Assembly: GCA_965222075.1 (NCBI GenBank)
Contig: OZ244937.1
Coordinates: 3,232,001-3,296,000 of the forward strand
Source of the DNA: Candidatus Latescibacterota bacterium
GTDB taxonomy: Bacteria > Latescibacterota > UBA2968 > GCA-2709665
Length of the DNA: 64,000 bases
Direction: 5' to 3'
Below the pieces are notes generated by a model. It had not been told where the DNA came from, ran no database searches, and worked only from the letters and a program-made list of their open reading frames with translations. Positions 1 to 64,000 of this stretch are shown in pieces (positions within the stretch are counted from its first letter, which is position 1; each line of letters starts with the position of its first letter). Made by a program: the position numbers and the translations under genes.

Positions 1-541
1 CGCCGCCCATCCGCACCACGCGCGAATTGTAGAAAAAGGGCATCTTGTTCTCGTCGAAGGCGATCACGGCCTCGTTCATGCTGTTGAACATGGCTTTCAG
101 GAGCCGGGTGAGATCTTTGTACTTGCCGATGATGCGTTTCAACCTGGCCTGCGTCCCCCTGTGCCTGCGGTCCCTCTCGTGCATGGAGACGGCGGTTTTG
201 ATGTTCAGGTGCAGTTGGCGCGGGTCGAACGGCCTCAGCACGTAGCCGAACGGGTGGGTCGCCTGCGCCCGCTGCAACAGATCCCCCTCAACTTCGTCGG
301 TCAGGTACACCACCGGAACATCGAATCGGCTGCCGAGACGCTCGGCCACTTCCGGGCCGGTCACCTCCCCTCCCAGCCCGAGATCCACCAGGGCCAGGTC
401 GGGACGCTGGTCCCCGGCTATTTCAACAGCCTCACGCCCGCTCGAGACCGCAGCGCATACCGTATATCCCAGGTTTTTCAGGCATGCTTCCAGGTGTGCG
501 GCGCCGTCGTCTTCCACAATCAGTATCTTTGTGCTGGTCAT
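1..541 (-). CDS. Response-regulator receiver + probable PAS domain signalling protein (runs off the window edge)
   Basis: Not in the ORF track. Manual translation from ATG 541: MTSTKILIVEDD...PDLALVDLGL...VVYLT...FGYVLRPF (receiver), then MFNSMNEAVIAFDENKMPFFYN (PAS-like). Confidence 0.85.
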   Translation of the reverse strand, partial: MTSTKILIVEDDGAAHLEACLKNLGYTVCAAVSSGREAVEIAGDQRPDLALVDLGLGGEVTGPEVAERLGSRFDVPVVYLTDEVEGDLLQRAQATHPFGYVLRPFDPRQLHLNIKTAVSMHERDRRHRGTQARLKRIIGKYKDLTRLLKAMFNSMNEAVIAFDENKMPFFYNSRVVRMGG

Positions 542-684
542 CCTGTTCGCGTCCTTTCCGGGCTTCTCACGGAAGCGGGTGTACTGTCATCTGTCTCATT
601 GCCAAACAAAAATAAGGAAATTCAGGCTTTGGACAAGGGAAATCAACCGATTCATGGATTGACCAGAGTTCACGGGTTTTTTTG

Positions 685-706
685 GTAGGGGCGGTTCGCG
701 AACCGC
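685..706 (+). repeat. GTAG-type REP palindrome, family A
   Basis: GTAGGGGCGGTTCGCGAACCGC; same core as 4130-4157. Confidence 0.75.
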
Positions 707-739
707 TCACCCCGGAAAGCCCGGATTTGGGAAAAAACC

Positions 740-768
740 TTGACAGAGGTGTCGGAATTTGTTAATCT
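740..768 (+). promoter_or_regulatory. Sigma70-type promoter of the candidate small RNA
   Basis: TTGACA (740-745), 17 bp, TAATCT (763-768). Confidence 0.65.
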
Positions 769-774
769 TCAGTA

Positions 775-966
775 TCCGGCCGATTGCTGAGCACCCTGTT
801 TCCGGAGACGGAACGTGATTCTCGCGGCATACGACAGCTTTTTCTGGCGCAGTTTTCGGTACTACCGGTATTACCGGCAGGCACAGGAGCGTTGTATGCC
901 CACACTGTAGGCGATCTTTTTCCAGACGATGAAACCAGGCCGTGGGCACTTGCTCACGGCCTTTTT
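775..966 (+). ncRNA. Candidate ~190-nt structured RNA (6S-like rod or attenuator-like leader)
   Basis: Lies between a promoter and a terminator. Nested complementary segments: GGCCG/CGGCC, TGAGCA/TGCTCA, CCTGTTTC/GAAACCAGG, GGCATACGAC/GTTGTATGCC. Confidence 0.45.
937..966 (+). terminator. Intrinsic terminator
   Basis: AGGCCGTGGGC-ACTT-GCTCACGGCCT hairpin followed by a T run. Confidence 0.7.
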
Positions 967-983
967 GCTTGAACCGAAATCGC

Positions 984-1013
984 TTGACAAATCCTGAAAA
1001 AGCCGCTTATTAT
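984..1013 (+). promoter_or_regulatory. Sigma70-type promoter of the trp/aro cluster
   Basis: TTGACA (984-989), 18 bp, TATTAT (1008-1013), about 50 nt upstream of trpE. Confidence 0.65.
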
Positions 1014-1063
1014 AGCGACTTATGTCGATAGAATTCTTACAGTTATCCACATAGAGAACATCC

Positions 1064-2539
1064 GTGATCCAGCCCGATTTCAAGGCCGTGCGCAGGCTCT
1101 CCGAAGCGGGAGGGCTTGTCCCGATCTTCAGAGATATCCTGGGCGATACCAAAACGCCGGTCTCGGCTTATCTCAAAATCCGTTCGAAAAGCCCGCTCAC
1201 CTTCCTTCTGGAGAGCGTGGAGGGCGGTGAGAAGATCGGCCGGTACTCCTTTCTGGGCATCGAGCCTTTTCTGGTCTTTCGATCCCGTGGAAAACACGTC
1301 CGGGTTGAAGATCTGAAGCGGGGCGAAGTGAAAGCGTTTGAAAGCGACCCCATCGTTGAACTCCGTCGGCTTCTGGCGCAGTATCGTTCCGTGCACGTCA
1401 AGGGGCTTCCCCCCTTTACGGGAGGCGCGGTGGGATATGTGGGCTACGATGCGATCCGTCTGATCGAGGAGATTCCGGATCGCACGCAGGACGACCTGGG
1501 GCTGGACGATATTGTCCTCCTCTTTTTCGACACCCTCCTGGCTTTTGACAATATTCGGCACAAAATCCACCTGATCTCCAACGTCCACACGGATGGGGAC
1601 TTGAAGGCCAATTACCAGGAGGCCGCCGACCGCATCACCTCTCTGGAGGAGATCCTGAAGCGCCCGGCGGATATCGCTCCGAAGCGGGGCACGAGCGCCT
1701 GTGAGGTGCGGTCCAATACGGTGGTGGAAGACTACCTGGAGCAGGTGCGGCGCTGCAAGGACTATATTGTGGCAGGCGACATCTTCCAGGCGGTGCTTTC
1801 GCAGCGTTTTGAAACGGATGTGACCGTGGATTCGCTCGACATCTACCGGATGCTGCGGGTGGTGAACCCGTCGCCTTACATGTTTCACCTGGACCTGGAA
1901 GATCTGCAGCTTGTGGGGGCCTCTCCGGAACTGCTGGTGCGGGTGGAGGACGGCATCGTTCAGGTGCGCCCGATTGCGGGCACCCGCCCGCGCGGGGAGA
2001 CCGAAGAGGAAGACCGGGTGCTGGAGAAGGAACTGCTGGCGGACGAAAAAGAGCGCGCCGAGCATATTATGCTGGTGGACCTGGGGCGCAACGACGTGGG
2101 GCGGGTCTCGGACTACGATACCGTCCGGGTGACGGAGCGGATGGAGATAGAGCGCTATTCCCATGTGATGCATATTGTCTCCAACGTCAAGGGCAAGCTC
2201 CGAAAGGGTGTCGACGCCCTGGACGCCCTGTTCGCCTGCTACCCCGCGGGCACGGTTTCCGGGGCACCCAAGATCCGGGCGATGGAGATTATTGACGAAT
2301 TGGAGCCCACCCGGCGCGGGCCCTATGCCGGGGCGGTGGGCTACATCGATTTTTCGGGCAACATGGACACCTGCATTGCCATCCGGACAATGGTGGTCAA
2401 AGGAAGCAGGGTCTACGTGCAGGCGGGCGGCGGAATCGTGTTCGATTCGGTGCCGGAGAATGAGTACGAAGAGACGGTGAACAAGGCGAAAGCGCTGTTC
2501 CGGGCCGTGCAGGCGGCCGAACGGGGGGAACTACGGTGA
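1064..2539 (+). CDS. trpE: Anthranilate synthase component I
   Basis: [55 protein letters not shown]. Confidence 0.97.
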
Positions 2540-2543
2540 GGGT

Positions 2544-3113
2544 GTGCCGATGATTCTGGTGATCGACAATTACGATTCGTTTACCTACAATCTGGTCCAG
2601 TACCTGGGGGAGTTGGGGGCCGATCTGGAGGTCTACCGGAACGATCGGATCACGCTGGAAGAAGTTGAGGGACTTGCGCCTGAGAAGATCGTGGTCTCGC
2701 CGGGACCCTGTACGCCCAACGAGGCGGGAATTTCGGTGGACCTGATCCGGACCTTTGCCGACAGGATTCCGATCCTGGGGGTCTGTCTGGGACACCAGGC
2801 GGTCGGCCAGGCCTTCGGGGGAAAGGTGGTGGGCGCGCCGACGATTATGCACGGCAAGGTCTCGGAGATCCAGCACGACGGCCGGACCATCTTCAAGGGG
2901 ATGTCCCAACCCTTTATTGCCACCCGCTACCACTCTCTGATCGTCGAGCGGGAGTGCTTGCCGGACTGTCTGGAGGTCTCCGCAGAGACCGAGGACGGAA
3001 CGGTCATGGGGCTGCGCCATCTGGAACTTCCCGTGGAGGGCGTCCAGTTCCATCCGGAGTCGATTTTGACCGTGGAGGGGAAACATCTCCTCAAGAATTT
3101 TCTGGACGCTTAA
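2544..3113 (+). CDS. trpG: Anthranilate synthase component II (glutamine amidotransferase)
   Basis: [33 protein letters not shown]. Confidence 0.96.
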
Positions 3114-3126
3114 GCAGGAGCCGGAT

Positions 3127-4176
3127 ATGACCATACAGGATGCGATTGCAAAGCTGATCGAGGGTGAGGATCTGACCCGCGAGGAGACCGTTGGGGCGAT
3201 GGACCGGATCATGTCGGGAGACGCCACGGATGCGCAGATCGGGGCATTTCTGGTCGCTTTGCGCCTCAAAGGAGAGACCGTGGAAGAGATTGCGGGGGCG
3301 GCGGAGGTGATGTGCCAGAAGGCGACCCGTATTGATACGCGGCATGAGGTGGTGGTGGATACCTGCGGCACCGGCGGAGACCATTCGGGCACGTTCAACA
3401 TTTCCACGGCGGCCGCTTTTGTGGTTTCCGGCGCGGGGCTGTGCGTGGCCAAGCACGGCAACCGGGCCATATCGAGTCTGTGCGGCAGCGCAGATGTGCT
3501 GAAGGCCTTAGGCGTGAATATCGAGGCTTCGCCCGAGACCGTGGGCCGCTGTTTGGACGAAGTGGGCATCGGCTTCCTGTTTGCTCCGGCGCTGCACGGC
3601 GCGATGAAATATGCGATCGGCCCAAGGCGTGAGCTTGGCATCCGCACCATCTTTAACGTGCTTGGCCCCCTGACCAACCCGGCGGGCGCCCGGAGACAGG
3701 TGGTCGGTGTGTACAGCGGAGGGTTGACCGAGCCCCTGGCCGAGGTCCTGGGGCGCCTCGGAGCGGAGCGGGCCTTTGTCGTGCACGGCTCGGACGGTCT
3801 GGATGAAATCACGCTGACCGGCGCCACACGGGTGAGCGAATTGCGCGATGGCTCGGCTTCCACGTATGAAATCACCCCCGAAGATTTCGGATTCTCCAGG
3901 GCCGATGCAGGAGACCTGAAGGGGGGAGATGCAAAGACGAACGCCGAGATCGTGCGCTCTGTTCTCAGCGGGGAGCCGGGAGCCAGGCGGGATATTGTGC
4001 TGCTCAATGCGGCTGCGGGCATTGTCGCCGGCGGCCTGGCCGGGGATATGTCAGGAGGGGTTGAGGCGGCCCGGCAGGCGGTGGATTCGGGGCGGGCGAT
4101 GGAGAAACTGGAAGGATTGAGAACAGCGAGCAGGGGCGGTTCGCGAACCGCCCCTACTTACCGGGGTAGAACCTGA
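3127..4176 (+). CDS. trpD: Anthranilate phosphoribosyltransferase
   Basis: [26 protein letters not shown]. The C-terminal tail is encoded by a REP. Confidence 0.97.
4130..4157. repeat. GTAG-type REP palindrome, family A, inside the trpD 3' end
   Basis: GCAGGGGCGGTTCGCGAACCGCCCCTAC, a near-perfect 28-bp palindrome. Confidence 0.8.
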
Positions 4177-4210
4177 AATGGCAACCCGGAACGGGATAAA
4201 GGAGGGGTCG

Positions 4211-5020
4211 GTGGGCACGATTCTGGATGAGATTGTGGCCTACAAGCGGCAGTTTGTGGCGAAAAGACGCGCGCGGGCGCCCCTTGAGGAGGTGCAGCAG
4301 CTTGATGAATCGGCCCCAACGCCTCCCTCTTTTTTTGAGAGCCTCATTGAAGGGGACGATGTTGCGATCATCGCCGAGGTGAAGAAGGCTTCTCCGTCCA
4401 AAGGGATCATTCGGGCGGATTTCGATCCGGTGGCTATCGCAGAGATTTACGAGCGCAACGGGGCCTCGACGATTTCCGTGCTGACGGATGAGAAGTACTT
4501 TCAGGGGGCGGATGCGTATCTGACCCGGGTGAGCAGCGCGGTGGACCTTCCGGTTCTTCGGAAGGATTTTGTGATTGATGCCTACCAGATCTACGAGGCA
4601 AGGGCCATCGGCGCTGCGGCCGTGCTCCTGATTGCGGCGATTCTTTCACGCGTTGAACTGGAAGATTACCTCGAGCTCTGCCGTGAGGTCGGCCTGGATG
4701 CCCTGGTGGAGGTCCATACCGGGGACGAGGTTCGAACCGCGCTTGACTCCGGGGCCGATATTGTGGGGGTTAACAATCGGGATCTCAGGACGTTTCAGGC
4801 CGATTTGCAGACGACGCTGAGGCTGATGGACGATCTTCCCGAGGATCTGGTCATTGTCAGTGAAAGCGGCATACATACACGGGACGATGTGGTTCGGCTG
4901 CGCGATGCCGGCGCCGATGCCGTTCTGGTGGGCGAAAGCCTGATGCGTGAGCCGGATATCGGCCTCAAGCTACGAGAATTGCTGGGGAAGGAAGGCCCTG
5001 ATTCGCCATGGTTCGGGTGA
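4211..5020 (+). CDS. trpC: Indole-3-glycerol-phosphate synthase
   Basis: IAEVKKASPSKG, SVLTD, LRKDF, GVNNRDL, SESGI. GTG start follows GGAGG (4201-4205). Confidence 0.96.
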   Translation: MGTILDEIVAYKRQFVAKRRARAPLEEVQQLDESAPTPPSFFESLIEGDDVAIIAEVKKASPSKGIIRADFDPVAIAEIYERNGASTISVLTDEKYFQGADAYLTRVSSAVDLPVLRKDFVIDAYQIYEARAIGAAAVLLIAAILSRVELEDYLELCREVGLDALVEVHTGDEVRTALDSGADIVGVNNRDLRTFQADLQTTLRLMDDLPEDLVIVSESGIHTRDDVVRLRDAGADAVLVGESLMREPDIGLKLRELLGKEGPDSPWFG

Positions 5021-5625
5021 AGATCTGCGGGATTACGAACCGGGAGGACGCGCGCTGTGCGGTCGAACACGGGACAGACGCCCTCGGATTTATCTTTTTC
5101 CCGCCAAGCCCGCGCTACATTCGGCCCGAACAGGCCCGGGAGATTATCCGCGGCCTGCCGCCGTTCGTGACGCCAGTGGGGGTTTTTGTGAACGAAGACC
5201 GGGAGCGGATCGCGTCTGTCGCAACCTCCACCGGCCTGCGGGCGATCCAGCTCCACGGAGATGAATCCCCCGAAGAGTGTCGGGGGCATGCGGTGCCGGT
5301 GATCCGGGCGCTGCGGGTGGGCAGGGGGTTCGACCCTGCCGCGATGGAAGCTTACCCGGTTGAAACCTTTTTGCTGGACACGGCCAGGCCCGGACTTTAC
5401 GGCGGGACAGGCGAGACGTTCGACTGGACATTTGCCAGGGCGGGGGCTGCTTACGGTCGGATCATCCTCTCAGGCGGCATCAATCCCGAAAACGTGACCG
5501 AAGCGATTCGCTCTGTAAGCCCCTATGCAGTGGATTGCGGCAGCGGGGTTGAGGCCGAGCCTGGGCGAAAGGATCACGAAAAGGTGGCGGCGTTTTTCCA
5601 GGCGGTTAGATTGTTTGAGGAATGA
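5008..5625 (+). CDS. trpF: Phosphoribosylanthranilate isomerase
   Basis: VKICGIT, QLHGDE, LLDT, GGTGETFDW, LSGGI, GVE..PGRKD. Confidence 0.96.
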   Translation: MVRVKICGITNREDARCAVEHGTDALGFIFFPPSPRYIRPEQAREIIRGLPPFVTPVGVFVNEDRERIASVATSTGLRAIQLHGDESPEECRGHAVPVIRALRVGRGFDPAAMEAYPVETFLLDTARPGLYGGTGETFDWTFARAGAAYGRIILSGGINPENVTEAIRSVSPYAVDCGSGVEAEPGRKDHEKVAAFFQAVRLFEE

Positions 5626-6845
5626 ATATGTCGAAGTCGATCGCTGAACAGGTCGCTATTTTGATGCACGGCGTAAAATATGGGGATCAGCAGCTTGCGG
5701 AACGGATGACCGAGGAACTCCGGGAACGCCTGGCCGAGGGGCGTCCTCTGAAGGTTTACTGCGGCTACGATCCCACAGCTCCCGATATCCACTTAGGGCA
5801 TACGGTGACGATGCGGAAGCTGCGCCAGTTCCAGGAGTTGGGGCACGAAGTGACCTTTCTCATCGGGACCTTCACCGGCCAGATCGGGGGAGATCCTTCG
5901 GATAAGGACAGTGTCCGGTCCCAGCAGACCCCGGAGCAGGTCGCTGAAAATACCCGGACGTATGCGGAGCAGGCGTTCAAGATTCTGGACCGGGAACGGA
6001 CGATCGTGCGTTACAATGCCGACTGGTTGAGCGGGCTTTCTTTTGAGGAGGTGATCCGGCTTGCTTCCTACTTTACCGTGCAGCAGTTTCTGGCCCGGGA
6101 CAATTTCCGCAAACGGTGGGACGCCAAAGACCCGATCTGGATGCACGAGTTTTTTTATGCGCTGATGCAGAGCTACGACGCGGTGATGCTGGAGACTGAT
6201 GTACAGCTTGGCGGTACGGAGCAGCTTTTTAATCTGATGGCAGGGCGAAAGTTGCAGGAGGCTTTCGGTCAGCGCCCTCAGGTCTGTATCGTTATGCCGA
6301 TCCTGGTCGGCACGGACGGCCACATGCGGATGAGCAAGTCTACCGGGAACTATATCGGCGTGGATGAGCCGCCCGGGGAGCAGTACGGGAAGGTGATGAG
6401 CCTGCCCGACGAGGCGATGTCGAGCTATTTCAATCTGGTGACGCCCTGGTCGCTTGAGGAGATTGCCGGCCTGGAGAAGGATCTGGCCGAGGGGCGCCTG
6501 CACCCGATGGAGGCCAAGCACCGACTTGCCCGGGAGGTTGTGGAGATTTTCCACGGCGGAGAGGCTGCGGACCGGGCCAGGGCACGCTTCGAACAGCTAC
6601 ACCAGAAGCGGGATCTCCCCCAGGATATGCCAAGCTTTGCGCTGAGTGAACCGATGAAGTTGCTGGACCTGATGGTCGCATCCGGCCTGGCGCCCAGCAA
6701 GAGCGAAGGCCGGCGGCTGATCCAGCAAGGGGGCGTGCAACTCGACGGCCAGCGCATCTCTGATTTGAACTCCGTGGTGAAAATAGACGGGGCTTCCGTA
6801 CTTCGGGTGGGAAAGCGCCGGTTCCTCCGGCTGGAGAGGGCATAA
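5622..6845 (+). CDS. tyrS: Tyrosine--tRNA ligase
   Basis: GYDPTAPDIHLGH (HIGH), GDPS, QLGGTEQ, RMSKS and a C-terminal S4 domain (SKSEGRRLIQQGGV). Confidence 0.94.
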   Translation: MNMSKSIAEQVAILMHGVKYGDQQLAERMTEELRERLAEGRPLKVYCGYDPTAPDIHLGHTVTMRKLRQFQELGHEVTFLIGTFTGQIGGDPSDKDSVRSQQTPEQVAENTRTYAEQAFKILDRERTIVRYNADWLSGLSFEEVIRLASYFTVQQFLARDNFRKRWDAKDPIWMHEFFYALMQSYDAVMLETDVQLGGTEQLFNLMAGRKLQEAFGQRPQVCIVMPILVGTDGHMRMSKSTGNYIGVDEPPGEQYGKVMSLPDEAMSSYFNLVTPWSLEEIAGLEKDLAEGRLHPMEAKHRLAREVVEIFHGGEAADRARARFEQLHQKRDLPQDMPSFALSEPMKLLDLMVASGLAPSKSEGRRLIQQGGVQLDGQRISDLNSVVKIDGASVLRVGKRRFLRLERA

Positions 6846-6869
6846 TTGGAAGATAGAACGCGTTTGCCG

Positions 6870-7090
6870 GCTCGGCTTCTGCGACTCCCCCGCTTTGGTG
6901 TGGGGGGAAGGGGCTTTTCCGCGCGGTTCCGTCCACCGCCTTCGCCGCGTGAATCCATAAACGCTCGCAGGGCAGAAGCTTCCGCTTACACCCCAGGGGC
7001 TATTCGCGGAAAAGCAGCCCCCGCGGCGTTTGAGCGGCGCCCTTCTTTTTCGGCCTTTTTCTTGGGCGAACAAGAAAAAGGCCAAGAACA
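6870..7090. repeat. Structured intergenic element (MITE/REP-like or ncRNA) between tyrS and trpB
   Basis: Perfect 13-bp inverted repeat GGCCTTTTTCTTG/CAAGAAAAAGGCC (7052-7083) and an 11-bp pair GCTTTTCCGCG (6913-6923)/CGCGGAAAAGC (7005-7015). Confidence 0.5.
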
Positions 7091-7169
7091 AAAGAACAGT
7101 TGAACCTGAGTATCTTACCGAAAGGCTATTTTCTAAACAGCAGTAGCTTCTATGGGAAAGGGTAGACGC

Positions 7170-8393
7170 ATGCCAGAGGTCAACCCGACAGAAGCAACAG
7201 GGACTCTCCCCGACGGGGGCGGACATTTTGGGCCCTACGGAGGGCGCTATGTACCCGAGACGTTGATGGCCCTCCTGGAGGATCTGGAGGCGGCCTACCG
7301 GGAGGCAAAAGACGATCCGGCGTTTCAGGCCGAGCTTGAGTATTACCTGCGGGAATTCGTGGGCCGGCCCACGCCGCTTTACTTCGCGCGGCGGCTGACC
7401 GGGGAGCTGGGAGGCGCCAGGATCTACCTGAAGCGGGAGGACCTGGCGCATACCGGGGCGCACAAGATCAACAACACGATGGGGCAGATCCTGCTGGCGA
7501 AGCGGATGGGGAAGACGCGGATTATCGCAGAGACGGGCGCGGGGCAGCACGGGGTGGCCACGGCGACGGTGGCGGCCATGTTCGGGCTGGAGTGCGAGAT
7601 CTTTATGGGGACCGAAGATATGGAGCGGCAGGCGCTCAATGTCTTCCGGATGCGCCTGCTGGGGGCGAAGGTAACCGGGGTGGCGTCGGGCAGCCGGACA
7701 CTCAAGGACGCCATCAACGAGGCGATTCGGGACTGGGTAACCCATGTGGAGACGACCTTCTATATCTTCGGATCGGTGCTGGGACCGCACCCCTATCCGA
7801 TGATCGTCCGGGATTTCCAGCGGGTGATCGGCGTGGAGGCCCGGGTGCAGGTACTGGAGGCGGAGGGGAGTCTGCCCGCCTGCCTGATCGCCTGCGTGGG
7901 GGGAGGGAGCAATTCGATCGGACTCTTCCACGCCTTCCTGGAGGATTCGGGTGTCCGGATGATCGGCGTGGAGGCCGGGGGACGGGGGATCGCCACCGGC
8001 GACCATGCGGCCCGGTTCCAGGGGGGGGACCTGGGGGTATTGCACGGGGCGCGCATCTACCTGCTCCAGGACGGCGACGGGCAGATTGCCCTGACCCACT
8101 CGGTGTCGGCCGGGCTGGACTATTCGGGGGTGGGGCCGGAGCACTGCTACCTGCGGGACCGGGAGCGGATCGACTATACCTATGCCACGGACGAGGAGGC
8201 CCTGGAGGCCTTCCAGATGCTGAGCCGGACGGAGGGAATCATTCCGGCGCTGGAAAGCGCGCACGCGGTCGCCCACGCCTGCAAGGTGGCGGCGCAGATG
8301 GACAGGGAGGAGGTCCTGGTCGTCAACCTCTCCGGGCGGGGAGACAAGGACGTGCAGCAGGCGGCCGGCTTTATCAAAGAGAGTGAAGGGTAG
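7170..8393 (+). CDS. trpB: Tryptophan synthase beta chain (alternative start 7152)
   Basis: [52 protein letters not shown]. Confidence 0.98.
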
Positions 8394-8398
8394 ATTCC

Positions 8399-9214
8399 AT
8401 GTCACGAATTTCGGATGCGTTTGCCCGTCTGAAGCAGCGGGGGCAAACCGGGTTCGTCGCCTATATCACGGCCGGCGATCCCGACCTGGAAACCACCCGG
8501 GCACTGGTTCTGGAACTGGAGCGTTGCGGGGTGGATATTCTCGAACTCGGGGTTCCGTTTTCCGATCCCTTAGCGGACGGACCCGAGATCCAGAGGGCCT
8601 ACCAGCGGGCGCTGAGGCACGGGATATCTCTTGCAGACGTTCTGGACCTGGTAAGCGACCTCAGAAAAGAGACCCGCATCCCGATCGTTCTGTTTACCTA
8701 TTACAACCCGGTCCACCGTTACGGGCTGGAACGCCTGGTGGACCGGGCGGCGGAGGTGGACATCGACGGGATTCTGGCGCTGGACCTCCCTCCTGAAGAG
8801 GCGGGGGATTACAAGCGGTTGATGGACGCGCGCGGCCTGGATACGATCTTTCTGATTGCGCCGACCAGCCGGGACGACCGGATTCGCTTGATTTCGTCCT
8901 GCACCACCGGATTTGTCTATTATATCTCTCGCACGGGGGTCACCGGAGAGCGGGAGCGGCTTGCGGATACGGTTCGGCCGATGGTGGAAAAGATCCGAAG
9001 CCATACCGCACACCCGATCGCCGTCGGCTTCGGGATTTCAAAGCCCGAGCATGCGAAAGAAATCGCCGGATACGCCGATGCGGTGGTAGTCGGCAGCGCC
9101 ATTGTCCGCCGCATCGGGGAGAAAGAAGGAGACACGGACCTGGTCTCCCACGTCGGCGACTTTGTGAAGAACCTGGTCCGGCCGCTGAAGGAGGAAAGGC
9201 ATGGAAATCGATGA
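8399..9214 (+). CDS. trpA: Tryptophan synthase alpha chain
   Basis: AYITAGDP, ELGVPFSDPLADGP, GVTG, VGFGIS, VVGSA. Confidence 0.98.
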   Translation: MSRISDAFARLKQRGQTGFVAYITAGDPDLETTRALVLELERCGVDILELGVPFSDPLADGPEIQRAYQRALRHGISLADVLDLVSDLRKETRIPIVLFTYYNPVHRYGLERLVDRAAEVDIDGILALDLPPEEAGDYKRLMDARGLDTIFLIAPTSRDDRIRLISSCTTGFVYYISRTGVTGERERLADTVRPMVEKIRSHTAHPIAVGFGISKPEHAKEIAGYADAVVVGSAIVRRIGEKEGDTDLVSHVGDFVKNLVRPLKEERHGNR

Positions 9215-9473
9215 CTGGCGAAAAAAAATTGATGAACTGAATGGCAAGCTGCTGGCGCTCCTGAACCAGAGAGCGCAATGTGCCCTGGAGATCGGGAAGA
9301 TCAAGCAGGCTACAGGCCAGCCGGTCTACGCCCCGGACCGGGAGACCGCGGTGCTCAACCACATCCGGGAGATGAATACGGGGCCGTTGAGCAACGACGC
9401 TGTTCAGCGGATCTTTCGACAGATCATCGATGAGTCCCTGCGCCTGGAACGGGAACACGGGGAGGGTGGATAG
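9201..9473 (+). CDS. Chorismate mutase, AroQ type, monofunctional
   Basis: WRKKIDELNGKLLALLNQR...IGKIK...PDRE pattern; 90 aa. Confidence 0.9.
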   Translation: MEIDDWRKKIDELNGKLLALLNQRAQCALEIGKIKQATGQPVYAPDRETAVLNHIREMNTGPLSNDAVQRIFRQIIDESLRLEREHGEGG

Positions 9474-9488
9474 GGTGTTGGCCCGCTT

Positions 9489-9643
9489 CCGGGCCTCCGA
9501 CTGTAGCGCAAACTGTTCGTTTGCGCAATAAGAACACGGGGGAATAGATATCACGTTCTTCTCACCCCCCCACAAACTGACAGTTTGTGCTACGACACCC
9601 CTCCCATAAACGGACAGCTTGTACTACGACCCGCTCGCTTTTT
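9489..9643. repeat. 155-bp direct repeat, copy 1 (three GTAG REPs, family B)
   Basis: Matches 10829-10983 with 4 mismatches. REPs at 9503-9526 (+), 9571-9593 (-), 9605-9627 (-). Confidence 0.95.
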
Positions 9644-9699
9644 GGAGGGTGTAACCGGCCCCGTTTTGGTCGATATATTCAGGGCAAGGAGTACGAGAA

Positions 9700-9900
9700 A
9701 TGACAAGTGTCACGGAAATTCAGCAAGCGATTCTATCCCTTCCCGAAGACGATTATCTTCAATTGAAACAATGGTTTAGCGAGCTGGACTGGGAAAAGTG
9801 GGACCGGCGGATTGAAGCGGATTCAAAAGGCGGAAAATTGGATTTCCTGACTGCCGAAGCCTTTGAAGCCAAAGAGAAGGGCAGGCTCAAGGAACTTTAG
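9700..9900 (+). CDS. Putative antitoxin
   Basis: 66 aa acidic protein after an AAGGAG RBS. WDRRIEADSKGGKLD resembles small partners of RelE/ParE-like toxins. Its stop abuts the toxin ATG. Confidence 0.7.
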   Translation: MTSVTEIQQAILSLPEDDYLQLKQWFSELDWEKWDRRIEADSKGGKLDFLTAEAFEAKEKGRLKEL

Positions 9901-10107
9901 ATGCACCGGACAACACCCCGCTTCCGGGCCCACTTTGAGCGACTCCCGGAATCTGTCCGAAGGGTTGCGAGACGGAATTTCCGCCTGCTCAAGGCAAACC
10001 CAAGGCATCCCTCTCTTCACTTCAGGAAAGTCGGCAAGTTTTGGTCGGTCCGCACGGGACTTTCTCACCGGGCGCTCGCCGTTGAAGTAGAACGAAATGA
10101 CAGATGA
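9901..10107 (+). CDS. RelE/ParE-like toxin, apparently C-terminally truncated
   Basis: Basic 68-aa protein with NPRHPSLHFRKVG..WSVR...HRALA. The usual final W(I)G-H..Y segment is missing, and the stop overlaps the RAYT ATG. Confidence 0.65.
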   Translation: MHRTTPRFRAHFERLPESVRRVARRNFRLLKANPRHPSLHFRKVGKFWSVRTGLSHRALAVEVERNDR

Positions 10108-10871
10108 GCCACTTTGACTACAAACCGTTCTATCGCCGCAACCTGCCACATATACAGCCGCCCGGTGCAACCTTCTTCGTCACGTTCCATCTTGCAGGTT
10201 CCCTACCGCGGACAGTCTTGCAACAATGGGCAACGGAGAAAGACCAGCTCGAAACAGAAAAATTGCGCCTTGCTAAGTTGCGAAGTAACATTCGTTTTGC
10301 CTCAGCAGAACACATTACACTTGAGAAAGAACGTGAACATCGTGAGTGGGAATGGCAACGACGGTGGTTCCGGAAATTTGAAACAACGCTAGACAAAGCG
10401 CAAAGTGGGCCCGTGTGGCTCAAAGATGAGCGAATTGCTAAAGAGGTGGCAGAGAGCCTACGCTACCGGGACGGAAAAGTGTATCGCCTGGATGCCTACT
10501 GTATCATGGCCAATCACGTACACATTGTGTTTGCACCCCTTGTGATGCAACCTTCCGTAACGCAACCTGACAGCTTGCAGGACAATGCGACCAAAGCGGA
10601 CAATTTGTGCTACAACTCGCTTTCCTCGATTATGCAATCGCTCAAAGGCTATACAGCGTGGAAAGCAAATACGCTATTGGGGCGACATGGGCCATTTTGG
10701 CAGCACGAAAGTTACGATCGAAGTATTCGGCATGCAAGTGAATGGGAGCGGATTATAACCTATGTTCTCAACAACCCGGCAAAAGCGGGTTTGGTGGATC
10801 ATTGGGAAAAGTGGCGTTGGAGTTATTACCGAGCCTCCGACTGTAGCGCAAACGGTTCGTTTGCGCAATAA
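10104..10871 (+). CDS. REP-associated tyrosine transposase (RAYT, Y1 HUH family)
   Basis: RRNLPH, FFVTF, YCIMANHVH (HUH), FWQHESYDR, YVLNNP (catalytic Tyr), W.WS; flanked by GTAG REPs. Confidence 0.92.
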   Translation: MSHFDYKPFYRRNLPHIQPPGATFFVTFHLAGSLPRTVLQQWATEKDQLETEKLRLAKLRSNIRFASAEHITLEKEREHREWEWQRRWFRKFETTLDKAQSGPVWLKDERIAKEVAESLRYRDGKVYRLDAYCIMANHVHIVFAPLVMQPSVTQPDSLQDNATKADNLCYNSLSSIMQSLKGYTAWKANTLLGRHGPFWQHESYDRSIRHASEWERIITYVLNNPAKAGLVDHWEKWRWSYYRASDCSANGSFAQ

Positions 10872-10983
10872 GAACACGGGGGAATAGATATCACGTTCTT
10901 CTCACCCCCCCACAAACTGACAGTTTGTGCTACGACACCCCTCCCATAAACGGACAGCTTGTACTACAACTCGCTCGCTTTTT
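10829..10983. repeat. 155-bp direct repeat, copy 2 (three GTAG REPs, family B)
   Basis: REPs at 10843-10866, 10911-10933 and 10945-10967. Contains the last codons and the stop of the RAYT. Confidence 0.95.
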
Positions 10984-11002
10984 TACGGAGACGATTGAAA
11001 CC

Positions 11003-12031
11003 ATGGGTTTTCAGCGCATCAAAACGCTTCCGAGCCCCGATGAGATTCGGGAAGCGATCCCCCTCTCCGGTGAGATCGCAAAGGTGAAGCAGAGGCGGGA
11101 CCGGGAGATCCAGGCCATTTTCGAGCGAAAAAGCGACAAATTCCTCGTTGTGATCGGACCGTGTTCGGCACACAATGAAGATGCGGTTTGCGAATACGTG
11201 GCGCGGCTGGCCAGGTTGCAGGAGGTGGTCGAAGAGCGGCTTCTGCTTGTGCCGAGGATTTATACCAACAAGCCCCGGACGACCGGGGAAGGCTACAAAG
11301 GGATGGGGCACCAGCCGGATCACCAGAAGGAACCCAACATTGCCGAAGGGATCTATGCGATTCGACAGATGCACCTCCGGACGATTCGAGAGTCCCACCT
11401 GACAGCGGCCGACGAGATGCTTTATCCCACCAACCTCCCCTATGTGGAGGACGTGCTGAGCTACATCGCAGTGGGCGCCCGGTCGGTGGAAAACCAGCAG
11501 CACCGTTTAACCTGCAGCGGCGTGGATGTCCCTGTGGGAATGAAGAATCCCACCGGCGGGGATATATCGGTGATGCTGAACGCAATTTATGCCTCACAGA
11601 TCCCTCACGTGTTTATCTACAATGGGTGGGAGGTGAGTACGTCCGGGAATCCCCATACCCACGGGATCTTGCGGGGAGCCGTGGATTCCTACGGCCGGAG
11701 TATTCCGAATTACCATTATGAAGATCTGATTTATATGGCGGAGGCGTATCTGGAGCACGAACTGGCGCATCCCGCGCTGATTGTGGATTGCAACCACAAC
11801 AATTCGAACAAACACTACGCCGAGCAGCCCCGGATCGGCATGGAGGTGATGCAGAGCCGCCGGAGATCCGACATCTTAAATGGGATGATCCGGGGGCTGA
11901 TGGTCGAGAGCTATCTGGTGGAAGGGTCGCAGAGCGTGGACGAAAACGTGTACGGGAAATCGATTACCGATCCCTGTCTGGGCTGGGAGGACTCCGAGGC
12001 GTTTGTGAAAGAGCTGGCGGAGGCGGTATAA
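11003..12031 (+). CDS. aroF: DAHP synthase, class I-alpha
   Basis: IGPCS, KPRTT, GARSVE, VGMKN, DCNH, SITDPCLGW. The upstream ORF extension is repeat-derived. The isoenzyme (aroF/G/H) is not resolvable by eye. Confidence 0.9.
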   Translation: MGFQRIKTLPSPDEIREAIPLSGEIAKVKQRRDREIQAIFERKSDKFLVVIGPCSAHNEDAVCEYVARLARLQEVVEERLLLVPRIYTNKPRTTGEGYKGMGHQPDHQKEPNIAEGIYAIRQMHLRTIRESHLTAADEMLYPTNLPYVEDVLSYIAVGARSVENQQHRLTCSGVDVPVGMKNPTGGDISVMLNAIYASQIPHVFIYNGWEVSTSGNPHTHGILRGAVDSYGRSIPNYHYEDLIYMAEAYLEHELAHPALIVDCNHNNSNKHYAEQPRIGMEVMQSRRRSDILNGMIRGLMVESYLVEGSQSVDENVYGKSITDPCLGWEDSEAFVKELAEAV

Positions 12032-12073
12032 TCGGGGGTCGGATAACAGATAGAGGTAACAGGGTAGCCCCAA

Positions 12074-13186
12074 ATGTCCAGTGATCAACCATTCTCACCG
12101 GAGCGAATCGCCATCGTCGGCGTTGGGCTGATTGGCGGGTCTCTCGGTCTGGCCTTCAAACGCCTCGGGATCGGGCGGGAGATTGTTGGGATCAGTCGGA
12201 TGGAGACTCTGGAGACGGCACAGGGGCTGGGCGTGATCGATGTCGGCTATCCGTATGAAGCGCTGGAGAGGGGTGTGCAGGCGGCCGATCTGGTTTTGCT
12301 GTGCACGCCGATTTCCCGCATCTTAAGCCTGCTTCCAGAGGTGCTGGCGAGCGTTCCCCAGGGTGCACTGGTCAGCGATGTGGGCAGCACCAAACGGGAG
12401 ATCGTTTCCCGGGCAACCTCGCTGGGACGCGGTGGGGTGCACTTTATCGGCGGACACCCGATGGCGGGTTCGGAACGAACGGGGGTTTCCGCGGCTGATC
12501 CCTTTCTTTTTCAAAATGCGATTTATGTGCTTACCCCAACTCCGGAGGTTCCCGAGGCGGTGTGCGACCACTTTGTGGATCTGGCCAAGCGGCTCGGCGC
12601 TCGGCCGATGCGTATGCACCCGGCGACACACGACCGGATCGCTGCGGCCGTCAGTCACCTGCCCCAGTTAATGGCCACGGCGCTGGTAGGCGAGATCGGC
12701 CGGCTGAACGAGGCGGACAGGCTGCCCTTGCAGATGGCCGCGGGAGGGTTCCGGGACATGACGCGGATCGCATCGAGCCCCTATGAGATGTGGCGGGATA
12801 TCTGCCAGACCAATGCAGAACCGATCCGCGAGATGATCGACCGATACATCGAAGCGCTCTGCGGCCTCCGGGAGAAGGTGGACGAGGGTGGGCTTGCAGA
12901 GGATTTCGCGTTTGCCAACCGGATTCGGAGCAGTATCCCGAAGGACTCCAAGGGGTTTTTGCATCCGCTGCACGAGATCCTGCTGGTTGTGGAGGACCGG
13001 CCGGGGGTGATTGCAAAGGTGGCGGACGCGCTGGCCGAGGCCGACATGAATATTGACGATATTGAGGTGCTCAAGGTGCGCGAGGGGGAGGGCGGGACGA
13101 TTCGTATGGGGTTTGATTCGCGGGAGACGGCAGAGCGGGCGGTCAGGATTCTGGAGAGGGTGGGATACCGGGTGCGGATGCGGTAG
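12074..13186 (+). CDS. tyrA: Prephenate/arogenate dehydrogenase with C-terminal ACT domain
   Basis: GVGLIGGS, DVGSTK, GGHPMAGSE, SHLPQ, GFRDMTRIASS, then VEDRPGVIA (ACT). Confidence 0.93.
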   Translation: MSSDQPFSPERIAIVGVGLIGGSLGLAFKRLGIGREIVGISRMETLETAQGLGVIDVGYPYEALERGVQAADLVLLCTPISRILSLLPEVLASVPQGALVSDVGSTKREIVSRATSLGRGGVHFIGGHPMAGSERTGVSAADPFLFQNAIYVLTPTPEVPEAVCDHFVDLAKRLGARPMRMHPATHDRIAAAVSHLPQLMATALVGEIGRLNEADRLPLQMAAGGFRDMTRIASSPYEMWRDICQTNAEPIREMIDRYIEALCGLREKVDEGGLAEDFAFANRIRSSIPKDSKGFLHPLHEILLVVEDRPGVIAKVADALAEADMNIDDIEVLKVREGEGGTIRMGFDSRETAERAVRILERVGYRVRMR

Positions 13187-13197
13187 GGAATTGAAAA

Positions 13198-14535
13198 TTG
13201 GGGACAATGCGTAACGCGGGAGACTTGAAGACGGTGGCAGTGACAGGGCAGACGATGGAGGCAATACAGGGGCTTTCCGGAGAGGGTGACCTTCCCGGAA
13301 ATCCGGAGATTTCGCTGATGGCGCTTGCGCTTGCGGCAAAGGCGGAGGGAGTGTCGGAGATTTGCCGGTGTTCACGGCGGCCCGATGTGGATGCCCTGGT
13401 GGACGCTCTGACGCGGTTCGGCCTGGCGGTTGAGCGGGGGGAAGAGGGGGTGAGGGTTACCGGTGGGGAGCTACAGGCGCTGGAGGGACCGCTCGATGCG
13501 GGGCGGTCGGAGGTCCTTTTCGCCTGTCTGACCGGGCTGCTGGCGGACGCGCCCTTCCAGTCGCAACTGGACGGGAATGCCGCCTGCGCTGCCCGGATCG
13601 AGCCCGTACTGGAGGCGCTGCGCGCCCTGGATGCCCCGATTTTTACACCGGCCGAAGGCATTTTTCCACTCAAGGTGGGCGGCCGTGCGTTAAAGCCGGG
13701 GCGGCACCAGGGCGGGGTGCCCAGTACGGCGGTTAAGTGCGCGGTGTTCCTGGCCGGGCTGGGGATCGAAGGTGCGGTCGAGTTGATTCAGGAGGCCCCG
13801 GGCGACGAGGACCTGGAGGTCCTGTTCAGGGCGGCGGGGGCGACGCTGGAGAAGGGGCGGGTTGAAGGAGGAATGGGGCACCGGATTGCCCTGGAAGGCC
13901 CTGTGCGCGTGCAGCCGGCCTGCCACGACGTTCCGGGAGATCCGACCGCGGCCCTGTTTTTGCTTCTTACGGCGGCGATGCTGAAGGGGTCGGAACTGAC
14001 GCTGAACGGGATGGGCAACAATTGGAAGGCCCGCCGGATGCTGGACCTGCTCCGCCGGCTGAACGTCCAGCTTGAGGTCCAGGTGACCCGGTCCGCGTCG
14101 GGTTTCTCCACGCGCCGGGTGCGCGTGGTGGGCTCCGAACTCCGGCCGATCAAGATCTCGGACCCGCAGGCGGCCCTCTTTCTAAACGAGCTTCCTTTCC
14201 TGGCGGTTGTGGGTGCCTGCGCCGGGGGGGAGACCATTATCCGGGACGCTCAGGCCCTGCGGCAGGGAAAGACCGATTGCATTGCCCTTGTGGTGGAAAA
14301 TCTCCGGAAGATGCAGGCGCACGTAGGTGAAATTCCCGATGGTCTGGTGGTGCAGGGAGGGCTTCGGCTGCAGGGGGCCGAGGTGGATGCCGGCGGGGAT
14401 TCCCGGATTGCCATGGCGTTCACGCTGGCAGGACTGGTTGCCGAAGGGGAGACGACGGTTTTGAATCGAGGGCAGATGGACCGGGATTTTTTCGGGGTTA
14501 TGGAAGCGCTGTTATCCGTTGCGCAAATCACATAA
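13198..14535 (+). CDS. EPSP-synthase (AroA) fold protein with degenerate active site
   Basis: Full length and collinear with AroA (LPG, VPGDP, ELP, GD.RIAM), but most catalytic motifs are substituted. Start could be 13207 or 13255. Confidence 0.8.
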   Translation: MGTMRNAGDLKTVAVTGQTMEAIQGLSGEGDLPGNPEISLMALALAAKAEGVSEICRCSRRPDVDALVDALTRFGLAVERGEEGVRVTGGELQALEGPLDAGRSEVLFACLTGLLADAPFQSQLDGNAACAARIEPVLEALRALDAPIFTPAEGIFPLKVGGRALKPGRHQGGVPSTAVKCAVFLAGLGIEGAVELIQEAPGDEDLEVLFRAAGATLEKGRVEGGMGHRIALEGPVRVQPACHDVPGDPTAALFLLLTAAMLKGSELTLNGMGNNWKARRMLDLLRRLNVQLEVQVTRSASGFSTRRVRVVGSELRPIKISDPQAALFLNELPFLAVVGACAGGETIIRDAQALRQGKTDCIALVVENLRKMQAHVGEIPDGLVVQGGLRLQGAEVDAGGDSRIAMAFTLAGLVAEGETTVLNRGQMDRDFFGVMEALLSVAQIT

Positions 14536-14565
14536 GAAGCTTCTTACAAAACAGAGGAGAAGACC

Positions 14566-14706
14566 ATGAGGCTGATGATCCGACTTGCCCTCCTGACGGC
14601 CCTGTTTTTACTGGGAGGCGTTGTGTTCATCCGGTATACCTACGGCTGTTCGTGGAAGGAAAGTTTCGGAATTGCGAACCAGTTTGTGTCTGATCTCGTC
14701 GGTTAG
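14566..14706 (+). CDS. 46-aa small membrane protein (below the ORF-track cutoff)
   Basis: AGAGGAG RBS; MRLMIRLALLTALFLLGGVVFIRYTYGCSWKESFGIANQFVSDLVG; fills the gap between the aroA-like gene and aroE. Confidence 0.7.
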   Translation: MRLMIRLALLTALFLLGGVVFIRYTYGCSWKESFGIANQFVSDLVG

Positions 14707-14718
14707 GGAGCAGGGCCT

Positions 14719-15579
14719 TTGAATATCCGCGCAACCACCAGGGTACTGGGGGTTATCGGACATCCGATCACCCATTCTTTTTCCCCCGATATGCACAACG
14801 CCGCAATTGACGCCCTCGGCGTCGATTTCTGCTATGTGGCGTTCCACGTGCTGCCTTCTGGGGTTGGCGCGGCCCTGCAGGGCCTGCGAGGGCTCAATAT
14901 CCGGGGGTTGAACGTGACCATCCCCCACAAGCTGGCCGTGATGACGCACTTAGACCGGATTTCCGAGGAGGCCTTAGCGGTGGGGGCTGTGAATACCATC
15001 TCCCACGAGGAGGGAGAACTGGTCGGGTACAATACCGACGTTTACGGGGTGCTCACCGCCCTGGAGAAGGCGCTACAGGCCTTCCCGGATCACTGTGTGG
15101 TTCTGGGTGCAGGGGGGGCGGCTCGGGCGGCTGTGTATGCCCTGGGGAGCCGCGCAGAGGTCCGGAGGCTGACGGTTCTCAACCGAACCGTGGCGCGGGC
15201 CGAGGCGCTTGCCCGGGATATGGAGAAGATGACCGGCAAATCCATATCGGTGGGGGCGATGGAGGCCGATACACAGGCCCGGGCGTTCGCCGATGCCGGG
15301 CTGGTGGTGAACACCACATCTTTGGGGATGCATCCGAACGTGGAGGCCTCTCCCCTGCTGGATGAGCATGCGGTGCATGCCGATCTGGTCCTCTACGATA
15401 CGGTGTTCAATCCTGCACAGACGCGGCTGATGGCGCAGTTTCGGGCGGGGGGCGCTCCGGCATACGGAGGGCTGGATATGCTGGTCTACCAGGGGGCCCG
15501 GTCCTTCGCCATCTGGACCGGCATCGAGCCGCCCACCGATGTGATGAAACAGGCCATTGCGGGCCGGTTCCCGTCCTAG
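14719..15579 (+). CDS. aroE: Shikimate dehydrogenase
   Basis: GHPITHSFSP.MHN, NVTIPHK, GAVNT, NTD, GAGGAARA, GLDMLVYQG. Confidence 0.96.
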   Translation: MNIRATTRVLGVIGHPITHSFSPDMHNAAIDALGVDFCYVAFHVLPSGVGAALQGLRGLNIRGLNVTIPHKLAVMTHLDRISEEALAVGAVNTISHEEGELVGYNTDVYGVLTALEKALQAFPDHCVVLGAGGAARAAVYALGSRAEVRRLTVLNRTVARAEALARDMEKMTGKSISVGAMEADTQARAFADAGLVVNTTSLGMHPNVEASPLLDEHAVHADLVLYDTVFNPAQTRLMAQFRAGGAPAYGGLDMLVYQGARSFAIWTGIEPPTDVMKQAIAGRFPS

Positions 15580-15581
15580 CC

Positions 15582-16319
15582 GTGAAACCGGACGTCTTTT
15601 TTCGACCCGAGGCAAAGCGGGCCTTTGTCCGGCAGATGTTCGACGGAATTGCCGGCACGTACGACCTGCTCAACCACCTGCTCAGCGCCGGCGTTGACAT
15701 CCTGTGGCGCCGGCAGACGGTCGACGGGCTGCGTCCGGTATCCGGCTGGCGCGTTCTGGATCTGGCAACGGGTACCGGAGACCTCGGGTTTGAGGCTGCA
15801 GGCCGCAACCCCGAGATCTGTGTTGTGGGTGTGGACCTTTCCCTGCCGATGCTCCGGCGGGGAGCGGGTAAGGCCGCAACCCGATCGGGTCGGATGGCCT
15901 TTTTGTGTGGCGACGCCGAACACCTTCCCTTCCCGGACCGGATATTTGAAGGGATTACCATCGGCTTCGGGGTTCGGAACCTGGCCGATCTTCACGCCGG
16001 CATCCAGGAGATGTACCGCGTCCTTTGCCCCGGAGGCAGGGTTGCCATCCTCGAATTTTCTCGTCCCCGCGCCTTCCTCTTAAGGGGGCTCTACCTCTTC
16101 TACTTCAAACATGCCCTCCCTCTGATGGGTCGGATCGTTTCCCGCGACCCTCTCGCCTATCGCTACCTTTATGAGTCCGTGATGCGGTTTCCCGAAGGCG
16201 ATGATTTCTGTCGGCATCTCCTCGATGCAGGATTTGTCGATGTTGTTGAACGTCGCTTGACATTCGGTATTGCCACCCTATATTTAGCTTCTAAGACCGT
16301 TGAAGAGGACCGGGTTTGA
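15582..16319 (+). CDS. menG: UbiE/MenG quinone C-methyltransferase
   Basis: MFD.IA..YDLLNHLLS.G.D..WR, LDLATGTGD, FGVRN, ILEFS, YRYLYESV. Confidence 0.88.
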   Translation: MKPDVFFRPEAKRAFVRQMFDGIAGTYDLLNHLLSAGVDILWRRQTVDGLRPVSGWRVLDLATGTGDLGFEAAGRNPEICVVGVDLSLPMLRRGAGKAATRSGRMAFLCGDAEHLPFPDRIFEGITIGFGVRNLADLHAGIQEMYRVLCPGGRVAILEFSRPRAFLLRGLYLFYFKHALPLMGRIVSRDPLAYRYLYESVMRFPEGDDFCRHLLDAGFVDVVERRLTFGIATLYLASKTVEEDRV

Positions 16320-16367
16320 TCGGGAAGCGAGGGGGGGAGTCATTCGCTTTCGAGGGCCACGCACAGT

Positions 16368-16853
16368 ATGCCGGATGTGATACCAGTCGGACTCATACAA
16401 GCCGTTCTGATTCTTGCGCCTTTGATCCTGGCCCTGTCGATTGGGGCGCACCGCCGCCTTCGGCGACATGTGTATTCCAGCCCGGAGCCGATCGCTTTTT
16501 TTCGGAATTTCCGGTGGAACTCCTGTCTGATCCTGATCGGGAGCATTTTTCTGCTGAGGGGGGCCGCAGGCGCGTATGCGCTGGGGCGCGTGGCTCAGGT
16601 TTGCGGGTTGATTCTGGCGCTGGAATTCTTCTATGTGGCCTATGCGAACCTCCACATGGTGATGAGCGCGAAGGGGCTGCTGATGGGCATGAGTTTTTCT
16701 CCCTGGCGTCGCTTTGCCGGTTATACCTGGCTTTCGGACCACGATTTGGAACTGCACTCCCGCTCCCGGCGCCGGTACCGCCTTCGCGTACCGGCGCACA
16801 TGAAGGCGTATGTGCAGGAGATCGTGGATCTGAACATTCTGAAGGAAAGATAA
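16368..16853 (+). CDS. Hypothetical membrane protein
   Basis: About three hydrophobic segments plus a soluble C-terminal part; fits between menG and argS. Confidence 0.65.
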   Translation: MPDVIPVGLIQAVLILAPLILALSIGAHRRLRRHVYSSPEPIAFFRNFRWNSCLILIGSIFLLRGAAGAYALGRVAQVCGLILALEFFYVAYANLHMVMSAKGLLMGMSFSPWRRFAGYTWLSDHDLELHSRSRRRYRLRVPAHMKAYVQEIVDLNILKER

Positions 16854-16892
16854 GGCAGATCGTCTTCCCGTTACACGCTCTGGAGATATGCC

Positions 16893-18596
16893 GTGTCCAA
16901 CTCTTTTATTGAAGAGATTGCGCAGCAGGTTTCGGATGCCGCAGGGATGGCGCCCGATGCGCTGACAGACCTGATTGAAGTTCCCCCCGATCCGGAGATG
17001 GGGGACTACGCCCTGCCCTGTTTTGCGCTTGCAAAGACGCTCCGGAAGGCGCCGAACCAGATCGCTGAGGAATTGGCGCAGAAGGTGGCGCCAGGTGAGC
17101 GTATTTCCAGGGTTCGGGCTGTTGGCCCCTACCTGAATTTTTTCGTGAGCCGGGCCGATTTTGTGCAGGAGACACTTTCGGAGATTCTCGCAAAGGGGAG
17201 GGACTACGGGCGAGGCGAGGAGGGCGCAGGAAAGACCGTTGTGATCGATTTTTCTCATCCGAATATTGCCAAGCCTTTTGGAATTCATCACCTGCGTTCA
17301 ACCGTAATAGGCAATGCGCTTCGCAACCTCTTTCGGGCCCTGGGTTACACGGTGGTTGGCATTAACCACTTAGGCGATTGGGGGTCTCAGTTTGCGAAAC
17401 TCATTGTGGCCTGGAAGCGCTGGGGAGGTGGAGAATTCACAGAGGATATTTCCATAGAGACGCTTTTGGAGCTTTATGTTCGGATACATGAGGAAATTGA
17501 AAACGATCCCCAGGTGGAATCGGAGGCAGGTGAGTGGTTCCGCCGTCTTGAGAACCAGGACCCCGAAGCGCGAAGGATGTGGAAGGTGTGCTGTAACATC
17601 AGTTATAAAGAGTTCGACCGGGTTTACAAGATGCTTGGTATCGAGTTTGAATCGATCGCCGGCGAGAGTTTCTACCTGGATAAGATGGCCGATACGGTCG
17701 GGCGACTGGAGGAGAAGGGGTTGACGCAAATCAGTGAGGGGGCAACGATCGTGGACCTGTCAAAATGGGATATGCCACCAGTGATCGTGCGCCGCAGCGA
17801 CGAGGCCTCGCTTTATGCCACTCGTGACATAGCCGCGGCCGAGTACCGCTGGCAGACCTACACATTCGATCAGATGCTTTATGTGGTGGATGTCGCACAG
17901 ACCCTGTACTTCAAGCAGCTTTTCAAGGCCCTGGAATTGATGAGGTATGACTGGAGCCGGAAGTGCACGCATGTGGTTTTCGGTCGTTTGCGGTTTAAAG
18001 ACGGAGGGATGTCCACGCGCAGGGGGAAGATTATCTTTCTGGAGGATGTGCTGAACCGGGCGGTTGAACTGACCCGGAAGATTATTGAGAAGAAGAACCC
18101 CGACCTTCCCGACAAAGATGAGGTCGCCCGGGATGTTGGCATTGGCGCGGTAATCTATGCGGATCTGGATTCCCGACGGATGCGGGACGTGGTGTTCGAC
18201 TGGGACGAGGTCCTGAACTTTAACGGCGAGACAGGCCCCTACGTCCAGTACACCCATGCGCGCTACTGCAGCGTGCTGCGCAAGTATGGCAAAGCGATAC
18301 CACCGTCCGATGTGGACCTTTCTCTGCTGACCGAGCCGGAGACGATCGCCGTGGTGAAGCATCTGGAACAGTTCCCGTCACAGATTCGGAGCGCTGCCGA
18401 GACCTATGAGCCTTCGCTTATCGCGTCCTATCTGATCGAACTCTGCACGGAGGCCAACCGTTTTTACAATGCCCACCGGGTTGTTTCGGAGGATGAGGCC
18501 CTGACCACAGCCCGCATTGCCTTGGTCTACGCGATTACCCTCGTACTGGCGGGCGGCCTGCGCCTGCTGGGGATGAAGGCGCCGGAACAGATGTAG
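16893..18596 (+). CDS. argS: Arginine--tRNA ligase
   Basis: GDYALPCF, DFSHPNIAKP, NHLGDWGSQF, YATRDIAA, MSTRRG, GETGPYVQYTHAR. Confidence 0.97.
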   Translation: MSNSFIEEIAQQVSDAAGMAPDALTDLIEVPPDPEMGDYALPCFALAKTLRKAPNQIAEELAQKVAPGERISRVRAVGPYLNFFVSRADFVQETLSEILAKGRDYGRGEEGAGKTVVIDFSHPNIAKPFGIHHLRSTVIGNALRNLFRALGYTVVGINHLGDWGSQFAKLIVAWKRWGGGEFTEDISIETLLELYVRIHEEIENDPQVESEAGEWFRRLENQDPEARRMWKVCCNISYKEFDRVYKMLGIEFESIAGESFYLDKMADTVGRLEEKGLTQISEGATIVDLSKWDMPPVIVRRSDEASLYATRDIAAAEYRWQTYTFDQMLYVVDVAQTLYFKQLFKALELMRYDWSRKCTHVVFGRLRFKDGGMSTRRGKIIFLEDVLNRAVELTRKIIEKKNPDLPDKDEVARDVGIGAVIYADLDSRRMRDVVFDWDEVLNFNGETGPYVQYTHARYCSVLRKYGKAIPPSDVDLSLLTEPETIAVVKHLEQFPSQIRSAAETYEPSLIASYLIELCTEANRFYNAHRVVSEDEALTTARIALVYAITLVLAGGLRLLGMKAPEQM

Positions 18597-18717
18597 AAGC
18601 AGGGGGCAGAATTTCGGATTTCGGACCGCAATCCGCTTGATGAAACCGCCGCTGTGGAGCTTGCGAGGAATGCTACCAGAAGAAACGTGCGGAGCGGCTG
18701 GCGAAGAGGCAGGGGCC

Positions 18718-19311
18718 ATGAGCCTCCTGGCCGGCAGGCAGATTTTTCTGACCGGGTTTATGGCCACGGGCAAAAGCAAGATCGGATCCCTTTTGGCCGA
18801 GCGCCTCGGCCGCCTTTTTGTGGATACGGACGAGTTGATTGTGCAGGCGGCCGGGAAGACGGTTCCGGAGATTTTCGAGCAGGACGGGGAGGCGGTTTTC
18901 CGGCGGATTGAACACGACTGCGTGGTGCGGGCCTCGCAGATGCCCGATGCGGTTATTGCCTTGGGCGGGGGGGCGATTACGCAGGAGGCGAACTGGGAGG
19001 TGATCCGGGAGACCGGGGTGTGCGTCTGTTTGCGGGCGTCGGCCGAGACGATTTTTGAACGGGTGAGCCGAACCGAGGGCGAGCGGCCGCTGATGGCCGG
19101 ACTGGACGACGCGGGACGCCTGGCGAAGATAAAAGAGATGCTGGTCGAACGGGAGGCCTATTACAGCCGGGCGGATCTGTTTGTGACGTCGGCCTCGGAC
19201 GGGCTACCGGAGGAGACCGCCGAGGCGGCAATCGCAGAGCTGAGGAAGCGGGAAAAGCAACCACGGATGAAGGCGAGTAATTCGAGCCTGAACACGGATG
19301 AACACGGATAA
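18718..19311 (+). CDS. aroK: Shikimate kinase
   Basis: GFMATGKS P-loop, DTD, GEAVFR, ALGGG, RPL. Confidence 0.95.
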   Translation: MSLLAGRQIFLTGFMATGKSKIGSLLAERLGRLFVDTDELIVQAAGKTVPEIFEQDGEAVFRRIEHDCVVRASQMPDAVIALGGGAITQEANWEVIRETGVCVCLRASAETIFERVSRTEGERPLMAGLDDAGRLAKIKEMLVEREAYYSRADLFVTSASDGLPEETAEAAIAELRKREKQPRMKASNSSLNTDEHG

Positions 19312-19416
19312 ATGGCGACCCGCTCCATCTGTAACCCCCTGATTGACTTGAACCCATACGCAGAAAAACGGTTCAAAGTATTGCTGTGGTTCCATGACGG
19401 GCTGGAGGGTTAGGTA

Positions 19417-20535
19417 GTGGAGACGGTTAGGGTCAACCTGGGCAGCCGGAGTTATCCGATTCGGATCGGACACGGGGTTCTGGCGAATTTCGGAGCGGCA
19501 TACGTGGAGCGGGGGCTGGGGAAGTCCGCTGCGATTGTGACGAATCCGACGGTGGCAGCGCATTATCTGGAGCCGGTGCAGAACAGTTTGTCGGCGGCGG
19601 AGGTTAAGGTGGCGGTGGTGACGATGCCCGACGGAGAGGCTTACAAGACGCTGGAGACGGCGGGGACTATTTGCGGCGACCTGATCCGGGCGGGGTTGGA
19701 CCGGGGGTCCTGCATTGTGGCGTTGGGCGGGGGCGTGGTGGGCGATACGGCGGGGTTTGTGGCGGCGACCTACCTGCGGGGGATCGATTTCGTGCAGGCG
19801 CCGACCACGCTGGAGGCGCAGGTGGATGCGAGTGTGGGGGGAAAGACGGCGGTGGACCACCCACTGGGGAAGAATATGATTGGGGCCTTTCACCAGCCCC
19901 GGATGGTGTACATCGATACGGATACGCTGCGCAGCCTGCCCCGGCGGGAGGTGGCCGCAGGGATGACCGAGGTGATCAAGCACGGGCTGATTCGGGACCC
20001 GGGGCTGGTTGCCTTCTTAGAGGAGAAGCTCGAAGCACTTGTGGACCTGAAGGTGGCGCCGGAGGAGATCGACTGGTTGATCGCTCAAAACTGCCGGATC
20101 AAGGCGAGGGTCGTGGAGGCGGACGAGACGGAGGCGGGACTGCGGGAGATTCTGAACTACGGGCATACGGTGGGGCACGCGATTGAGGTGGTGACGGACT
20201 ATCAGGTCTACAAGCACGGGGAGGCGGTGCGTCTGGGGATGCTGGCGGCGGGGAAGGTCGCGCTGGACAAGGGGTTTTGGGGTGAGGCCGATTTCGAGCG
20301 GCAGAACGGGCTGATCCAGCGGCTGGGGGTTCCAGAGGGGGCAGAGAATCTGGATGTGAACAGGCTGCTGGAGCGGATGGAGAGCGACAAAAAGGCCCGG
20401 GGCGGGGTGATCCGGTTCGTGCTGCCCGAAGCGATAGGTCGCGCCGTTTCCTGCGATACGGTAACGCGCTGCGAGATGGGGGCGGGGATTCGCTATATGC
20501 AGCGGTGTTCGGCGGGGGAGGGTCAGAAGCCCTGA
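19417..20535 (+). CDS. aroB: 3-dehydroquinate synthase
   Basis: GEAYK, ALGGGVVGD, PTTL.AQVDASVGGKT, LNYGHT.GHAIE, HGEAV. Confidence 0.97.
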   Translation: METVRVNLGSRSYPIRIGHGVLANFGAAYVERGLGKSAAIVTNPTVAAHYLEPVQNSLSAAEVKVAVVTMPDGEAYKTLETAGTICGDLIRAGLDRGSCIVALGGGVVGDTAGFVAATYLRGIDFVQAPTTLEAQVDASVGGKTAVDHPLGKNMIGAFHQPRMVYIDTDTLRSLPRREVAAGMTEVIKHGLIRDPGLVAFLEEKLEALVDLKVAPEEIDWLIAQNCRIKARVVEADETEAGLREILNYGHTVGHAIEVVTDYQVYKHGEAVRLGMLAAGKVALDKGFWGEADFERQNGLIQRLGVPEGAENLDVNRLLERMESDKKARGGVIRFVLPEAIGRAVSCDTVTRCEMGAGIRYMQRCSAGEGQKP

Positions 20536-20607
20536 CAGATTCGAGGGTCCGCTACGCGTGCATCTCGCTAAATTGGCCTTTCATAAACCGCGATTGCAGG
20601 AGTTGAC

Positions 20608-21855
20608 ATGAGCGAGAGAAAGATCCGGGTAGGGGTTATCGGGGTTGGCCGGGGAAAAAGCTTTATGAAAGGCGCGGGCGAGGCCGTGGGGATGGAGCTT
20701 GTGGCCCTGTGCGATATCTGGGAAGAACGCCTCTTAGAGGTTGGCAAGGACTACGGGGTTACGACCTATACCGACTACAACGCTTTTCTCGAACACGACA
20801 TGGACGCGGTCATACTCGCCAATTATTTCCACGAGCACGCGCCTTTCGCCATCCAGGCCTTAGAGGCGGGCAAACACGTGATGAGCGAGACCGCATCGAA
20901 CACGACTCTGGCCGAAGGGGTGGCCCTCTGCCGGGCCGTGGAGAAGACGGGAAAGACCTACATGCTCGCCGAGAACTATCCGTATACAGTCTTCAACCAG
21001 GAGATGCGTCGGGTGTACCGGGCCGGAGAGATCGGCGAGGTTACCTATGCGGAGGGCGAGTACAACCACCCGATGGCGCCGAAAGACCGGCTGCGTATTT
21101 CACCGGGCATAACACACTGGCGCGCATGGCTGCCCTCGACCTATTACTGCACCCACGCCCTGGCGCCACTGATGTATGTCACCGACACGATGCCGGTGAA
21201 GGTGAACGGGCTGTCGATTGCCTGCCGGGAGGTGGATAAACTGACCGTGCGCGTGGCCGATCCCGGTTCGGTTATCCTCTGCCGCATGGACAACGGGGCG
21301 GTGTTCCGCATCTTCGGCCTGCTGCTGCCGGGACACAGCAACTGGTATCGGGTGCACGGTTCGCGGGGGGCGATGGAGATCGCGCGGGGGCCGGGATATT
21401 TCGGGCCGGGGCAGATCCGGGTGTGGCACGAGGCGTGGGACCTCAAACCGGGCGAAGAAGCAGAGCGGGTCTATACGCCGGACTGGTCCGAGCACGGCGA
21501 CCTGGCCCGCAGGGCCGGCCACGGGGGCGGGGACTTCTGGACCAGCCTCCATTTTGCCAATGCCATCCGTTCGGGAGAGCCGCCGTTCCTGGATGTGTAT
21601 CGCGGGGTGGCGATGTCCTCGGTGGGCATTCTCGCCTGGAAGAGCGCCTTAGAAGACGGAAGGCCGTTTGATATGCCGGACTTCAAAGATGAGGAGGACC
21701 GCAGGGGAGTCGAAAACGACCACTGGTCGCCCTGGCCGCAACACGCCGGCCCGGGCCAGCCGCTCCCCAGTATTTTGGGCAGGGTACGGCCGACGTCTGA
21801 AGGGATCGCCCACGCGCGGAAGGTATGGGAGGAGATCGGGTATAGGGGGGAGTAG
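20608..21855 (+). CDS. Gfo/Idh/MocA family oxidoreductase
   Basis: Rossmann VGVIGVGRG, AGKHVMSE, ENY, EGEY.H, GHGGGD. Confidence 0.88.
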   Translation: MSERKIRVGVIGVGRGKSFMKGAGEAVGMELVALCDIWEERLLEVGKDYGVTTYTDYNAFLEHDMDAVILANYFHEHAPFAIQALEAGKHVMSETASNTTLAEGVALCRAVEKTGKTYMLAENYPYTVFNQEMRRVYRAGEIGEVTYAEGEYNHPMAPKDRLRISPGITHWRAWLPSTYYCTHALAPLMYVTDTMPVKVNGLSIACREVDKLTVRVADPGSVILCRMDNGAVFRIFGLLLPGHSNWYRVHGSRGAMEIARGPGYFGPGQIRVWHEAWDLKPGEEAERVYTPDWSEHGDLARRAGHGGGDFWTSLHFANAIRSGEPPFLDVYRGVAMSSVGILAWKSALEDGRPFDMPDFKDEEDRRGVENDHWSPWPQHAGPGQPLPSILGRVRPTSEGIAHARKVWEEIGYRGE

Positions 21856-21917
21856 TCTCCTGTCGATGGCTGAGTCAGCCCTATAATTTTTTTGACCGAT
21901 GCCGGCTGTCAACATGG

Positions 21918-21942
21918 AGGGGCGGGTTCTAAACCCGCCCCT
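21918..21942. repeat. Family-A-like REP palindrome supplying the lpdA stop codon
   Basis: AGGGGCGGGTT-CTA-AACCCGCCCCT; the loop reads TAG on the minus strand (21929-21931). Confidence 0.7.
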
Positions 21943-23356
21943 GTTTCTTTTTGGGGATGTAGAGGTCGGTTGCCGTGCCGAGGTAGATTTCCGCGGCGAT
22001 GCCGATCGATTCGGAGAGAGAGGGGTGGGGGTGGATGCTTTCAGCGAGGTCCTCGGCCACGGCGGCCATTTCGACGGCGAGCACCCCTTCAGCGATGAGT
22101 TCGCCCGCGTTGAGGCCGACGATGCCCACGCCGAGAATGCGGCCGGTGTCGGGGTCAATGACCAGTTTGGTGAGTCCCTCGGTGCGGCCGAGGGTGGCGG
22201 CACGTCCGGAAGCGGCCCAGGGGAAACGGGCGACTTCGATCCGCCGGTTTTCCTGTTTGGCCCGGGTTTCGGTGAGGCCGCACCAGGCCACTTCGGGGTC
22301 GGTGTAGACGACGGCGGGAATGACTTTGTCGAAGGCGACGGGTTCGGAGGCCAAAACTTCGGCGGCGATTTTGCCTTCGTGTGCGGCTTTGTGGGCCAGT
22401 CCGGGGCCTTCGACCACATCGCCGATGGCGAAGATGCGTTCGTCCTTTGTGCGCATTTGAGAATCGACCGTGATGAACCCCCGTTTGTTTACTTCGACCC
22501 GCGTGTTTTCAAGGCCGAGGGTTTCGCTGTTGGGGCGCCGGCCTACGGAGAGCAGGAGTTTGTCGAAGGTCTGCTGTTTTTTTTCGATCTCGCCTTCGAA
22601 GGTGACGGCGATGCCCTTCTGTGTCTCTTTTAGGGCGGTGACGCTGGTGTTGAGGTGGATGCCCTCACAGATCTTTTTCATCCGGCCGTGCAGGGGTTTA
22701 ACCAGGTCCCGGTCGGTGCCCGGGAGCAGGCCATCGGTGATTTCGACAACAGTGACCCTGCTGCCCAGTTCGGCGTAGACGGTGCTGAGCTCCAGGCCGA
22801 TGATGCCGCCGCCGACGCTCAGGAGGCGTTTGGGGATGTCTCTTAGTTCGAGGGCCGAGGTGGAGTCCAGCAGGCGGGGGCTGTTGATGTCGAATACGGG
22901 GAGGGTACCAGGCCGTGATCCGGTGGCGACGACGGCATGGTTGAATTCGATGTGGGAAAGGGTGTCGCTGCCTTCGATGCGAACGCGCTGCGAGCTTTCA
23001 AAAGCGGCGCGGCCCTGGATACGCGTGACTTTGCGCTTTTTGCAGAGGCCGGAGAGGCCGCTGGATAGGCGGCCGATGATGCCGTCTTTCCAATCCCGCA
23101 TCCTGTCCAGGTCGAGCCTGGGTTTCTGGAAGATGAGGCCCCAGTCTTCCGCCTCCCGGGATTCTGCAATCAGGCCGGCCGCGTGCAGGAGAGCCTTGGA
23201 AGGGATACACCCCCGAAGGAGACAGGTGCCGCCGAGGCGGTCGTCGGCTTCAACAAGCGCGACCTCCATACCCAGGTCGGCGGCCCGAAAGGCTGCGGCA
23301 TATCCGCCGGGGCCGCCACCGATGACGAGGAGGTCGGTTTTGTGGGTGGTGGACAT
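21929..23356 (-). CDS. lpdA: Dihydrolipoyl dehydrogenase (E3)
   Basis: GGGPGGY, GGTCLLRGCIPSK, GGGIIGLE, HPHPSLSE. Confidence 0.96.
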   Translation of the reverse strand: MSTTHKTDLLVIGGGPGGYAAAFRAADLGMEVALVEADDRLGGTCLLRGCIPSKALLHAAGLIAESREAEDWGLIFQKPRLDLDRMRDWKDGIIGRLSSGLSGLCKKRKVTRIQGRAAFESSQRVRIEGSDTLSHIEFNHAVVATGSRPGTLPVFDINSPRLLDSTSALELRDIPKRLLSVGGGIIGLELSTVYAELGSRVTVVEITDGLLPGTDRDLVKPLHGRMKKICEGIHLNTSVTALKETQKGIAVTFEGEIEKKQQTFDKLLLSVGRRPNSETLGLENTRVEVNKRGFITVDSQMRTKDERIFAIGDVVEGPGLAHKAAHEGKIAAEVLASEPVAFDKVIPAVVYTDPEVAWCGLTETRAKQENRRIEVARFPWAASGRAATLGRTEGLTKLVIDPDTGRILGVGIVGLNAGELIAEGVLAVEMAAVAEDLAESIHPHPSLSESIGIAAEIYLGTATDLYIPKKKQGRV

Positions 23357-23383
23357 TGAGAGAGGCTTGATCGGTAATCCTGT

Positions 23384-23411
23384 GTAGGGGCAAAGCATGC
23401 GTCGCCCCTGC
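23384..23411. repeat. Family-A-like GTAG REP between aceF and lpdA
   Basis: GTAGGGGCAAAGCATGCGTCGCCCCTGC. Confidence 0.7.
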
Positions 23412-23426
23412 GGCAGTGGGGTTTGT

Positions 23427-24671
23427 TTATCCTCCCAGCAGCATGCGTCCGGGGTTTTCGAGGGACTCGACCAGGTGTTTGGTGAAGCGGGCGCCGTCTG
23501 CGCCGTCGATGACGCGGTGGTCGTAGGAAAGGCAGATGGGCATGATCAGACGGGGTTCGACCCGCCCGTTGCGGACGACCGGCTCTTGCCGGCTCTGGCT
23601 GATGCCCAGGATGCCGACTTCCGGGAAGTTGATGATGGGGGTGAAGGCGGTGCCGCTGATGCTACCGAGGTTGGTGATGGTGAAGGTGCCGCCCTGCAGT
23701 TCTTCGAGGTCGGCTTTGCCCTGACGCGCGCGCTCGGCGAGTTCGGCGAGTTCGGCGGCGAGTTCGAAGATGTCTTTTCGGTCTACGTCCCGGATGACGG
23801 GGACGAGCAGCCCCCGCTCGGTGTCTACGGCGATGCCGATGTGGTAGTAGCGCTTGAGGATGAGTTCGCCTGCGGCCGAATCGAGGCTGGCGTTGAACCG
23901 GGGGAAGGCCTTCAATGCGGTGATGACGGCTTTGAGGGTGAGGGCAGTGGGGGTGAGTTTCCCGCCCCGGGCTTCGGCTTCGGCCTTGTGCCGCTGCCGG
24001 AAGGCCTCTAAGTCGGTGACGTCGGCACGGTCGAACTGGGTGACGTGGGGGGCCTGGGTCCAGGCGATGCTCAAATTTTCGGCGATTTTTCGGCGGACGG
24101 CGCGGAGGGGCTGCCGATCGACTTCGCCCCATCTGGTGAAGTCAGGCAGGGGGGGTGCCGTTAGAGGCGCACCGGCTGCGGGTCTGTCCGACATCGTTTT
24201 CTGAACGTAGGCCTTGACGTCTTCACGGGTGATCCGCCCCCCTGCGCCGGTGCCTGTGACCCGGTGCAGGTCGATGCCGAGCTCGCGGGCAAACCGCCGG
24301 ACGGACGGGGCGGCCGGTAAGGGGGCTTCGGGCTTCTCCGGTAGAGACGGCGGCGCCGGGGCTTCAGGGGGGGGCGCCTTTTCAGGTTCGGGGGATGGCT
24401 CCGGTTCGGCGAGGGCCGCCGCCGGAACCGCCCCGGTCTCTTCAACGGCAATCAGGACGGTGCCGACGGGCACGCTGTCTCCCTCTTTGACGTTTATCGA
24501 TACGATCTTTCCGGCGAAGGAAGAAGGGACTTCGATGAGCGCCTTGTCGGTTTCCAGCTCAAGGACCGGCTGGTCCACATGGATCTGGTCGCCTTCGGAG
24601 ACGAGTACGCGCGCCACGTCTCCGGATTCGATTCCTTCCCCCAGGTCGGGGAGTTTGAACTCTTTGGCCAC
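23427..24671 (-). CDS. aceF: Dihydrolipoamide acetyltransferase (PDH E2), one lipoyl domain
   Basis: LETDKA lipoyl site, AAPSVRRFARE, YDHRVIDGA; GTG start after GGAGGG. Confidence 0.92.
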   Translation of the reverse strand: MAKEFKLPDLGEGIESGDVARVLVSEGDQIHVDQPVLELETDKALIEVPSSFAGKIVSINVKEGDSVPVGTVLIAVEETGAVPAAALAEPEPSPEPEKAPPPEAPAPPSLPEKPEAPLPAAPSVRRFARELGIDLHRVTGTGAGGRITREDVKAYVQKTMSDRPAAGAPLTAPPLPDFTRWGEVDRQPLRAVRRKIAENLSIAWTQAPHVTQFDRADVTDLEAFRQRHKAEAEARGGKLTPTALTLKAVITALKAFPRFNASLDSAAGELILKRYYHIGIAVDTERGLLVPVIRDVDRKDIFELAAELAELAERARQGKADLEELQGGTFTITNLGSISGTAFTPIINFPEVGILGISQSRQEPVVRNGRVEPRLIMPICLSYDHRVIDGADGARFTKHLVESLENPGRMLLGG

Positions 24672-24772
24672 GTTCCCTCCTCTGTGAAACGTGAAACGTG
24701 CCATCCCACCTCACCACCCAAATCCGGAAGCCACGGTTCCGGAGAAGGGCCGTTTGCCGTTTCACCTATTCC

Positions 24773-27478
24773 TTACTTGTAACTGATGACCGGTCCGGCC
24801 GCCACGGGGTCGACCTTTTCTGGGTCAATGCCGAGGTCCTGAATGGCTTTTTTCACCTGTTCTTTCTCTACTTTGCACTGTTTTGACAGTGCGTAGAGGG
24901 CCCCGACCGCGATCGATTCGGCATCAACCTCGAAGTGCCGGCGCAGGGCCTCCCGGGAGTCGCTCCTGCCAAAGCCGTCGGCACCCAGAGCGTGCAGGTC
25001 TCCCGGTATCCAGGGGCGGATCATATCGGGCAGGGTTTTCATGTAGTCGGACGCGGCCACGATAGGTCCCTCCGCCTTTTCAAGCACTTTAGTAATATAG
25101 GGTTTTCGGGGGCGTCTGGCGGCGGGATGGAGCATGTTCCACCGTTCGACCTCCAGGGCCTCCCGCCGCAGTTCTTTGTAGCTGGTGACGCTCCAGACAT
25201 CGGCCGATACCCTGAACCGATCGGCCAGGATCTCCTGCGCTCGCAGCGCTTCCCGGAGGATGGAGCCGCTGCCAAAGAGTTGTAATTTGAGCTGGCCCTT
25301 TTTCCGTTCACCGGCTTTGAGTTTGTAGATGCCCTTGAGGATGCCTTCGGTTGCGCCTTCGGGCATGGAGGGCATGGCATAAGGCTCGTTTCCGAACGTA
25401 AGGTAGTAGAAGATGTCTTCCTGCTCCCGGTACATCCGCCGGATGCCGTCCTGGACGATGACGGCGATTTCATAGGCGTAGGCGGGATCGTAGGCCAGCA
25501 GGTTGGGGACGGTGCTGGCCAGGACGTGACTGTGCCCGTCTTCGTGCTGCAGCCCCTCGCCGCTGAGGGTGGTTCGCCCGGCCGTGCCCCCCAGCAGGAA
25601 GCCTCTGCAGCGCATGTCGGCGGCGGCCCAGATGAGGTCTCCGATCCGCTGGAATCCGAACATGGAGTAGTAGATGAAGAAGGGGATGGTATTGACGCCG
25701 TGCGTGGCGTAGGCAGTGCCGGCCGCGATGAAGGAAGACATAGCGCCCGCCTCGTTGATCCCCTCTTCCAGGATCTGTCCGTCTCTGGCCTCGCGGTAGT
25801 AGAGGAGGGTATCCGCATCCACCGGTTCGTAGAGCTGGCCGACGTGGGAATAGATGCCGCACTGCCGGAAGAGAGGCTCCATACCGAAGGTCCGGGACTC
25901 GTCGGGGATGATGGGGACGATCCGGCTGCCGATCTCGGGATCCCGCAGGAGTTTGGAGAACATGCGGACGAAGGCCATGGTGGTGGAGACCTCTCGACCG
26001 CCGGTCCCCTTCAGGAACTCATCGAAAGTATCTATCGAAGGGGTCTTCAGGGGTTTGGTGCGTATCTCCCGGATGGGCAGATAACCGCCCAGTTCCTCCC
26101 TCTGCTTTTTCATGTACTGGATTTCCAAGCTGTCTTCCGGAGGGCGGTAGAAGGGGGCCTCGGCTACTTTTTCATCCGAGATGGGGATGCCGAAGCGGGA
26201 GCGGAATTCCCGGAGTTCATCTTCGTTGAGCTTTTTCTGCTGATGGGTCACGTTTCGCCCTTCACCGTGCTCGCCCATGCCGTATCCCTTGACGGTTTTG
26301 GCCAGGATGACGGTGGGCGAGCCCTTGTGTTCCACAGCGGCCCTGTAAGCCGCGTAGACTTTCTCGGGGTCGTGCCCACCGCGCCGGAGTTTGCGGAGCT
26401 GCTCGTCGGAGTAGTGTTCGACTATTTTGAGCAGTTCGGGATGGGTGCCAAAGAAGTCTTTGCGGATGTAGTCCCCCGATTCGACGGTGTATTTCTGGTA
26501 CTGGCCGTCCACCACTTCGTTCATACGCTGCATCAGGATCCCACCGTCGTCCTGGGCCAGGAGGGGGTCCCAGTCGTCACCCCAGATAACTTTGATGGCG
26601 TTCCAGCCGGCCCCCCGGAAGATGGTCTCTAACTCCTGGATGATCTTGCCATTGCCCCGCACCGGGCCGTCCAGCCGCTGCAGGTTGCAGTTGATCACAA
26701 AGATCAGGTTGTCCAGCTTTTCTCTGGCCGCCAGGGTGATGGCCCCCAGGGATTCGGGTTCGTCGGCCTCTCCATCCCCCATAAAGACCCAGACGTGCGA
26801 CCCGGAAGTATCCTTCAGGCTCCGGTCTTCCAGGTAGCGGTTGAACCGCGCCTGGTAGATGCCCATAATCGGGGCCAGGCCCATCGAGACGGTCGGATAC
26901 TCCCAGAAGTCGGGCATAAGCCAGGGGTGGGGGTAGGAGGAGAGTCCGCCAGGGTGTCTCAGTTCCCGCCGGAAGTTCTCAAGGTGTTCCTCATCGATTC
27001 GGCCCTCTAAGAAGGCCCGGGCATAGATCCCCGGGGAGGCGTGCCCCTGGAAGTAGACCTGGTCCCCGGAGAAGCCTTCTTCCTTTCCCCGAAAGAAATG
27101 GCCGAACCCCACCTCCAGCAGGGTGGCCGCAGAGGCGTAGGTGGAGATGTGTCCGCCGATGCCGTCGTACTCCCGGTTGGCCCGAACGACCATGGCCATG
27201 GCGTTCCACCGGATCATGCTTTTGATGCGCCGTTCGATCTCCCGGTTTCCCGGATAGGGGAGCTGCTGTTCGGCCGGAATGGTGTTGATATAGGGCGTGT
27301 TTGCGCTGAAGGGGATCTCCACCCCTGCCCTGTGCGTCCACTCTTCCAGTCTCTCAAGCAGGAAACGGACCCGGTCGGGACCGCGGTGCTCTAAGGCATA
27401 GTCGAGCGATTCTATCCATTCCCAGGTTTCGGCAGGATCGACATCATGCGTTGGTGTTCTGAGTACTTTATCTGACAT
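24773..27478 (-). CDS. aceE: Pyruvate dehydrogenase E1, homodimeric type
   Basis: GGHISTYAS, SSYPHPWLMP, GDGE..EPES, NCNLQRLDGPV, YSMFGFQR. Confidence 0.97.
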   Translation of the reverse strand: MSDKVLRTPTHDVDPAETWEWIESLDYALEHRGPDRVRFLLERLEEWTHRAGVEIPFSANTPYINTIPAEQQLPYPGNREIERRIKSMIRWNAMAMVVRANREYDGIGGHISTYASAATLLEVGFGHFFRGKEEGFSGDQVYFQGHASPGIYARAFLEGRIDEEHLENFRRELRHPGGLSSYPHPWLMPDFWEYPTVSMGLAPIMGIYQARFNRYLEDRSLKDTSGSHVWVFMGDGEADEPESLGAITLAAREKLDNLIFVINCNLQRLDGPVRGNGKIIQELETIFRGAGWNAIKVIWGDDWDPLLAQDDGGILMQRMNEVVDGQYQKYTVESGDYIRKDFFGTHPELLKIVEHYSDEQLRKLRRGGHDPEKVYAAYRAAVEHKGSPTVILAKTVKGYGMGEHGEGRNVTHQQKKLNEDELREFRSRFGIPISDEKVAEAPFYRPPEDSLEIQYMKKQREELGGYLPIREIRTKPLKTPSIDTFDEFLKGTGGREVSTTMAFVRMFSKLLRDPEIGSRIVPIIPDESRTFGMEPLFRQCGIYSHVGQLYEPVDADTLLYYREARDGQILEEGINEAGAMSSFIAAGTAYATHGVNTIPFFIYYSMFGFQRIGDLIWAAADMRCRGFLLGGTAGRTTLSGEGLQHEDGHSHVLASTVPNLLAYDPAYAYEIAVIVQDGIRRMYREQEDIFYYLTFGNEPYAMPSMPEGATEGILKGIYKLKAGERKKGQLKLQLFGSGSILREALRAQEILADRFRVSADVWSVTSYKELRREALEVERWNMLHPAARRPRKPYITKVLEKAEGPIVAASDYMKTLPDMIRPWIPGDLHALGADGFGRSDSREALRRHFEVDAESIAVGALYALSKQCKVEKEQVKKAIQDLGIDPEKVDPVAAGPVISYK

Positions 27479-27605
27479 GGAACGCTCTCTTTTTAAATTG
27501 AATATTGCCAGAGTTGAATAATGGACGATTCACTCAGATCGTCTCCCCACCCTGGTTCAAACAAGGGTGTATGCCTGCAACGTAGAATGGTTGTAACAAT
27601 CTCTC

Positions 27606-27634
27606 AATTTACCAGTAGATGAGCAAAATGTCAA
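27606..27634 (-). promoter_or_regulatory. Sigma70-type promoter of aceE-aceF-lpdA
   Basis: Minus strand TTGACA, 17 bp, TAAATT. Confidence 0.65.
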
Positions 27635-27654
27635 CCGTACGTAGAGCATCAGAT

Positions 27655-27691
27655 AAAAAAGGCCCCCGGGGGATGCTATTCCCAGGGGCCT
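27655..27691 (-). terminator. Intrinsic terminator after the oxidoreductase remnant
   Basis: Minus strand AGGCCCCTGGG...CCCGGGGGCC hairpin followed by T6. Confidence 0.75.
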
Positions 27692-27716
27692 GAAGGTAAG
27701 AGAATTACGTTCGCAA

Positions 27717-28126
27717 TTAGATGATGCCGGCCATCTCCTGCAGCATGCGCCAGTTTTCCAACCGGTCTTCCTGCGCCGCCAGCAGCGTCTCCGAGGTGTT
27801 GCCCTCAGCGTCGAAATGCTTGGCAAACCGGCCCTCGGTGCGGGCGAAGTAGATAAAGTCGATCGTCTCGCCCGTTTTGCGGATGGTGTACCAGTCGTCT
27901 TTTACCGCCGGGTTGCCCTTTAGGCTGAGCCGGTCTTTGATGCGGGGGCCCTCACGCGGGTCGTAGATGAAGATGGGGAACGCCCGGGATTCCATTGCGA
28001 GTTTGGCTGGCTGATGTGTTTTTCGACCCAGATGACGGCATCGCCGCCGTCGCCCACGTCCGGGATGCCCGGAAACGGGAACTCAACTGCCTGTTCGGAT
28101 ACAAGCGATTGGACAGCTTGTGCCAT
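27717..28126 (-). pseudogene. Internally deleted pyruvate/2-oxoacid:ferredoxin oxidoreductase
   Basis: RBS + MAQ...FPGIPDVGDGGDAVIWVEKHISQ (N-terminus-like) joined out of frame to AKLAMESRAFPIFIYDPR...QEDRLENWRMLQEMAGII (C-terminus-like). Confidence 0.7.
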
Positions 28127-28616
28127 CCTGCCTCTCCTTATCTTATGGAAACACGGCGGATCTGGGCCTGTGCAGGCTGAGGCTTGCAGATCCGGAGTGA
28201 CCGAATGCGAAACAGATCCAATAGTAGGGTGTCACATTTTTCGACAGCATAAAATAAGTTTCACTAAAACATTGAATTAACAACAACTATAATATAGGAG
28301 AAATCGTTCTCTTCCGCAAGTGATTTAAAGCCCGGGCAGACAGGAGGCCTCCGCAGAACCATCGCACGCAAGGGCAGGAGCCCAGGGAGCAGATGGCGGC
28401 ACAAAATCCAACGGTTTCGAATTTCGCTTGCGTCCCGCCACGGCACCTGCCATATTTAGTCTTATGAGATCACGTCGAATATTTCAGGAGATTGACGATG
28501 CCCAAACTGCGGTATAGCGACGGAGGCCCTGCTCAAGCTGGCCGGAGCGTCCTACAATCCGGCCACCCTGCACGAACCGCCTCGCGGCCGGAGCCAGACC
28601 AAGGAATTCGAGGTTG

Positions 28617-29732
28617 TCAAACAAGATCCCTGGGGGCAGGACCGTGTGCTGTAGAGCCGGGGCTCCGGACCCGGGACACATCTATCGGCCGGCGCCGCTC
28701 TTCCAGCCACTGGAGCTGTTGAATGCTTGGGAAAGAGCAGATCGTGTTCTCCAGGGCGCCGATGCCCCCGCCGAAGCGCATGCGGACGGTGTCGCCTTCC
28801 TGAAGGCCGTTTTTCAGGTCTCCCTCCGCAAAGACGATGGGCGTTCCCCAGTAGAAAATTTGCAGGGCGTCCGCCTTCAGGGGGAGGCGACTGAAGAGGG
28901 ACCGCTCTAGGTGGTAGAGGCCGTCGGGCATGTTGAGGTTGGCCCGGCCTGTGTTCCCCTCTTTGAATGCGATCCGGCGGCCGCTGCGGATGACTTCGCA
29001 GGAGACGGGGATGTGGGTGTCGTCGAATTCCGAGCCGGTGACCAAGACCGGGCCCAGGCTGGCGCAGCCGCCGTGCCAGTTTTTGGCCTGGGGCAGGTTG
29101 AGGGGGTTTTGGGCCTCTATGCCGTTGTCGGTGTAGTCGTTCCCGCCGGTGTATCCGAGGCGTTCGACCTGCCCATCGGCGTTGAGGCCGTAAACCGTGA
29201 CCAGTTCGGTTTCGGGGACGAGGCGAATTGTGTCGGGCGGGCGGGCGATGCAACCGCCGTGTCCGACCAGGTCCTCGGGATCGGTTTTGGCGAAGAGTTC
29301 CGGGATGCCACCCTGTGCGCATTCCCGGTATTTTTGTTCGTAGACGTTGACAGATTCTCCGGTGGCCTGCTTGGCCTCGATCTCGCGGAGTTGGGCGCTG
29401 TCTGCATGGGTCACGCCGGCCAGCCAGATACGGAGTTTGTGAGGGGCGTCGGACGGGGGGCTGACCGGTATTGTGAGATAGGGCCGTTCGGGATCGGACG
29501 TGTTGTTGAGGAGGCCATCCAGGCTCAGGCGCGGGGCGTCTTTAGCGTCGAAGCCCTCCACCGCCTTTTCCAGGCCTTTGGACCGCCCGCCATGGGCGTA
29601 ATAGATCTCGTAGATGGAGGTGGGATAGGGCGGGCAGGCGGTGAGGTCGATGACGGTTTGCCCCTGGATGAGGCCGACGCGGTGAGCGCTTTCGAGGGCG
29701 GTTTTCGGGTGAATGAACTGGAGTATTTTCAC
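28617..29732 (-). CDS. Fumarylacetoacetate-hydrolase superfamily protein (AraD1/GguC-like)
   Basis: AGVTH..SA, PELFAK, PETEL, GYTGGND, NPLNLPQAK, SLGP; GTG start at 29732. Confidence 0.8.
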   Translation of the reverse strand: MKILQFIHPKTALESAHRVGLIQGQTVIDLTACPPYPTSIYEIYYAHGGRSKGLEKAVEGFDAKDAPRLSLDGLLNNTSDPERPYLTIPVSPPSDAPHKLRIWLAGVTHADSAQLREIEAKQATGESVNVYEQKYRECAQGGIPELFAKTDPEDLVGHGGCIARPPDTIRLVPETELVTVYGLNADGQVERLGYTGGNDYTDNGIEAQNPLNLPQAKNWHGGCASLGPVLVTGSEFDDTHIPVSCEVIRSGRRIAFKEGNTGRANLNMPDGLYHLERSLFSRLPLKADALQIFYWGTPIVFAEGDLKNGLQEGDTVRMRFGGGIGALENTICSFPSIQQLQWLEERRRPIDVSRVRSPGSTAHGPAPRDLV

Positions 29733-29813
29733 AATCGACTTCCTCAGAAAATGGGTCCCTGTTGCTTGATTCTTTAATTCTGGTGATGAAAGAATAAAAC
29801 GAAAGAGGCGGAT

Positions 29814-30341
29814 ATGTTGATGCAGAATGAAATTCCCGGCATGGGGCGCCGGTTGGTTGGGCTGGTTGTAGACCTGTTTATGCTGCTCCTGGCCCATGTG
29901 CCCATCTCGCTCGCCCTTCGGGAGATGACCCCGTCCCCTGTTGCGGTGCTGGTGCTGGATTACTGTATTTTGCTGGTCTATTCCACGGTCTTTTTGAGTC
30001 GGAGGGGGCAGACGCCGGGGAAGGTGATGACGAGTCTGCGGGTGATCAGCGCAGACGGGGGTGTGGTGACCCAGCAGCAGGCATTTATCCGAGCCCTGGT
30101 AAAGTGGACGCCGATCCTGGGGGTTGTGGTCCTCCAGGCGCTTATTGCGCCTCCCTCTCTGGATCCCCAGGTGGCCCCAGAACCGGACGTTGGTCTGGGA
30201 GATGTGGGTCTGAAAGGGGCGCTGGTCGAAGTGATCCAACTGGGGATATGGCTGGCCCTGGTTCTGATCACCCGGCGACATCCGGACCGGCAGGCACCCC
30301 ACGACCGGGTGGCGGCTACGCTTGTAATGCGATTACCCTGA
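29814..30341 (+). CDS. RDD family membrane protein
   Basis: RRLVGLVVD, GQTPGK, LRV, QAPHDRVAATLV. Confidence 0.88.
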   Translation: MLMQNEIPGMGRRLVGLVVDLFMLLLAHVPISLALREMTPSPVAVLVLDYCILLVYSTVFLSRRGQTPGKVMTSLRVISADGGVVTQQQAFIRALVKWTPILGVVVLQALIAPPSLDPQVAPEPDVGLGDVGLKGALVEVIQLGIWLALVLITRRHPDRQAPHDRVAATLVMRLP

Positions 30342-30391
30342 AGGGAATTCGGTTGAAGGTCTTCCGCAATCCCCAATCCGCATTCCGCAAT

Positions 30392-32767
30392 TTACCTGGG
30401 GGGTGCGGCGATTTTGAACTTGCTTTTCCCGCTGGTCGTCTGTTCGCTGTTGAGGTCTTTGACGTTCATCAGGAGGGTGTAGGGTCCGGGTTTTGCCCCG
30501 GCAATGTCCAGTTCCACGTAGTCGTAGACGGAGGGTTCGGTGCCGGTCTGCTCGAAGCGGACTTCGATGGTTTCTCCCGTCTTTTTCCGGATCCCGGGCA
30601 GGATGGTGCTCAGGATGGAGCCGGCGGCGTCTGCCCGTGTCTGGACTTCGTAGGCGATCTCGTAGCGTGTTGCTCCAAACTCGTCCCGCGTGAGGTTGTA
30701 GATTTCGAAGTAGACAAAGAGCGGCTCGGTTGCCAGAAAGGCCACCGGGGGCCAGGGCAGGATGTTCCACTTCCCCCGAACAAAGGTGGAGTCGGAGGCT
30801 TCGGAGGCTTCGGTGATCCGCTTTGCAATCTGGATATCGCTCAGCATGAGCTGGTCGCTGTTGTAATTTGGAAGGGTGAGCGTTGGCTGCCGGTAGACCC
30901 CGGTCAGGTCGGTAAACCGGCGCGTTGCCTGTACAGCGAGTTCGTATCTGCCCGGGTCCGCTTCGAGATTGACCCGGTCCATCGCCAGTTGGCCCCGGCG
31001 TCTGTTCCAGTCGGAGATTGGGATCGCGATGGCCTGCTTTACTTTCTGCAATCCGGAGGAAAGGCCGCCGATAAGGGCGATCCGGCGCTCCACGATGATG
31101 AGGGTATCGGGGTCGGTGGGCAGGGCCACATTGTCGATGGGGAGGCCGATGTTGATCTGAAGGTCGGTCTTTCCGTTCTGGCCCCGGAAGGAGAGCGTCT
31201 GGTAATAAAAATGGAGCGGTTCCAGGTGTGAAAATTTGAAACGCTCCGGCTGTGTTGTCGCCGTAGAGGCCATCCGGACCGCGGGGGCATACCGGGTCAG
31301 GCGCTGAAGAAATTGGAGGAGGTCCTCCGGGGGTTCTTCGCCGGGCCTTACCGCGGGGAGAGGCGCGAAGTTATAGTTGTCGGAATTGAATTCGTCGGTA
31401 AACGCGATTTCGATGCCGTTGTCCACATCGGTATAGACCCAGACCTCCCAGGGGACGGCCGACCAGTCGTAGGTGGTTGTGACCGGGCGCCATCCGACGA
31501 TCCCAATAGAGCCGGCCCCCGCATCCAGGGAACGGTCCTGATTGTCGGTTCCCCGGATGGTTCGAATCGGAAAGACCGGGCCGGCAAAGGAGGCCTGGAG
31601 ACCCTCCTCGCCGTAGAGCTGTTTGGCCATCATCTCCTGGATGCGCTGCACGGGGAGGGGCACTTTGGGGTTGGGCAGGTCCGACGTGGAGCGGTAGTCG
31701 GGCTCCCCGTAGCGGATGTAGACGTCCCCCCGCCGGTCCCAGGTTTTTTTTCTTTTGCCGAAGAAGGTCAGGGCGTGCCAGACCCGGCGGTAGTGTTCGG
31801 TCCGGCGCATGGCGCCCCCGGAGGTCTTAAAGGGGTCCTTGCGAAGCCAGAAGCTCCTCAAGAAGGCCTCCTTGTTTTGAGGCGTTGTGGACTGATAGGC
31901 GCGGGCTTCCCGTTTGAGGCCTACCAATGAGATGTCCTCGTAGAGGGCCTGCGTTTCAGGATCGAGGGTGGCGATATAGCGCTGGAAGATCTCCAGGGCA
32001 CCTTCGTAGTCCTTCTTGTGGAGGAGCGTCTGCGCAAAAAGGGGTAGCCCGCGTACGTCTGCCATACGGAAGGTGAGTTCTTCGACCTCTTTGTATTTCT
32101 CCTGTTCGAGGAGGGCCAGGGCGAACTCATAGGCCGCCGTCTGGTCGGCCGGCCTCTGTTCGAGGTATTTCTGGTAGTAGATCATGGCCGCCAGGAGGTT
32201 TTTCTGTTTCTGGTAGCTCTGCGCCAGTAAGAGGTAAGGCGGGGCATAGCCCGGATCTTGTTTGATGGCCCGGCCTGCTGCCTTTCTGGCCTTTGCGGTC
32301 TTTCCCAGTTTTTGATGGGCCCGGGCCAGGAAGTAGAACGCCTCTGTATATGTAGAGTCGGTTTCCACGGCCGCCTGCAGGTGGGGCAAGGCCTCTTTGG
32401 GGCGGTTTCTGAGTTCGAGAAAGACCCGGCCCAGACCGCAGCGCGCCACGGGGTGCGCCGCGTTTTGCTTTAAGACCTGCTCAAAGGCCACCGCCGCGCT
32501 GTCGGCCTCGCCCAGACGGAGGTAGAGGAGGCCGATTCGGGTGCGCACCCGTTCGGGATCGGGGGCGTCTGGCAGGGCGGTTTTCAGATTTTGCACGACC
32601 TCCCGGACCGTTTGGGCATCCCCGAGATTTTGCGCCTTCTGATAGAGCGAGTCGAGCTGCCCCTGCGCAGAAAGGGGCGCTCCTGTGGAGAGGCTCCAGA
32701 CCAGGACGCCCAGGACGCCTGCCGACCTTCGCCACCGTTTTGATGTCGATCTTCTCTGTGTGTGCAT
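30392..32767 (-). CDS. Secreted TPR + GWxTD-like domain protein
   Basis: Signal peptide, TPR repeats, FW...DP...EHYRRV, WDRRGDVYIRYGEPD, WEVWVY. Confidence 0.85.
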   Translation of the reverse strand: MHTQRRSTSKRWRRSAGVLGVLVWSLSTGAPLSAQGQLDSLYQKAQNLGDAQTVREVVQNLKTALPDAPDPERVRTRIGLLYLRLGEADSAAVAFEQVLKQNAAHPVARCGLGRVFLELRNRPKEALPHLQAAVETDSTYTEAFYFLARAHQKLGKTAKARKAAGRAIKQDPGYAPPYLLLAQSYQKQKNLLAAMIYYQKYLEQRPADQTAAYEFALALLEQEKYKEVEELTFRMADVRGLPLFAQTLLHKKDYEGALEIFQRYIATLDPETQALYEDISLVGLKREARAYQSTTPQNKEAFLRSFWLRKDPFKTSGGAMRRTEHYRRVWHALTFFGKRKKTWDRRGDVYIRYGEPDYRSTSDLPNPKVPLPVQRIQEMMAKQLYGEEGLQASFAGPVFPIRTIRGTDNQDRSLDAGAGSIGIVGWRPVTTTYDWSAVPWEVWVYTDVDNGIEIAFTDEFNSDNYNFAPLPAVRPGEEPPEDLLQFLQRLTRYAPAVRMASTATTQPERFKFSHLEPLHFYYQTLSFRGQNGKTDLQINIGLPIDNVALPTDPDTLIIVERRIALIGGLSSGLQKVKQAIAIPISDWNRRRGQLAMDRVNLEADPGRYELAVQATRRFTDLTGVYRQPTLTLPNYNSDQLMLSDIQIAKRITEASEASDSTFVRGKWNILPWPPVAFLATEPLFVYFEIYNLTRDEFGATRYEIAYEVQTRADAAGSILSTILPGIRKKTGETIEVRFEQTGTEPSVYDYVELDIAGAKPGPYTLLMNVKDLNSEQTTSGKSKFKIAAPPR

Positions 32768-33067
32768 GTCATTCCCCTTTAGATATGATCGTTTCACCCG
32801 TCCATCCTTTTACGCCGATGCTCCCAAAATCGTTTCAGATTTCTCAGGCCTTTCGATCTCCCGTTTCTCCTTCCCTTGTCCCTTGAATCCGTTAAATAAG
32901 TATGTAATTCCCAAAATATACATAAATTTCGTTTGGAAAGGGGCAAAAGGTGTCCGATTCTCTCCAACCCTCCCTTCAGCCTTCCCGCCGATGCGCTGTT
33001 ACGAACGGGAGCTCCTCCTCAGGGAGAGAGAATACGGTTGAGCGCCTGCCTTTGAGTGCCTTTTCGC

Positions 33068-33096
33068 TTGACTTGTAGAAGGGGAACCTTTATTTT
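33068..33096 (+). promoter_or_regulatory. Sigma70-type promoter
   Basis: TTGACT, 17 bp, TATTTT upstream of the PTS IIA gene. Confidence 0.5.
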
Positions 33097-33128
33097 CGCT
33101 TCTTTCAGGCAGCACCGGGAGGAGCCTT

Positions 33129-33590
33129 ATGACGCTGATGGAAATCTTATCAGGCAAGTCGGTTATTGTGGGTTTAAAGGGCCAGAATAAGCGAGAGATC
33201 TTAGAAGAGCTCGTGGATGTTGTGGACGAGGATAAGGTTACCGACCGCCAGAAGATCTTAGAGGCCATGCTTCAGCGTGAGGAGATTATGAGCACCGGCA
33301 TCGGGCACGGCATTGCCATTCCCCACGGCAAATCGGAATATGTGGCCGGGCTGAGCGGTGCGCTGGGCATCAAGCGGGAGGGGGTCGATTTTGACTCCTT
33401 AGACGGAAAGCCGACATTTATCTTTTTCCTGCTGGTATCTCCCATGGATGTCTCGGGTCCCCACATCAAGGCCTTAGCGCGGATCTCCCGCCTCCTGAAG
33501 GGAGAGGACTTTCGACAGCGCCTGATTGTCGCGGAAAACCGGGAGGCGGCGATCGCCATTCTCGAAGAGGAGGAGAAGCTCCACATCTGA
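33129..33590 (+). CDS. Stand-alone PTS EIIA (Ntr/Fru type)
   Basis: REEIMSTGIGHGIAIPHG, FDSLDG, HIKALA. Confidence 0.92.
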   Translation: MTLMEILSGKSVIVGLKGQNKREILEELVDVVDEDKVTDRQKILEAMLQREEIMSTGIGHGIAIPHGKSEYVAGLSGALGIKREGVDFDSLDGKPTFIFFLLVSPMDVSGPHIKALARISRLLKGEDFRQRLIVAENREAAIAILEEEEKLHI

Positions 33591-33624
33591 AAATCCAACA
33601 GGTCTGTGACTTAGACGGTCAGGC

Positions 33625-33658
33625 GTCTGCTTGCATATTCGGAAGCAGACTTTTTTTT
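33625..33658 (+). terminator. Intrinsic terminator
   Basis: GTCTGCTT...AAGCAGAC stem followed by T8. Confidence 0.75.
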
Positions 33659-33729
33659 GCCTGGAATGGGTTTAATTTGTATATTCTGCGTGGTGACTTT
33701 AGAATCAACGATCTGAAGCGTTATACCCC

Positions 33730-35817
33730 ATGTTCGGACTCAGTTTTTCCAATCCGGCGATGCTGCACGGCCTCTGGGCCGCGATGCTGCCCCTGGTTAT
33801 CCATCTGCTGAACCGCCGACGCACGGTGACGGTTGCGTTTAGCAATGTCGCCCTTTTGCAGTCCCTTCAGTACGACCGGATGCGGCGGGTGAAGCTGAGG
33901 CAGATCCTCCTGCTGGTCCTGCGGACGCTCCTGATCCTGCTGGTCGTGCTCGCCTTTGCGCGGCCCACCCTTCGAGGGTCGGAAGCAGGGGGGGCAGGTG
34001 GAGCCCGGACGTCTGCGGCACTCCTGCTGGATCGTTCCTTAAGCATGAGGCATCGGACGCCTGAGGGGACGCTGTTCGAGCGTGCCCGGGCGCGGGTGCG
34101 AGAGGCCCTGGATCTGTTTGACGCCCGGGATGATGTCACCCTCTTCCTGGTCGATGATCGAATGGAGGCCTTTGATTTCGCCGGTGGCGAGCGTTTGAAA
34201 CCCCGCCTGGAGGCCCTGCAACCCACGTTTCGGGGGTCGGATCTGAGGCCGGGCTTAGAGGGGGCCCTCAAGCAACTTGGCGGCTCGGAGATGCTCAACC
34301 GGGAACTCTATCTGTTTACCGATCTGGCCAGAAACGGATGGGCGGCTCTGCCGGATAGTTTGCCGAACCTTCAGGGGGTGTCGGTCTTTTTGATCCCGGA
34401 ACGCCCGCTGCATGTGAACAATCTGGGGGTGCGCCGGGCAGGGCCGGCCGGACAGATTCTGACGGTGGGCAGCCCCGCCACCCTGGATGTCGAACTGATC
34501 AACTACGGTGAGACCACCCGGCCGGAGGTCCCGATGCAGGTCTACCTGGGGGAGCGCCGGATTGCCCAGCAGGTGGTCCATCTGGTTGGGGAGGGAGCAA
34601 GGCGGCTCTACATTCGCTTTACGCCCGACACAGGGGGGGCGATTCCACTTCGAGTCGAGATTGGGGATGACGATTTGAAGGCGGACAATCTCTATACCTC
34701 GGTCCTGAATATCCCCGAGCGGGTACGGGTGCTGCTGGTGGGCGAAGTCCCGGAAGATACCTACTACTTGGAACAGGCCCTCCTGGCAGCTTCAGACCTG
34801 CGGGGGACGGTGGTGGTGCAGCAAACGCACCCAGGTGCGCTTACGCCCGACGCGCTGGGGACGGCCGATGTGATTATGCTGTGCAACCTTTCCCGCCTCT
34901 CCCACGGCCCCTTAGCGGCCCTGAAGCGGCGGGTGGAGGGGGGCGCAGGGTTGATGATCTTCCTGGGCGATCGGGTGGACGTCCGCCACTATAACGATCG
35001 GCTGCTGCCGTCCCTGTTTCCGGCTTCGCTGGTTTCGGTAACAGGGACGCCCGGGCAGACGGTGATCTACCATACCCTGCAGACGCCCCTGCCGGATCAC
35101 CCCCTGTTCCAGGGGACGGTCGGGGACGGCAGGTTTCGAAGTCCGCACTTTTACGCTTATTACCGGGTGCGTTTGAGCGGAGCGGCGCAGCCGGTTGTTG
35201 CGTTCAGCACCGGTTCGCCGGCCCTGGCAGAGGGACAACTGGGTGCCGGGCGGGTGGTCTTTTTTGCGTCGAGCGTTCAGATGGATTTAACCTGGACCGA
35301 TCTGTCTCTCACCGGGCTTTTTATTCCCCTGGTACACCAGCTTTCCCGCTATTTAGCCGCGGGGGCCTTTGGGAATGCCGATTATGCGGCCGGGAAGGTG
35401 GTGTACCGGGACATTCGCGGGGTTCAGGCCAGGGAGGCGCTGCTGCGTCCACCCCAGGGCGAAACGCGGTTGATCTGGCCTGAACAGCGGGGGGCCCGGC
35501 CGGTTTGGCCGGTGGGAGAGGTCGACGTTCCCGGCCTGTGGGAGATCTATGCGCAAGAGCGTATCGCCGACCGATTTGCCGTCCATATTCCGGAGGATGA
35601 GCCGGACCTCACGCCGGTGCCGCCAGAGCGCCTGAAGGGCCTTTTTGCGGGCGCCCAGGTTCGGGTTGTAGAGCCGGAGGAGGCCCTTGCCGAGGGGGTC
35701 CTGGAACAGCGCCTCGGCCGGGAACTCTGGCGGGCCACGCTGGGCCTGGCGCTTTTGCTGATGGCGGCCGAGATGCTGATTGCCCGGTCTGTGCGAACAA
35801 AACCGCAGGGAAAGTAG
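33730..35817 (+). CDS. BatA N-terminal + vWA domain membrane protein
   Basis: LPLVIHLLNRRR...FS..LL...LLLVLRTL...ARP, MIDAS DRSLSM, C-terminal ELW + TM helix. Confidence 0.88.
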   Translation: MFGLSFSNPAMLHGLWAAMLPLVIHLLNRRRTVTVAFSNVALLQSLQYDRMRRVKLRQILLLVLRTLLILLVVLAFARPTLRGSEAGGAGGARTSAALLLDRSLSMRHRTPEGTLFERARARVREALDLFDARDDVTLFLVDDRMEAFDFAGGERLKPRLEALQPTFRGSDLRPGLEGALKQLGGSEMLNRELYLFTDLARNGWAALPDSLPNLQGVSVFLIPERPLHVNNLGVRRAGPAGQILTVGSPATLDVELINYGETTRPEVPMQVYLGERRIAQQVVHLVGEGARRLYIRFTPDTGGAIPLRVEIGDDDLKADNLYTSVLNIPERVRVLLVGEVPEDTYYLEQALLAASDLRGTVVVQQTHPGALTPDALGTADVIMLCNLSRLSHGPLAALKRRVEGGAGLMIFLGDRVDVRHYNDRLLPSLFPASLVSVTGTPGQTVIYHTLQTPLPDHPLFQGTVGDGRFRSPHFYAYYRVRLSGAAQPVVAFSTGSPALAEGQLGAGRVVFFASSVQMDLTWTDLSLTGLFIPLVHQLSRYLAAGAFGNADYAAGKVVYRDIRGVQAREALLRPPQGETRLIWPEQRGARPVWPVGEVDVPGLWEIYAQERIADRFAVHIPEDEPDLTPVPPERLKGLFAGAQVRVVEPEEALAEGVLEQRLGRELWRATLGLALLLMAAEMLIARSVRTKPQGK

Positions 35818-36132
35818 AGGCAACCCGCAATTCTATTTGGAATCGGCACCTGCCGCCCATCCCCGAAGGACAAAGCGAAACTGGATAGAATATAAGATAT
35901 TATTTTAAAACAGCTTAAAGGTTTTTCCCTTGACTTTTTTTGGATGTGCTCGTATTTTTGGGTTGAAAATGTGTTATCCGGTTTTGTTTTTACACTCTGG
36001 GACTGGCTCTTCAGGAGGGGACGTTCTCCTATCGGCGACGTTCAATCGGTATCTTGGAATCGCGATGAGCCACTTGACGGTGCCTGTTGGAGTGGCTTGT
36101 TGTTTTGTTGACAGCTTCTTTAAGGAGTAGAT

Positions 36133-38388
36133 ATGCCAGACGCCCTTGTGGTGGTTGAATCGCCCGCCAAGGCCAAGACCATCAACAAGCTCCTGGGGAA
36201 AGATTACCTCGTGGTGGCCTGTATGGGGCACGTGCGCGATCTGCCCCCGAAGGAGCTCGGGATCGATATCGAGAAGGGCTTTCGTCCCAGCTACAGGACC
36301 ATCCGGGGAAGGGGGAAGGTGCTGCAAAAATTGCGCTCTGCGGCCAGATCGGCCGGGAGGGTCTACCTGGCGACCGACCCCGACCGGGAGGGGGAGGCCA
36401 TTGCCTGGCACGTGGCCCACGATCTGGGCAAACATGCCCCAGAGATCCACCGGGTGATGTTCAATGAGATCACGAACCGTGCGGTGACGGAGGCCGTTGC
36501 CCATCCGGGCAAGATCAACCTGCACAAGGTGAATGCCCAGCAGGCCCGGCGCATCCTGGACCGGCTGGTGGGCTACAAGATAAGTCCGTTTCTGTGGAAG
36601 ACGATTCACGGCGGCCTGAGCGCGGGGCGGGTGCAATCGGTGGCGCTGCGGCTGATCTGTGAGCGTGAGTCGGAGATCGAGGTATTTGTTTCTCAGGAGT
36701 ACTGGACGGTAGACGCCTCGTTGCAGGCATCCGACACCGAGCCCTTCAAGGCGCGTCTGGTCAGGTTTGAGGGGAACAAGCTGGAGATTTCTGACCAGGC
36801 GGAGGCCGACCGGGTTGTGGCCGACCTTCGCGTTGCGGCTACCTCGGAGGAGGGATACCGGATTGAGAAGGTGAGCCGGCGGGAACAGCGGCGGAATCCC
36901 CCTCCTCCCTTTATTACCAGCACCCTGCAGCAGGAGGCCGCCCGGCGGTTTCGGTTTACGGCCCGCAAGACGATGGTGGTGGCCCAGCAGCTCTACGAGG
37001 GGATCGAGGTCGGAGGCGAGACCACGGGCCTGATTACGTATATGCGGACCGATTCGACCCGTCTGGCGCCCGAGGCCGTGAAGGATGCCCGTGCGTACAT
37101 TCATAAACGTTTCGGACCGGACTACCTGCCTAAGAGACCCAGGGCCTATCGGAAAGGGAAGGGGGCGCAGGATGCGCACGAAGCGATCAGGCCCACCGGG
37201 ATCAAGCGCCCTCCGGAGGCGGTGGAGGCTTACCTGACCCCGGAACAGCGCCGACTCTACCGGTTGGTCTGGGATCGGTTTATCGCCTGCCAGATGTCGC
37301 CGGCGGTTTTCGACCGGACCACGGTCGATATTGTCGCAGGAGACTACGGGTTGCGCGCAACCGGTTCTATCCTCAAGTTCCCCGGGTTCACCGTCCTGTA
37401 TACCGAGGGCACGGACGATGAGCAGGCGGAGGTCCAGGAGCGTCTGCCGGATTCCCTCAAGGAGGGGGATCGTCTGACGCTGCTGGACCTTTACCCGGAA
37501 CAGCATTTTACCAAACCGCCTCCCCGCTATTCCGATGCGACGCTGGTGAAGGAACTGGAGACGCAGGCGATCGGACGGCCAAGCACGTACGCTCAGATTA
37601 TCAGCACCCTGCTGGACCGTGAGTATACAAGCAGGAATCGGGGCCGGTTTTCGCCGACGGAACTGGGAAAGACGGTCAATAAAATTCTGGTGCAGGCCTT
37701 TCCCGATATCTTTAATGTGGATTTTACCGCCCGGATGGAGGACGAACTCGACCGGGTGGAAAGCGGCAGTTCCGACTGGGTGAAGGTGATCGAAGGGTTT
37801 TACGGCCCCTTTTCTAAAGACTTGGACCAGGTGGAGACCCGGCAGGCCGAGCTGAAACAGTCTTTGCAGGAAGAGACCGATGAGGTCTGCGAAAAGTGCG
37901 GCGAAAAGTTGGTGATTAAGTGGGGGCGAAACGGGAAATTTATGGCCTGTTCGGGGTTTCCCAAATGCAGAAACACCCGACCGCTTGATGGGGAGGCCCA
38001 GCCGGAACCAACGGGAGAGGTGTGTAAAAAATGCGGGGCCAAGATGGTCATCCGGACGGGCCGCCACGGGCGGTTTATGGCCTGTTCGGCCTATCCCGAA
38101 TGCAAAAATACCCGGCCGGTTTCGCTGGGGGTGCCCTGTCCCTACGAAGGGTGCCGGGGCGAACTGGTGGAGCGCAGCAGCAAGCGCGGCAAGACGTTCT
38201 ACAGCTGCAGCACCTACCCCAAGTGCGAGTATGCAACCTGGGATCGGCCCTTGAACCAGAGGTGTCCTGTTTGCAACGGCCCCTTCTTGGCCCAACAGAC
38301 CGGCCGGCGGGGAGAGACCACCCTTAAATGCTTAAAGTGCAGGCAGGAGGGTTCGCCGGAAGCTGTTTCTGACCAAGGTCGGGGCTGA
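36133..38388 (+). CDS. topA: DNA topoisomerase I
   Basis: VVESPAKAKTI, ATDPDREGEAI, SAGRVQS, ITYMRTDS, C-terminal zinc ribbons. Confidence 0.98.
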   Translation: MPDALVVVESPAKAKTINKLLGKDYLVVACMGHVRDLPPKELGIDIEKGFRPSYRTIRGRGKVLQKLRSAARSAGRVYLATDPDREGEAIAWHVAHDLGKHAPEIHRVMFNEITNRAVTEAVAHPGKINLHKVNAQQARRILDRLVGYKISPFLWKTIHGGLSAGRVQSVALRLICERESEIEVFVSQEYWTVDASLQASDTEPFKARLVRFEGNKLEISDQAEADRVVADLRVAATSEEGYRIEKVSRREQRRNPPPPFITSTLQQEAARRFRFTARKTMVVAQQLYEGIEVGGETTGLITYMRTDSTRLAPEAVKDARAYIHKRFGPDYLPKRPRAYRKGKGAQDAHEAIRPTGIKRPPEAVEAYLTPEQRRLYRLVWDRFIACQMSPAVFDRTTVDIVAGDYGLRATGSILKFPGFTVLYTEGTDDEQAEVQERLPDSLKEGDRLTLLDLYPEQHFTKPPPRYSDATLVKELETQAIGRPSTYAQIISTLLDREYTSRNRGRFSPTELGKTVNKILVQAFPDIFNVDFTARMEDELDRVESGSSDWVKVIEGFYGPFSKDLDQVETRQAELKQSLQEETDEVCEKCGEKLVIKWGRNGKFMACSGFPKCRNTRPLDGEAQPEPTGEVCKKCGAKMVIRTGRHGRFMACSAYPECKNTRPVSLGVPCPYEGCRGELVERSSKRGKTFYSCSTYPKCEYATWDRPLNQRCPVCNGPFLAQQTGRRGETTLKCLKCRQEGSPEAVSDQGRG

Positions 38389-38490
38389 AGAGTCCTGATT
38401 TTAATGTTTCAAGTTCCAAATGCCAAGTTTCCCACATCTCCTCCCCGGGAAGAAGCTCCGAACGGGACGATTTGACCGCTGCTTGCCGAG

Positions 38491-39396
38491 GTGCCCCCTA
38501 TGCAGTGCGCTGTCGCGGAATTTTTGACCCATCTTTCCCGAGAACGGCGTCTTTCCTCCCACACCTGTCGTGCCTACCAGACCGATCTCAATCAGTTTCA
38601 GGCATTCCTGCAGAGGCGTTGGGAAGGCGGCCCTCTGGATCTGAAACGGGTGTCGCGGGATGACATCCGGGCCTTTCTGGGGGACCTGAACCAGTTGGGA
38701 TTCGGCCGGCGGTCGATTGCCCGCAAGCTGGCCTCTCTGCGCACCTTTCTGTCCTATTTATGCCTTACGGGCCGTCTGGAACAGAATCCGGCGCACCAAG
38801 TGGGTCCTCCCAAGCAAGAGAAATCCCTTCCGGCGCACCTGGACCTCGCAGAGGCAGAGCGGGCCGTAGAGGCGCCCCCTCCAAATACGCTCCTGGGGTT
38901 ACGGGACCGGGCCATTCTGGAACTGCTCTACAGTTCCGGGATCCGGCTGCGCGAGCTGGTGGGGTTGACGCTGGATGCCATCGACTTGGAGGGCGGGTTG
39001 GTTCGGGTGCAGGGCAAGGGGGGGAAGGAACGGCTGGTGCCGATTGGTCGGAAGGCCAGAGAGGCGCTCTTAAACTACCTGCAGCGGCGTGCGGAGTTCC
39101 CCGCGTCCGAAGCGGACCGCGGGCGGGTTTTTCTGAGTCGGTCTGGCCGTGCCCTCACCCCCAGCGGCGTTCAGCACCGGGTGGTGCGGTACCTGGCCGG
39201 GGTTACGGGAGGGCGCCGGCTGGGCCCCCACACCCTCCGGCATACCTTTGCCACCCATCTGTTAGATGCAGGCGCAGATTTGAATGCGGTCAAGGAAATG
39301 CTGGGGCACGCAAGCCTTTCCACGACGCAGATCTACACCCATATAAGCGTAGAGCGGCTCAAGAAGGCCTACCGGCAGGCCCACCCAAGAGCGTAA
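38491..39396 (+). CDS. xerC: Tyrosine recombinase XerC
   Basis: RDRAILELLYSSGIR, GKGGKER, HTLRHTFATHLL, LGHASLSTTQIYTH; follows topA. Confidence 0.88.
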   Translation: MPPMQCAVAEFLTHLSRERRLSSHTCRAYQTDLNQFQAFLQRRWEGGPLDLKRVSRDDIRAFLGDLNQLGFGRRSIARKLASLRTFLSYLCLTGRLEQNPAHQVGPPKQEKSLPAHLDLAEAERAVEAPPPNTLLGLRDRAILELLYSSGIRLRELVGLTLDAIDLEGGLVRVQGKGGKERLVPIGRKAREALLNYLQRRAEFPASEADRGRVFLSRSGRALTPSGVQHRVVRYLAGVTGGRRLGPHTLRHTFATHLLDAGADLNAVKEMLGHASLSTTQIYTHISVERLKKAYRQAHPRA

Positions 39397-39436
39397 AGTC
39401 GGGGGTCTGGATTCAGGAATCAGGGAAAAGCAACCG

Positions 39437-41173
39437 ATGGACACAGGTGGACACAGACCTGTCTGTGCCAAGCCGGCAGACAGGTGGGCAAAGGGCGCGG
39501 TGGCAGCCGCGCTTGTTTTATTCGCAGCCTGCGCCCGGCAGGCACCACCGCCGGGGGGGCCGCCCGACAGAACCCCGCCAGGGGTGGTGTGGACGGTTCC
39601 GGCGGCTGATTCGGCGGGGGTCGGTCCGAAGACGAGCATCCGGATCGGGTTTAGCGAAGCGATGGACCGGCGCTCGGTTGAGCGGGCGGTATTTATCTCT
39701 CCCCGATTCTCCAGGGAGCCCGATTTTCGGTGGCACGGCCAGGAACTGGAGGTCCGGCCGTCCGAGGACCTCCGGCCCGACCGGACCTATCTGATCACGG
39801 TGGGGGCCGAGAGCGCCGATGAGGCGCGCAATCGGATGGTTGAGTCTTACAGTTTCGCGTTTGCCACCGGGTTGACCCTCAATCGGGGGGAGATCGTGGG
39901 GCGCGTTTTTTCACCTCTGGAGGGGCCATCGGGGCAGACCTACGTTTGGGCCTACGAATTGCCGGAGGGGGAGGGCCCCGATCCGGCAAGCGATCCGCCC
40001 GCCTATGTCACCCAGCCGGGTGCAGGGGGGGACTACCGGTTCCCCCGTCTGGGGCCGGGCCGGTACCGGATTTTTGCGTTTGAAGACCGCAACGGGAATC
40101 AGGCCTACACCCCGGGGACCGATCCCTTGGCTGTCCCTCCGGCCGAACTTCCCCTCCTCAAGGACGCCGACCGGGTGCGCCTGGGGTCCCTCAAGATGGC
40201 CCTGCGGGATACGATACCGCCCCGCTTCTTGTCGGGGCGGACGCCGGATGGGAGGCACTTTTTGCTCCGTTTTGACGAGCCGGTAAGCCCGCCTGCGAAG
40301 ATGCACGTTAAGGGCCCCGAAGGCCTGCTGAAGGTGCTGGCCCTGACTTGCGATCCGGGCGATTCGAGCCGGGTGTGGCTCTTGACAGCCCCTCAGAAGG
40401 CCGGGGCCGATTACCGGATCGATCTGGGAGGGATTAGAGATCGAGCCGGCAACAGGATTCCCGCCGGCGTGGAGGTCCAGGTAAAAGGCGATGGAGCGCC
40501 CGACCGCCGGGCGCCCACGTCGGTCTCCCATTTCCCTGCGCTTGAGGCCCGCTACATCTCCCCTGATGCACCCCTTCTGATCGATTTCAGCGAGGCGATG
40601 GCGGCTGTTGTTCCGGTCGATTTCTGGGTCTTTTCCGACAGTACGGTTGCGCCGGCCGGGCATTTTTCCTGGACCGCCCCCAACCGGCTGCGGTTTACAT
40701 CGGCCACACCCTGGTCCCCCGGAGAGACCTACCGCCTGCTGGGCCGTCTGGAGGGGCTTGCGGACCCTTCCGGGAATGCCCTGGAGACGCCCCTTGCGTT
40801 TAAGTTCACGGTTTCCGCTTTGGAAGATCTGGGCGATTTAAGCGGCGCTGTTGTTCCTGCCGATGCGACGGTTGTGATTGAGGCCCGGCGGCTTTCGCCT
40901 CCAGAGCGGGCCTATGAGGCGGAGGTGGCGCCGGGCGATTCCCTCTACGCCCTCATCGGGCTTATCCCGGGGCGCTACCAGGTCACCGGTTTTCTGGATC
41001 GGGACGGGGATGGACACTGGTCGCCGGGAGAGCCCCGACCCTTTATGCCCGCCGAGCCGCTAACCGATCTGCCGGATACGCTGGAGGTCCGCCCCCGCTG
41101 GGACATGGAATCGGAGCGGCGGTTGCGCACAGAGGCCTGGTATCCGCTATCTGAGCCCCCCCCGGAGGACTAA
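39437..41173 (+). CDS. Ig-like (Big_5-type) domain lipoprotein (start uncertain)
   Basis: Lipobox FAAC followed by ARQAPPPGGPPDRTPP; repeated FSEAM / D.AGN Ig motifs. Confidence 0.82.
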   Translation: MDTGGHRPVCAKPADRWAKGAVAAALVLFAACARQAPPPGGPPDRTPPGVVWTVPAADSAGVGPKTSIRIGFSEAMDRRSVERAVFISPRFSREPDFRWHGQELEVRPSEDLRPDRTYLITVGAESADEARNRMVESYSFAFATGLTLNRGEIVGRVFSPLEGPSGQTYVWAYELPEGEGPDPASDPPAYVTQPGAGGDYRFPRLGPGRYRIFAFEDRNGNQAYTPGTDPLAVPPAELPLLKDADRVRLGSLKMALRDTIPPRFLSGRTPDGRHFLLRFDEPVSPPAKMHVKGPEGLLKVLALTCDPGDSSRVWLLTAPQKAGADYRIDLGGIRDRAGNRIPAGVEVQVKGDGAPDRRAPTSVSHFPALEARYISPDAPLLIDFSEAMAAVVPVDFWVFSDSTVAPAGHFSWTAPNRLRFTSATPWSPGETYRLLGRLEGLADPSGNALETPLAFKFTVSALEDLGDLSGAVVPADATVVIEARRLSPPERAYEAEVAPGDSLYALIGLIPGRYQVTGFLDRDGDGHWSPGEPRPFMPAEPLTDLPDTLEVRPRWDMESERRLRTEAWYPLSEPPPED

Positions 41174-41175
41174 CC

Positions 41176-41568
41176 GTGTCGGTTCCTCACAAACGCCGTA
41201 TTTCGGTTCCGCAGGCGGTTGTTGCCGGCCTCTTGCTGCTGATTCTCTTTACCCTGCTGGTCTACCGGTTTACCTCCCGTTCTGTCGCCGATGAAGAACG
41301 CGCACGCGCACGCATCACGCTCCGGACGATCTACCGGCTCCAGCAGGCCTACTTTGGGGAATACGGAACTTATTTGCCAATAGATCGTGAAAAAAACAGA
41401 GAAATTCTGAAGTTGAACGATGTGCCGGGACAGTTCCGGTACCAGGTGGTAGTCGCAGACTCCGCGTTCGTCGCTGTTGCCCAGGCCGACCTGGACGGTG
41501 ACGGCGAAGTTGAGGTCTGGCAGATCGATCAGAGGCATCTCGAACCGTTCCTCAAAAGACAGGATTGA
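41176..41568 (+). CDS. Pilin-like single-TM protein
   Basis: N-terminal hydrophobic helix, then AR..L..IY..QQAYFGEYGTY and A.ADLDGDG...W.ID. Confidence 0.6.
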   Translation: MSVPHKRRISVPQAVVAGLLLLILFTLLVYRFTSRSVADEERARARITLRTIYRLQQAYFGEYGTYLPIDREKNREILKLNDVPGQFRYQVVVADSAFVAVAQADLDGDGEVEVWQIDQRHLEPFLKRQD

Positions 41569-41571
41569 GCC

Positions 41572-44055
41572 GTGCGTCTGAAGCTGTTCCCCATTTTTCC
41601 CTTGCTATTTGTTTTTGCCGTTCCTTCGTTTGGGTTCCTGCTCCAGATCAATCAGAACGAGCAGGGCCGCATCGTGACGGCTCACTGGCCTGCAACAAAT
41701 GTCAGGAATGGGATCTCCTTCTGGGTGGATGCGGAGAGTTTCCCTTTTTCCGAAGGGGAAGTACTCCAGATTGTCCGGGACAGCTTTGACGCCTGGGAGG
41801 CGGTCGAGAGCGCCTCTATCGGGTTTCAGGACCGGGGGACGGGCAAGTTTCGGGCTTCAACGACGGACCGGAGAAATGTGATTGTCTACGATGCCACCGG
41901 TGAGGAGGTCGACGCGCCCCGGGAGGTCGGCATTCTGGCCTTTACCCGGATCAACTGGAACGAGCGGGGGGAGATTATCGATGCGGATATTGTTTTTAAC
42001 GGGGGAGGAGAGGGCCGGTTTTCTACCGATCAGACGGGTTCCCAACGGGGGGGGGTCGACCTTCAGGGTGTGATGACCCACGAGATCGGGCATTTTCTGG
42101 GGTTGGGGCATACGCCCTTACAGGGTTCCTTGTCGGTACGCCCGACGATGTACCCTTTCTTTTTTGGCGGGGAGCGTTCGCTGGAGCCGGACGACAGGGC
42201 AGGGGTCTCCGCCCTGTACCCTTCCCCTGCTGCGCTCAACAACGGCGCGATTTCGGGACAGGTGACCCACCCGGACGGACGGGGGGCGTTCGGCGTGCAC
42301 GTGGTGGCCTACACAACCGACACGGAGACGTTCGTGGTCAGCGCCCTTTCGGGGGCTGCCGGGGACGGAGGTGGACGCTATAAGATTTCGGGGCTGCCGC
42401 CCGGGGATTACCAGGTGGCCATCGAGCCTCTGATCGGCTCTGTGACCTCCAGGAACTTCGGGGGGATTTTCAGCCGGGGCTTGGATACGGATTTCCCCCG
42501 CGAGTTCTACGACAATGCGACACTGCAGCGCATCGCACAGGTGATCCGGGTGAGCCCGGGACGGGTGGTGGATGGGGTCGACTTCACCCTGGGTGCGGCT
42601 GTGGCCGGATTTCCCTACTTACAGGATTTGGCGCTGCCTGTGAACACCCCAGACCCTGTGGGTCCCTATCGGGTGCAGGCTCGGGTTAGGGACGATGGGG
42701 GGGTGGCTTCCACCGAGCTGATCTACCGGGTTGACGCAGGACCGTTCCAGACCCTGCCGCTTGGGCGGGGAAGCGGAGATCTCTTTTTTGTGGATATTCC
42801 AGGGCAACCCCAGGGGAGCGTGGTGGAATATCGGCTACTGGCTCGGGATGGAGAGGGCAACGAGACGTCTCTCCCTGCGGAGGGGCTTCCCCTGCTGCGG
42901 TTCGAGGTGTTGAATCTATCGGGCGATCCTGTGCTTTACGTAGCGATGCGTCGTTCTCGGATACTCTCGGTGATCGATACGGGTCCAGGACAGGAGGTGG
43001 CTCGCATCCCCACGGGGGGAGAGGTGCCCCTCAGTGTGGCGCTGACCCCCGATGAGCGGTATCTGTTTGTGGCCAATACGGGTGGGGAGGTGGGAGACAA
43101 CCGGGTGAGTGTGGTGGAGACGGCCACGCACCGGCTGGCGGCGACCATCCGTGTGGGTCGTGCGCCGCTGGACATGGCGATATCGCCGGATGGTCGTTGG
43201 GTGTATGTGACCAATTCGAGGAGCCAGAGCATTTCGGTGATCGATGTGGGTGGGCTTCGGGAGGTGCGCAAGTTTGCGGTGGTGACCGCTCGGGAAGGTC
43301 CCTATGGGATTGTGGTGAGTCTGGATGGGAGGTGGCTTTATGTGACGGATATCGAGGGTGACCGGGTGCTGATCTTAAATGCCAAGACGGGTGTGGCGCA
43401 AAAGCGGATTGATGTGGTGGCCTCGCCCCGTTCGGTTGTGGTTTCCCCCGGGGGGGACCGTCTCTATGTGGCCGGATTTGAGGGGGGGATTTCGGTGGTG
43501 GATCTGGAGGCCGGTGAGGTGGTGGGGACGATTAACACGCCGTCTGCAGGGATTTTCCGGCTGGCGCTTTCGCCGGATGGAAAGCGGCTTTATGCAACGG
43601 ATCGGCTCAATGCGAATCTGCTGGTGGTAGACCTGGATCGCAACCTTGTAACTTCTGTGCTGCCAGCGCTTACCCGGGGGCGGGAGACGCGGGACCTGGT
43701 CGTTTCATCGGATGGGCGTTTGATTTATGTGGCCAACCAGGATTCCAACGATCTGCTGTTTTTCGATGCGGCCTCCCTGCAGATTGTCAAGTCCCTCAGA
43801 ATCGGTGACGGTCCACGTGGGATTGCGGTGGGGTATCGGCCGGTTGCTCGGACGCTTGAGGCTACGGCCCGTGCCGATTTTGACGGGAACGGTCAGGTGG
43901 GCTTTTCGGATTTTGTGCTGTTTGCCAGGGCCTTTGGAACGGCCCCACCCGATCCTCTATTCGAGTCCCGGTTCGACCTGGATGGGAACGGTCAGGTGGA
44001 TTTTTCGGATTTTGTGCTGTTTGCCGGGGTTTTCGGGCTGGAGCAGGGGGCCTGA
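41572..44055 (+). CDS. Secreted metzincin (matrixin-like) protease with YVTN beta-propeller and dockerin-like tail
   Basis: Signal peptide, HEIGHFLGLGH, Met-turn PTMYP, VYVTN repeats, twin DxDGNGQVxFSDFVLFA. Confidence 0.88.
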   Translation: MRLKLFPIFPLLFVFAVPSFGFLLQINQNEQGRIVTAHWPATNVRNGISFWVDAESFPFSEGEVLQIVRDSFDAWEAVESASIGFQDRGTGKFRASTTDRRNVIVYDATGEEVDAPREVGILAFTRINWNERGEIIDADIVFNGGGEGRFSTDQTGSQRGGVDLQGVMTHEIGHFLGLGHTPLQGSLSVRPTMYPFFFGGERSLEPDDRAGVSALYPSPAALNNGAISGQVTHPDGRGAFGVHVVAYTTDTETFVVSALSGAAGDGGGRYKISGLPPGDYQVAIEPLIGSVTSRNFGGIFSRGLDTDFPREFYDNATLQRIAQVIRVSPGRVVDGVDFTLGAAVAGFPYLQDLALPVNTPDPVGPYRVQARVRDDGGVASTELIYRVDAGPFQTLPLGRGSGDLFFVDIPGQPQGSVVEYRLLARDGEGNETSLPAEGLPLLRFEVLNLSGDPVLYVAMRRSRILSVIDTGPGQEVARIPTGGEVPLSVALTPDERYLFVANTGGEVGDNRVSVVETATHRLAATIRVGRAPLDMAISPDGRWVYVTNSRSQSISVIDVGGLREVRKFAVVTAREGPYGIVVSLDGRWLYVTDIEGDRVLILNAKTGVAQKRIDVVASPRSVVVSPGGDRLYVAGFEGGISVVDLEAGEVVGTINTPSAGIFRLALSPDGKRLYATDRLNANLLVVDLDRNLVTSVLPALTRGRETRDLVVSSDGRLIYVANQDSNDLLFFDAASLQIVKSLRIGDGPRGIAVGYRPVARTLEATARADFDGNGQVGFSDFVLFARAFGTAPPDPLFESRFDLDGNGQVDFSDFVLFAGVFGLEQGA

Positions 44056-44281
44056 GGGGACCGGAGGCACTACATAGGCATTGAAAACCCTCTCCAAAGA
44101 TCGTATGGTTAGCTTTAGCAGTTATCTCAACAGCGCGTGTTTGTGGGGTCCCGGAAAGATGTTTTTTCGGGGCTTTTTTGGTGTGGCAAAATAGTCCTTG
44201 TGGTTTGTTCGGCAGCATACATATATTGAGCGGGGCGATGGGGACACATCCGGGTTTTGTTCACAGGCAGAGGAGGGCGCT

Positions 44282-45142
44282 ATGATCTTTGGGGCGGGGG
44301 CGTTTACTTACAGAATTCAGGAGAGGTGGGGGCGTTTGCCGGAAGGCTGGGCGCTTGGCTGGATTCCGGCGGTGGCGGTCGATTTACAGGACCGCGTCTA
44401 CGTGTACAGCCGGAGCGAGCACCCGATGGTCGTTTTTGACCGGGAGGGGAACTTTCTCACGTTCTGGGGAGACGATGTGCTCAAGGACGCTCACGGGATC
44501 TTTATCGACGCGCAGGGCTGTGTTTACTGTGTGGAGCGGGATACCCACTGCATGCGGAAGTTCACGCCGGAAGGGGAACTGCTGATGACCCTCGGCACGC
44601 CCGATCAGAAGGGCGCGGAGGGCAGGCCGTTTCGCCGGCCGACAGACATCGGTTTCGATTCCACGGGGAACATGTACATTTCCGATGGATACGGCAACAG
44701 CCGCATCCACAAGTATACCCACGAGGGCATGTGGATCACCTCCTGGGGAACGTCGGGGGACGGACCGGGCGAGTTCGACCTGCCCCACTGCGTGCGGGTG
44801 GACCGGAACGACCGGGTGCTGGTGGCAGACCGGTCGAACAACCGGATCCAGATCTTCGATACGGAGGGGAATTATCTGACGGAGTGGGCGGGACTGCACC
44901 AGCCCGATACGGTTTTCATCGGTGAGGATGATATCGTTTACGTGGCGGAGCTGGACCACCGGGTGAGCATCTGGACCTTAGAGGGCGAGCGGCTGACGGA
45001 GTGGGGGCGGGGGGTGTCGAGCGAGGCGCCGGGGGAGTTCCTGGGGCGCCCGCACGGGATCTGGGCCGACTCGCACGGGGATCTCTACGTGGGGGAGGTA
45101 CACGCGGACGGGCGGGTACAGAAGTTCATTCGACAAAGGTAA
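44282..45142 (+). CDS. NHL-repeat protein (peptidyl-alpha-hydroxyglycine lyase-like)
   Basis: AHGI, FRRPTD, ISDGYGNSR, FDLPH, VADRSNNRIQIFD. Confidence 0.87.
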   Translation: MIFGAGAFTYRIQERWGRLPEGWALGWIPAVAVDLQDRVYVYSRSEHPMVVFDREGNFLTFWGDDVLKDAHGIFIDAQGCVYCVERDTHCMRKFTPEGELLMTLGTPDQKGAEGRPFRRPTDIGFDSTGNMYISDGYGNSRIHKYTHEGMWITSWGTSGDGPGEFDLPHCVRVDRNDRVLVADRSNNRIQIFDTEGNYLTEWAGLHQPDTVFIGEDDIVYVAELDHRVSIWTLEGERLTEWGRGVSSEAPGEFLGRPHGIWADSHGDLYVGEVHADGRVQKFIRQR

Positions 45143-45193
45143 GCATGTTCATCGGACACGTTGCCGCAGGACTTGGCGCGAACGGGAGGGCCT

Positions 45194-47926
45194 GTGGATA
45201 CGAGCAAAAAGGCGTCGGATCGGTACGCGGCGTGGGAAAAGAACAGGGATCAGGTGGCGCATCCGGCAACGGTTTACACGGCCGAGGATTTTGCCCGGGC
45301 GAAAGTGAACCTGGAACGCCACGACTGGGCGGTACGGGTGCTGGAGGGCATGAGGACGCAGGTTGCGTACACGCTGGAGCAGGGGACGGGCTACATCGAG
45401 CAGATGATTCCGGTGACCACACCGGGGGGACTTCACTTTACGAACTGTCCGGCGTGTGAGGGAAATGCGATTCACGGGGCGTACGACTGGGATGCGAAAG
45501 ATCCCGAGCGCCTGGTCTGTACGACCTGTGAGACGGTCTATCCCAACGAGAAGTATCCGGAGGATATCGCGTTTCGCGCGGACCAACACGGCGGGGGGCA
45601 GGTGGTTACCTACCACGGTGGGTATTCGTTTGAATTTCACGGGTATCACCTCCGGTCGAGCTGGACGGCGAAGATCCGCGCGCATAAGGTCTCCCACATG
45701 GCGTCGCAGGCACCGACGCTGGCGACGGTCTACGCGCTAACCGGAGATCGGGCCTATGGAGAGGCCGTGCGGGCAATCCTGCTCCGGTTTGCCGAGGTGT
45801 ATCCCAATTACCTGGTCCATTCGAGTTACGGGGAGTGGATCGACCTGCCGCCGCACACAGTGGCCGAACGGATCAACGACCTGCCGGAGGAGGAGTGGAC
45901 AATTCCGCCCAACAGGCCGGACCGGAAGCTCCAGTCGGGATACTGGAATTCGGGCCGGGCGGCTGGGTCCGGAATGGAGGGAGGGTTTATCCGCCAACTG
46001 GCGATTGCCTACGATTTCATCCACGACCTTTTAAGCGAGGAGGAGCGGCTGAAGATCGAAAAGGATCTGCTGATCGAGGGCACGGTCCTGCTGCTGGCCG
46101 ATCCGGCGCTGAACAACAAGAGCGTGACGAACCTGACGGGCGCAGGGCTGGTGGGAATGGCGGTGGGCGACCCGGGCCTGGTGCGGGCAGGCGCGAAGGG
46201 GTTCTGGCATTTTGTGAGGCACTGGTTCCTGTTCGACGGGACCACGTCGGAGTCGCCCGCGTACGGGCTGATGACGATGGGCGGCCTGAGGCAGTTCGGC
46301 GAGGCGCTGCACGGGTACAGCGATCCGGAGGGGTACAGTGCCTCAGACCGGATGGAGGACGTGGATGTGTACGGCGATGGGGACTACCGGGCGGTCTTCC
46401 GGGCGTTCTACGATACGCAGCTTCCGAATCTGAAGTTTCCGGTGTCGGCCGATTCTTACGTGTCCACGGCGCTGGATGCGCACGATGCCGAGCTGATGGT
46501 GGCCCGATACGGCGCTCCGGAGTATCGGGCGCTGCTGCGGGAGCTGTTGGACGGTCCGCCGGAGGAGACCGGCGGGGAGTACGCGCTCTTCCACCGTGAT
46601 CCTGACTTTTCCATACCGGCGGAGGATCGCGTCGTCCTTGACGATCTGTTTTTTCCGGCCCTTCGTATGGGCTATTTCAGGCGGGGCGCAGACGGACGGG
46701 ACGGAGCCGTTATTCTGGATGCCTCTCACTGGGGCGTGCACCACCACCAGGACAGCCTGAACCTGAACCTGTTTATGGAGGGGCACGAGGTTCTCACGGA
46801 TCTGGGATATCTATGGGACCGTCCCGACAAGCAGATGACGGTCCGGACGCCGGCCCACAACCTTGTGGTGGTCGACGAATCGGACCAGCGGACAGAAGGG
46901 CGTCTGGGAAGCCTCCACCTCTTTGATGTCGGACCGTATGTGAAGGTGATCGACTGTTCCTCGGCCGCATACGAACAGGCCGATCTGTACCGTCGGGCCT
47001 GCTTGCTGATCAACCACGGAAGGGATGGGTGCTATCTCGTCGATATTTTCAGCGTGTCGGGCGGGAAGACCCACGATTACCTTTTCCACGGTCCGATCCC
47101 GGGCGTTGATGCCGGGGGTATCACGCTCTCTCCGGCCGATGGACCGGCGCCTTACGATATTCAGAATGTGCAGTGTGCTAAGACAGGTGGTCCGTGGCAC
47201 CTGACCTGGCAGATGGATGCGGCGGTCCGGTTTCGGGCGTGGGCGCTGCCGGGAGCGGGAGAGGATGTGATCATCGGCGAGGGGTGGGGCGAGCGGGGGT
47301 GGGGGCACTTCAATACACCCGATAAGAAGGTGGACGTTCCCTACGTGGTCCGGCGCCGGACCGGAGAGGCCCCGGTCTCGGTTTTTGTAAGTGTGTTCGA
47401 GGTCTACGGTGGGGCGCCGCTGGTGACGGGGCTGAGACGGATGGCCGTGTCCGGAGAGGGCGTGGGGCTGGAGGTTGAGACGCGGCTGGGGAAGGATGTG
47501 ATTGTGGGCGCACTGACGCCGGAGCTTCGGCAGATCGAGACCTCGAAGGGGGCGCTGGAGACGGATGGGCGGTTTACAGTGGCGTCGCCCGGGTTCCTGT
47601 ATCTGGCCGAGGGGACAGAGGCCCGGTTTGGAAAGCGAGAAGTGACCTTGGACAGCGGGCGGCTGGAAGGGGACATGGGGGAGGTCGTGAACGGCAACGA
47701 CGCATCCTATTTCGTCGCCGCCGGCCTGCCCGATGCCGACCGGCTTTTGGACAGAGTTGTGCTTGTGGACAACGGGGAATCGACCACCGGCTACCAGGTC
47801 CGGGGCGTGGATACGGTCGACGGGGAGGGGCGGATTTATACGAAGCAAGACGGGAGGGGCTACGACATCGAGGGTGGAAAGACGTGGGCAGCGCCGCTCT
47901 CGGCATACCAGATACTGCGGGATTGA
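45194..47926 (+). CDS. Heparinase II/III-like protein with N-terminal CxxC...CxxC
   Basis: DGTTSESPAY, HHHQDSLNL, DLGY, TPAHNLVVVD; GTG start after GGAGGG. Confidence 0.8.
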   Translation: MDTSKKASDRYAAWEKNRDQVAHPATVYTAEDFARAKVNLERHDWAVRVLEGMRTQVAYTLEQGTGYIEQMIPVTTPGGLHFTNCPACEGNAIHGAYDWDAKDPERLVCTTCETVYPNEKYPEDIAFRADQHGGGQVVTYHGGYSFEFHGYHLRSSWTAKIRAHKVSHMASQAPTLATVYALTGDRAYGEAVRAILLRFAEVYPNYLVHSSYGEWIDLPPHTVAERINDLPEEEWTIPPNRPDRKLQSGYWNSGRAAGSGMEGGFIRQLAIAYDFIHDLLSEEERLKIEKDLLIEGTVLLLADPALNNKSVTNLTGAGLVGMAVGDPGLVRAGAKGFWHFVRHWFLFDGTTSESPAYGLMTMGGLRQFGEALHGYSDPEGYSASDRMEDVDVYGDGDYRAVFRAFYDTQLPNLKFPVSADSYVSTALDAHDAELMVARYGAPEYRALLRELLDGPPEETGGEYALFHRDPDFSIPAEDRVVLDDLFFPALRMGYFRRGADGRDGAVILDASHWGVHHHQDSLNLNLFMEGHEVLTDLGYLWDRPDKQMTVRTPAHNLVVVDESDQRTEGRLGSLHLFDVGPYVKVIDCSSAAYEQADLYRRACLLINHGRDGCYLVDIFSVSGGKTHDYLFHGPIPGVDAGGITLSPADGPAPYDIQNVQCAKTGGPWHLTWQMDAAVRFRAWALPGAGEDVIIGEGWGERGWGHFNTPDKKVDVPYVVRRRTGEAPVSVFVSVFEVYGGAPLVTGLRRMAVSGEGVGLEVETRLGKDVIVGALTPELRQIETSKGALETDGRFTVASPGFLYLAEGTEARFGKREVTLDSGRLEGDMGEVVNGNDASYFVAAGLPDADRLLDRVVLVDNGESTTGYQVRGVDTVDGEGRIYTKQDGRGYDIEGGKTWAAPLSAYQILRD

Positions 47927-47962
47927 GTTTGCCTAACTTGAACCATTGATTAAGGAGAGGCT

Positions 47963-49267
47963 ATGATACGGTGCGGCGCTGCTGAAGCGGATATCACGCC
48001 TTCGCCCGGATTGGTGCTCCAGGGGCACTGGAGCACCAATCCGTCCCATTCGGTGCTGTATCCGCTGGAGGTGCGGGCGGTTGTGTTCGAGCAAGACGGT
48101 ACGCGCGTGGCGATTGCGACGCTGGACGTGATCGGGGTGACGGCGGAGACGACGGCCCGCATCCGGGAGCGCGTGGAGGAGGCGTGCGGCGTTTCGGGAG
48201 AGGGCGTGATGGTTGCGTGCAGCCACACCCACTGCGCGCCGGCGGCCCTGCCGTCCCTGGGGATGACGCCTCCTGAGGGGTGGCTGGAGCGGATCGAGGA
48301 GGAGACCGTCGGGTGCATTGCCCGGGCGGGCGCCCTCCTCCAGCCGGTGACGTTCGGGGTGGGGTGCGGATCCGTGCATTTTAACACCAGCCGCCGGCCG
48401 CTTGCCAACACGTCGGGTATGGCGTTGAATTATGGGGCGATCGTGGACCGGCGGGCCCGTGTGCTGCGCGTGGAGGGAAAGGACGGGAGTCCGGTGGCGG
48501 TGCTTTTCCACTATTCGTGCCATACGACGACGAAGAGCGGGTCAGAGGGATACATTTCGCCCGATTACGCCGGGGTCGCCCGGCGGGTGATCGAGGAGCG
48601 GCTGGGGTGTAAGGCGCTGTTCTTGGCAGGATGTTTCGGCAATATCCGGGCGGCGATCACGAGCGAGACGGGCGGGTTCGGTTCGGCGACGGAGGAGCAG
48701 CTCGATGGGGTTGGAGGTGAGCTCGGCAGCGAGGTCTGCCGGGTGGCCGAGTCGCTTCGGACACGGCCGGGAATGGAGCTGCTGTCGAGGTGCAGGAAGC
48801 TGGAGGTGCCCTTTGGCGAGTTAGATCCCGAAGAAAAGCTGCGGGAGATGGCCGAGGATACGACCAGCGACCGGGGCAGGCTGCTGACCGGGCCGTGGGC
48901 ACGGAAGGTGCTGGAGATGATCGAGAAGGGGACCGTGCCGGGGAGTAAACCGACGGAGATGCAGTTTATGAGGGTGGGCCCGCTGGCCTGTATTACGATC
49001 CCGGGCGAGCCTGCGCAGGAGATCGGACACGCGATTGAGAAGCGGTTTCGGCCCGAGATAGACGCCGAAGATATCTGGCCGGTAGGGTATGCCAACGACG
49101 AGGTGGGATATCTCTGCACCGAGCGGCACCACGAGGAGGGCGGGTACGAGCCGAATGCGTATCCCTACTATGGAGAACCGGCGCGATTTAAGGACGAGGA
49201 GCGGTTGATTTTAGAGACGGCGGAGGCGCTGGTAAAGGGGAATGCATTGAGATCGGGCCGTTTATAG
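47963..49267 (+). CDS. Neutral/alkaline ceramidase-like hydrolase
   Basis: ADITP, CSHTHCAP, YSCH, SPDY.G, IPGE, GYAN...GY...EGGYE. Confidence 0.8.
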   Translation: MIRCGAAEADITPSPGLVLQGHWSTNPSHSVLYPLEVRAVVFEQDGTRVAIATLDVIGVTAETTARIRERVEEACGVSGEGVMVACSHTHCAPAALPSLGMTPPEGWLERIEEETVGCIARAGALLQPVTFGVGCGSVHFNTSRRPLANTSGMALNYGAIVDRRARVLRVEGKDGSPVAVLFHYSCHTTTKSGSEGYISPDYAGVARRVIEERLGCKALFLAGCFGNIRAAITSETGGFGSATEEQLDGVGGELGSEVCRVAESLRTRPGMELLSRCRKLEVPFGELDPEEKLREMAEDTTSDRGRLLTGPWARKVLEMIEKGTVPGSKPTEMQFMRVGPLACITIPGEPAQEIGHAIEKRFRPEIDAEDIWPVGYANDEVGYLCTERHHEEGGYEPNAYPYYGEPARFKDEERLILETAEALVKGNALRSGRL

Positions 49268-49275
49268 AGGTGTAG

Positions 49276-50175
49276 ATGAACGCGGTGGAGGAGAAGGAAA
49301 TCGGTTCGGATGCGACAGTAATCGAACGGATTGTGACCTACGGGCGGATGATCAAGTTTTCGCACAGTATTTTCGCCCTGCCGTTTGCGCTGAGTGGGGC
49401 CGCGCTGGCGGGCGCCCGGGCGGAGATCACCGTACAGCAGGTGTTCTGGATTGTGGCCGCGATGGTGGGGGCGCGCAGCGCGGCGATGGGGTTTAACCGG
49501 CTGGTGGACCGGGAGATCGATGCGGACAATCCGCGCACGGCGGTGCGTGAACTCCCCCGGGGGGCGATTTCTCCGGCGGCGGTGCGGGTCTTTGTGGGGG
49601 TCTCTTCGGCGGTGCTGGTCTTTGCGGCATACCAGCTCAATCCACTCTGTTTTGCGCTGTCGCCGGCCGCGCTGGGAATCGTGTTTTCCTACTCTTATAC
49701 CAAGCGGTTTACGTGGGCGACGCAGTTTTTCCTGGGGCTTTCTCTGGCCGTGGCGCCGATCGGGGCGTGGATAGCGATTACGGGCCGCCTGGACCCGGAG
49801 ATTCTGCTGCTGGGAGGGGCGGTGCTGTCCTGGGTGGCGGGGTTCGACGTGATTTACGCGTGCCAGGATGTCGAGTTTGACCGCAGGTACGGGCTCTATT
49901 CGATTCCCCAGCGCTTCGGAATCCGCAGGGCGCTCCTCGTGGCACGGCTGCTTCACGCCGTTTCTTTTGGATTGATGCTTGCGGTGGGCGCAGTTTTGGG
50001 GCTGGGGAAGCTCTATCTGGGGGGGGTGATTGTGGTGGGGCTGCTGATGGTGTACGAAAACCGGCTGGTGCGGCCCGCCGATCTGTCGCGGCTGCCGGTG
50101 GCTTTTATGAATATGAATGCGATCATCAGTGCGGTGTATTTTCTGTGCACGCTTGGGGATGTGCTTCTGATATGA
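49276..50175 (+). CDS. ubiA: UbiA-family polyprenyltransferase (MqnP-like)
   Basis: IKFSHSIFALPF, ARSAAMGFNRLVDREID..NPRT..R, YSYTKRF, GFD.IYACQD. Confidence 0.88.
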   Translation: MNAVEEKEIGSDATVIERIVTYGRMIKFSHSIFALPFALSGAALAGARAEITVQQVFWIVAAMVGARSAAMGFNRLVDREIDADNPRTAVRELPRGAISPAAVRVFVGVSSAVLVFAAYQLNPLCFALSPAALGIVFSYSYTKRFTWATQFFLGLSLAVAPIGAWIAITGRLDPEILLLGGAVLSWVAGFDVIYACQDVEFDRRYGLYSIPQRFGIRRALLVARLLHAVSFGLMLAVGAVLGLGKLYLGGVIVVGLLMVYENRLVRPADLSRLPVAFMNMNAIISAVYFLCTLGDVLLI

Positions 50176-50777
50176 ACCGGGTTACCCTTGCCATTACCGG
50201 CGCCAGCGGCGCAATTTACGCGCTGCGCACCCTGCGGGCCCTGCTGAAGAACGGAGACCGGGTGGATCTGATTGTGTCCGAGTGGGGATGGATGATCCTG
50301 CGGGAAGAAGGCGGTTTTGAGGGGAAGCAGAGCGAGTTTGGAGATTTTCTGGTCGACCGGTACAGGGAGGCGGCGGTGGGAAAGGGAGAGATGACGCTTC
50401 ACCAGTTTGGAGATCTGGCCGCCCCGATTTCGAGCGGGTCCGTCCACGCCGGAGGCATGGTGGTGGTGCCCTGCTCGATGGGCACCCTGGCGGGAATTGC
50501 CCACGGGATGTCGAGCAATCTGATCGAACGGGCTGCGAGTGTGACGCTCAAGGAGCAGCGCCCGCTGGTGCTGGTGCCCCGGGAGACGCCGATGAGTCTG
50601 GTTCACCTGAAGAATATGGTCGCCGCAGCCGAGGCGGGCGCTGCGATCGTACCGGCGATGCCCGCCTTCTATCAGAAACCGCAGACATTCGACGATCTGG
50701 CCGATTTTATCGCCGGGCGGATTCTGAATCTACTCGGGCTTTCCCACACGCTCTTCCCGCCCTGGAAGGGCGAATAG
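50172..50777 (+). CDS. ubiX: Flavin prenyltransferase
   Basis: ITGASG, ISSGS, PCSMGTL, RAA.V.LKE.R, PRETP, PAFY. Confidence 0.94.
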   Translation: MNRVTLAITGASGAIYALRTLRALLKNGDRVDLIVSEWGWMILREEGGFEGKQSEFGDFLVDRYREAAVGKGEMTLHQFGDLAAPISSGSVHAGGMVVVPCSMGTLAGIAHGMSSNLIERAASVTLKEQRPLVLVPRETPMSLVHLKNMVAAAEAGAAIVPAMPAFYQKPQTFDDLADFIAGRILNLLGLSHTLFPPWKGE

Positions 50778-50810
50778 GCCCGCAACCTTCCCGATAGAAC
50801 AAGCCCGTCA

Positions 50811-52451
50811 TCACAGCCCCTGCCACAAATCACCGTCCAGACCCGCCGCATGGCGGTGGGCAGCAGGATCGCCCGCTGCGTAGAACATTCCGCTATCCTG
50901 GTCGACATAAAGCATCACAGGCGTAGCGATCGGCCCCGCCTTTGCCTCGACTTGATGTCCACGCCCGGCAAGCGCTTCCCGAACATGCTGGCTCACCCTG
51001 TCACTGATGGTCAACGATCCGGCCCGGATGAACGCCTGCGCGCGGTCGGGGTTGGGGTCGAACGAGTCCTGGTGATGGGCCGTGGCGAAGCGCGGGGCGG
51101 TGACGGCTATTTCGGGCGGCATGTCGAACTCGATGAAGTCGAGAAGCAAATTCAGGGTTGCCTGGTCCTGCAGATCTCCGCCGGCAACGCTGATCGACAG
51201 AATCGGCAGGCCGTTTTTGAGGACCAGTGTGGGGGTAAGCGTGATACGCGGGCGCTTCCCGGCCTGGATACGGTTTGGATGGCCCGGGGTTGTGTTGAGG
51301 CTGCGCAGGCGGTTGCCGTAGGTCACGCCCGCCTGCCCGCCGTCGATTTTTGGGCGGTAGACGTTGGCGCTGGGCGTGGCGGCGACCACATTGCCCCAGC
51401 GGTCGGCAACCACACAGGTGGTCGTTCCGCCGACCCCCGGCCGAAATACGCCCTCTCCCTTCAGGGGTTTCATGTGATGTGGATCACCCGGTCGGGCTTT
51501 TAGGGAGGCTTTTTGCCTGTCGATCAGAGGCCGGCGGATCTCGGTGTAGGCATCGGAAAGCAGTTCAGATAAAGGGACATCCACAAAGGCAGGGTCTCCG
51601 TAATACGCGTCACGATCGGCCATTGCCAGCTTGAGGGCTTCCACAACCACGTGCACGTAATCTGCCGAGAGGTGTCCCATGGATTTCAGATCAAAGCCTT
51701 CCAGCAGGCGCAGGGCCTGACAGAGATAGGGCCCCTGGGTCCACGGGCCGCATTTGCACACGGTATACCCCTTATAGTTCACCGTTACCGGGTCTTCGAC
51801 CGTCGTGACGTGGGCTGCGAGGTCCGCCTTCCGAAGAAACCCGCCTTTCTGGATGTAAAAGGCTTCCAGCTCATCGGCGATGTCGGTACGATTTCGTCCG
51901 TAGAAGCGGTCGGTTGCGGCCTGCAGTTTTTCCTCGCGGCTTCCGGATGTGCTCTGTTCCTGCTCGACCATCCTGCGAAGGGTGACCGCGAGCCTGGGGT
52001 GCCAGTCCTCCTCTCCCGCGTCCAGAAGGGCCAGTGTGGGCGCCACGGCTTCCTCGTAAGTTTTTGTGCCGTAATGTTTGAGGGTGGTGATGCACAGGTC
52101 CGCAACCGAGGGGACAGGGGCCATTTTCATGTCACCTTCGCCGGGGATCCCGTTTTCCATATACCAGTCGATTGCGGCCTGTGAAAGCGGCGCGCGTCCC
52201 TGGCCGCAGAGCACTTTTACTTCCTGTTTTTTTGCGTCAAAAATAAGGAGGGGTACCTCACCCCCTATGCAGCAGGCGCCGTGATCCGTGACCTGGAGAG
52301 CAAAAATCGTGGCCGCGGCCGCGTCTGCCGCATTTCCGCCCTGTTTCAGAATCTCAATGCCTGCGGCCACGGCATCGGCACCGCCAGCGGCAACGACCCC
52401 TGTTTTGCTCACAGCCTTCCAGCCCATTTCCTGAGTGTTTGTGCCTTGCAT
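50811..52451 (-). CDS. Gamma-glutamyltransferase family protein
   Basis: GGNAADAA, LAMADRDAYYGDP, GTTT..VAD.WGN (Thr nucleophile), GKRPR.TL.P. Confidence 0.9.
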   Translation of the reverse strand: MQGTNTQEMGWKAVSKTGVVAAGGADAVAAGIEILKQGGNAADAAAATIFALQVTDHGACCIGGEVPLLIFDAKKQEVKVLCGQGRAPLSQAAIDWYMENGIPGEGDMKMAPVPSVADLCITTLKHYGTKTYEEAVAPTLALLDAGEEDWHPRLAVTLRRMVEQEQSTSGSREEKLQAATDRFYGRNRTDIADELEAFYIQKGGFLRKADLAAHVTTVEDPVTVNYKGYTVCKCGPWTQGPYLCQALRLLEGFDLKSMGHLSADYVHVVVEALKLAMADRDAYYGDPAFVDVPLSELLSDAYTEIRRPLIDRQKASLKARPGDPHHMKPLKGEGVFRPGVGGTTTCVVADRWGNVVAATPSANVYRPKIDGGQAGVTYGNRLRSLNTTPGHPNRIQAGKRPRITLTPTLVLKNGLPILSISVAGGDLQDQATLNLLLDFIEFDMPPEIAVTAPRFATAHHQDSFDPNPDRAQAFIRAGSLTISDRVSQHVREALAGRGHQVEAKAGPIATPVMLYVDQDSGMFYAAGDPAAHRHAAGLDGDLWQGL

Positions 52452-52573
52452 CAATGTTCTCCTTTGTCTGGATAATTCTGCTTCCATAATCGTGCGCTCG
52501 CAATAACAATGCAACAGGCGACCCGGAATGTCAAGGCGGTTGTTGGGAGCACGAATACCCTGGTATCCCGGGT

Positions 52574-53851
52574 TCAGGAATCCTCGTCGCCTGCGAGGTC
52601 CTCAGCGACTTCCTCTTCGTCCGGCCTGGCTTCGTGCAGGGCGCCAAAGAGGCGCAGGGCAGGAGCGGCGACGGCTGTGGTGAGGGCCACCAGGATGGTT
52701 CCGATGCCACCGCTGACAACGGAGATGACCGGTCCGAACCAGTGGGCGACCAGGCCGGATTCCAGGCCGCCCAGCTCGTTCGAGGCGCCGATGAATACGT
52801 AGTTGACGGCCAATACGCGGCCGCGCATCCGGTCTGGGGTGAGCAGCTGGATAAGGGTTTGCCGGACGACCATGCTGATGTTGTCGAACGCGCCGGTGAG
52901 GGTGAGCATGGCCAGGGAGAGCCAGAACGATTTGGAGAGGCCGAAGAGGATGGTGACCGCGCCAAAGCCCGCCACGGCCAGCAGGAGATTGCGACCGGCG
53001 TGCCGCATCGGGGGAAGGTAAGCCAGGAGGAGGGCCATGCAGAAGGCCCCGGCGGCCGGGGCGGCGCGAAGCCAGCCAAAGCCCTGGGGCCCCACGCGGA
53101 GGATATCTTCGGCGAAGATCGGCAGCAGATAGACGGCGCCGCCCAGGAGCACGGCGAACATGTCGAGGGCCATCAGAGATAGGATGAGGCGGGTGCGCCA
53201 CACAAAGCGGATGCCCGCCAGCAGGTTTTGCAGGGAGGCACGCTCCGCCTTTTCCGGCGCTACCCGGAGGTCCACGCGCGTGAGCAGGGCGATAAAGAAG
53301 AGGGTGCTGGCTGCGCTGAGGCCGTAGGCAGAGGGAACGCTGACCATGACCACAAGGCCACCCAGGGCCGGGCCGACGACCCCGGCCATCTGCATCAGGC
53401 TGCTGTTCCAGGTGACGGCCATGGGGAAGATCTCGAGGGGCACCAGCTGGGGCACCAGGGCCGTTCTGGCAGGGCGGCCCAGAGTCATGACCGAGGCGTC
53501 TAACAGGAGCAATCCGTACATCAGGACGACAGGACCGTTTGCAAGCGAGAGCGCCGCCAGCCCAAGGGATGTGAGGGTCATTCCCAGCAGGCTGAAGGTG
53601 ACGACCCTGCGGCGGTCGAACCTGTCCGCCAAGTAGCCTGCGGGCAGGGCCAGGACGATGGTGGGCAGGGCCTGGGCCAGGCCGACCAGGCCCAGTGATA
53701 GCGCCTGACCAGTGCGTTGGTAAATTTCCCAGCCGATGGCGATGCTCTGGACCTGCGTGCCTACCATGGCGAAAAACCAGCCCAGGATGTAGCGCCGGTA
53801 GTTGCCGATGAGGAAAACCGCATAGGGGTCGTGCTTTTTGGGTTCGGACAT
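52574..53851 (-). CDS. MFS transporter
   Basis: About 12 TM segments, GYLADRFDRRR, DMFAVLLGG, MRGRV. Confidence 0.92.
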   Translation of the reverse strand: MSEPKKHDPYAVFLIGNYRRYILGWFFAMVGTQVQSIAIGWEIYQRTGQALSLGLVGLAQALPTIVLALPAGYLADRFDRRRVVTFSLLGMTLTSLGLAALSLANGPVVLMYGLLLLDASVMTLGRPARTALVPQLVPLEIFPMAVTWNSSLMQMAGVVGPALGGLVVMVSVPSAYGLSAASTLFFIALLTRVDLRVAPEKAERASLQNLLAGIRFVWRTRLILSLMALDMFAVLLGGAVYLLPIFAEDILRVGPQGFGWLRAAPAAGAFCMALLLAYLPPMRHAGRNLLLAVAGFGAVTILFGLSKSFWLSLAMLTLTGAFDNISMVVRQTLIQLLTPDRMRGRVLAVNYVFIGASNELGGLESGLVAHWFGPVISVVSGGIGTILVALTTAVAAPALRLFGALHEARPDEEEVAEDLAGDEDS

Positions 53852-53952
53852 AGGCAGTTATCGCCCACCGCGGGTTGTTTGTGGTTTCACGAGCGGTCTG
53901 GAGTTTCACCCCATCGGCGACCTCTCCCCGGCAGAGGTGCTGCTCTACGACT

Positions 53953-54861
53953 CTATGATTCTATCCATTTCTCTCGTTCCCACTGCTTCTGTCCGATCCG
54001 CTCCACGTACTCCGCTCCCTTGTGCTCCAGCAGCCAGCCCTTCAGTGGCACATCGTCATCCGTCGGCTGCCACCATCCTTTTACATCTACCCCGTCCCCC
54101 AGAAGCTGACGTCGAATCGGATCGCACTTTTCGAGGGTCTCGTCCGGTATCACATTATAGTCGAGACCTCTGAGCCACCGGTAGCTGTACCCGAGGAACA
54201 ACACTTTTCTTGTCACATCGGACGTATTCAATCCCCGCGAATGCCACAACCGTCGGTCGAACAGAACCGCCGTTCCGGCCTTCACCCGAACCTGAACCAT
54301 GTCTTCGAAACCCGCTCCGGTCGGTGAATCCGGACCCCCTTCAGGCTCACGATCCGGCGGCGTGTCGTGCTTGTGGCTGCCCGGGACGATTCGAATCCCG
54401 CCCCGGTCGGGTTGGTCGGTATCCGTCAACCAGAACGCGATTTTCAACGACAATCGCGGATGTGGACGCTCCATTTCCGGCACGGGGCGGCCGCCATCCT
54501 GATGCCAGCCGCCTGCCTTAGGGGCTTCTTCCTGCTTCGGCTTTGGCGGATAGTAAATCAGGTGCGAAATGTAGTGCTGAACATTCCACCCGAGGATATC
54601 CCAGATCAGCGGGAAGGTCCTTGGCCAATCCAGCAGTTCGAGAAAGATGTCCTCTTCGACGATCGTCCGGAACTTCGCCATGATCTCGTTGGGGGCGATC
54701 GCCCGGTTCTTACGTTCTTGGGCATCGACCCGATCAGCGGCTTCCTGCAAGCATCCCACCATCTTGGAATCCAGCGCATCTTCAACGATCAGATAGCCTT
54801 GCTGATCGAAGTGGTCTCGCTGTGCATCCGTCATGCTGTAGTCAAGACATGTAGGTTCCAA
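53953..54861 (-). CDS. PhyH-family Fe(II)/2-oxoglutarate dioxygenase
   Basis: GYLIVEDAL, WHQD, VPGSH, AG..VLFD..LWH; TTG start after GGAGG. Confidence 0.88.
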   Translation of the reverse strand: MEPTCLDYSMTDAQRDHFDQQGYLIVEDALDSKMVGCLQEAADRVDAQERKNRAIAPNEIMAKFRTIVEEDIFLELLDWPRTFPLIWDILGWNVQHYISHLIYYPPKPKQEEAPKAGGWHQDGGRPVPEMERPHPRLSLKIAFWLTDTDQPDRGGIRIVPGSHKHDTPPDREPEGGPDSPTGAGFEDMVQVRVKAGTAVLFDRRLWHSRGLNTSDVTRKVLFLGYSYRWLRGLDYNVIPDETLEKCDPIRRQLLGDGVDVKGWWQPTDDDVPLKGWLLEHKGAEYVERIGQKQWEREKWIES

Positions 54862-54917
54862 TATAACGCCTCCATTACACGTTGTATGGATTGCGACCCC
54901 ACAGCTCCCGCGTACGT

Positions 54918-56492
54918 TCAACCCTTCAGGCCGTTGAGCTCGGTGATTTCCGGATCGGTCAACGCGCGGTTGTAGATGCGCAGATCCCGGATTCTGCCGT
55001 TGAAGGTGTTGTGTTGGCCGGAACCGATTTTGAGCGGTTTGTCGTTGGAAAGGGTGTAGTCGGCCGGGTTGAAGGCGGAGGAAGTGGCCGCGAGGGCGCC
55101 GTCGACGTAGAGCTTGAGTTTGTTACCGTCCCGGATTGCGGCCAGGTGCCGCCAGCCGGGGGCGAGTTCGTGGTCGCAGGTGACGCTTTTGCCAGCCTCC
55201 AGTGAGTAGACGCGGCCGGAAGGGAGGGTGCCGGCGTAGAGTTTGCCGTTGAAGGCGGCCATAGACCAGACGCGGCGGTATTTGACGTCGGGGGTTTTGT
55301 CGAGCTGGCCGGTGAGGGTCCACCTGGTTGCACCATCGTAACGGTAGACCTGGCCGAGCGGGAGGGTGCCGGCGTAGAGTTTGCCATTGAAGACGGCCAT
55401 GGCCATGACTTCCCGCTCCTCGCCCAGGCGGCCGACGTCGGTCCACATCGGCTCCCCATCGTCGCGGAAGACCTTGCCTTCGGGCCAGGTGCCCACGTAC
55501 ATCTGGCCGTTGTGGATGGCAAAAGAGTAGACCTGGGTGACGCCCTCCTGGTTGCCGGCGTTGGACCATTCCGTGCCGCCCTCGTAGCGGTAGACGCCGC
55601 CGCGCCCTTCCCCTTCGTTGCCCGCGCCGTAGAGATAGCCGTCGAAGACGGCCAGTGACATCATCCGCTTGCCGGGGCCGCCGCAGTGGGTCCAGGTACT
55701 TCCCCCATCGTAGCGGAAGACGCCCTGGCTGTAGAGAGGGATGGCGTAGAGCCGGCCTTTGTAGATTGCCATGCCGGCGACGGAGTCGGCGCCTTCGAGG
55801 TGGCCGATGGAGGGCCACTCGCCGCCCCCCTCGTAGCGGTACATGTTCCCGCCCGGGTTCTGGTTCTCGGAGTCGGGAAGGGCGGAGCCGCCGGCTTTGT
55901 ATCGGGAAGAACCGGCGTAGAGCCGGCCCTTGTACACGGCCAGGGAGGCGACGGTGTTGCATTTGTCCGGGCTGCCGCAGTCGATCCATTCGGTCCCGCC
56001 CGCATAGCGGTAGACGTGGCCGGATTCGTCCGCGCCGGTTTCAAAGGTGCCCGCGTAGAGGTCTCCCTCGAAGACGGTGAGGGAGTAGACCCGCAGGTTG
56101 TTGCCGGGACGGCCGCAGTCGATCCATTCCCCGGTCTGCCCGCTGTCGATGCCGAAGTGAACGTGCCGGTAGTTGGACTGGGCGGCGGTGACGCCCGCGT
56201 GGTTCATCAGGCTGAAGTTGAATCCGGTTCGGCTTTCCGGGTCGTATTTCCCCAGGATGTCGCCCAGGACAGTGTCGAGTTCACCTTCCGTATGCACCCG
56301 AACGGAAATGGAGAAGTCGCCGTCGTCCAGGTTGAGGGATTCGCTGTTGGGTACTTCTATGCTGCCGCTCACCCCCCCGCCTGTCGCAGTGAAATCGGCA
56401 CCGTGGTTGTCGCCGTGGTTGCCGTTGCCGGAGCGGTCTTTGCAGTCACCAGTGAGTTTCCAATGGCCGATCAGGCCGGAATCGATGCTCAT
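54918..56492 (-). CDS. LamG-like jellyroll protein with inserted beta-propeller repeats
   Basis: LIGHWKL..D.SG.GNHG at the N-terminus, WRHLA...LYVDG...GRIRDLRIYNRAL at the C-terminus, central repeats of VYRY.GG..W and G.LYAGT. Confidence 0.8.
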   Translation of the reverse strand: MSIDSGLIGHWKLTGDCKDRSGNGNHGDNHGADFTATGGGVSGSIEVPNSESLNLDDGDFSISVRVHTEGELDTVLGDILGKYDPESRTGFNFSLMNHAGVTAAQSNYRHVHFGIDSGQTGEWIDCGRPGNNLRVYSLTVFEGDLYAGTFETGADESGHVYRYAGGTEWIDCGSPDKCNTVASLAVYKGRLYAGSSRYKAGGSALPDSENQNPGGNMYRYEGGGEWPSIGHLEGADSVAGMAIYKGRLYAIPLYSQGVFRYDGGSTWTHCGGPGKRMMSLAVFDGYLYGAGNEGEGRGGVYRYEGGTEWSNAGNQEGVTQVYSFAIHNGQMYVGTWPEGKVFRDDGEPMWTDVGRLGEEREVMAMAVFNGKLYAGTLPLGQVYRYDGATRWTLTGQLDKTPDVKYRRVWSMAAFNGKLYAGTLPSGRVYSLEAGKSVTCDHELAPGWRHLAAIRDGNKLKLYVDGALAATSSAFNPADYTLSNDKPLKIGSGQHNTFNGRIRDLRIYNRALTDPEITELNGLKG

Positions 56493-56505
56493 GTTTGAGT
56501 TCTCC

Positions 56506-56925
56506 TTATCCAAATACGGTTTGGAACCACAGCGGTGATTCATCCACAACCGCCACGCCTTCAACCTGGATGAGGAGGTCGGGGTGGAAGAGGCGGAGGA
56601 CCTCAAGCAGGGTGGCGGCAGGGGCGTCGGGCAGGAATTCGTCGCGGGCTTCCTTAGATGCAGGGAAGTCTTCCATTCGGGTGATCCAGGTGGTGATCTT
56701 GATCAGGTCCGAAAGGTCGCCGCCCGCTTCCTGCAAGATCCGGCGCATGTTCTGGTAGATCTGGCGCGTCTGGATGCGGATATCGCCCTTGCCCACGATA
56801 TTGCCGTCGGCGTCGTGGGCCGCCTGCGCTGAGAGGTAGACCAGGCGGCCGCTTTCGTACCGCGTTGCCATTTTGTAGTTGGCGATCGGTTTTGCTTTTT
56901 CGGGTACGATTGTTGTGTAGGCCAT
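56506..56925 (-). CDS. RidA family protein
   Basis: LVYLSAQ, Q..Q...N....L..AG, PAATL.EV..L....LIQVEGVA. Confidence 0.88.
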   Translation of the reverse strand: MAYTTIVPEKAKPIANYKMATRYESGRLVYLSAQAAHDADGNIVGKGDIRIQTRQIYQNMRRILQEAGGDLSDLIKITTWITRMEDFPASKEARDEFLPDAPAATLLEVLRLFHPDLLIQVEGVAVVDESPLWFQTVFG

Positions 56926-57153
56926 CGGTAATGGAGATGCGCTGGAAGTTTGATGCCCATTGGACCCTGTTCTCTCACCCGTACGGGGATTGGGATTTTC
57001 TGTGAAATCCCCGGCACATGATTGGAGGGGCAGTGTGGAATGTCAACACAAAAAAAGAGGGACCCGGGGAGGATTCTATTGCTCCTTCCCGATTCTGTGC
57101 TTATCTTGGGTGAGGGAAAGGGGCGGCTTAACGTTCTCAACGAGAGGAGGCCT

Positions 57154-58086
57154 ATGTCAGCGGTCCGCTTTGAAGGGGTTTTTCCAATTCTGGTGACGCC
57201 CTTTGACGAGGAGGGGGAGGTTGATCTGGCATCCTTCGACCGTACGGTCCGTTTTATGGTGGATATCGGGGTTGACGGGGTGACGGTTCTGGGGGTTCTG
57301 GGCGAATCCAACCGGATGGTGGATGCGGAGCGCGAGCAGTTGATCCGGATGGCCGTGGATGCGGCGGACGGGCGGATTCCGGTTGTGGCGGGGACCAGTC
57401 ACAGCGGGACGGCAGCGACCCGGACGCTGAGCCGGATGGCGGAGTCCCTGGGCGCGGACGGGGTGATGGTGACGCCACCACGCGAACCCGTGCCGAGCGA
57501 GGCGCGTATTTTCGAGTTTTTCCAGCAGGTCGCAGAGGGGATTTCGATTCCTGTTGTGGTCCAGGACCATCCGGCGTCGACACAGGTGCAGATGTCTGTG
57601 CCGCTGATGCTCCGGCTGATTGATGAGATTCCCCGGGTGGCCTGCATCAAAGAAGAGGCGGTGCCCACCCCGCCCAGGATTGCCGCGCTTTTAGAGGGAA
57701 TGGTGGACCGGCGGGTCTCCATCCTGACCGGGCTGGGCGCGCTTTACGGGTATTTTGACCTGGCGCGGGGGTCGAACGGGTTTATGACCGGGTTTGCGTT
57801 TCCGGAGGTGCTGCTGGCGATGGTGGGGGCCGCACGGGAGGACCGGTTGGATACGGTGCTCGAGATCTACAATCGTTTTCTGCCTCTGATCGTGTTCGAA
57901 CAGCAGCCGGGAGTGGCGGTCCGCAAGGAGGTGTTCCGGCTGCGGGGACTGATTGACAGCAGCCGGGTGCGGCATCCGGGGAGCAATATCGATGGGGAGA
58001 CGGGGGCGCAATTAAGGTCTCTGCTGAAGAGGGTGCTGGGAAGAGTAGACATTACGCAACCGATTGAAGTAAAAAGTGAAAGGTGA
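57154..58086 (+). CDS. Dihydrodipicolinate-synthase-family aldolase
   Basis: LVTPF, LG.LGE, GADGVMVTPP, Schiff-base Lys in CIKEE; AGGAGG RBS. Confidence 0.88.
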   Translation: MSAVRFEGVFPILVTPFDEEGEVDLASFDRTVRFMVDIGVDGVTVLGVLGESNRMVDAEREQLIRMAVDAADGRIPVVAGTSHSGTAATRTLSRMAESLGADGVMVTPPREPVPSEARIFEFFQQVAEGISIPVVVQDHPASTQVQMSVPLMLRLIDEIPRVACIKEEAVPTPPRIAALLEGMVDRRVSILTGLGALYGYFDLARGSNGFMTGFAFPEVLLAMVGAAREDRLDTVLEIYNRFLPLIVFEQQPGVAVRKEVFRLRGLIDSSRVRHPGSNIDGETGAQLRSLLKRVLGRVDITQPIEVKSER

Positions 58087-58100
58087 AAAAGGGGCGTGCT

Positions 58101-59315
58101 ATGAAGATTATCGATGTTGAAATTATCCCGATATATCCGAAGATCGCAACGCGGAATGCGGACCAGAAGGCGCGGTTTCGGGACATCAATTGCCGCACGA
58201 TTTTTAAGGTGAAGACAGACAATGGGGTGGTGGGGTACGGGGACGCCCGGTGTGCGCCGCCGCCAAAGGAGAGCGTGGCGAACGTGGTGGATCGGAATCC
58301 GTTTGATTTTATCAATGCGAATCTGAATACGGGGCTGATGGGGGCGCTTTACGATGTGATGGGCAAGCACTTAGAGGTTCCGGCCTACAAGCTGATGGGT
58401 CAGAAGATGCGCGACCGGGTGCCGGTGGCGGCCTGGACGCGGCCAGCCTCGCCGGAGGATCTGGCGAAAGAGGTCCAGCGGGCGGCGGTTGAGGGGTATA
58501 TGATTTTCAAGATGCACACGTGCACGTATTACGATCTGTTCGAGCAGAACCAGGCGGTCGAGGAGGTGGCGCCGGAGGGGTTCAAGATGCACTATGATTT
58601 CAACCACAGTCGGCCCCTGTCTGCAGTGCTGCACATTATTCAGGAACTGGAGAAGTCGCCGGTGGTGGGGCTTATCGAGGACCCGCTGTTTTTGTGGGAT
58701 ACCGATGGGTGGCGGCGCCTGCGCGAGCAGACGCGCCTTCCAATCCTGATGCACGTGCCGCAGCTCGGCGGAGGGCCGGAGATCATCCAGGGATGCGCAG
58801 ACGCGTATATGGTGGGCGAGGGAGGGATCGGGCCGACGCTGTGCCGGGGGTTTGCATGCGCAGAGGCCAATATTTCCACGGTGATCCAGCTTACCGGAGG
58901 GACGCTGACGAAGGCGATGGCGATGCACATGGGCGCGGTGCTGCCCCTGGTGATGCATTCAACCAATCTGGATGACCAGTATGAGGAAGATGTGGTTAAA
59001 GAGCGAATCGAGGTGGCGGAGGGGTCCTCACCCGTTCCGGAAGGCCCGGGCCTGGGGGTGGAGGTGGACGAGGAGACGCTGGCTGTGGCGGCGGCCAACG
59101 GGCCGACGGAGATTCCCCGGCACATGGGGGTGCTGCACCTGCCGGGCGGGCACAAGGTGTATACGCATTCGTTTCCGAATGTGAGCAAGCTGACCGGGTT
59201 CCCGGAGGGGAATATCCGGGGAATCCGGCTGGAGATATGGGACGACGATGGGTCATCGGAGTTTGAAGAGATGTACGAGCGGGTTGGGAAGGAGGGAGCG
59301 GTTTGGGAGAAGTGA
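58101..59315 (+). CDS. Mandelate racemase/muconate lactonizing enzyme family protein
   Basis: VKTDNG.VGYG, ALYD..GK...VP.Y.L.G, FKMH, DFN, IEDP, GPGLGVE. Confidence 0.88.
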   Translation: MKIIDVEIIPIYPKIATRNADQKARFRDINCRTIFKVKTDNGVVGYGDARCAPPPKESVANVVDRNPFDFINANLNTGLMGALYDVMGKHLEVPAYKLMGQKMRDRVPVAAWTRPASPEDLAKEVQRAAVEGYMIFKMHTCTYYDLFEQNQAVEEVAPEGFKMHYDFNHSRPLSAVLHIIQELEKSPVVGLIEDPLFLWDTDGWRRLREQTRLPILMHVPQLGGGPEIIQGCADAYMVGEGGIGPTLCRGFACAEANISTVIQLTGGTLTKAMAMHMGAVLPLVMHSTNLDDQYEEDVVKERIEVAEGSSPVPEGPGLGVEVDEETLAVAAANGPTEIPRHMGVLHLPGGHKVYTHSFPNVSKLTGFPEGNIRGIRLEIWDDDGSSEFEEMYERVGKEGAVWEK

Positions 59316-59327
59316 GAGGGGAGTGAG

Positions 59328-61142
59328 ATGAACCAGCCGATTTGCGTGCTTCGCGCGGGCAGCGACCCGGCGTGCGATCTTGGCGCGGAGATGCTCCGCT
59401 GCGAGGGGTTTCCCTGGCTGGAGGAGGCGCCGGCCGAGGGGTTTGACTCCGCTCCACCGGGGGTTAAACTGTTCGTTGTGGCAGGCGCGGGGGTCAGCCG
59501 CACGACCGCAGGACGGCTGGCAAAGGCGGTGAACCTGGGGGTATCGCTTATTGCGCTGGCGCCGAACCCTGCGCTTGCAGCGGTGTTCGGGGTGAGGGTT
59601 CGCGAGGCGGTTGTAGACGCGCATCTCTCCGTAGCCGGCCTTTCCGGCTGGGAGCACGGGGATGTGCCGCTGCTGTGCCCGGACGATGTGGCGCATCCCT
59701 TAGAGGGGGGATGTGAGGTAGCGGCACTGAGGGATCTTGAGGGCCGCAGGTGCGGCGCCGGCATTGTGAGGGTGCGCAAGGGTGCAGGGTGCGCCTGGTT
59801 TTACGGATACGATCTGTGTGAGACGATTGCGACGTTGCGCCACGGTACCGGCCGGCTGGATCCCACTGAGGAGATAAGCTGGAAGGGGCCCCGGGTTATT
59901 AACGGGTTTCTGGAACTGTCCGGTAAACTGCCTCACGACGTTCCGGTGGCCGACCTCCACCAGGATGTGCTGCGTTCGATTGTGACCGGGACGCTTGCCG
60001 ATGTGTCTCTGCCGAGGCTCTGGCACTTCCCGGAGGGGGCACCGGCGGTCTGGGTGGTGAGGGGGGACGGCTGCGGGGAGGAGGGCGCCGATTTCGAGGT
60101 GGAGGTTGTTGAGAAACAGGGAGGTTTTCTTACGTTCTGCCGGCCACCGAAGAGCCGGTACGGGGGGGAGTTGATGCGGGAGTGGCACAACCGGGGACAC
60201 GGCATTACGATCGAGGCCAATATCAACGATATCACGCAGCCGGCCGTAGAGAATGGCTCCGGAAGCCGGACGGCTGCAGAGCTGAATGCAGACTGGCACC
60301 CGGCCATCCGCGCCAATCTGGAGGGGCACCGCGATTCGTTTATGCGCGAGACGGGGCTTGAGACGGAGACGTTTATGACCCACTCCGCGCAGTGGACCGG
60401 GCTGCCGATGGCCAGGATGGTCCGCGAACTAGGCTGGCGCACGGCCATCCCCTTTATGTCGTACGATCCCCGCATCCTGCCGGGAGATCGGAAGGGGCCG
60501 TATATGATCTCCACGGCGCTCCCGATGCGCTACTTCGACCGGGAAGCGGGCGTTCTGGATCTCTGGCATCTGCCGTACCAGAATATCGATACGATCTGGC
60601 AGGGCATTGCGAAGCAGCCGCTGCCGGTGGAGGCAGACGGGGCGGACCTGGAGGTCCGGTATCGCATGCTGGGACAGACGGGGGAGGCGTACGGGGCGCA
60701 GCTGGCACGGTTTGCAGAGGATGCGGCAGCACGCTGGCACGGCGTGCAGGTTTCCAGTTTTCACCCGTGCTACGTGGCGTCGCCCCGGCCCTATGTTGGA
60801 TCGTCGCAGCGGGCGTTGGAGATTGCAATGGAAGGGGCACGGGCAGCCGGCTGCCGGTTTGAGAACCTGGAGCGGTGGTCGCGCTTTTTCCGCGCGAGGG
60901 CCGGGGTGCGGCTGAGGGAGTGGTGGTCTGAAGAGACGACAATATTTGTTACGCTGGAATCGGATTCGGGGATCGAAGGGCTTACGCTGCTTTTGCCGGA
61001 TAGGGTGAAGGAGGTGCGTCTGAAAGAAAGGGGCGATATTTTGCCGGTGCGACAGCTTACTCTGGAAGGGCGAACGCAGAATGCTGTGGTGGTGGATTTG
61101 GGGGAAGGTTCTCCGTTGAGGGTGTGCCTCAAGAAGGCCTGA
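59328..61142 (+). CDS. Hypothetical protein, possible polysaccharide-deacetylase-like barrel
   Basis: 604-aa ORF in the operon; D..Q...PRLWHFP, RGDG, THS..W, SFHP. Confidence 0.6.
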   Translation: MNQPICVLRAGSDPACDLGAEMLRCEGFPWLEEAPAEGFDSAPPGVKLFVVAGAGVSRTTAGRLAKAVNLGVSLIALAPNPALAAVFGVRVREAVVDAHLSVAGLSGWEHGDVPLLCPDDVAHPLEGGCEVAALRDLEGRRCGAGIVRVRKGAGCAWFYGYDLCETIATLRHGTGRLDPTEEISWKGPRVINGFLELSGKLPHDVPVADLHQDVLRSIVTGTLADVSLPRLWHFPEGAPAVWVVRGDGCGEEGADFEVEVVEKQGGFLTFCRPPKSRYGGELMREWHNRGHGITIEANINDITQPAVENGSGSRTAAELNADWHPAIRANLEGHRDSFMRETGLETETFMTHSAQWTGLPMARMVRELGWRTAIPFMSYDPRILPGDRKGPYMISTALPMRYFDREAGVLDLWHLPYQNIDTIWQGIAKQPLPVEADGADLEVRYRMLGQTGEAYGAQLARFAEDAAARWHGVQVSSFHPCYVASPRPYVGSSQRALEIAMEGARAAGCRFENLERWSRFFRARAGVRLREWWSEETTIFVTLESDSGIEGLTLLLPDRVKEVRLKERGDILPVRQLTLEGRTQNAVVVDLGEGSPLRVCLKKA

Positions 61143-61235
61143 AGCAGAGGAGATTTTCCGCAGATTCCGCACAGTAGGCGGATATGGCGTTTTCTTACCG
61201 GTCCTGTGACGGGCAGCCGACTGAAAGGAGATGAG

Positions 61236-63947
61236 ATGGAGATTCAAAATGTTTCTTTTGCGTGCGAGAATGTGAAACGCTATCCGTGGGCGCGGGCAAT
61301 TGTGGAGGAGTGGAAGCAGGATGCGGCCTATGCAATGGAGCAGGAGCGGTCATTTTTCGAGGAGATGATTTCGGAGCTGACGCTGTGGCCGGAGTACGGA
61401 CAGAACTGCCCGGTGTGCGTCAACCGGCTGTCTTCAATGGGAGAGTGCGGGATTTATGAATGGAATATACGCGATCCGGACCGGCTGGTTTGTATGTACT
61501 GTAAGACAGCGTATCCCAATCCCGAGTACCCGGAAACGGGGCGTGTGACGGCGCCCCGGATGGGGCAAACCTTTGACTTTTACCTGACGGAGGAGGAACG
61601 GGCGCACCCGGAGGACCGATCCGGCAAGTATGCGTTCAAATGGAGCCGCAATCCGGTGCATACGAGCTGGAGCGGGGTGATCAGGTCAAAGAAGGCCACC
61701 TGGTGCGTTCACCGGGTCCCAACGCTGGCCAGGCTGTATGGGTTGACGGGGGAGGTGGCATACGCGGAGCGGGCGGCCTGGATTATGGATATGATGGCGC
61801 AGCGGTATCCCAACTGGCTGTTCCATTCCTACGACGGGACGGTGGCGGATCTGCCGCCGGCGGAAGTGGCTGTGGAGATGGGTAGAAATCCCCGGGGCGG
61901 GCAGTTCCAGCCCGAGGCGATTGTTTCGGCTTTCGAGGGGCGACACCGCGACGGGGAATACGCAACGCTGTTTAACGGGTTCTGGGGTGCTGGACGATTT
62001 GGGTGCAGCGGGTCGGATGGGGGGATCATTCTGAGTGTGACCCTGAGCTACGATTTGATCCGGGAGGCAACTTACCAGGACGGGACGCCGGTGATCACGC
62101 CGGAGATGGACCGGCGGATTCGAGAGGACCTGATTCTGGCGGGATGTGCGGATACGGAGAACTGGAACGATATCAACAATAAGTGCGGGCGGGGCCGGGC
62201 GTTGAGTGGGGCGGTGGGCATTCTTTTCCAGCGGCCGGCGAGCGTGCGGCGGGCGATTGAGGGGTTTGAGCTGCTGATAGAAAACGATTTTCACTTTGAC
62301 GGATTTTGCTGCGAGTCCCCCGGCTATTCCGGTATGCACCTTGGGATGATGCGCCAGATTCCGGAGATTCTAATGGGGTATTCGGATCCGGAAGGGTATA
62401 CGCCCGAGAAAGGGGAGCCCTTGAAAGACTTCGACCCTTTTCAGGCGTTTGAACGCTACAGGCTGGCGCTGGAGAGTATGGTGCGGATGCTGGATCCACG
62501 GATGTGCTATCCAGTAATCGGAGATAGCAGGGATGGCAGTGGACTGGACGCCGAATACGCCGAGATTCTAACCGCGCATTACGGGAACCGCTACGCCGGG
62601 CTGCTGGAGCGGGCGCTGGAAGCGCCACTGGCGGAGGCCGGAAGCGAGTACGCCCTGTGGCGCCGGGATCCGGATCTGAAGGTGGGGCAGGATGCCGACC
62701 TGCCGCTGTATTCGGAATGGTTTCCCGGCTGGCACGTGGCGGTGCTGCGGGGTGAACATGTGCGCGACCATACGGCGTTCTACTTCAACGGGTATGCCTA
62801 TGGCGGCCACCGACACTACGATACCCTGGGGGTTATTTACATTGCCCACGGAAAGGAGATGGCCGCCGACCGGGGATACATCTGGGACGATCCGCGCAAC
62901 GCGTGGACCAAGAGCACGTTGTCGCACAATATCGTGACGGTGGATGGGGTGAACCAGAACGGTGAGGGGTGTCACTCGACGCTGGAGCTATTCGGGAGGG
63001 GGCCGGGGGTTGAGGTTGTGCAGGCCTCGGCGAACGCGTATGAACAATGTGACCGGTATCAGCGAATGTGTGCGCTGGTGGAGGTCCCCGAAGGACTGAG
63101 CTATGTGGTGGACTTTTTCCGGGTCCGGGGAGGAAAGCTACACCGGTACGGATTTCACTGCAACGGGAAGATGATCCGGATAAAGGGCGCTGATCCGGCG
63201 CCGGTGGAGGAGGAGATCCAGTGGCTAAGCAACCTGAGGGGAGCGACACCCGGAGATGCGTTCACAGCCACGTGGGAACATGAGGGTGTGAAGATGGACC
63301 TGACGCTGCTGAATCCGATCGACCGGCTCCTGGTGGCGGATGCGCCTGGGTGGCGGCACGACGTGGGCAGCGATCTTCACGCGCCCCCGGTGCAGCAGAT
63401 CTTAGCGGAACGGACGGGTGGGGAAAGCCGTTACGCAGCGGTGATGGCGCCGTATGAGGGAGAGACGTCACCGATCCAATCGGCCCGTCTCGTCTTAGAC
63501 GATGCCGGGAGCGGGGCGATGGCCGTGGCCGTGGAGCGGGAGGGATGTACGGATTATATTCTCTCGTCTCCGGATGGGGCAGCCTGTCAGTGCGGTCCCG
63601 TTGTCATGGCCGGACGCTTCGGATTCGCCTCTGTCGATGCAGAAGGGAAGACGCTGCGGGCCTATCTGCTGGACGGGACGGAACTGGTGTGTGGCGAAGA
63701 GAGGTTAGAGCTTTCCCAGGGGCAGACGCCTCTGAAGGTCGCTTCGGTTGAAGGGCGAACCTACCACCTGGCGGAGGACGTGCCGGGAGACAGGGCGCTT
63801 GCAGGGACCTATCTGCTGGCGGATGAGACGGGCTACGAGATCAAATCGGCCGCGGCCAGGACGATCACGGTGCGGGACTATCCGGCGGTTGAATGTGATG
63901 AGGTGAAGCTGCTGAATGCCGATGTTAGCGTATCTCTAAAGGACTGA
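61236..63947 (+). CDS. Heparinase II/III-like protein with N-terminal CxxC...CxxC (paralogue of 45194-47926)
   Basis: DGFCCESPGY, GHRHYDTL, DRGYIWD, SHNIVTVDG; AAGGAG RBS. Confidence 0.8.
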   Translation: MEIQNVSFACENVKRYPWARAIVEEWKQDAAYAMEQERSFFEEMISELTLWPEYGQNCPVCVNRLSSMGECGIYEWNIRDPDRLVCMYCKTAYPNPEYPETGRVTAPRMGQTFDFYLTEEERAHPEDRSGKYAFKWSRNPVHTSWSGVIRSKKATWCVHRVPTLARLYGLTGEVAYAERAAWIMDMMAQRYPNWLFHSYDGTVADLPPAEVAVEMGRNPRGGQFQPEAIVSAFEGRHRDGEYATLFNGFWGAGRFGCSGSDGGIILSVTLSYDLIREATYQDGTPVITPEMDRRIREDLILAGCADTENWNDINNKCGRGRALSGAVGILFQRPASVRRAIEGFELLIENDFHFDGFCCESPGYSGMHLGMMRQIPEILMGYSDPEGYTPEKGEPLKDFDPFQAFERYRLALESMVRMLDPRMCYPVIGDSRDGSGLDAEYAEILTAHYGNRYAGLLERALEAPLAEAGSEYALWRRDPDLKVGQDADLPLYSEWFPGWHVAVLRGEHVRDHTAFYFNGYAYGGHRHYDTLGVIYIAHGKEMAADRGYIWDDPRNAWTKSTLSHNIVTVDGVNQNGEGCHSTLELFGRGPGVEVVQASANAYEQCDRYQRMCALVEVPEGLSYVVDFFRVRGGKLHRYGFHCNGKMIRIKGADPAPVEEEIQWLSNLRGATPGDAFTATWEHEGVKMDLTLLNPIDRLLVADAPGWRHDVGSDLHAPPVQQILAERTGGESRYAAVMAPYEGETSPIQSARLVLDDAGSGAMAVAVEREGCTDYILSSPDGAACQCGPVVMAGRFGFASVDAEGKTLRAYLLDGTELVCGEERLELSQGQTPLKVASVEGRTYHLAEDVPGDRALAGTYLLADETGYEIKSAAARTITVRDYPAVECDEVKLLNADVSVSLKD

Positions 63948-64000
63948 TGCCATCGGGAACGACCGTAAAGCCGGATGACCAAAGCGGCCAGGTGGTGGTC

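Follow-up and report, generated by a model that had tools for sequence, protein, structure and literature searches.

IS200/IS605 elements pass through single-stranded circles as a normal intermediate. Among the TnpA-Y1 proteins, subclass 2.7 is characterized, in the available parts of its source, by the motifs [ND]HVH, WQ and YI[LR][NQ]NP, by E100 occurring as D and H101 sometimes as R, and by long GTAG REPs, while an in-frame REP insertion is called unique to subclass 2.4 and some members of 2.8 (PMC6006769). Other RAYT members nick single-stranded REP DNA at CT and transfer strands, according to the accessible text of PMC8266576. For the E. coli REPtron, the accessible part of its description proposes the capture of flanking genes or gene fragments and reports a REPtron replaced by hicAB (PMC3333891). 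The RAYT-REPIN systems of Pseudomonas and Stenotrophomonas are mostly inherited vertically and are now and then established at a new site or gained horizontally, in the portions available of PMC2817692, PMC3686654, PMC5581495 and bioRxiv 2021.07.10.451892. A RAYT gene that shares its REP-bounded stretch with toxin-antitoxin genes is compared with these systems below.

The window analyzed here is a 64,000-nucleotide stretch from a Candidatus Latescibacterota bacterium whose genome (G000) is a single 5.36-Mb contig. The parts of the cassette and its two flanking genes given below are numbered on the plus strand, apart from one REP pair to which no strand is assigned. Between the host genes for chorismate mutase (CM; 9201..9473; Pfam CM_2, with a C-terminus normal for the genus) and DAHP synthase (11003..12031), two REP arrays occur as direct copies of 155 bp each, at 9489-9643 and 10829-10983 and 1340 bp from start to start. 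They mismatch at four positions (9492/10832, 9514/10854, 9628/10968 and 9631/10971; 97% identical), and their hairpin folding beats that of shuffled sequences (z of -2.9 to -3.3). The left array consists of a forward GTAG REP (9503-9525), an inverted REP (9571-9593) and a degenerate REP (9608-9627), and the right array overlaps the last 14 codons of the RAYT gene. A sequence-only reading that preceded this analysis had described the four differences, the three kinds of REP in each copy, the RAYT codons within the repeat and the AT-richer DNA between the arrays, and all of this was confirmed. GC content is 0.51 over the unit and 0.57-0.61 in the flanking genes, and GC3 is 0.52-0.60 in the unit as against 0.72-0.73 in the flanking genes (trpA, CM and DAHP synthase compared). 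A genome-wide search, as the same reading had suggested, showed the unit to be unique in G000. Outside the locus, only three lone REPs of the cassette's class occur in the G000 genome; the class numbers seven good copies there, and each of five relatives gives between 3 and 17 pattern matches. Neither a sigma-70 promoter consensus nor one for a terminator was detected within 9400-11100. In two relatives of another genus, G009 and G017, a lone REP of this class lies directly upstream of an apparent tRNA gene (L215 8861, L226 1034).

The tail behind the left array (9628..9672) has its homologue in the spacer downstream of the RAYT-terminal array of G009 and G017, and its score was reached by none of 2000 shuffles in either genome; the left array is therefore a "downstream-type" copy. 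Both G000 arrays have the third REP as well as a loop variant, neither of which occurs in G009, G017 or G001, a genome of the same genus as G000. The left insert boundary falls somewhere within a short leader ahead of the left repeat (9474..9488); homology of this leader by itself to a RAYT tail or spacer was considered and rejected, the match not being significant.

The RAYT gene (10104..10871) encodes 255 aa with an intact HuH motif (H138, H140) and Y220-x3-NP, behind a 17-bp leader (10087..10103) that is common to G017 and G009. H138, H140, W199, D205, Y220, N224 and P225 are unvarying in 86 aligned sequences, and dN/dS of 0.20-0.23 indicates purifying selection. A PDB profile search returned E. 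coli TnpA-REP (4ER8) as its sole match (E 1.1e-8), and the same structure was the top Foldseek match (E 2.9e-6) of a structure model with a pLDDT of 83.6. NCBIfam NF047646, the top family match for all 86 aligned relatives, scored 55.6 bits against this RAYT (E 5e-15; cut-off 80). From its sequence the enzyme is an intact TnpA-REP/RAYT, for which strand nicking and transfer are predicted. Its motifs NHVH, FWQHESYDRSIR (with the WQ pair) and YVLNNP agree with the subclass 2.7 criteria as given in Table 1 and the accompanying text of PMC6006769. It resembles that subclass, as far as the source is accessible, in the E100-to-D and H101-to-R changes at the GTAG-reading segment, in the long canonical GTAG hairpin REPs, cognate to it, on both sides, and in having about one copy per genome; on motifs, E100-as-D state and REP type it is assigned as subclass-2.7-like. 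Of 168 genomes searched, G000 and four others were positive, with a single close RAYT copy apiece, and five further genomes also have one close copy each, two of the five with a distant paralogue in addition. A second, distant RAYT-like gene of G000 lies outside the window (C1 ~1859056-1859415) and holds two GTAGGGGC-type REPs, a class with dozens of G000 copies that include window positions ~685 and ~4157.

A departure from subclass 2.7, going by the same partial source, is a degenerate REP pair in frame within the RAYT gene (10557..10613, no strand assigned), whose score was reached by 0 of 2000 shuffles. The HuH and Tyr motifs enclose it in a loop modeled with low confidence (approximately residues 146-172). 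In the 35 closest relatives this loop is 18-30 residues long, and most of the distant ones have about 10. An in-frame REP insertion at this place characterizes a subclass-2.7-like RAYT clade (relatives L028-L056), and an intact inverted REP occupies the same loop position in many Poribacteria RAYTs. REPs that begin with GTAA, not GTAG, flank the RAYTs of L031, L032 and L106 (the G012 and G070 type). Residue 200 of the RAYT was considered as a tracker of this switch and discarded, since His at that position mostly co-occurs with GTAG.

The three open reading frames between the arrays (9700-9900, 9901-10107 and 10104-10871) abut or overlap, in the arrangement that had been read as antitoxin, toxin and RAYT; the label "toxin" needs qualification. 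The 66-aa product of 9700..9900 is intact and belongs to no Pfam family, and is a probable antitoxin by gene order, as it is the usual upstream partner of a ParE-like gene in relatives. The RelE/ParE-like toxin gene (9901..10107) is truncated. Its homology stops at codon 62 (10086), and its final six residues are read from the RAYT leader; relative to a length of 84 residues, the last 22 are gone, with the last strand and helix. Toxin homologues measure 80-86 aa in 57 of 60 cases, and full-length relatives of 84 aa match Pfam ParE_like PF24732 and are predicted to fold like RelE/YoeB (fold E-values just above 0.001). The G000 copy itself has no Pfam match; a PDB sequence search with the toxin gave nothing significant, and its fold matches, consistently RelE/YoeB, all had E >0.001. 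The antitoxin-first, coupled order is that of RelE/ParE type II pairs (PF24732), from which the locus differs in the shortened toxin and in an antitoxin outside all Pfam families. The truncated toxin is very likely dead, judging from what it lacks, and a pair of this kind would therefore not form a working addiction module. Of 168 genomes from the phylum, 31 contain the pair or part of it and 5 contain the RAYT.

Short direct repeats surrounding a low-GC stretch could lead an assembler to duplicate one array, and read support for two copies had been named as a check by the sequence-only reading. We consider such an artefact highly improbable. The genome is a single 5.36-Mb contig, and near-identical contigs (at most two differences) are carried by three of the four sequencing runs examined (X12, X14 and X15, from three studies; 17 runs had matches). 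These contigs bridge the joint between CM and the left array and that between toxin and RAYT, and both array exits are also spanned by contigs of X12, which may be the source sample. A second long assembly agrees, with an identical antitoxin and a RAYT that differs by one residue. Because the joints recur across runs, the cassette is not an assembly artefact, barring a single source behind all of these runs, and both arrays are real. Depth ratios as a measure of circles or empty sites were dropped, since contig depth is not equal to copy number.

At the insertion site, 15 of 19 close CM sequences end in E(D/G)G, as in G000; since CM thus keeps the C-terminus normal for its genus, the insert starts after the CM stop codon. 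Host sequence starts again at ~10985. The same comparison rules out an insert that split the end of CM with a 4-bp target duplication. It also rules out a circle joint at an 8-bp match (9461), 9461-9473 being host sequence. CT dinucleotides at the joints were not counted as a RAYT signature: where toxin and leader meet, the bottom strand does read C-T, but this joint is ambiguous by one base. Comparison of the locus in relatives, as had also been proposed, was informative. A match to the array is absent in 12 of the 13 relatives whose fetched locus contains both CM and DAHP synthase, and other genera have the site without the cassette. In G001 (94% identical), CM reads into 41 bp of one REP unit, followed by DAHP synthase, and neither RAYT nor antitoxin was found in this genome, which is 94% complete. 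Four of the 19 close CMs run into REP in this way and the other 15 end normally, so that the G001 allele is a derived deletion and not an ancestral empty site. In its remnant the left junction continues into the variant that the right copy has at 10854, the outcome expected of crossing over between the two arrays. The 41 bp retained are not the full 155-bp array that had been expected to remain after excision. A DNA pattern scan for further alleles of the site gave no metagenome match.

Antitoxins 88-100% identical to that of G000 are present in six other assemblies, on contigs sized like those carrying CM or TrpA; co-location was deduced solely from these equal contig sizes. In two long assemblies with DAHP synthases two and six residues from that of G000, the antitoxin is present, no member of the RAYT 90% cluster occurs, and another repeat family precedes DAHP synthase. 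That repeat family is dispersed in G000 (C1 1139390-1138988, 430910-431002 and 864090). An unrelated palindromic insert of ~200 bp fills the CM-DAHP spacer of G016, G015 and G006 (L015, L016, L019), and this spacer apparently attracts repeats. Elsewhere in the window, a tyrosyl-tRNA synthetase-like ORF (5622-6845; named by sequence) lies within the trp cluster and is followed by a non-coding gap of ~300 bp.

Sequencing run X1, a sponge metagenome and the sole run with matching contigs that bears a habitat label, is ~93% identical to G000 in the flanks. It holds an antitoxin-RAYT contig at 95-97% in which the toxin is shortened further, together with a left joint of the G001 type. A 14-bp sequence at 9482..9495 has an exact second copy within the toxin gene (9917-9930), and a joint between these copies is present in X1. 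We withdrew X1 as proof that a sister species has the cassette elsewhere, the shorter side of the joint 9464->10839 being 46 letters; because of this short side, and because no joint skipping 10880-10984 is among the matches listed, the X1 cassette may sit at the same site. G001, the RAYT-less assemblies, X1 and the antitoxin distribution together indicate, from sequence, that the cassette has long been in the genus, differs from strain to strain and is in decay.

In order to judge whether the arrays are peculiar to this locus, we collected 160 RAYT loci (80 of 440 GTDB matches and 80 of at least 565 metagenome matches, the two sets overlapping in part), of which 96 had enough flank. Direct repeats of at least 50 bp and at least 80% identity lie on both sides of the RAYT in 25 of the 96, although two of these 25 are distant repeats unconnected to REP arrays; four of the 96 reach at least 100 bp and at least 90%. 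A recognizable gene between array and RAYT was found in none, a single 72-aa ORF without Pfam match being all that occurs there. Near-identical flanking arrays are a habit of the family and cargo is the exception; as direct arrays are common in the family, no integration event is needed to account for them. Against the proposal that the REP arrays carry cargo stand the broken toxin and the lack of other cargo in 96 relatives. A search of viral contigs gave no RAYT relative, and one of plasmids gave one distant match (32%). Restriction-modification operons of several types (type I, type III, PLD-SNF2, ISP) house many RAYTs of this family and may be a transfer vehicle (L029, L040, L051, L080, L083, L085, L089, L095, L060, L065, L063, L228), and others lie between tandem paralogues such as PhyH dioxygenases, alpha-amylases and methyltransferases (L034, L108, L072, L097).

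In a quick tree of 79 rows, the five Latescibacterota RAYTs, from one host family, form one clade (support 99) within a Poribacteria-dominated clade (98), and they occupy three sites. The 45 closest loci fall into 16 neighborhoods that largely track clades, some singletons being short contigs, and RAYT sites are constant within clades. At the G012/G070 site, decayed REPs are kept by most of the 13 other genomes examined. G002 and G072 have one unit that is an overlap of the first upstream unit and the RAYT-terminal unit; such solo units mean that loss between direct copies does occur. In G009 and G017 the RAYT lies directly behind a resident antitoxin, in a toxin-antitoxin hotspot common to nine genomes (RAYT in two), and it is this resident type of antitoxin, not that of G000, that adjoins it. 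This hotspot of genus g2, upstream of a CMD-family gene, contains HicB-like and other small genes in variable states of decay, and the toxin has usually been lost before the antitoxin (L008, L026, L027, L194-L204). RAYT dS between G000 and G009/G017 is 0.45-0.46, while DAHP synthase dS is 1.7-3.0 to four other genomes of their genus, G009 and G017 themselves being left out.

G021 belongs to another family. Between its methyltransferase and type III restriction genes lie a 5' remnant of a RAYT, half a REP, an antitoxin and a whole toxin. Of the 18 antitoxins compared, no other from beyond the genus comes closer to that of G000 (87%, dS 0.23), with a DAHP synthase dS of 2.8 between G000 and the family of G021; the toxin is less close than the antitoxin, at dS 0.67 to the G000 toxin. 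A 13-bp REP variant is found, among all fetched loci, only in the G021 half REP and in the right array of G000. The 47-bp RAYT 5' piece has its top score against the G000 RAYT, one point ahead of the next. The order RAYT-REP-antitoxin-toxin in G021 is a circular permutation of array-antitoxin-toxin stub-RAYT-array in G000. Horizontal transfer of RAYT and antitoxin is shown as far as sequence comparison can show it, and the block appears to have changed bacterial lineage with its parts reordered, and to be lost again by deletion between its repeats.

Our preferred explanation, which we hold at a probability of about 0.55, is that the RAYT-array unit and the pair moved as a block at least once, that its order was permuted by way of a circle or tandem repeat, and that the arrays were then homogenized and favor deletion. 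The unit would be a REPtron, that is, one HUH tyrosine nuclease with arrays of its own GTAG hairpins, to which a small toxin-antitoxin pair of the RelE/ParE type was joined; the joined block would have gone from one lineage of the host phylum to another on a few occasions, and would have settled between CM and DAHP synthase in the genus ancestor or spread through the genus by recombination there. The arrays, kept alike by conversion or recent duplication, would now be mainly deletion substrates, and the antitoxin would be a hitchhiker. RAYT nicking with strand transfer, or host recombination, could have made the joints. Such a REPtron would relocate rarely with its hitchhiking pair, probably once through a circle or tandem repeat. 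Counting against co-transfer of the block, the G021 remnant is short and leads by a single point, the toxins are more distant than the antitoxins, the antitoxin beside the RAYT in G009 and G017 is of resident type, and none of the 96 relatives has gene cargo. The antitoxin may also be a resident that predates the RAYT, given its presence in six other assemblies of which two long ones lack a RAYT-cluster member. In a less probable alternative, a resident pair and a REP array were already in the variable spacer, a RAYT-array unit later struck the 3' end of the toxin, the direct repeats are ordinary REPtron flanks homogenized in place, and nothing was co-mobilized here. The antitoxin is indeed found across the genus, including the two RAYT-less strains with the other repeat family before DAHP synthase; the g2 hotspot, in which G018 has a whole pair without a RAYT, offers a parallel, and RAYTs of the cassette's family sit in many unrelated spacers. 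However, no close full-length toxin was found from the genus (best match 84%), and this alternative leaves unexplained both the G021 block, with its REP variant, closest outside antitoxin and RAYT remnant, and the downstream-type tail of the left array.

We consider unlikely the model first put forward for this DNA, in which an active element bounded by REPs would be cut out and inserted by its RAYT as a 1340-bp circle with toxin-antitoxin cargo. Such an element would fit the 97% identity of the arrays, the intact enzyme, the presence and absence among close strains, the permuted G021 order and the G001 remnant that joins the left junction to variant 10854, and TnpA-REP strand exchange between REP sites in vitro is reported in the available part of PMC3333891. 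The toxin is truncated, though, the element is present in single copy with only three lone REPs elsewhere in the genome, no second cargo occurs in 96 relatives, the G001 allele requires a second deletion, and neighborhood clusters track RAYT clades; an E. coli RAYT gene, moreover, gave no circular DNA (bioRxiv 2024.07.17.603846, accessible in part). The idea of a mobile REP-delimited unit therefore stands in part: array-less sites, loss alleles (G001, G002, G072) and the permuted G021 block speak for it, while the broken toxin, arrays that are a family habit, single copy and sites constant within clades speak against it. Nothing shows that the cassette is an active cargo-carrying transposon; no circle junction appeared in the contigs examined, in which the shared core is collapsed. 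It is conceivable, if doubtful, that the RAYT lineage is not fully domesticated, and that REP nicking followed by excision and re-integration of a circle took up adjacent genes and carried a toxin-antitoxin pair between families in sponge-type communities, G000 and G021 then being two openings of one circle.

The enzyme class is known; the passenger and the history are unusual. Like IS608 and ISDra2 of the IS200/IS605 group, this RAYT has a predicted HUH Y1 fold, but it carries Y-x3-NP in place of Y-x3-Q, and the locus has neither distinct left and right ends nor multiple identical copies. It departs from subclass 2.7, within the accessible text of PMC6006769, in that its upstream array is separated from the gene by an antitoxin and a toxin stub, and in its signs of block transfer and permuted order. 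As in the E. coli REPtron (4ER8; PMC3333891, in part), REP clusters border the gene and deletion leaves REPs; that REPtron occupies a single fixed locus and is reported as an element that "does not appear to transpose as a unit", whereas the G000 lineage is found at three sites in five genomes of one family, and unlike in the hicAB replacement the toxin-antitoxin genes lie inside the REP-bounded stretch. Inverted REP doublets are shared with Pseudomonas and Stenotrophomonas RAYT-REPINs, which have hundreds of REPs as against seven good copies in G000, and the accessible portions of those reports (PMC2817692, PMC3686654, PMC5581495, bioRxiv 2021.07.10.451892) describe no passenger genes. RAYT loss that leaves REPs, hicAB replacement, occasional new sites, intragenic REPs and the gene-capture proposal are already described in the parts available of PMC6006769, PMC3333891, PMC5581495, PMC8266576, PMC2817692, PMC3686654, PMC3733652, bioRxiv 2021.07.10.451892 and bioRxiv 2024.07.17.603846. 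No description of a RAYT-REP block with toxin-antitoxin genes came to light, also in searches on permuted REPtrons and on REPs in Poribacteria and Latescibacteria, within a coverage that leaves out most subscription journals, and captured genes may appear in Fig. S7 of PMC3333891 and in the REPtron lists of PMC3733652 and PMC6006769.

If the lineage does move in this way, the locus would be a natural test case of whether a RAYT is able to mobilize its gene. One lineage displays alleles that hold the block, have lost it or carry it in permuted order, accompanied by a marker gene, and a 1.5-kb unit fits a reporter. If host recombination explains everything, the locus would be no new class of element, yet would still clearly document how REPtrons turn over in an uncultured phylum.

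Follow-up and report, generated by a model that had tools for sequence, protein, structure and literature searches.

RESULTS

An aromatic amino acid operon with an atypical protein in the aroA position

The window analyzed here is a 64,000-nucleotide stretch of DNA from a Latescibacterota genome. It contains a forward-strand operon for aromatic amino acid synthesis in which the aroA position is occupied by a gene for an EPSP synthase-like protein, which we call psAroA. The gene and its neighbors are as follows:

10925..12031, + strand: DAHP synthase, upstream in the same operon (Pfam DAHP_synth_1)
12074..13186, + strand: tyrA, prephenate dehydrogenase with a C-terminal ACT domain (Pfam PDH_N, PDH_C, ACT)
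13198..14535, + strand: psAroA, predicted dead EPSP synthase paralogue of 445 amino acids (ORF, PF00275 and TIGR01356 scores, active-site loss, AF2 fold)
14566..14706, + strand: small ORF of 46 amino acids in the psAroA-aroE gap (conserved; a hydrophobic helix, then a tail that is nearly invariant)
14719..15579, + strand: aroE, shikimate dehydrogenase, same operon (Pfam Shikimate_dh_N, SDH_C, Shikimate_DH)
15582..16319, + strand: ubiE/menG-type methyltransferase, 2 nt past aroE (Pfam Ubie_methyltran)

The psAroA gene lies 11 nt beyond the tyrA stop codon, and the two are separate ORFs. Its listed start codon is TTG, with an ATG at codon 4 and other starts also possible, so the start is uncertain within the first 15 codons; residues 1 to 15 are disordered in the AF2 model. 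The listed TTG start of the DAHP synthase gene falls inside a repeat (10829-10983), so its true start is probably later. Contigs from four RNA libraries contain pieces of the psAroA gene, spanning 13821-14559 at low depth, at which DNA carry-over is possible; we base no conclusion on the missing coverage of 13198-13820. A search of window positions 1-22000 with Rfam at gathering thresholds returned no match.

The operon order TrpA-CM-DAHPS-TyrA-AroA-(46-aa small ORF)-AroE-UbiE-ArgS is conserved. Among 37 Latescibacterota loci, tyrA is upstream of psAroA in 36 and ubiE comes next after aroE in 36, the remaining locus being cut in each case (for tyrA, at a contig end), and aroE is downstream in all 37. 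The 46-aa ORF is present in every Latescibacterota locus that spans the psAroA-aroE gap, with 13 invariant columns; it has 24 cluster representatives in a large library and matches no Pfam family. Since AroC, AroQ, and PDT are all encoded in the genome, we rejected the idea that psAroA stands in for a missing pathway enzyme.

psAroA has the EPSP synthase fold but falls below the AroA equivalog cut-off

psAroA scored 187 bits against PF00275 (cut-off, 22.8) and 177 bits against the AroA equivalog model TIGR01356, which is under the cut-off of 287.25. Its orthologues scored 84 to 178 bits against TIGR01356, and the second AroA proteins of the same genomes 419 to 461. The MurA models TIGR01072 and NF006873 gave only 49 to 52 bits against cut-offs of 297 to 393, so psAroA is not a MurA by these models, and a separate MurA is encoded in the same genome. 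The top NCBIfam match was the model for TyrA-EPSPS fusions.

The earlier note on this DNA had supposed that the fold was intact, and structure prediction agrees. The AF2 model has a pLDDT of 93.7, and its top Foldseek matches are all EPSP synthases, with TM scores of 0.78 to 0.82 and 27 to 32% identity to class II enzymes (EC 2.5.1.19; Coxiella burnetii 3roi/3slh/4egr, Bacillus halodurans 3rmt, and Agrobacterium CP4 2gg6). On the profile matches, this model, and Foldseek, psAroA is assigned the two-domain enolpyruvyl-transferase fold, and the fold is intact as modeled. Class II EPSP synthases also occupy the same slot after tyrA in the aromatic operons of many Bacillota, Chloroflexota, and Acetothermia.

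In a phylogenetic tree, psAroA and its relatives form a monophyletic group (SH-aLRT, 100), referred to below as the dead clade, whose stem branch is long (1.13 substitutions per site). The tree leaves the sister group of this clade as a trifurcation, so the case for its class II ancestry comes from similarity scores and synteny rather than from the tree.

The active site is dismantled throughout the clade

We aligned psAroA with Coxiella AroA (3roi/4gfp) by HMMER (E about 1e-48) and read off its active-site motifs. In this alignment, P33-G-N-P-E-I-S-L-M41 replaces PGxKSxSxR, G102-R-S-E-V106 replaces GNxGT, S176-T-A178 replaces SxQ, N330 replaces the catalytic Asp, R355-Q-G-K-T-D-C361 replaces RxKExDR, and D401-S-R403 replaces DHR, so that each of the motif replacements in the earlier note is present. 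Residue numbers of the Escherichia coli enzyme were checked by aligning E. coli EPSPS 2qfq with the canonical AroA of this genome, and we scored 17 positions that we take to be the substrate-binding and catalytic set. Fifteen of them are changed in psAroA (K22, S23, R27, N94, G96, T97, R100, R124, S170, Q171, D313, K340, E341, R344, and H385) and two, S169 and R386, are retained; careful alignment, which the earlier note had named as a possible way of restoring the catalytic residues, left them missing.

The same loss is seen across the clade. All 63 full-length dead-clade rows retain 1 to 5 of the 17 positions (median, 2), compared with 9 to 17 (median, 16) in 41 canonical AroA proteins in the same alignment, and the 22 nearest canonical matches retain the key residues wherever the column is covered. 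Hence the orthologues, which might have proved canonical, share the dismantled site. The structural residues R338, D343, and D384 are invariant in both the dead clade and the canonical proteins, including class II EPSP synthases. Judged from these alignments, the motif loss is neither chance nor misalignment.

A second, canonical AroA is encoded elsewhere in the genome

A genome-wide search with PF00275 gave three matches, and psAroA is the only one within the window, in line with the earlier remark that no canonical aroA lies there. The search of the whole genome that the note had proposed did find one, 1.29 Mb from psAroA. This protein is class-I-like, scoring 360 to 365 bits to plant and E. 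coli EPSP synthases. A canonical AroA is encoded elsewhere in 40 of the 41 genomes of the order, the sole miss being a 320-contig assembly.

The distribution of the two genes follows taxonomy. In families of other Latescibacterota classes (f5, f6, f7, f9, f11, and f12), the operon AroA is canonical, and the class-I-like AroA is found in none of 16 genomes. In the families of the window's class (f1 to f4), every operon copy examined is dead; the class-I-like AroA is present in 20 of 21 genomes in f1, 31 of 31 in f2, and 3 of 3 in f3, and all five f4 genomes checked among those without it carry another AroA above the cut-off. Thus, all lineages examined in the window's class have a dead operon AroA plus a second AroA.

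We propose that the ancestor of psAroA was a class-II-type EPSP synthase serving the aromatic amino acid supraoperon, and that a second AroA, class-I-like in this genome, took over the EPSP reaction in the ancestor of the window's class. The operon copy would then have lost its substrate-binding and catalytic residues while staying under purifying selection.

These data bear on whether psAroA could still make EPSP through an unusual active site. It lies where aroA is expected, retains the fold, and is named 3-phosphoshikimate 1-carboxyvinyltransferase, like other clade members, in some sources. However, its 15 replaced positions have changed differently among members, its score is under the equivalog cut-off, the same genomes carry a canonical AroA, and a two-domain active site is impossible for the single-domain relatives described below. 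We regard continued EPSP synthase activity as extremely improbable.

psAroA is under purifying selection

In comparisons with three relatives, the dN/dS of psAroA was 0.27, 0.25, and 0.19. The same comparisons gave 0.20, 0.13, and 0.12 for TyrA, 0.16, 0.15, and 0.075 for AroE, and 0.26, 0.21, and 0.14 for the real AroA, with dS saturated (up to 1.6) in these estimates. The values for full-length psAroA are somewhat above those of TyrA and AroE, which we count against our main reading. Across three kinds of comparison, dN/dS was 0.14 to 0.27, so the orthologue test suggested in the earlier note does not point to neutral evolution. An alignment of 43 sequences (A1) has 36 invariant columns, nine of them Arg, mostly in residues 244 to 445, and the mean top-residue frequency is 0.67 in that half of the protein versus 0.57 in the N-terminal half. 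Arg residues invariant in the clade include those at positions 279, 280, 286, 306, 316, 349, 355, and 370.

psAroA therefore combines homology to an enzyme family and clade-wide loss of catalytic residues with purifying selection and an active AroA in the same genome, the features expected of a pseudoenzyme. The central claim of the earlier note, that the aroA position is occupied by a selected pseudoenzyme, is supported by the canonical AroA elsewhere, the shared dismantled site, dN/dS far below 1, and the predicted fold. We are highly confident that psAroA is both dead and under selection.

Domain 1 is retained where domain 2 has been excised

The coding sequence of psAroA can be divided as follows:

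13246..13290, + strand: N-terminal beta-strands, residues 17-31, structurally part of domain 1 (model strands E18-20 and E25-31)
13291..13926, + strand: domain 2, residues 32-243, dispensable in relatives (excised in g6 and f3)
13927..14532, + strand: main part of domain 1, residues 244-445, the conserved family core (conservation, single-domain dN/dS)

At least two lineages carry a precise excision of domain 2 that leaves a complete domain 1 of 214 to 224 amino acids, with the segment of residues 17 to 31 retained as the N terminus. In genus g6, the in-frame excision lies between two D-x-P-G motifs, and family f3 lost domain 2 independently; the g6 protein shares 74% identity with a full-length relative and only 36% with the f3 form, which indicates that the excisions were separate events. 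The model of the single-domain form has a pLDDT of 94.5 and a Z score of 27.3 to an EPSPS domain. Single-domain forms have a median dN/dS of 0.14, versus 0.11 for TyrA and 0.135 for AroE, and domain 2, where retained, is itself under purifying selection (dN/dS, 0.23 to 0.27). A search of the ESM Atlas for look-alikes of the single-domain form, skipping PF00275, gave only unnamed clusters under 0.9. Net charge gave no consistent hint of nucleic acid binding, the pI of single-domain forms ranging from 4.7 to 9.8.

Reduction has gone further in two cases. In G003, a psAroA remnant of about 160 amino acids shares 80% identity with its full-length congener (dN/dS, 0.19). In species G009 (95% complete), psAroA is gone while tyrA, the small ORF, and aroE are intact, so any partner can dispense with psAroA. 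This series, from full length through the single-domain forms and the G003 remnant to loss, is what one would expect if psAroA were a slowly decaying relic without a function of its own, its frame kept open by the packed operon (polarity, translational coupling, or the cost of misfolded fragments). A dN/dS for the full-length protein a little over that of its neighbors fits a relic as well, as do a few f4 matches with one stop codon, although these may be the genes' own terminal stops. Yet values of 0.14 to 0.27 at saturated dS indicate selection on amino acids beyond an open frame, and the same holds for the constrained G003 remnant. In addition, 43 sequences share the 36 invariant columns, clade-only alignments suffice for very confident AF2 models of both forms, the deletions match domain boundaries exactly, and psAroA persists in four families of the class. 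We therefore consider simple decay very unlikely. Under the reading that psAroA is a selected pseudoenzyme, the selected unit would be domain 1 (the N-terminal strands plus residues 244 to 445), from which domain 2 can be cleanly removed, and we think it likely that domain 1 is the functional core.

The old substrate pocket is more variable than the rest of the protein

The mean entropy of the 17 old binding positions is 1.95 bits in the dead clade, compared with 1.52 protein-wide, and 0.24 for the same positions in canonical AroA proteins. That these positions vary more than the psAroA average speaks against the former pocket having acquired a new chemistry. A new activity on this fold, which the earlier note had offered as its other option, becomes less likely because the pocket is hypervariable and domain 2 has been deleted without relaxed selection on the rest; the pseudoenzyme option stands.

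A related possibility is that domain 1 has acquired a new function that needs no protein partner, either sensing a small anionic metabolite at helix N termini or catalyzing a new reaction. Loops of the old cleft do hold clade-invariant polar residues, several of them among G357 (at the K340 position), R355, D360, D401, R403, E345-T346, R349, and D350; R403 (equivalent to R386) is retained in 66 of 76 rows, nine Arg are invariant in the alignment, and Cys is conserved at positions 58 and 110 and fills the R344 position in 47 of 76 rows. On the other hand, R355, D360, and D401 are just as invariant in canonical AroA proteins and are therefore structural, three of the conserved Cys are within, or dependent on, the dispensable domain, half of the old pocket can be deleted, the charge of the single-domain forms is inconsistent, and the binding positions have the high entropy given above. 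A ligand-sensing or newly catalytic domain 1 seems unlikely to us.

Candidate partners of psAroA

We somewhat favor the view that psAroA is a dead descendant of a class-II-type operon EPSP synthase that is under selection and works without catalysis. That it acts by binding another protein is plausible, if a little short of probable. In this scheme, psAroA would bind a candidate partner encoded on the same transcript, as suggested by tight operon spacing, conserved synteny, the match to the TyrA-EPSPS fusion model, and a precedent in Pseudomonas syringae. TyrA is the first candidate because its gene is directly upstream with an 11-nt spacer, because it is fused to such EPSP synthases in Proteobacteria, and because of the P. 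syringae remnant; the product of the small ORF and AroE are the others.

The identification of TyrA as the partner is tentative. A search of the clade for TyrA-psAroA fusions found none, the 41 longer relatives all being 398 to 448 amino acids long with PF00275 only, though this is weak evidence. In a mirror-tree analysis of TyrA, psAroA domain 1, AroE, and UbiE at 33 loci, raw correlations were 0.90 to 0.97 for all pairs, with partial correlations of 0.18 to 0.62. The partial correlation with psAroA domain 1 was 0.18 for TyrA versus 0.41 for AroE and UbiE, so TyrA is not singled out. Locus L096, where 1.3 kb of inserted DNA lies between tyrA and the single-domain psAroA gene, counts against TyrA.

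DISCUSSION

The closest known relatives of psAroA are the class II EPSP synthases, from which it differs in the 15 replaced and now unconstrained residues, the sub-cut-off score, the long stem branch, and its redundancy with a real AroA. Searches of the literature for papers pairing EPSP synthase with pseudoenzymes found none, and searches on EPSPS class IV or paralogs, or on Latescibacter and shikimate, found nothing relevant; published work on MurA1/MurA2 crosslinking had no bearing either. A preprint on EPSPS classification has a category of "unclassified" EPSP synthases (10.1101/2020.05.27.118265); in the part of its text available, the words inactive, pseudogene, non-functional, and paralog do not occur.

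The nearest precedent is the TyrA-AroF(EPSPS) fusion of P. syringae. According to its published description, this fusion lost catalysis along with the gain of a second, stand-alone EPSP synthase, its EPSPS part has lost about 200 residues from the N terminus but otherwise persists, and the authors suggested that the remnant might be a regulatory domain (Song, Bonner, Wolinsky, Jensen 2005, BMC Biol 3:13, PMC1173090). On that description, the remnant parallels the single-domain forms of g6 and f3. There are also differences. The P. syringae remnant is fused to TyrA, whereas the Latescibacterota protein is encoded by a separate gene 11 nt downstream; the remnant is truncated, whereas psAroA of the window has both domains in the presence of a second EPSPS, with the deletion found only in relatives; and the Latescibacterota case is old (class level), with purifying selection measured. 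Our own retrieval of TyrA-EPSPS fusions gave four Oceanospirillales-type loci and no P. syringae sequence.

Other systems offer looser comparisons. HisZ is a dead-paralogue regulatory subunit of ATP phosphoribosyltransferase whose partner and allosteric role are known. Like HisZ, psAroA is an inert enzyme homologue kept by selection in the operon of a pathway it may serve, but for psAroA there are only candidate partners. EPSP synthase, the parent enzyme, is monomeric, so no inherited oligomer interface would be expected in psAroA. Rcl1, a non-catalytic protein, works by binding its partner Bms1. The single-domain model matches RtcA and Rcl1 with Z scores of 10.7 to 12.5 over about 190 residues, and the likeness to Rcl1 (4clq, 5oql; an inactive RNA-cyclase-like protein of the same fold superfamily) is at the level of the fold only, with 7 to 11% identity and no sequence relationship; it does not support an RNA-related function of psAroA.

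We further speculate that, in TyrA-linked (class II) EPSP synthases, domain 1 performs an additional non-catalytic task, serving as an autonomous adaptor or a regulatory module either for TyrA or for a membrane-tethered TyrA/AroE assembly in which the 46-aa protein takes part. This proposal is doubtful, but if true, it would explain the persistence of dead EPSPS copies and remnants beside or fused to tyrA in lineages as unrelated as Latescibacterota and P. syringae, and the natural form of 214 to 224 amino acids would be the minimal module.

psAroA is probably not the glyphosate target. Pathway reconstructions would pick the wrong gene at this locus, as would predictions of glyphosate sensitivity that use the EPSPS class, the real enzyme being the class-I-like AroA encoded elsewhere. 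The locus is a clear natural example of an enzyme that was displaced by a xenologue and then retained over the long term as a pseudoenzyme, and its relatives provide a natural domain dissection in which domain 2 has been lost and domain 1 remains as constrained as an enzyme. If domain 1 does partner TyrA or another pathway protein, it would represent an unrecognized layer in the organization or regulation of aromatic amino acid synthesis and would account for the remark made in 2005 about P. syringae (PMC1173090).

The psAroA gene keeps the EPSP synthase fold in an aromatic supraoperon

The supraoperon carries an EPSP synthase look-alike, psAroA, at the position of aroA, and is laid out as follows.

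1064, TrpE, then TrpC, TrpF and TrpA: 5' part of the supraoperon
9201-9473, chorismate mutase, after TrpA; a 1.3-kb insert and then DAHP synthase lie downstream
12074-13186, TyrA with ACT domain, between DAHP synthase and psAroA
13198..14535, + strand, psAroA, ORF of 445 aa
14566-14706, + strand, 46-aa ORF, between psAroA and AroE
14719-15579, AroE, followed by UbiE, a membrane ORF and ArgS
18637, AroK, and 19417, AroB, downstream of ArgS

The spacers are 11 nt (tyrA/psAroA), 30 nt (psAroA/small ORF), 12 nt (small ORF/aroE), and 2 nt (aroE/ubiE). Database records with close psAroA relatives are titled Candidatus Latescibacterota, apart from a few titled Gemmatimonadetes/Gemmatimonadota or just bacterium, and the order TyrA-psAroA-AroE-UbiE-ArgS is conserved across 37 such loci, with TyrA upstream of psAroA in 36 and AroE downstream in all 37, the misses being contig ends. 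The same succession, with a canonical AroA after TyrA, is often seen in outgroups, among them Bacillota, Chloroflexota, and Acetothermia.

Other features were also seen in this region. Direct repeats of 155 nt (9489-9643 and 10829-10983, 97% identical) flank a 1,340-bp insert between the chorismate mutase and DAHP synthase genes. This insert contains a 255-aa ORF (10104-10871) with a weak, subthreshold match to an IS200-like Y1 transposase (E of 0.003). It also carries two small ORFs, at 9700-9900 and 9901-10107, along with internal repeats of 32 nt. Since the TTG listed as the start of DAHP synthase (10925) falls within one of the direct repeats, the true start is probably further downstream. 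The hydrophobic ORF of 161 aa at 16368-16853 (+ strand), which lies between the ubiE and argS genes, had no Pfam match. At a locus from a metagenome-assembled genome (L052:5498-6355), the aroE match contains one in-frame stop codon.

The Pfam EPSP_synthase family spans the entire psAroA protein (187 bits), and its score against the NCBI aroA equivalog model is 177 bits, below the cutoff of 287.25; its top NCBIfam match is NF011381, a bifunctional TyrA-EPSPS model. The closest solved structures are class-II-type EPSP synthases, namely, those of Coxiella (3roi/4gfp; E of about 1e-48), B. halodurans (3rmt), and CP4 (2gg4). As the earlier note had expected of an intact fold, an AlphaFold2 model built from 43 members of the psAroA clade is very confident (pLDDT 93.7, pTM 0.91) and superposes on class-II-type EPSP synthases with a TM score of 0.78 to 0.82, so the modeled fold of psAroA is intact.

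The active site is lost across the clade

The earlier note had described a dismantled active site, and every substitution that it named was confirmed in an HMMER alignment to Coxiella AroA. We carried E. coli numbering to psAroA through the canonical AroA of the same genome, aligned to E. coli EPSPS (2qfq), which fixed K22, S23, R27, N94, G96, T97, R100, R124, S169-Q171, D313, K340, E341, R344, H385, R386, and K411. The substrates assigned to individual residues follow the EPSPS literature. K411 was left out of the count because its alignment is unreliable in class II proteins, and N336 was left out because its equivalent is already His in the canonical AroA of the genome (Ala353 in psAroA). 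At the 17 remaining positions, psAroA has 15 alterations and retains S169 and R386 alone.

This loss is common to the clade. In a joint alignment of the clade (76 rows) with canonical AroAs (44 rows), the 63 full-length clade rows retained 1 to 5 of the 17 residues (median, 2) and the 41 fully covered canonical rows retained 9 to 17 (median, 16). Mean column entropy at the active-site positions is 1.95 bits in the clade versus 0.24 bits in canonical AroAs, and the protein-wide means are 1.52 and 1.85 bits, respectively. Constraint on psAroA is thus weakest at the former active site, a pattern consistent with loss of the pocket rather than with new chemistry there. In both sets, R338, D343, and D384, which are structural, are invariant.

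A second AroA accompanies the dead copy

The genome (5.36 Mb, one contig, C1) contains three PF00275 genes: psAroA and two outside the window.

C1:4531345-4532577, canonical AroA (L001), 436 aa, 1.29 Mb from psAroA, all motifs intact
C1:3559648-3560874, MurA (L002)

The canonical aroA that the earlier note did not find in the window is therefore present elsewhere. It scores 360 to 365 bits against the plant and E. coli enzymes versus about 131 bits against the Coxiella enzyme; by sequence, the working AroA is class-I-like and far removed from the operon copy, which is of class-II type. In a quick tree, it clusters with a haloarchaeal sequence. AroC, AroQ, and prephenate dehydratase were all found; the aromatic pathway is complete, which rules out psAroA as a stand-in for a missing enzyme. 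The MurA motif has Asp in place of the fosfomycin-reactive Cys115 of E. coli MurA, a change that may be linked to intrinsic fosfomycin insensitivity.

A database search with psAroA returned 48 cluster representatives (45 to 99% identity, 294 to 916 bits), beyond which matches fall abruptly to canonical AroAs at ≤38% identity. The dead clade is monophyletic (SH-aLRT 100), with a stem branch of 1.13 substitutions per site and a sister group that the tree does not resolve. The clade profile matched 154 of 168 genomes of the phylum; within the order, the dead copy occurs in 40 of 41 genomes, as does a second AroA above the cutoff. Among sixteen loci inspected, the operon AroA is canonical in families f5, f6, f7, f9, f11, and f12 (6 genomes) and dead in f4 (6 genomes), f3 (2 genomes), and likewise f1 and f2. 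The class-I-like AroA (E ≤ 1e-60) has the opposite distribution, being found in none of 16 genomes from the six families whose operon copy is live and in 20/21, 31/31, 3/3, and 38/76 genomes of f1, f2, f3, and f4, respectively; five f4 genomes lacking it have another AroA (338 to 362 bits). In the simplest history, the ancestral operon AroA would have been of class-II type, the ancestor of the window's class would have gained a second AroA, and the operon copy would subsequently have lost catalysis. A Gly at the K340 position, common to the dead copies, suggests that this loss was a single event.

Domain 1 is the selected unit

We calculated dN/dS (NG86) between the window's genome and three relatives.

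dN/dS at 90, 76, and 59% identity, respectively
psAroA: 0.27, 0.25, 0.19
TyrA: 0.20, 0.13, 0.12
AroE: 0.16, 0.15, 0.075
Canonical AroA: 0.26, 0.21, 0.14

The psAroA range of 0.19 to 0.27 bears out the proposal that the protein is selected: it is under constraint, slightly weaker than that on its neighbors, with little difference between its halves (0.27/0.27, 0.25/0.24, and 0.23/0.16). Contigs at least 99% identical in four RNA libraries (X14-X17, one study, labeled sponge metagenome) map to tyrA, psAroA (13821-14559), the small ORF, aroE, and ubiE, consistent with transcription of the operon, although the contigs are of low depth and may stem from DNA carry-over.

In genus g6, the psAroA gene encodes just 214 to 224 aa (21 genomes in the phylum survey; 17 cluster representatives, 73 to 94% identity, contigs up to 5.6 Mb). 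This is not a truncation, since the N-terminal strands are fused in frame to the segment from residue 244; the junction sits between two D-x-P-G motifs, and residues 32 to 243 (domain 2) are excised exactly. The single-domain form is modeled as a compact and complete domain that has its N-terminal strands in place (pLDDT 94.5, pTM 0.91). It matches EPSPS domain 1 with a Z of 27.3 over 214 residues and, more remotely, RtcA and the inactive Rcl1 (Z of 10.7 to 12.5). Its median dN/dS is 0.14 (104 pairs), in the range of TyrA (0.11) and AroE (0.135) in the same genomes. Family f3 also has a single-domain form (223 to 228 aa). Identity is 74% between the g6 form and a full-length relative but only 36% between the g6 and f3 forms; judged by these values, the two excisions are independent. 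In one further genome (G003), psAroA is cut to about 160 C-terminal residues, 80% identical to a full-length congener, with a dN/dS of 0.19. Clade-specific invariant residues, nine arginines among them, cluster in domain 1. Thus, the protein can do without domain 2, and the unit under selection is domain 1.

At an f3 locus (L096/L143, about 2590-3790), a small ORF and a 321-aa ORF that, going by its sequence alone, resembles an aminoglycoside/choline-kinase-type phosphotransferase lie between tyrA and the single-domain psAroA. The gene is cleanly lost in G009 (95% complete; one species of genus g2), in which locus L131 (C15:221035-225144) has an intact tyrA, about 190 nt, the small ORF, and then aroE, also intact.

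That small ORF, unannotated, has a GAGGAG-type ribosome site upstream, and its 46-aa product has a single hydrophobic helix followed by an aromatic/acidic tail that is nearly invariant, with no Pfam family matched. It was found in all Latescibacterota loci spanning the psAroA-aroE gap, those of G009 and G050 (operon AroA canonical) included, and in 24 cluster representatives of a 1.84-billion library. In one of these (P0214, 108 aa), it runs straight into an AroE N terminus, an arrangement that may point to a joint function of the small protein and AroE.

A possible binding role and a candidate partner

At the level of sequence, these data establish that psAroA is not an EPSP synthase and is under selection. 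It may act by binding, and its production would be stoichiometric with that of TyrA, the 46-aa protein, AroE, and UbiE. Both the lack of constraint on the pocket and the deletion of half of it in some relatives argue against a conserved cleft ligand. As a hypothesis only, TyrA is the first candidate partner: its gene is adjacent upstream, EPSPS of the psAroA type is fused to the TyrA C terminus in Proteobacteria, and there is a published precedent. The fusion is reflected in the top NCBIfam match and in the structural entry closest to the single domain, from A. baumannii, with a chain numbering of 314-751. In the passage of Song et al. on P. syringae (2005, PMC1173090), a TyrA-EPSPS fusion is described as having lost about 200 N-terminal EPSPS residues upon the gain of a stand-alone EPSPS, and the authors asked if the remnant might become a regulatory domain. 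Counting against TyrA, we found no TyrA-psAroA fusion within the clade, an insert separates the two genes in one lineage, and one species lacks psAroA. A distance-matrix test gave TyrA no preference as partner.

No publication on this clade, or on EPSPS pseudoenzymes that stand alone, turned up in our literature search; the P. syringae remark was the nearest item. We conclude that psAroA is a pseudoenzyme that arose from a displaced metabolic enzyme. Its interest lies in the natural excision of a domain, the enzyme-like constraint on the domain that remains, and the misannotation that results.
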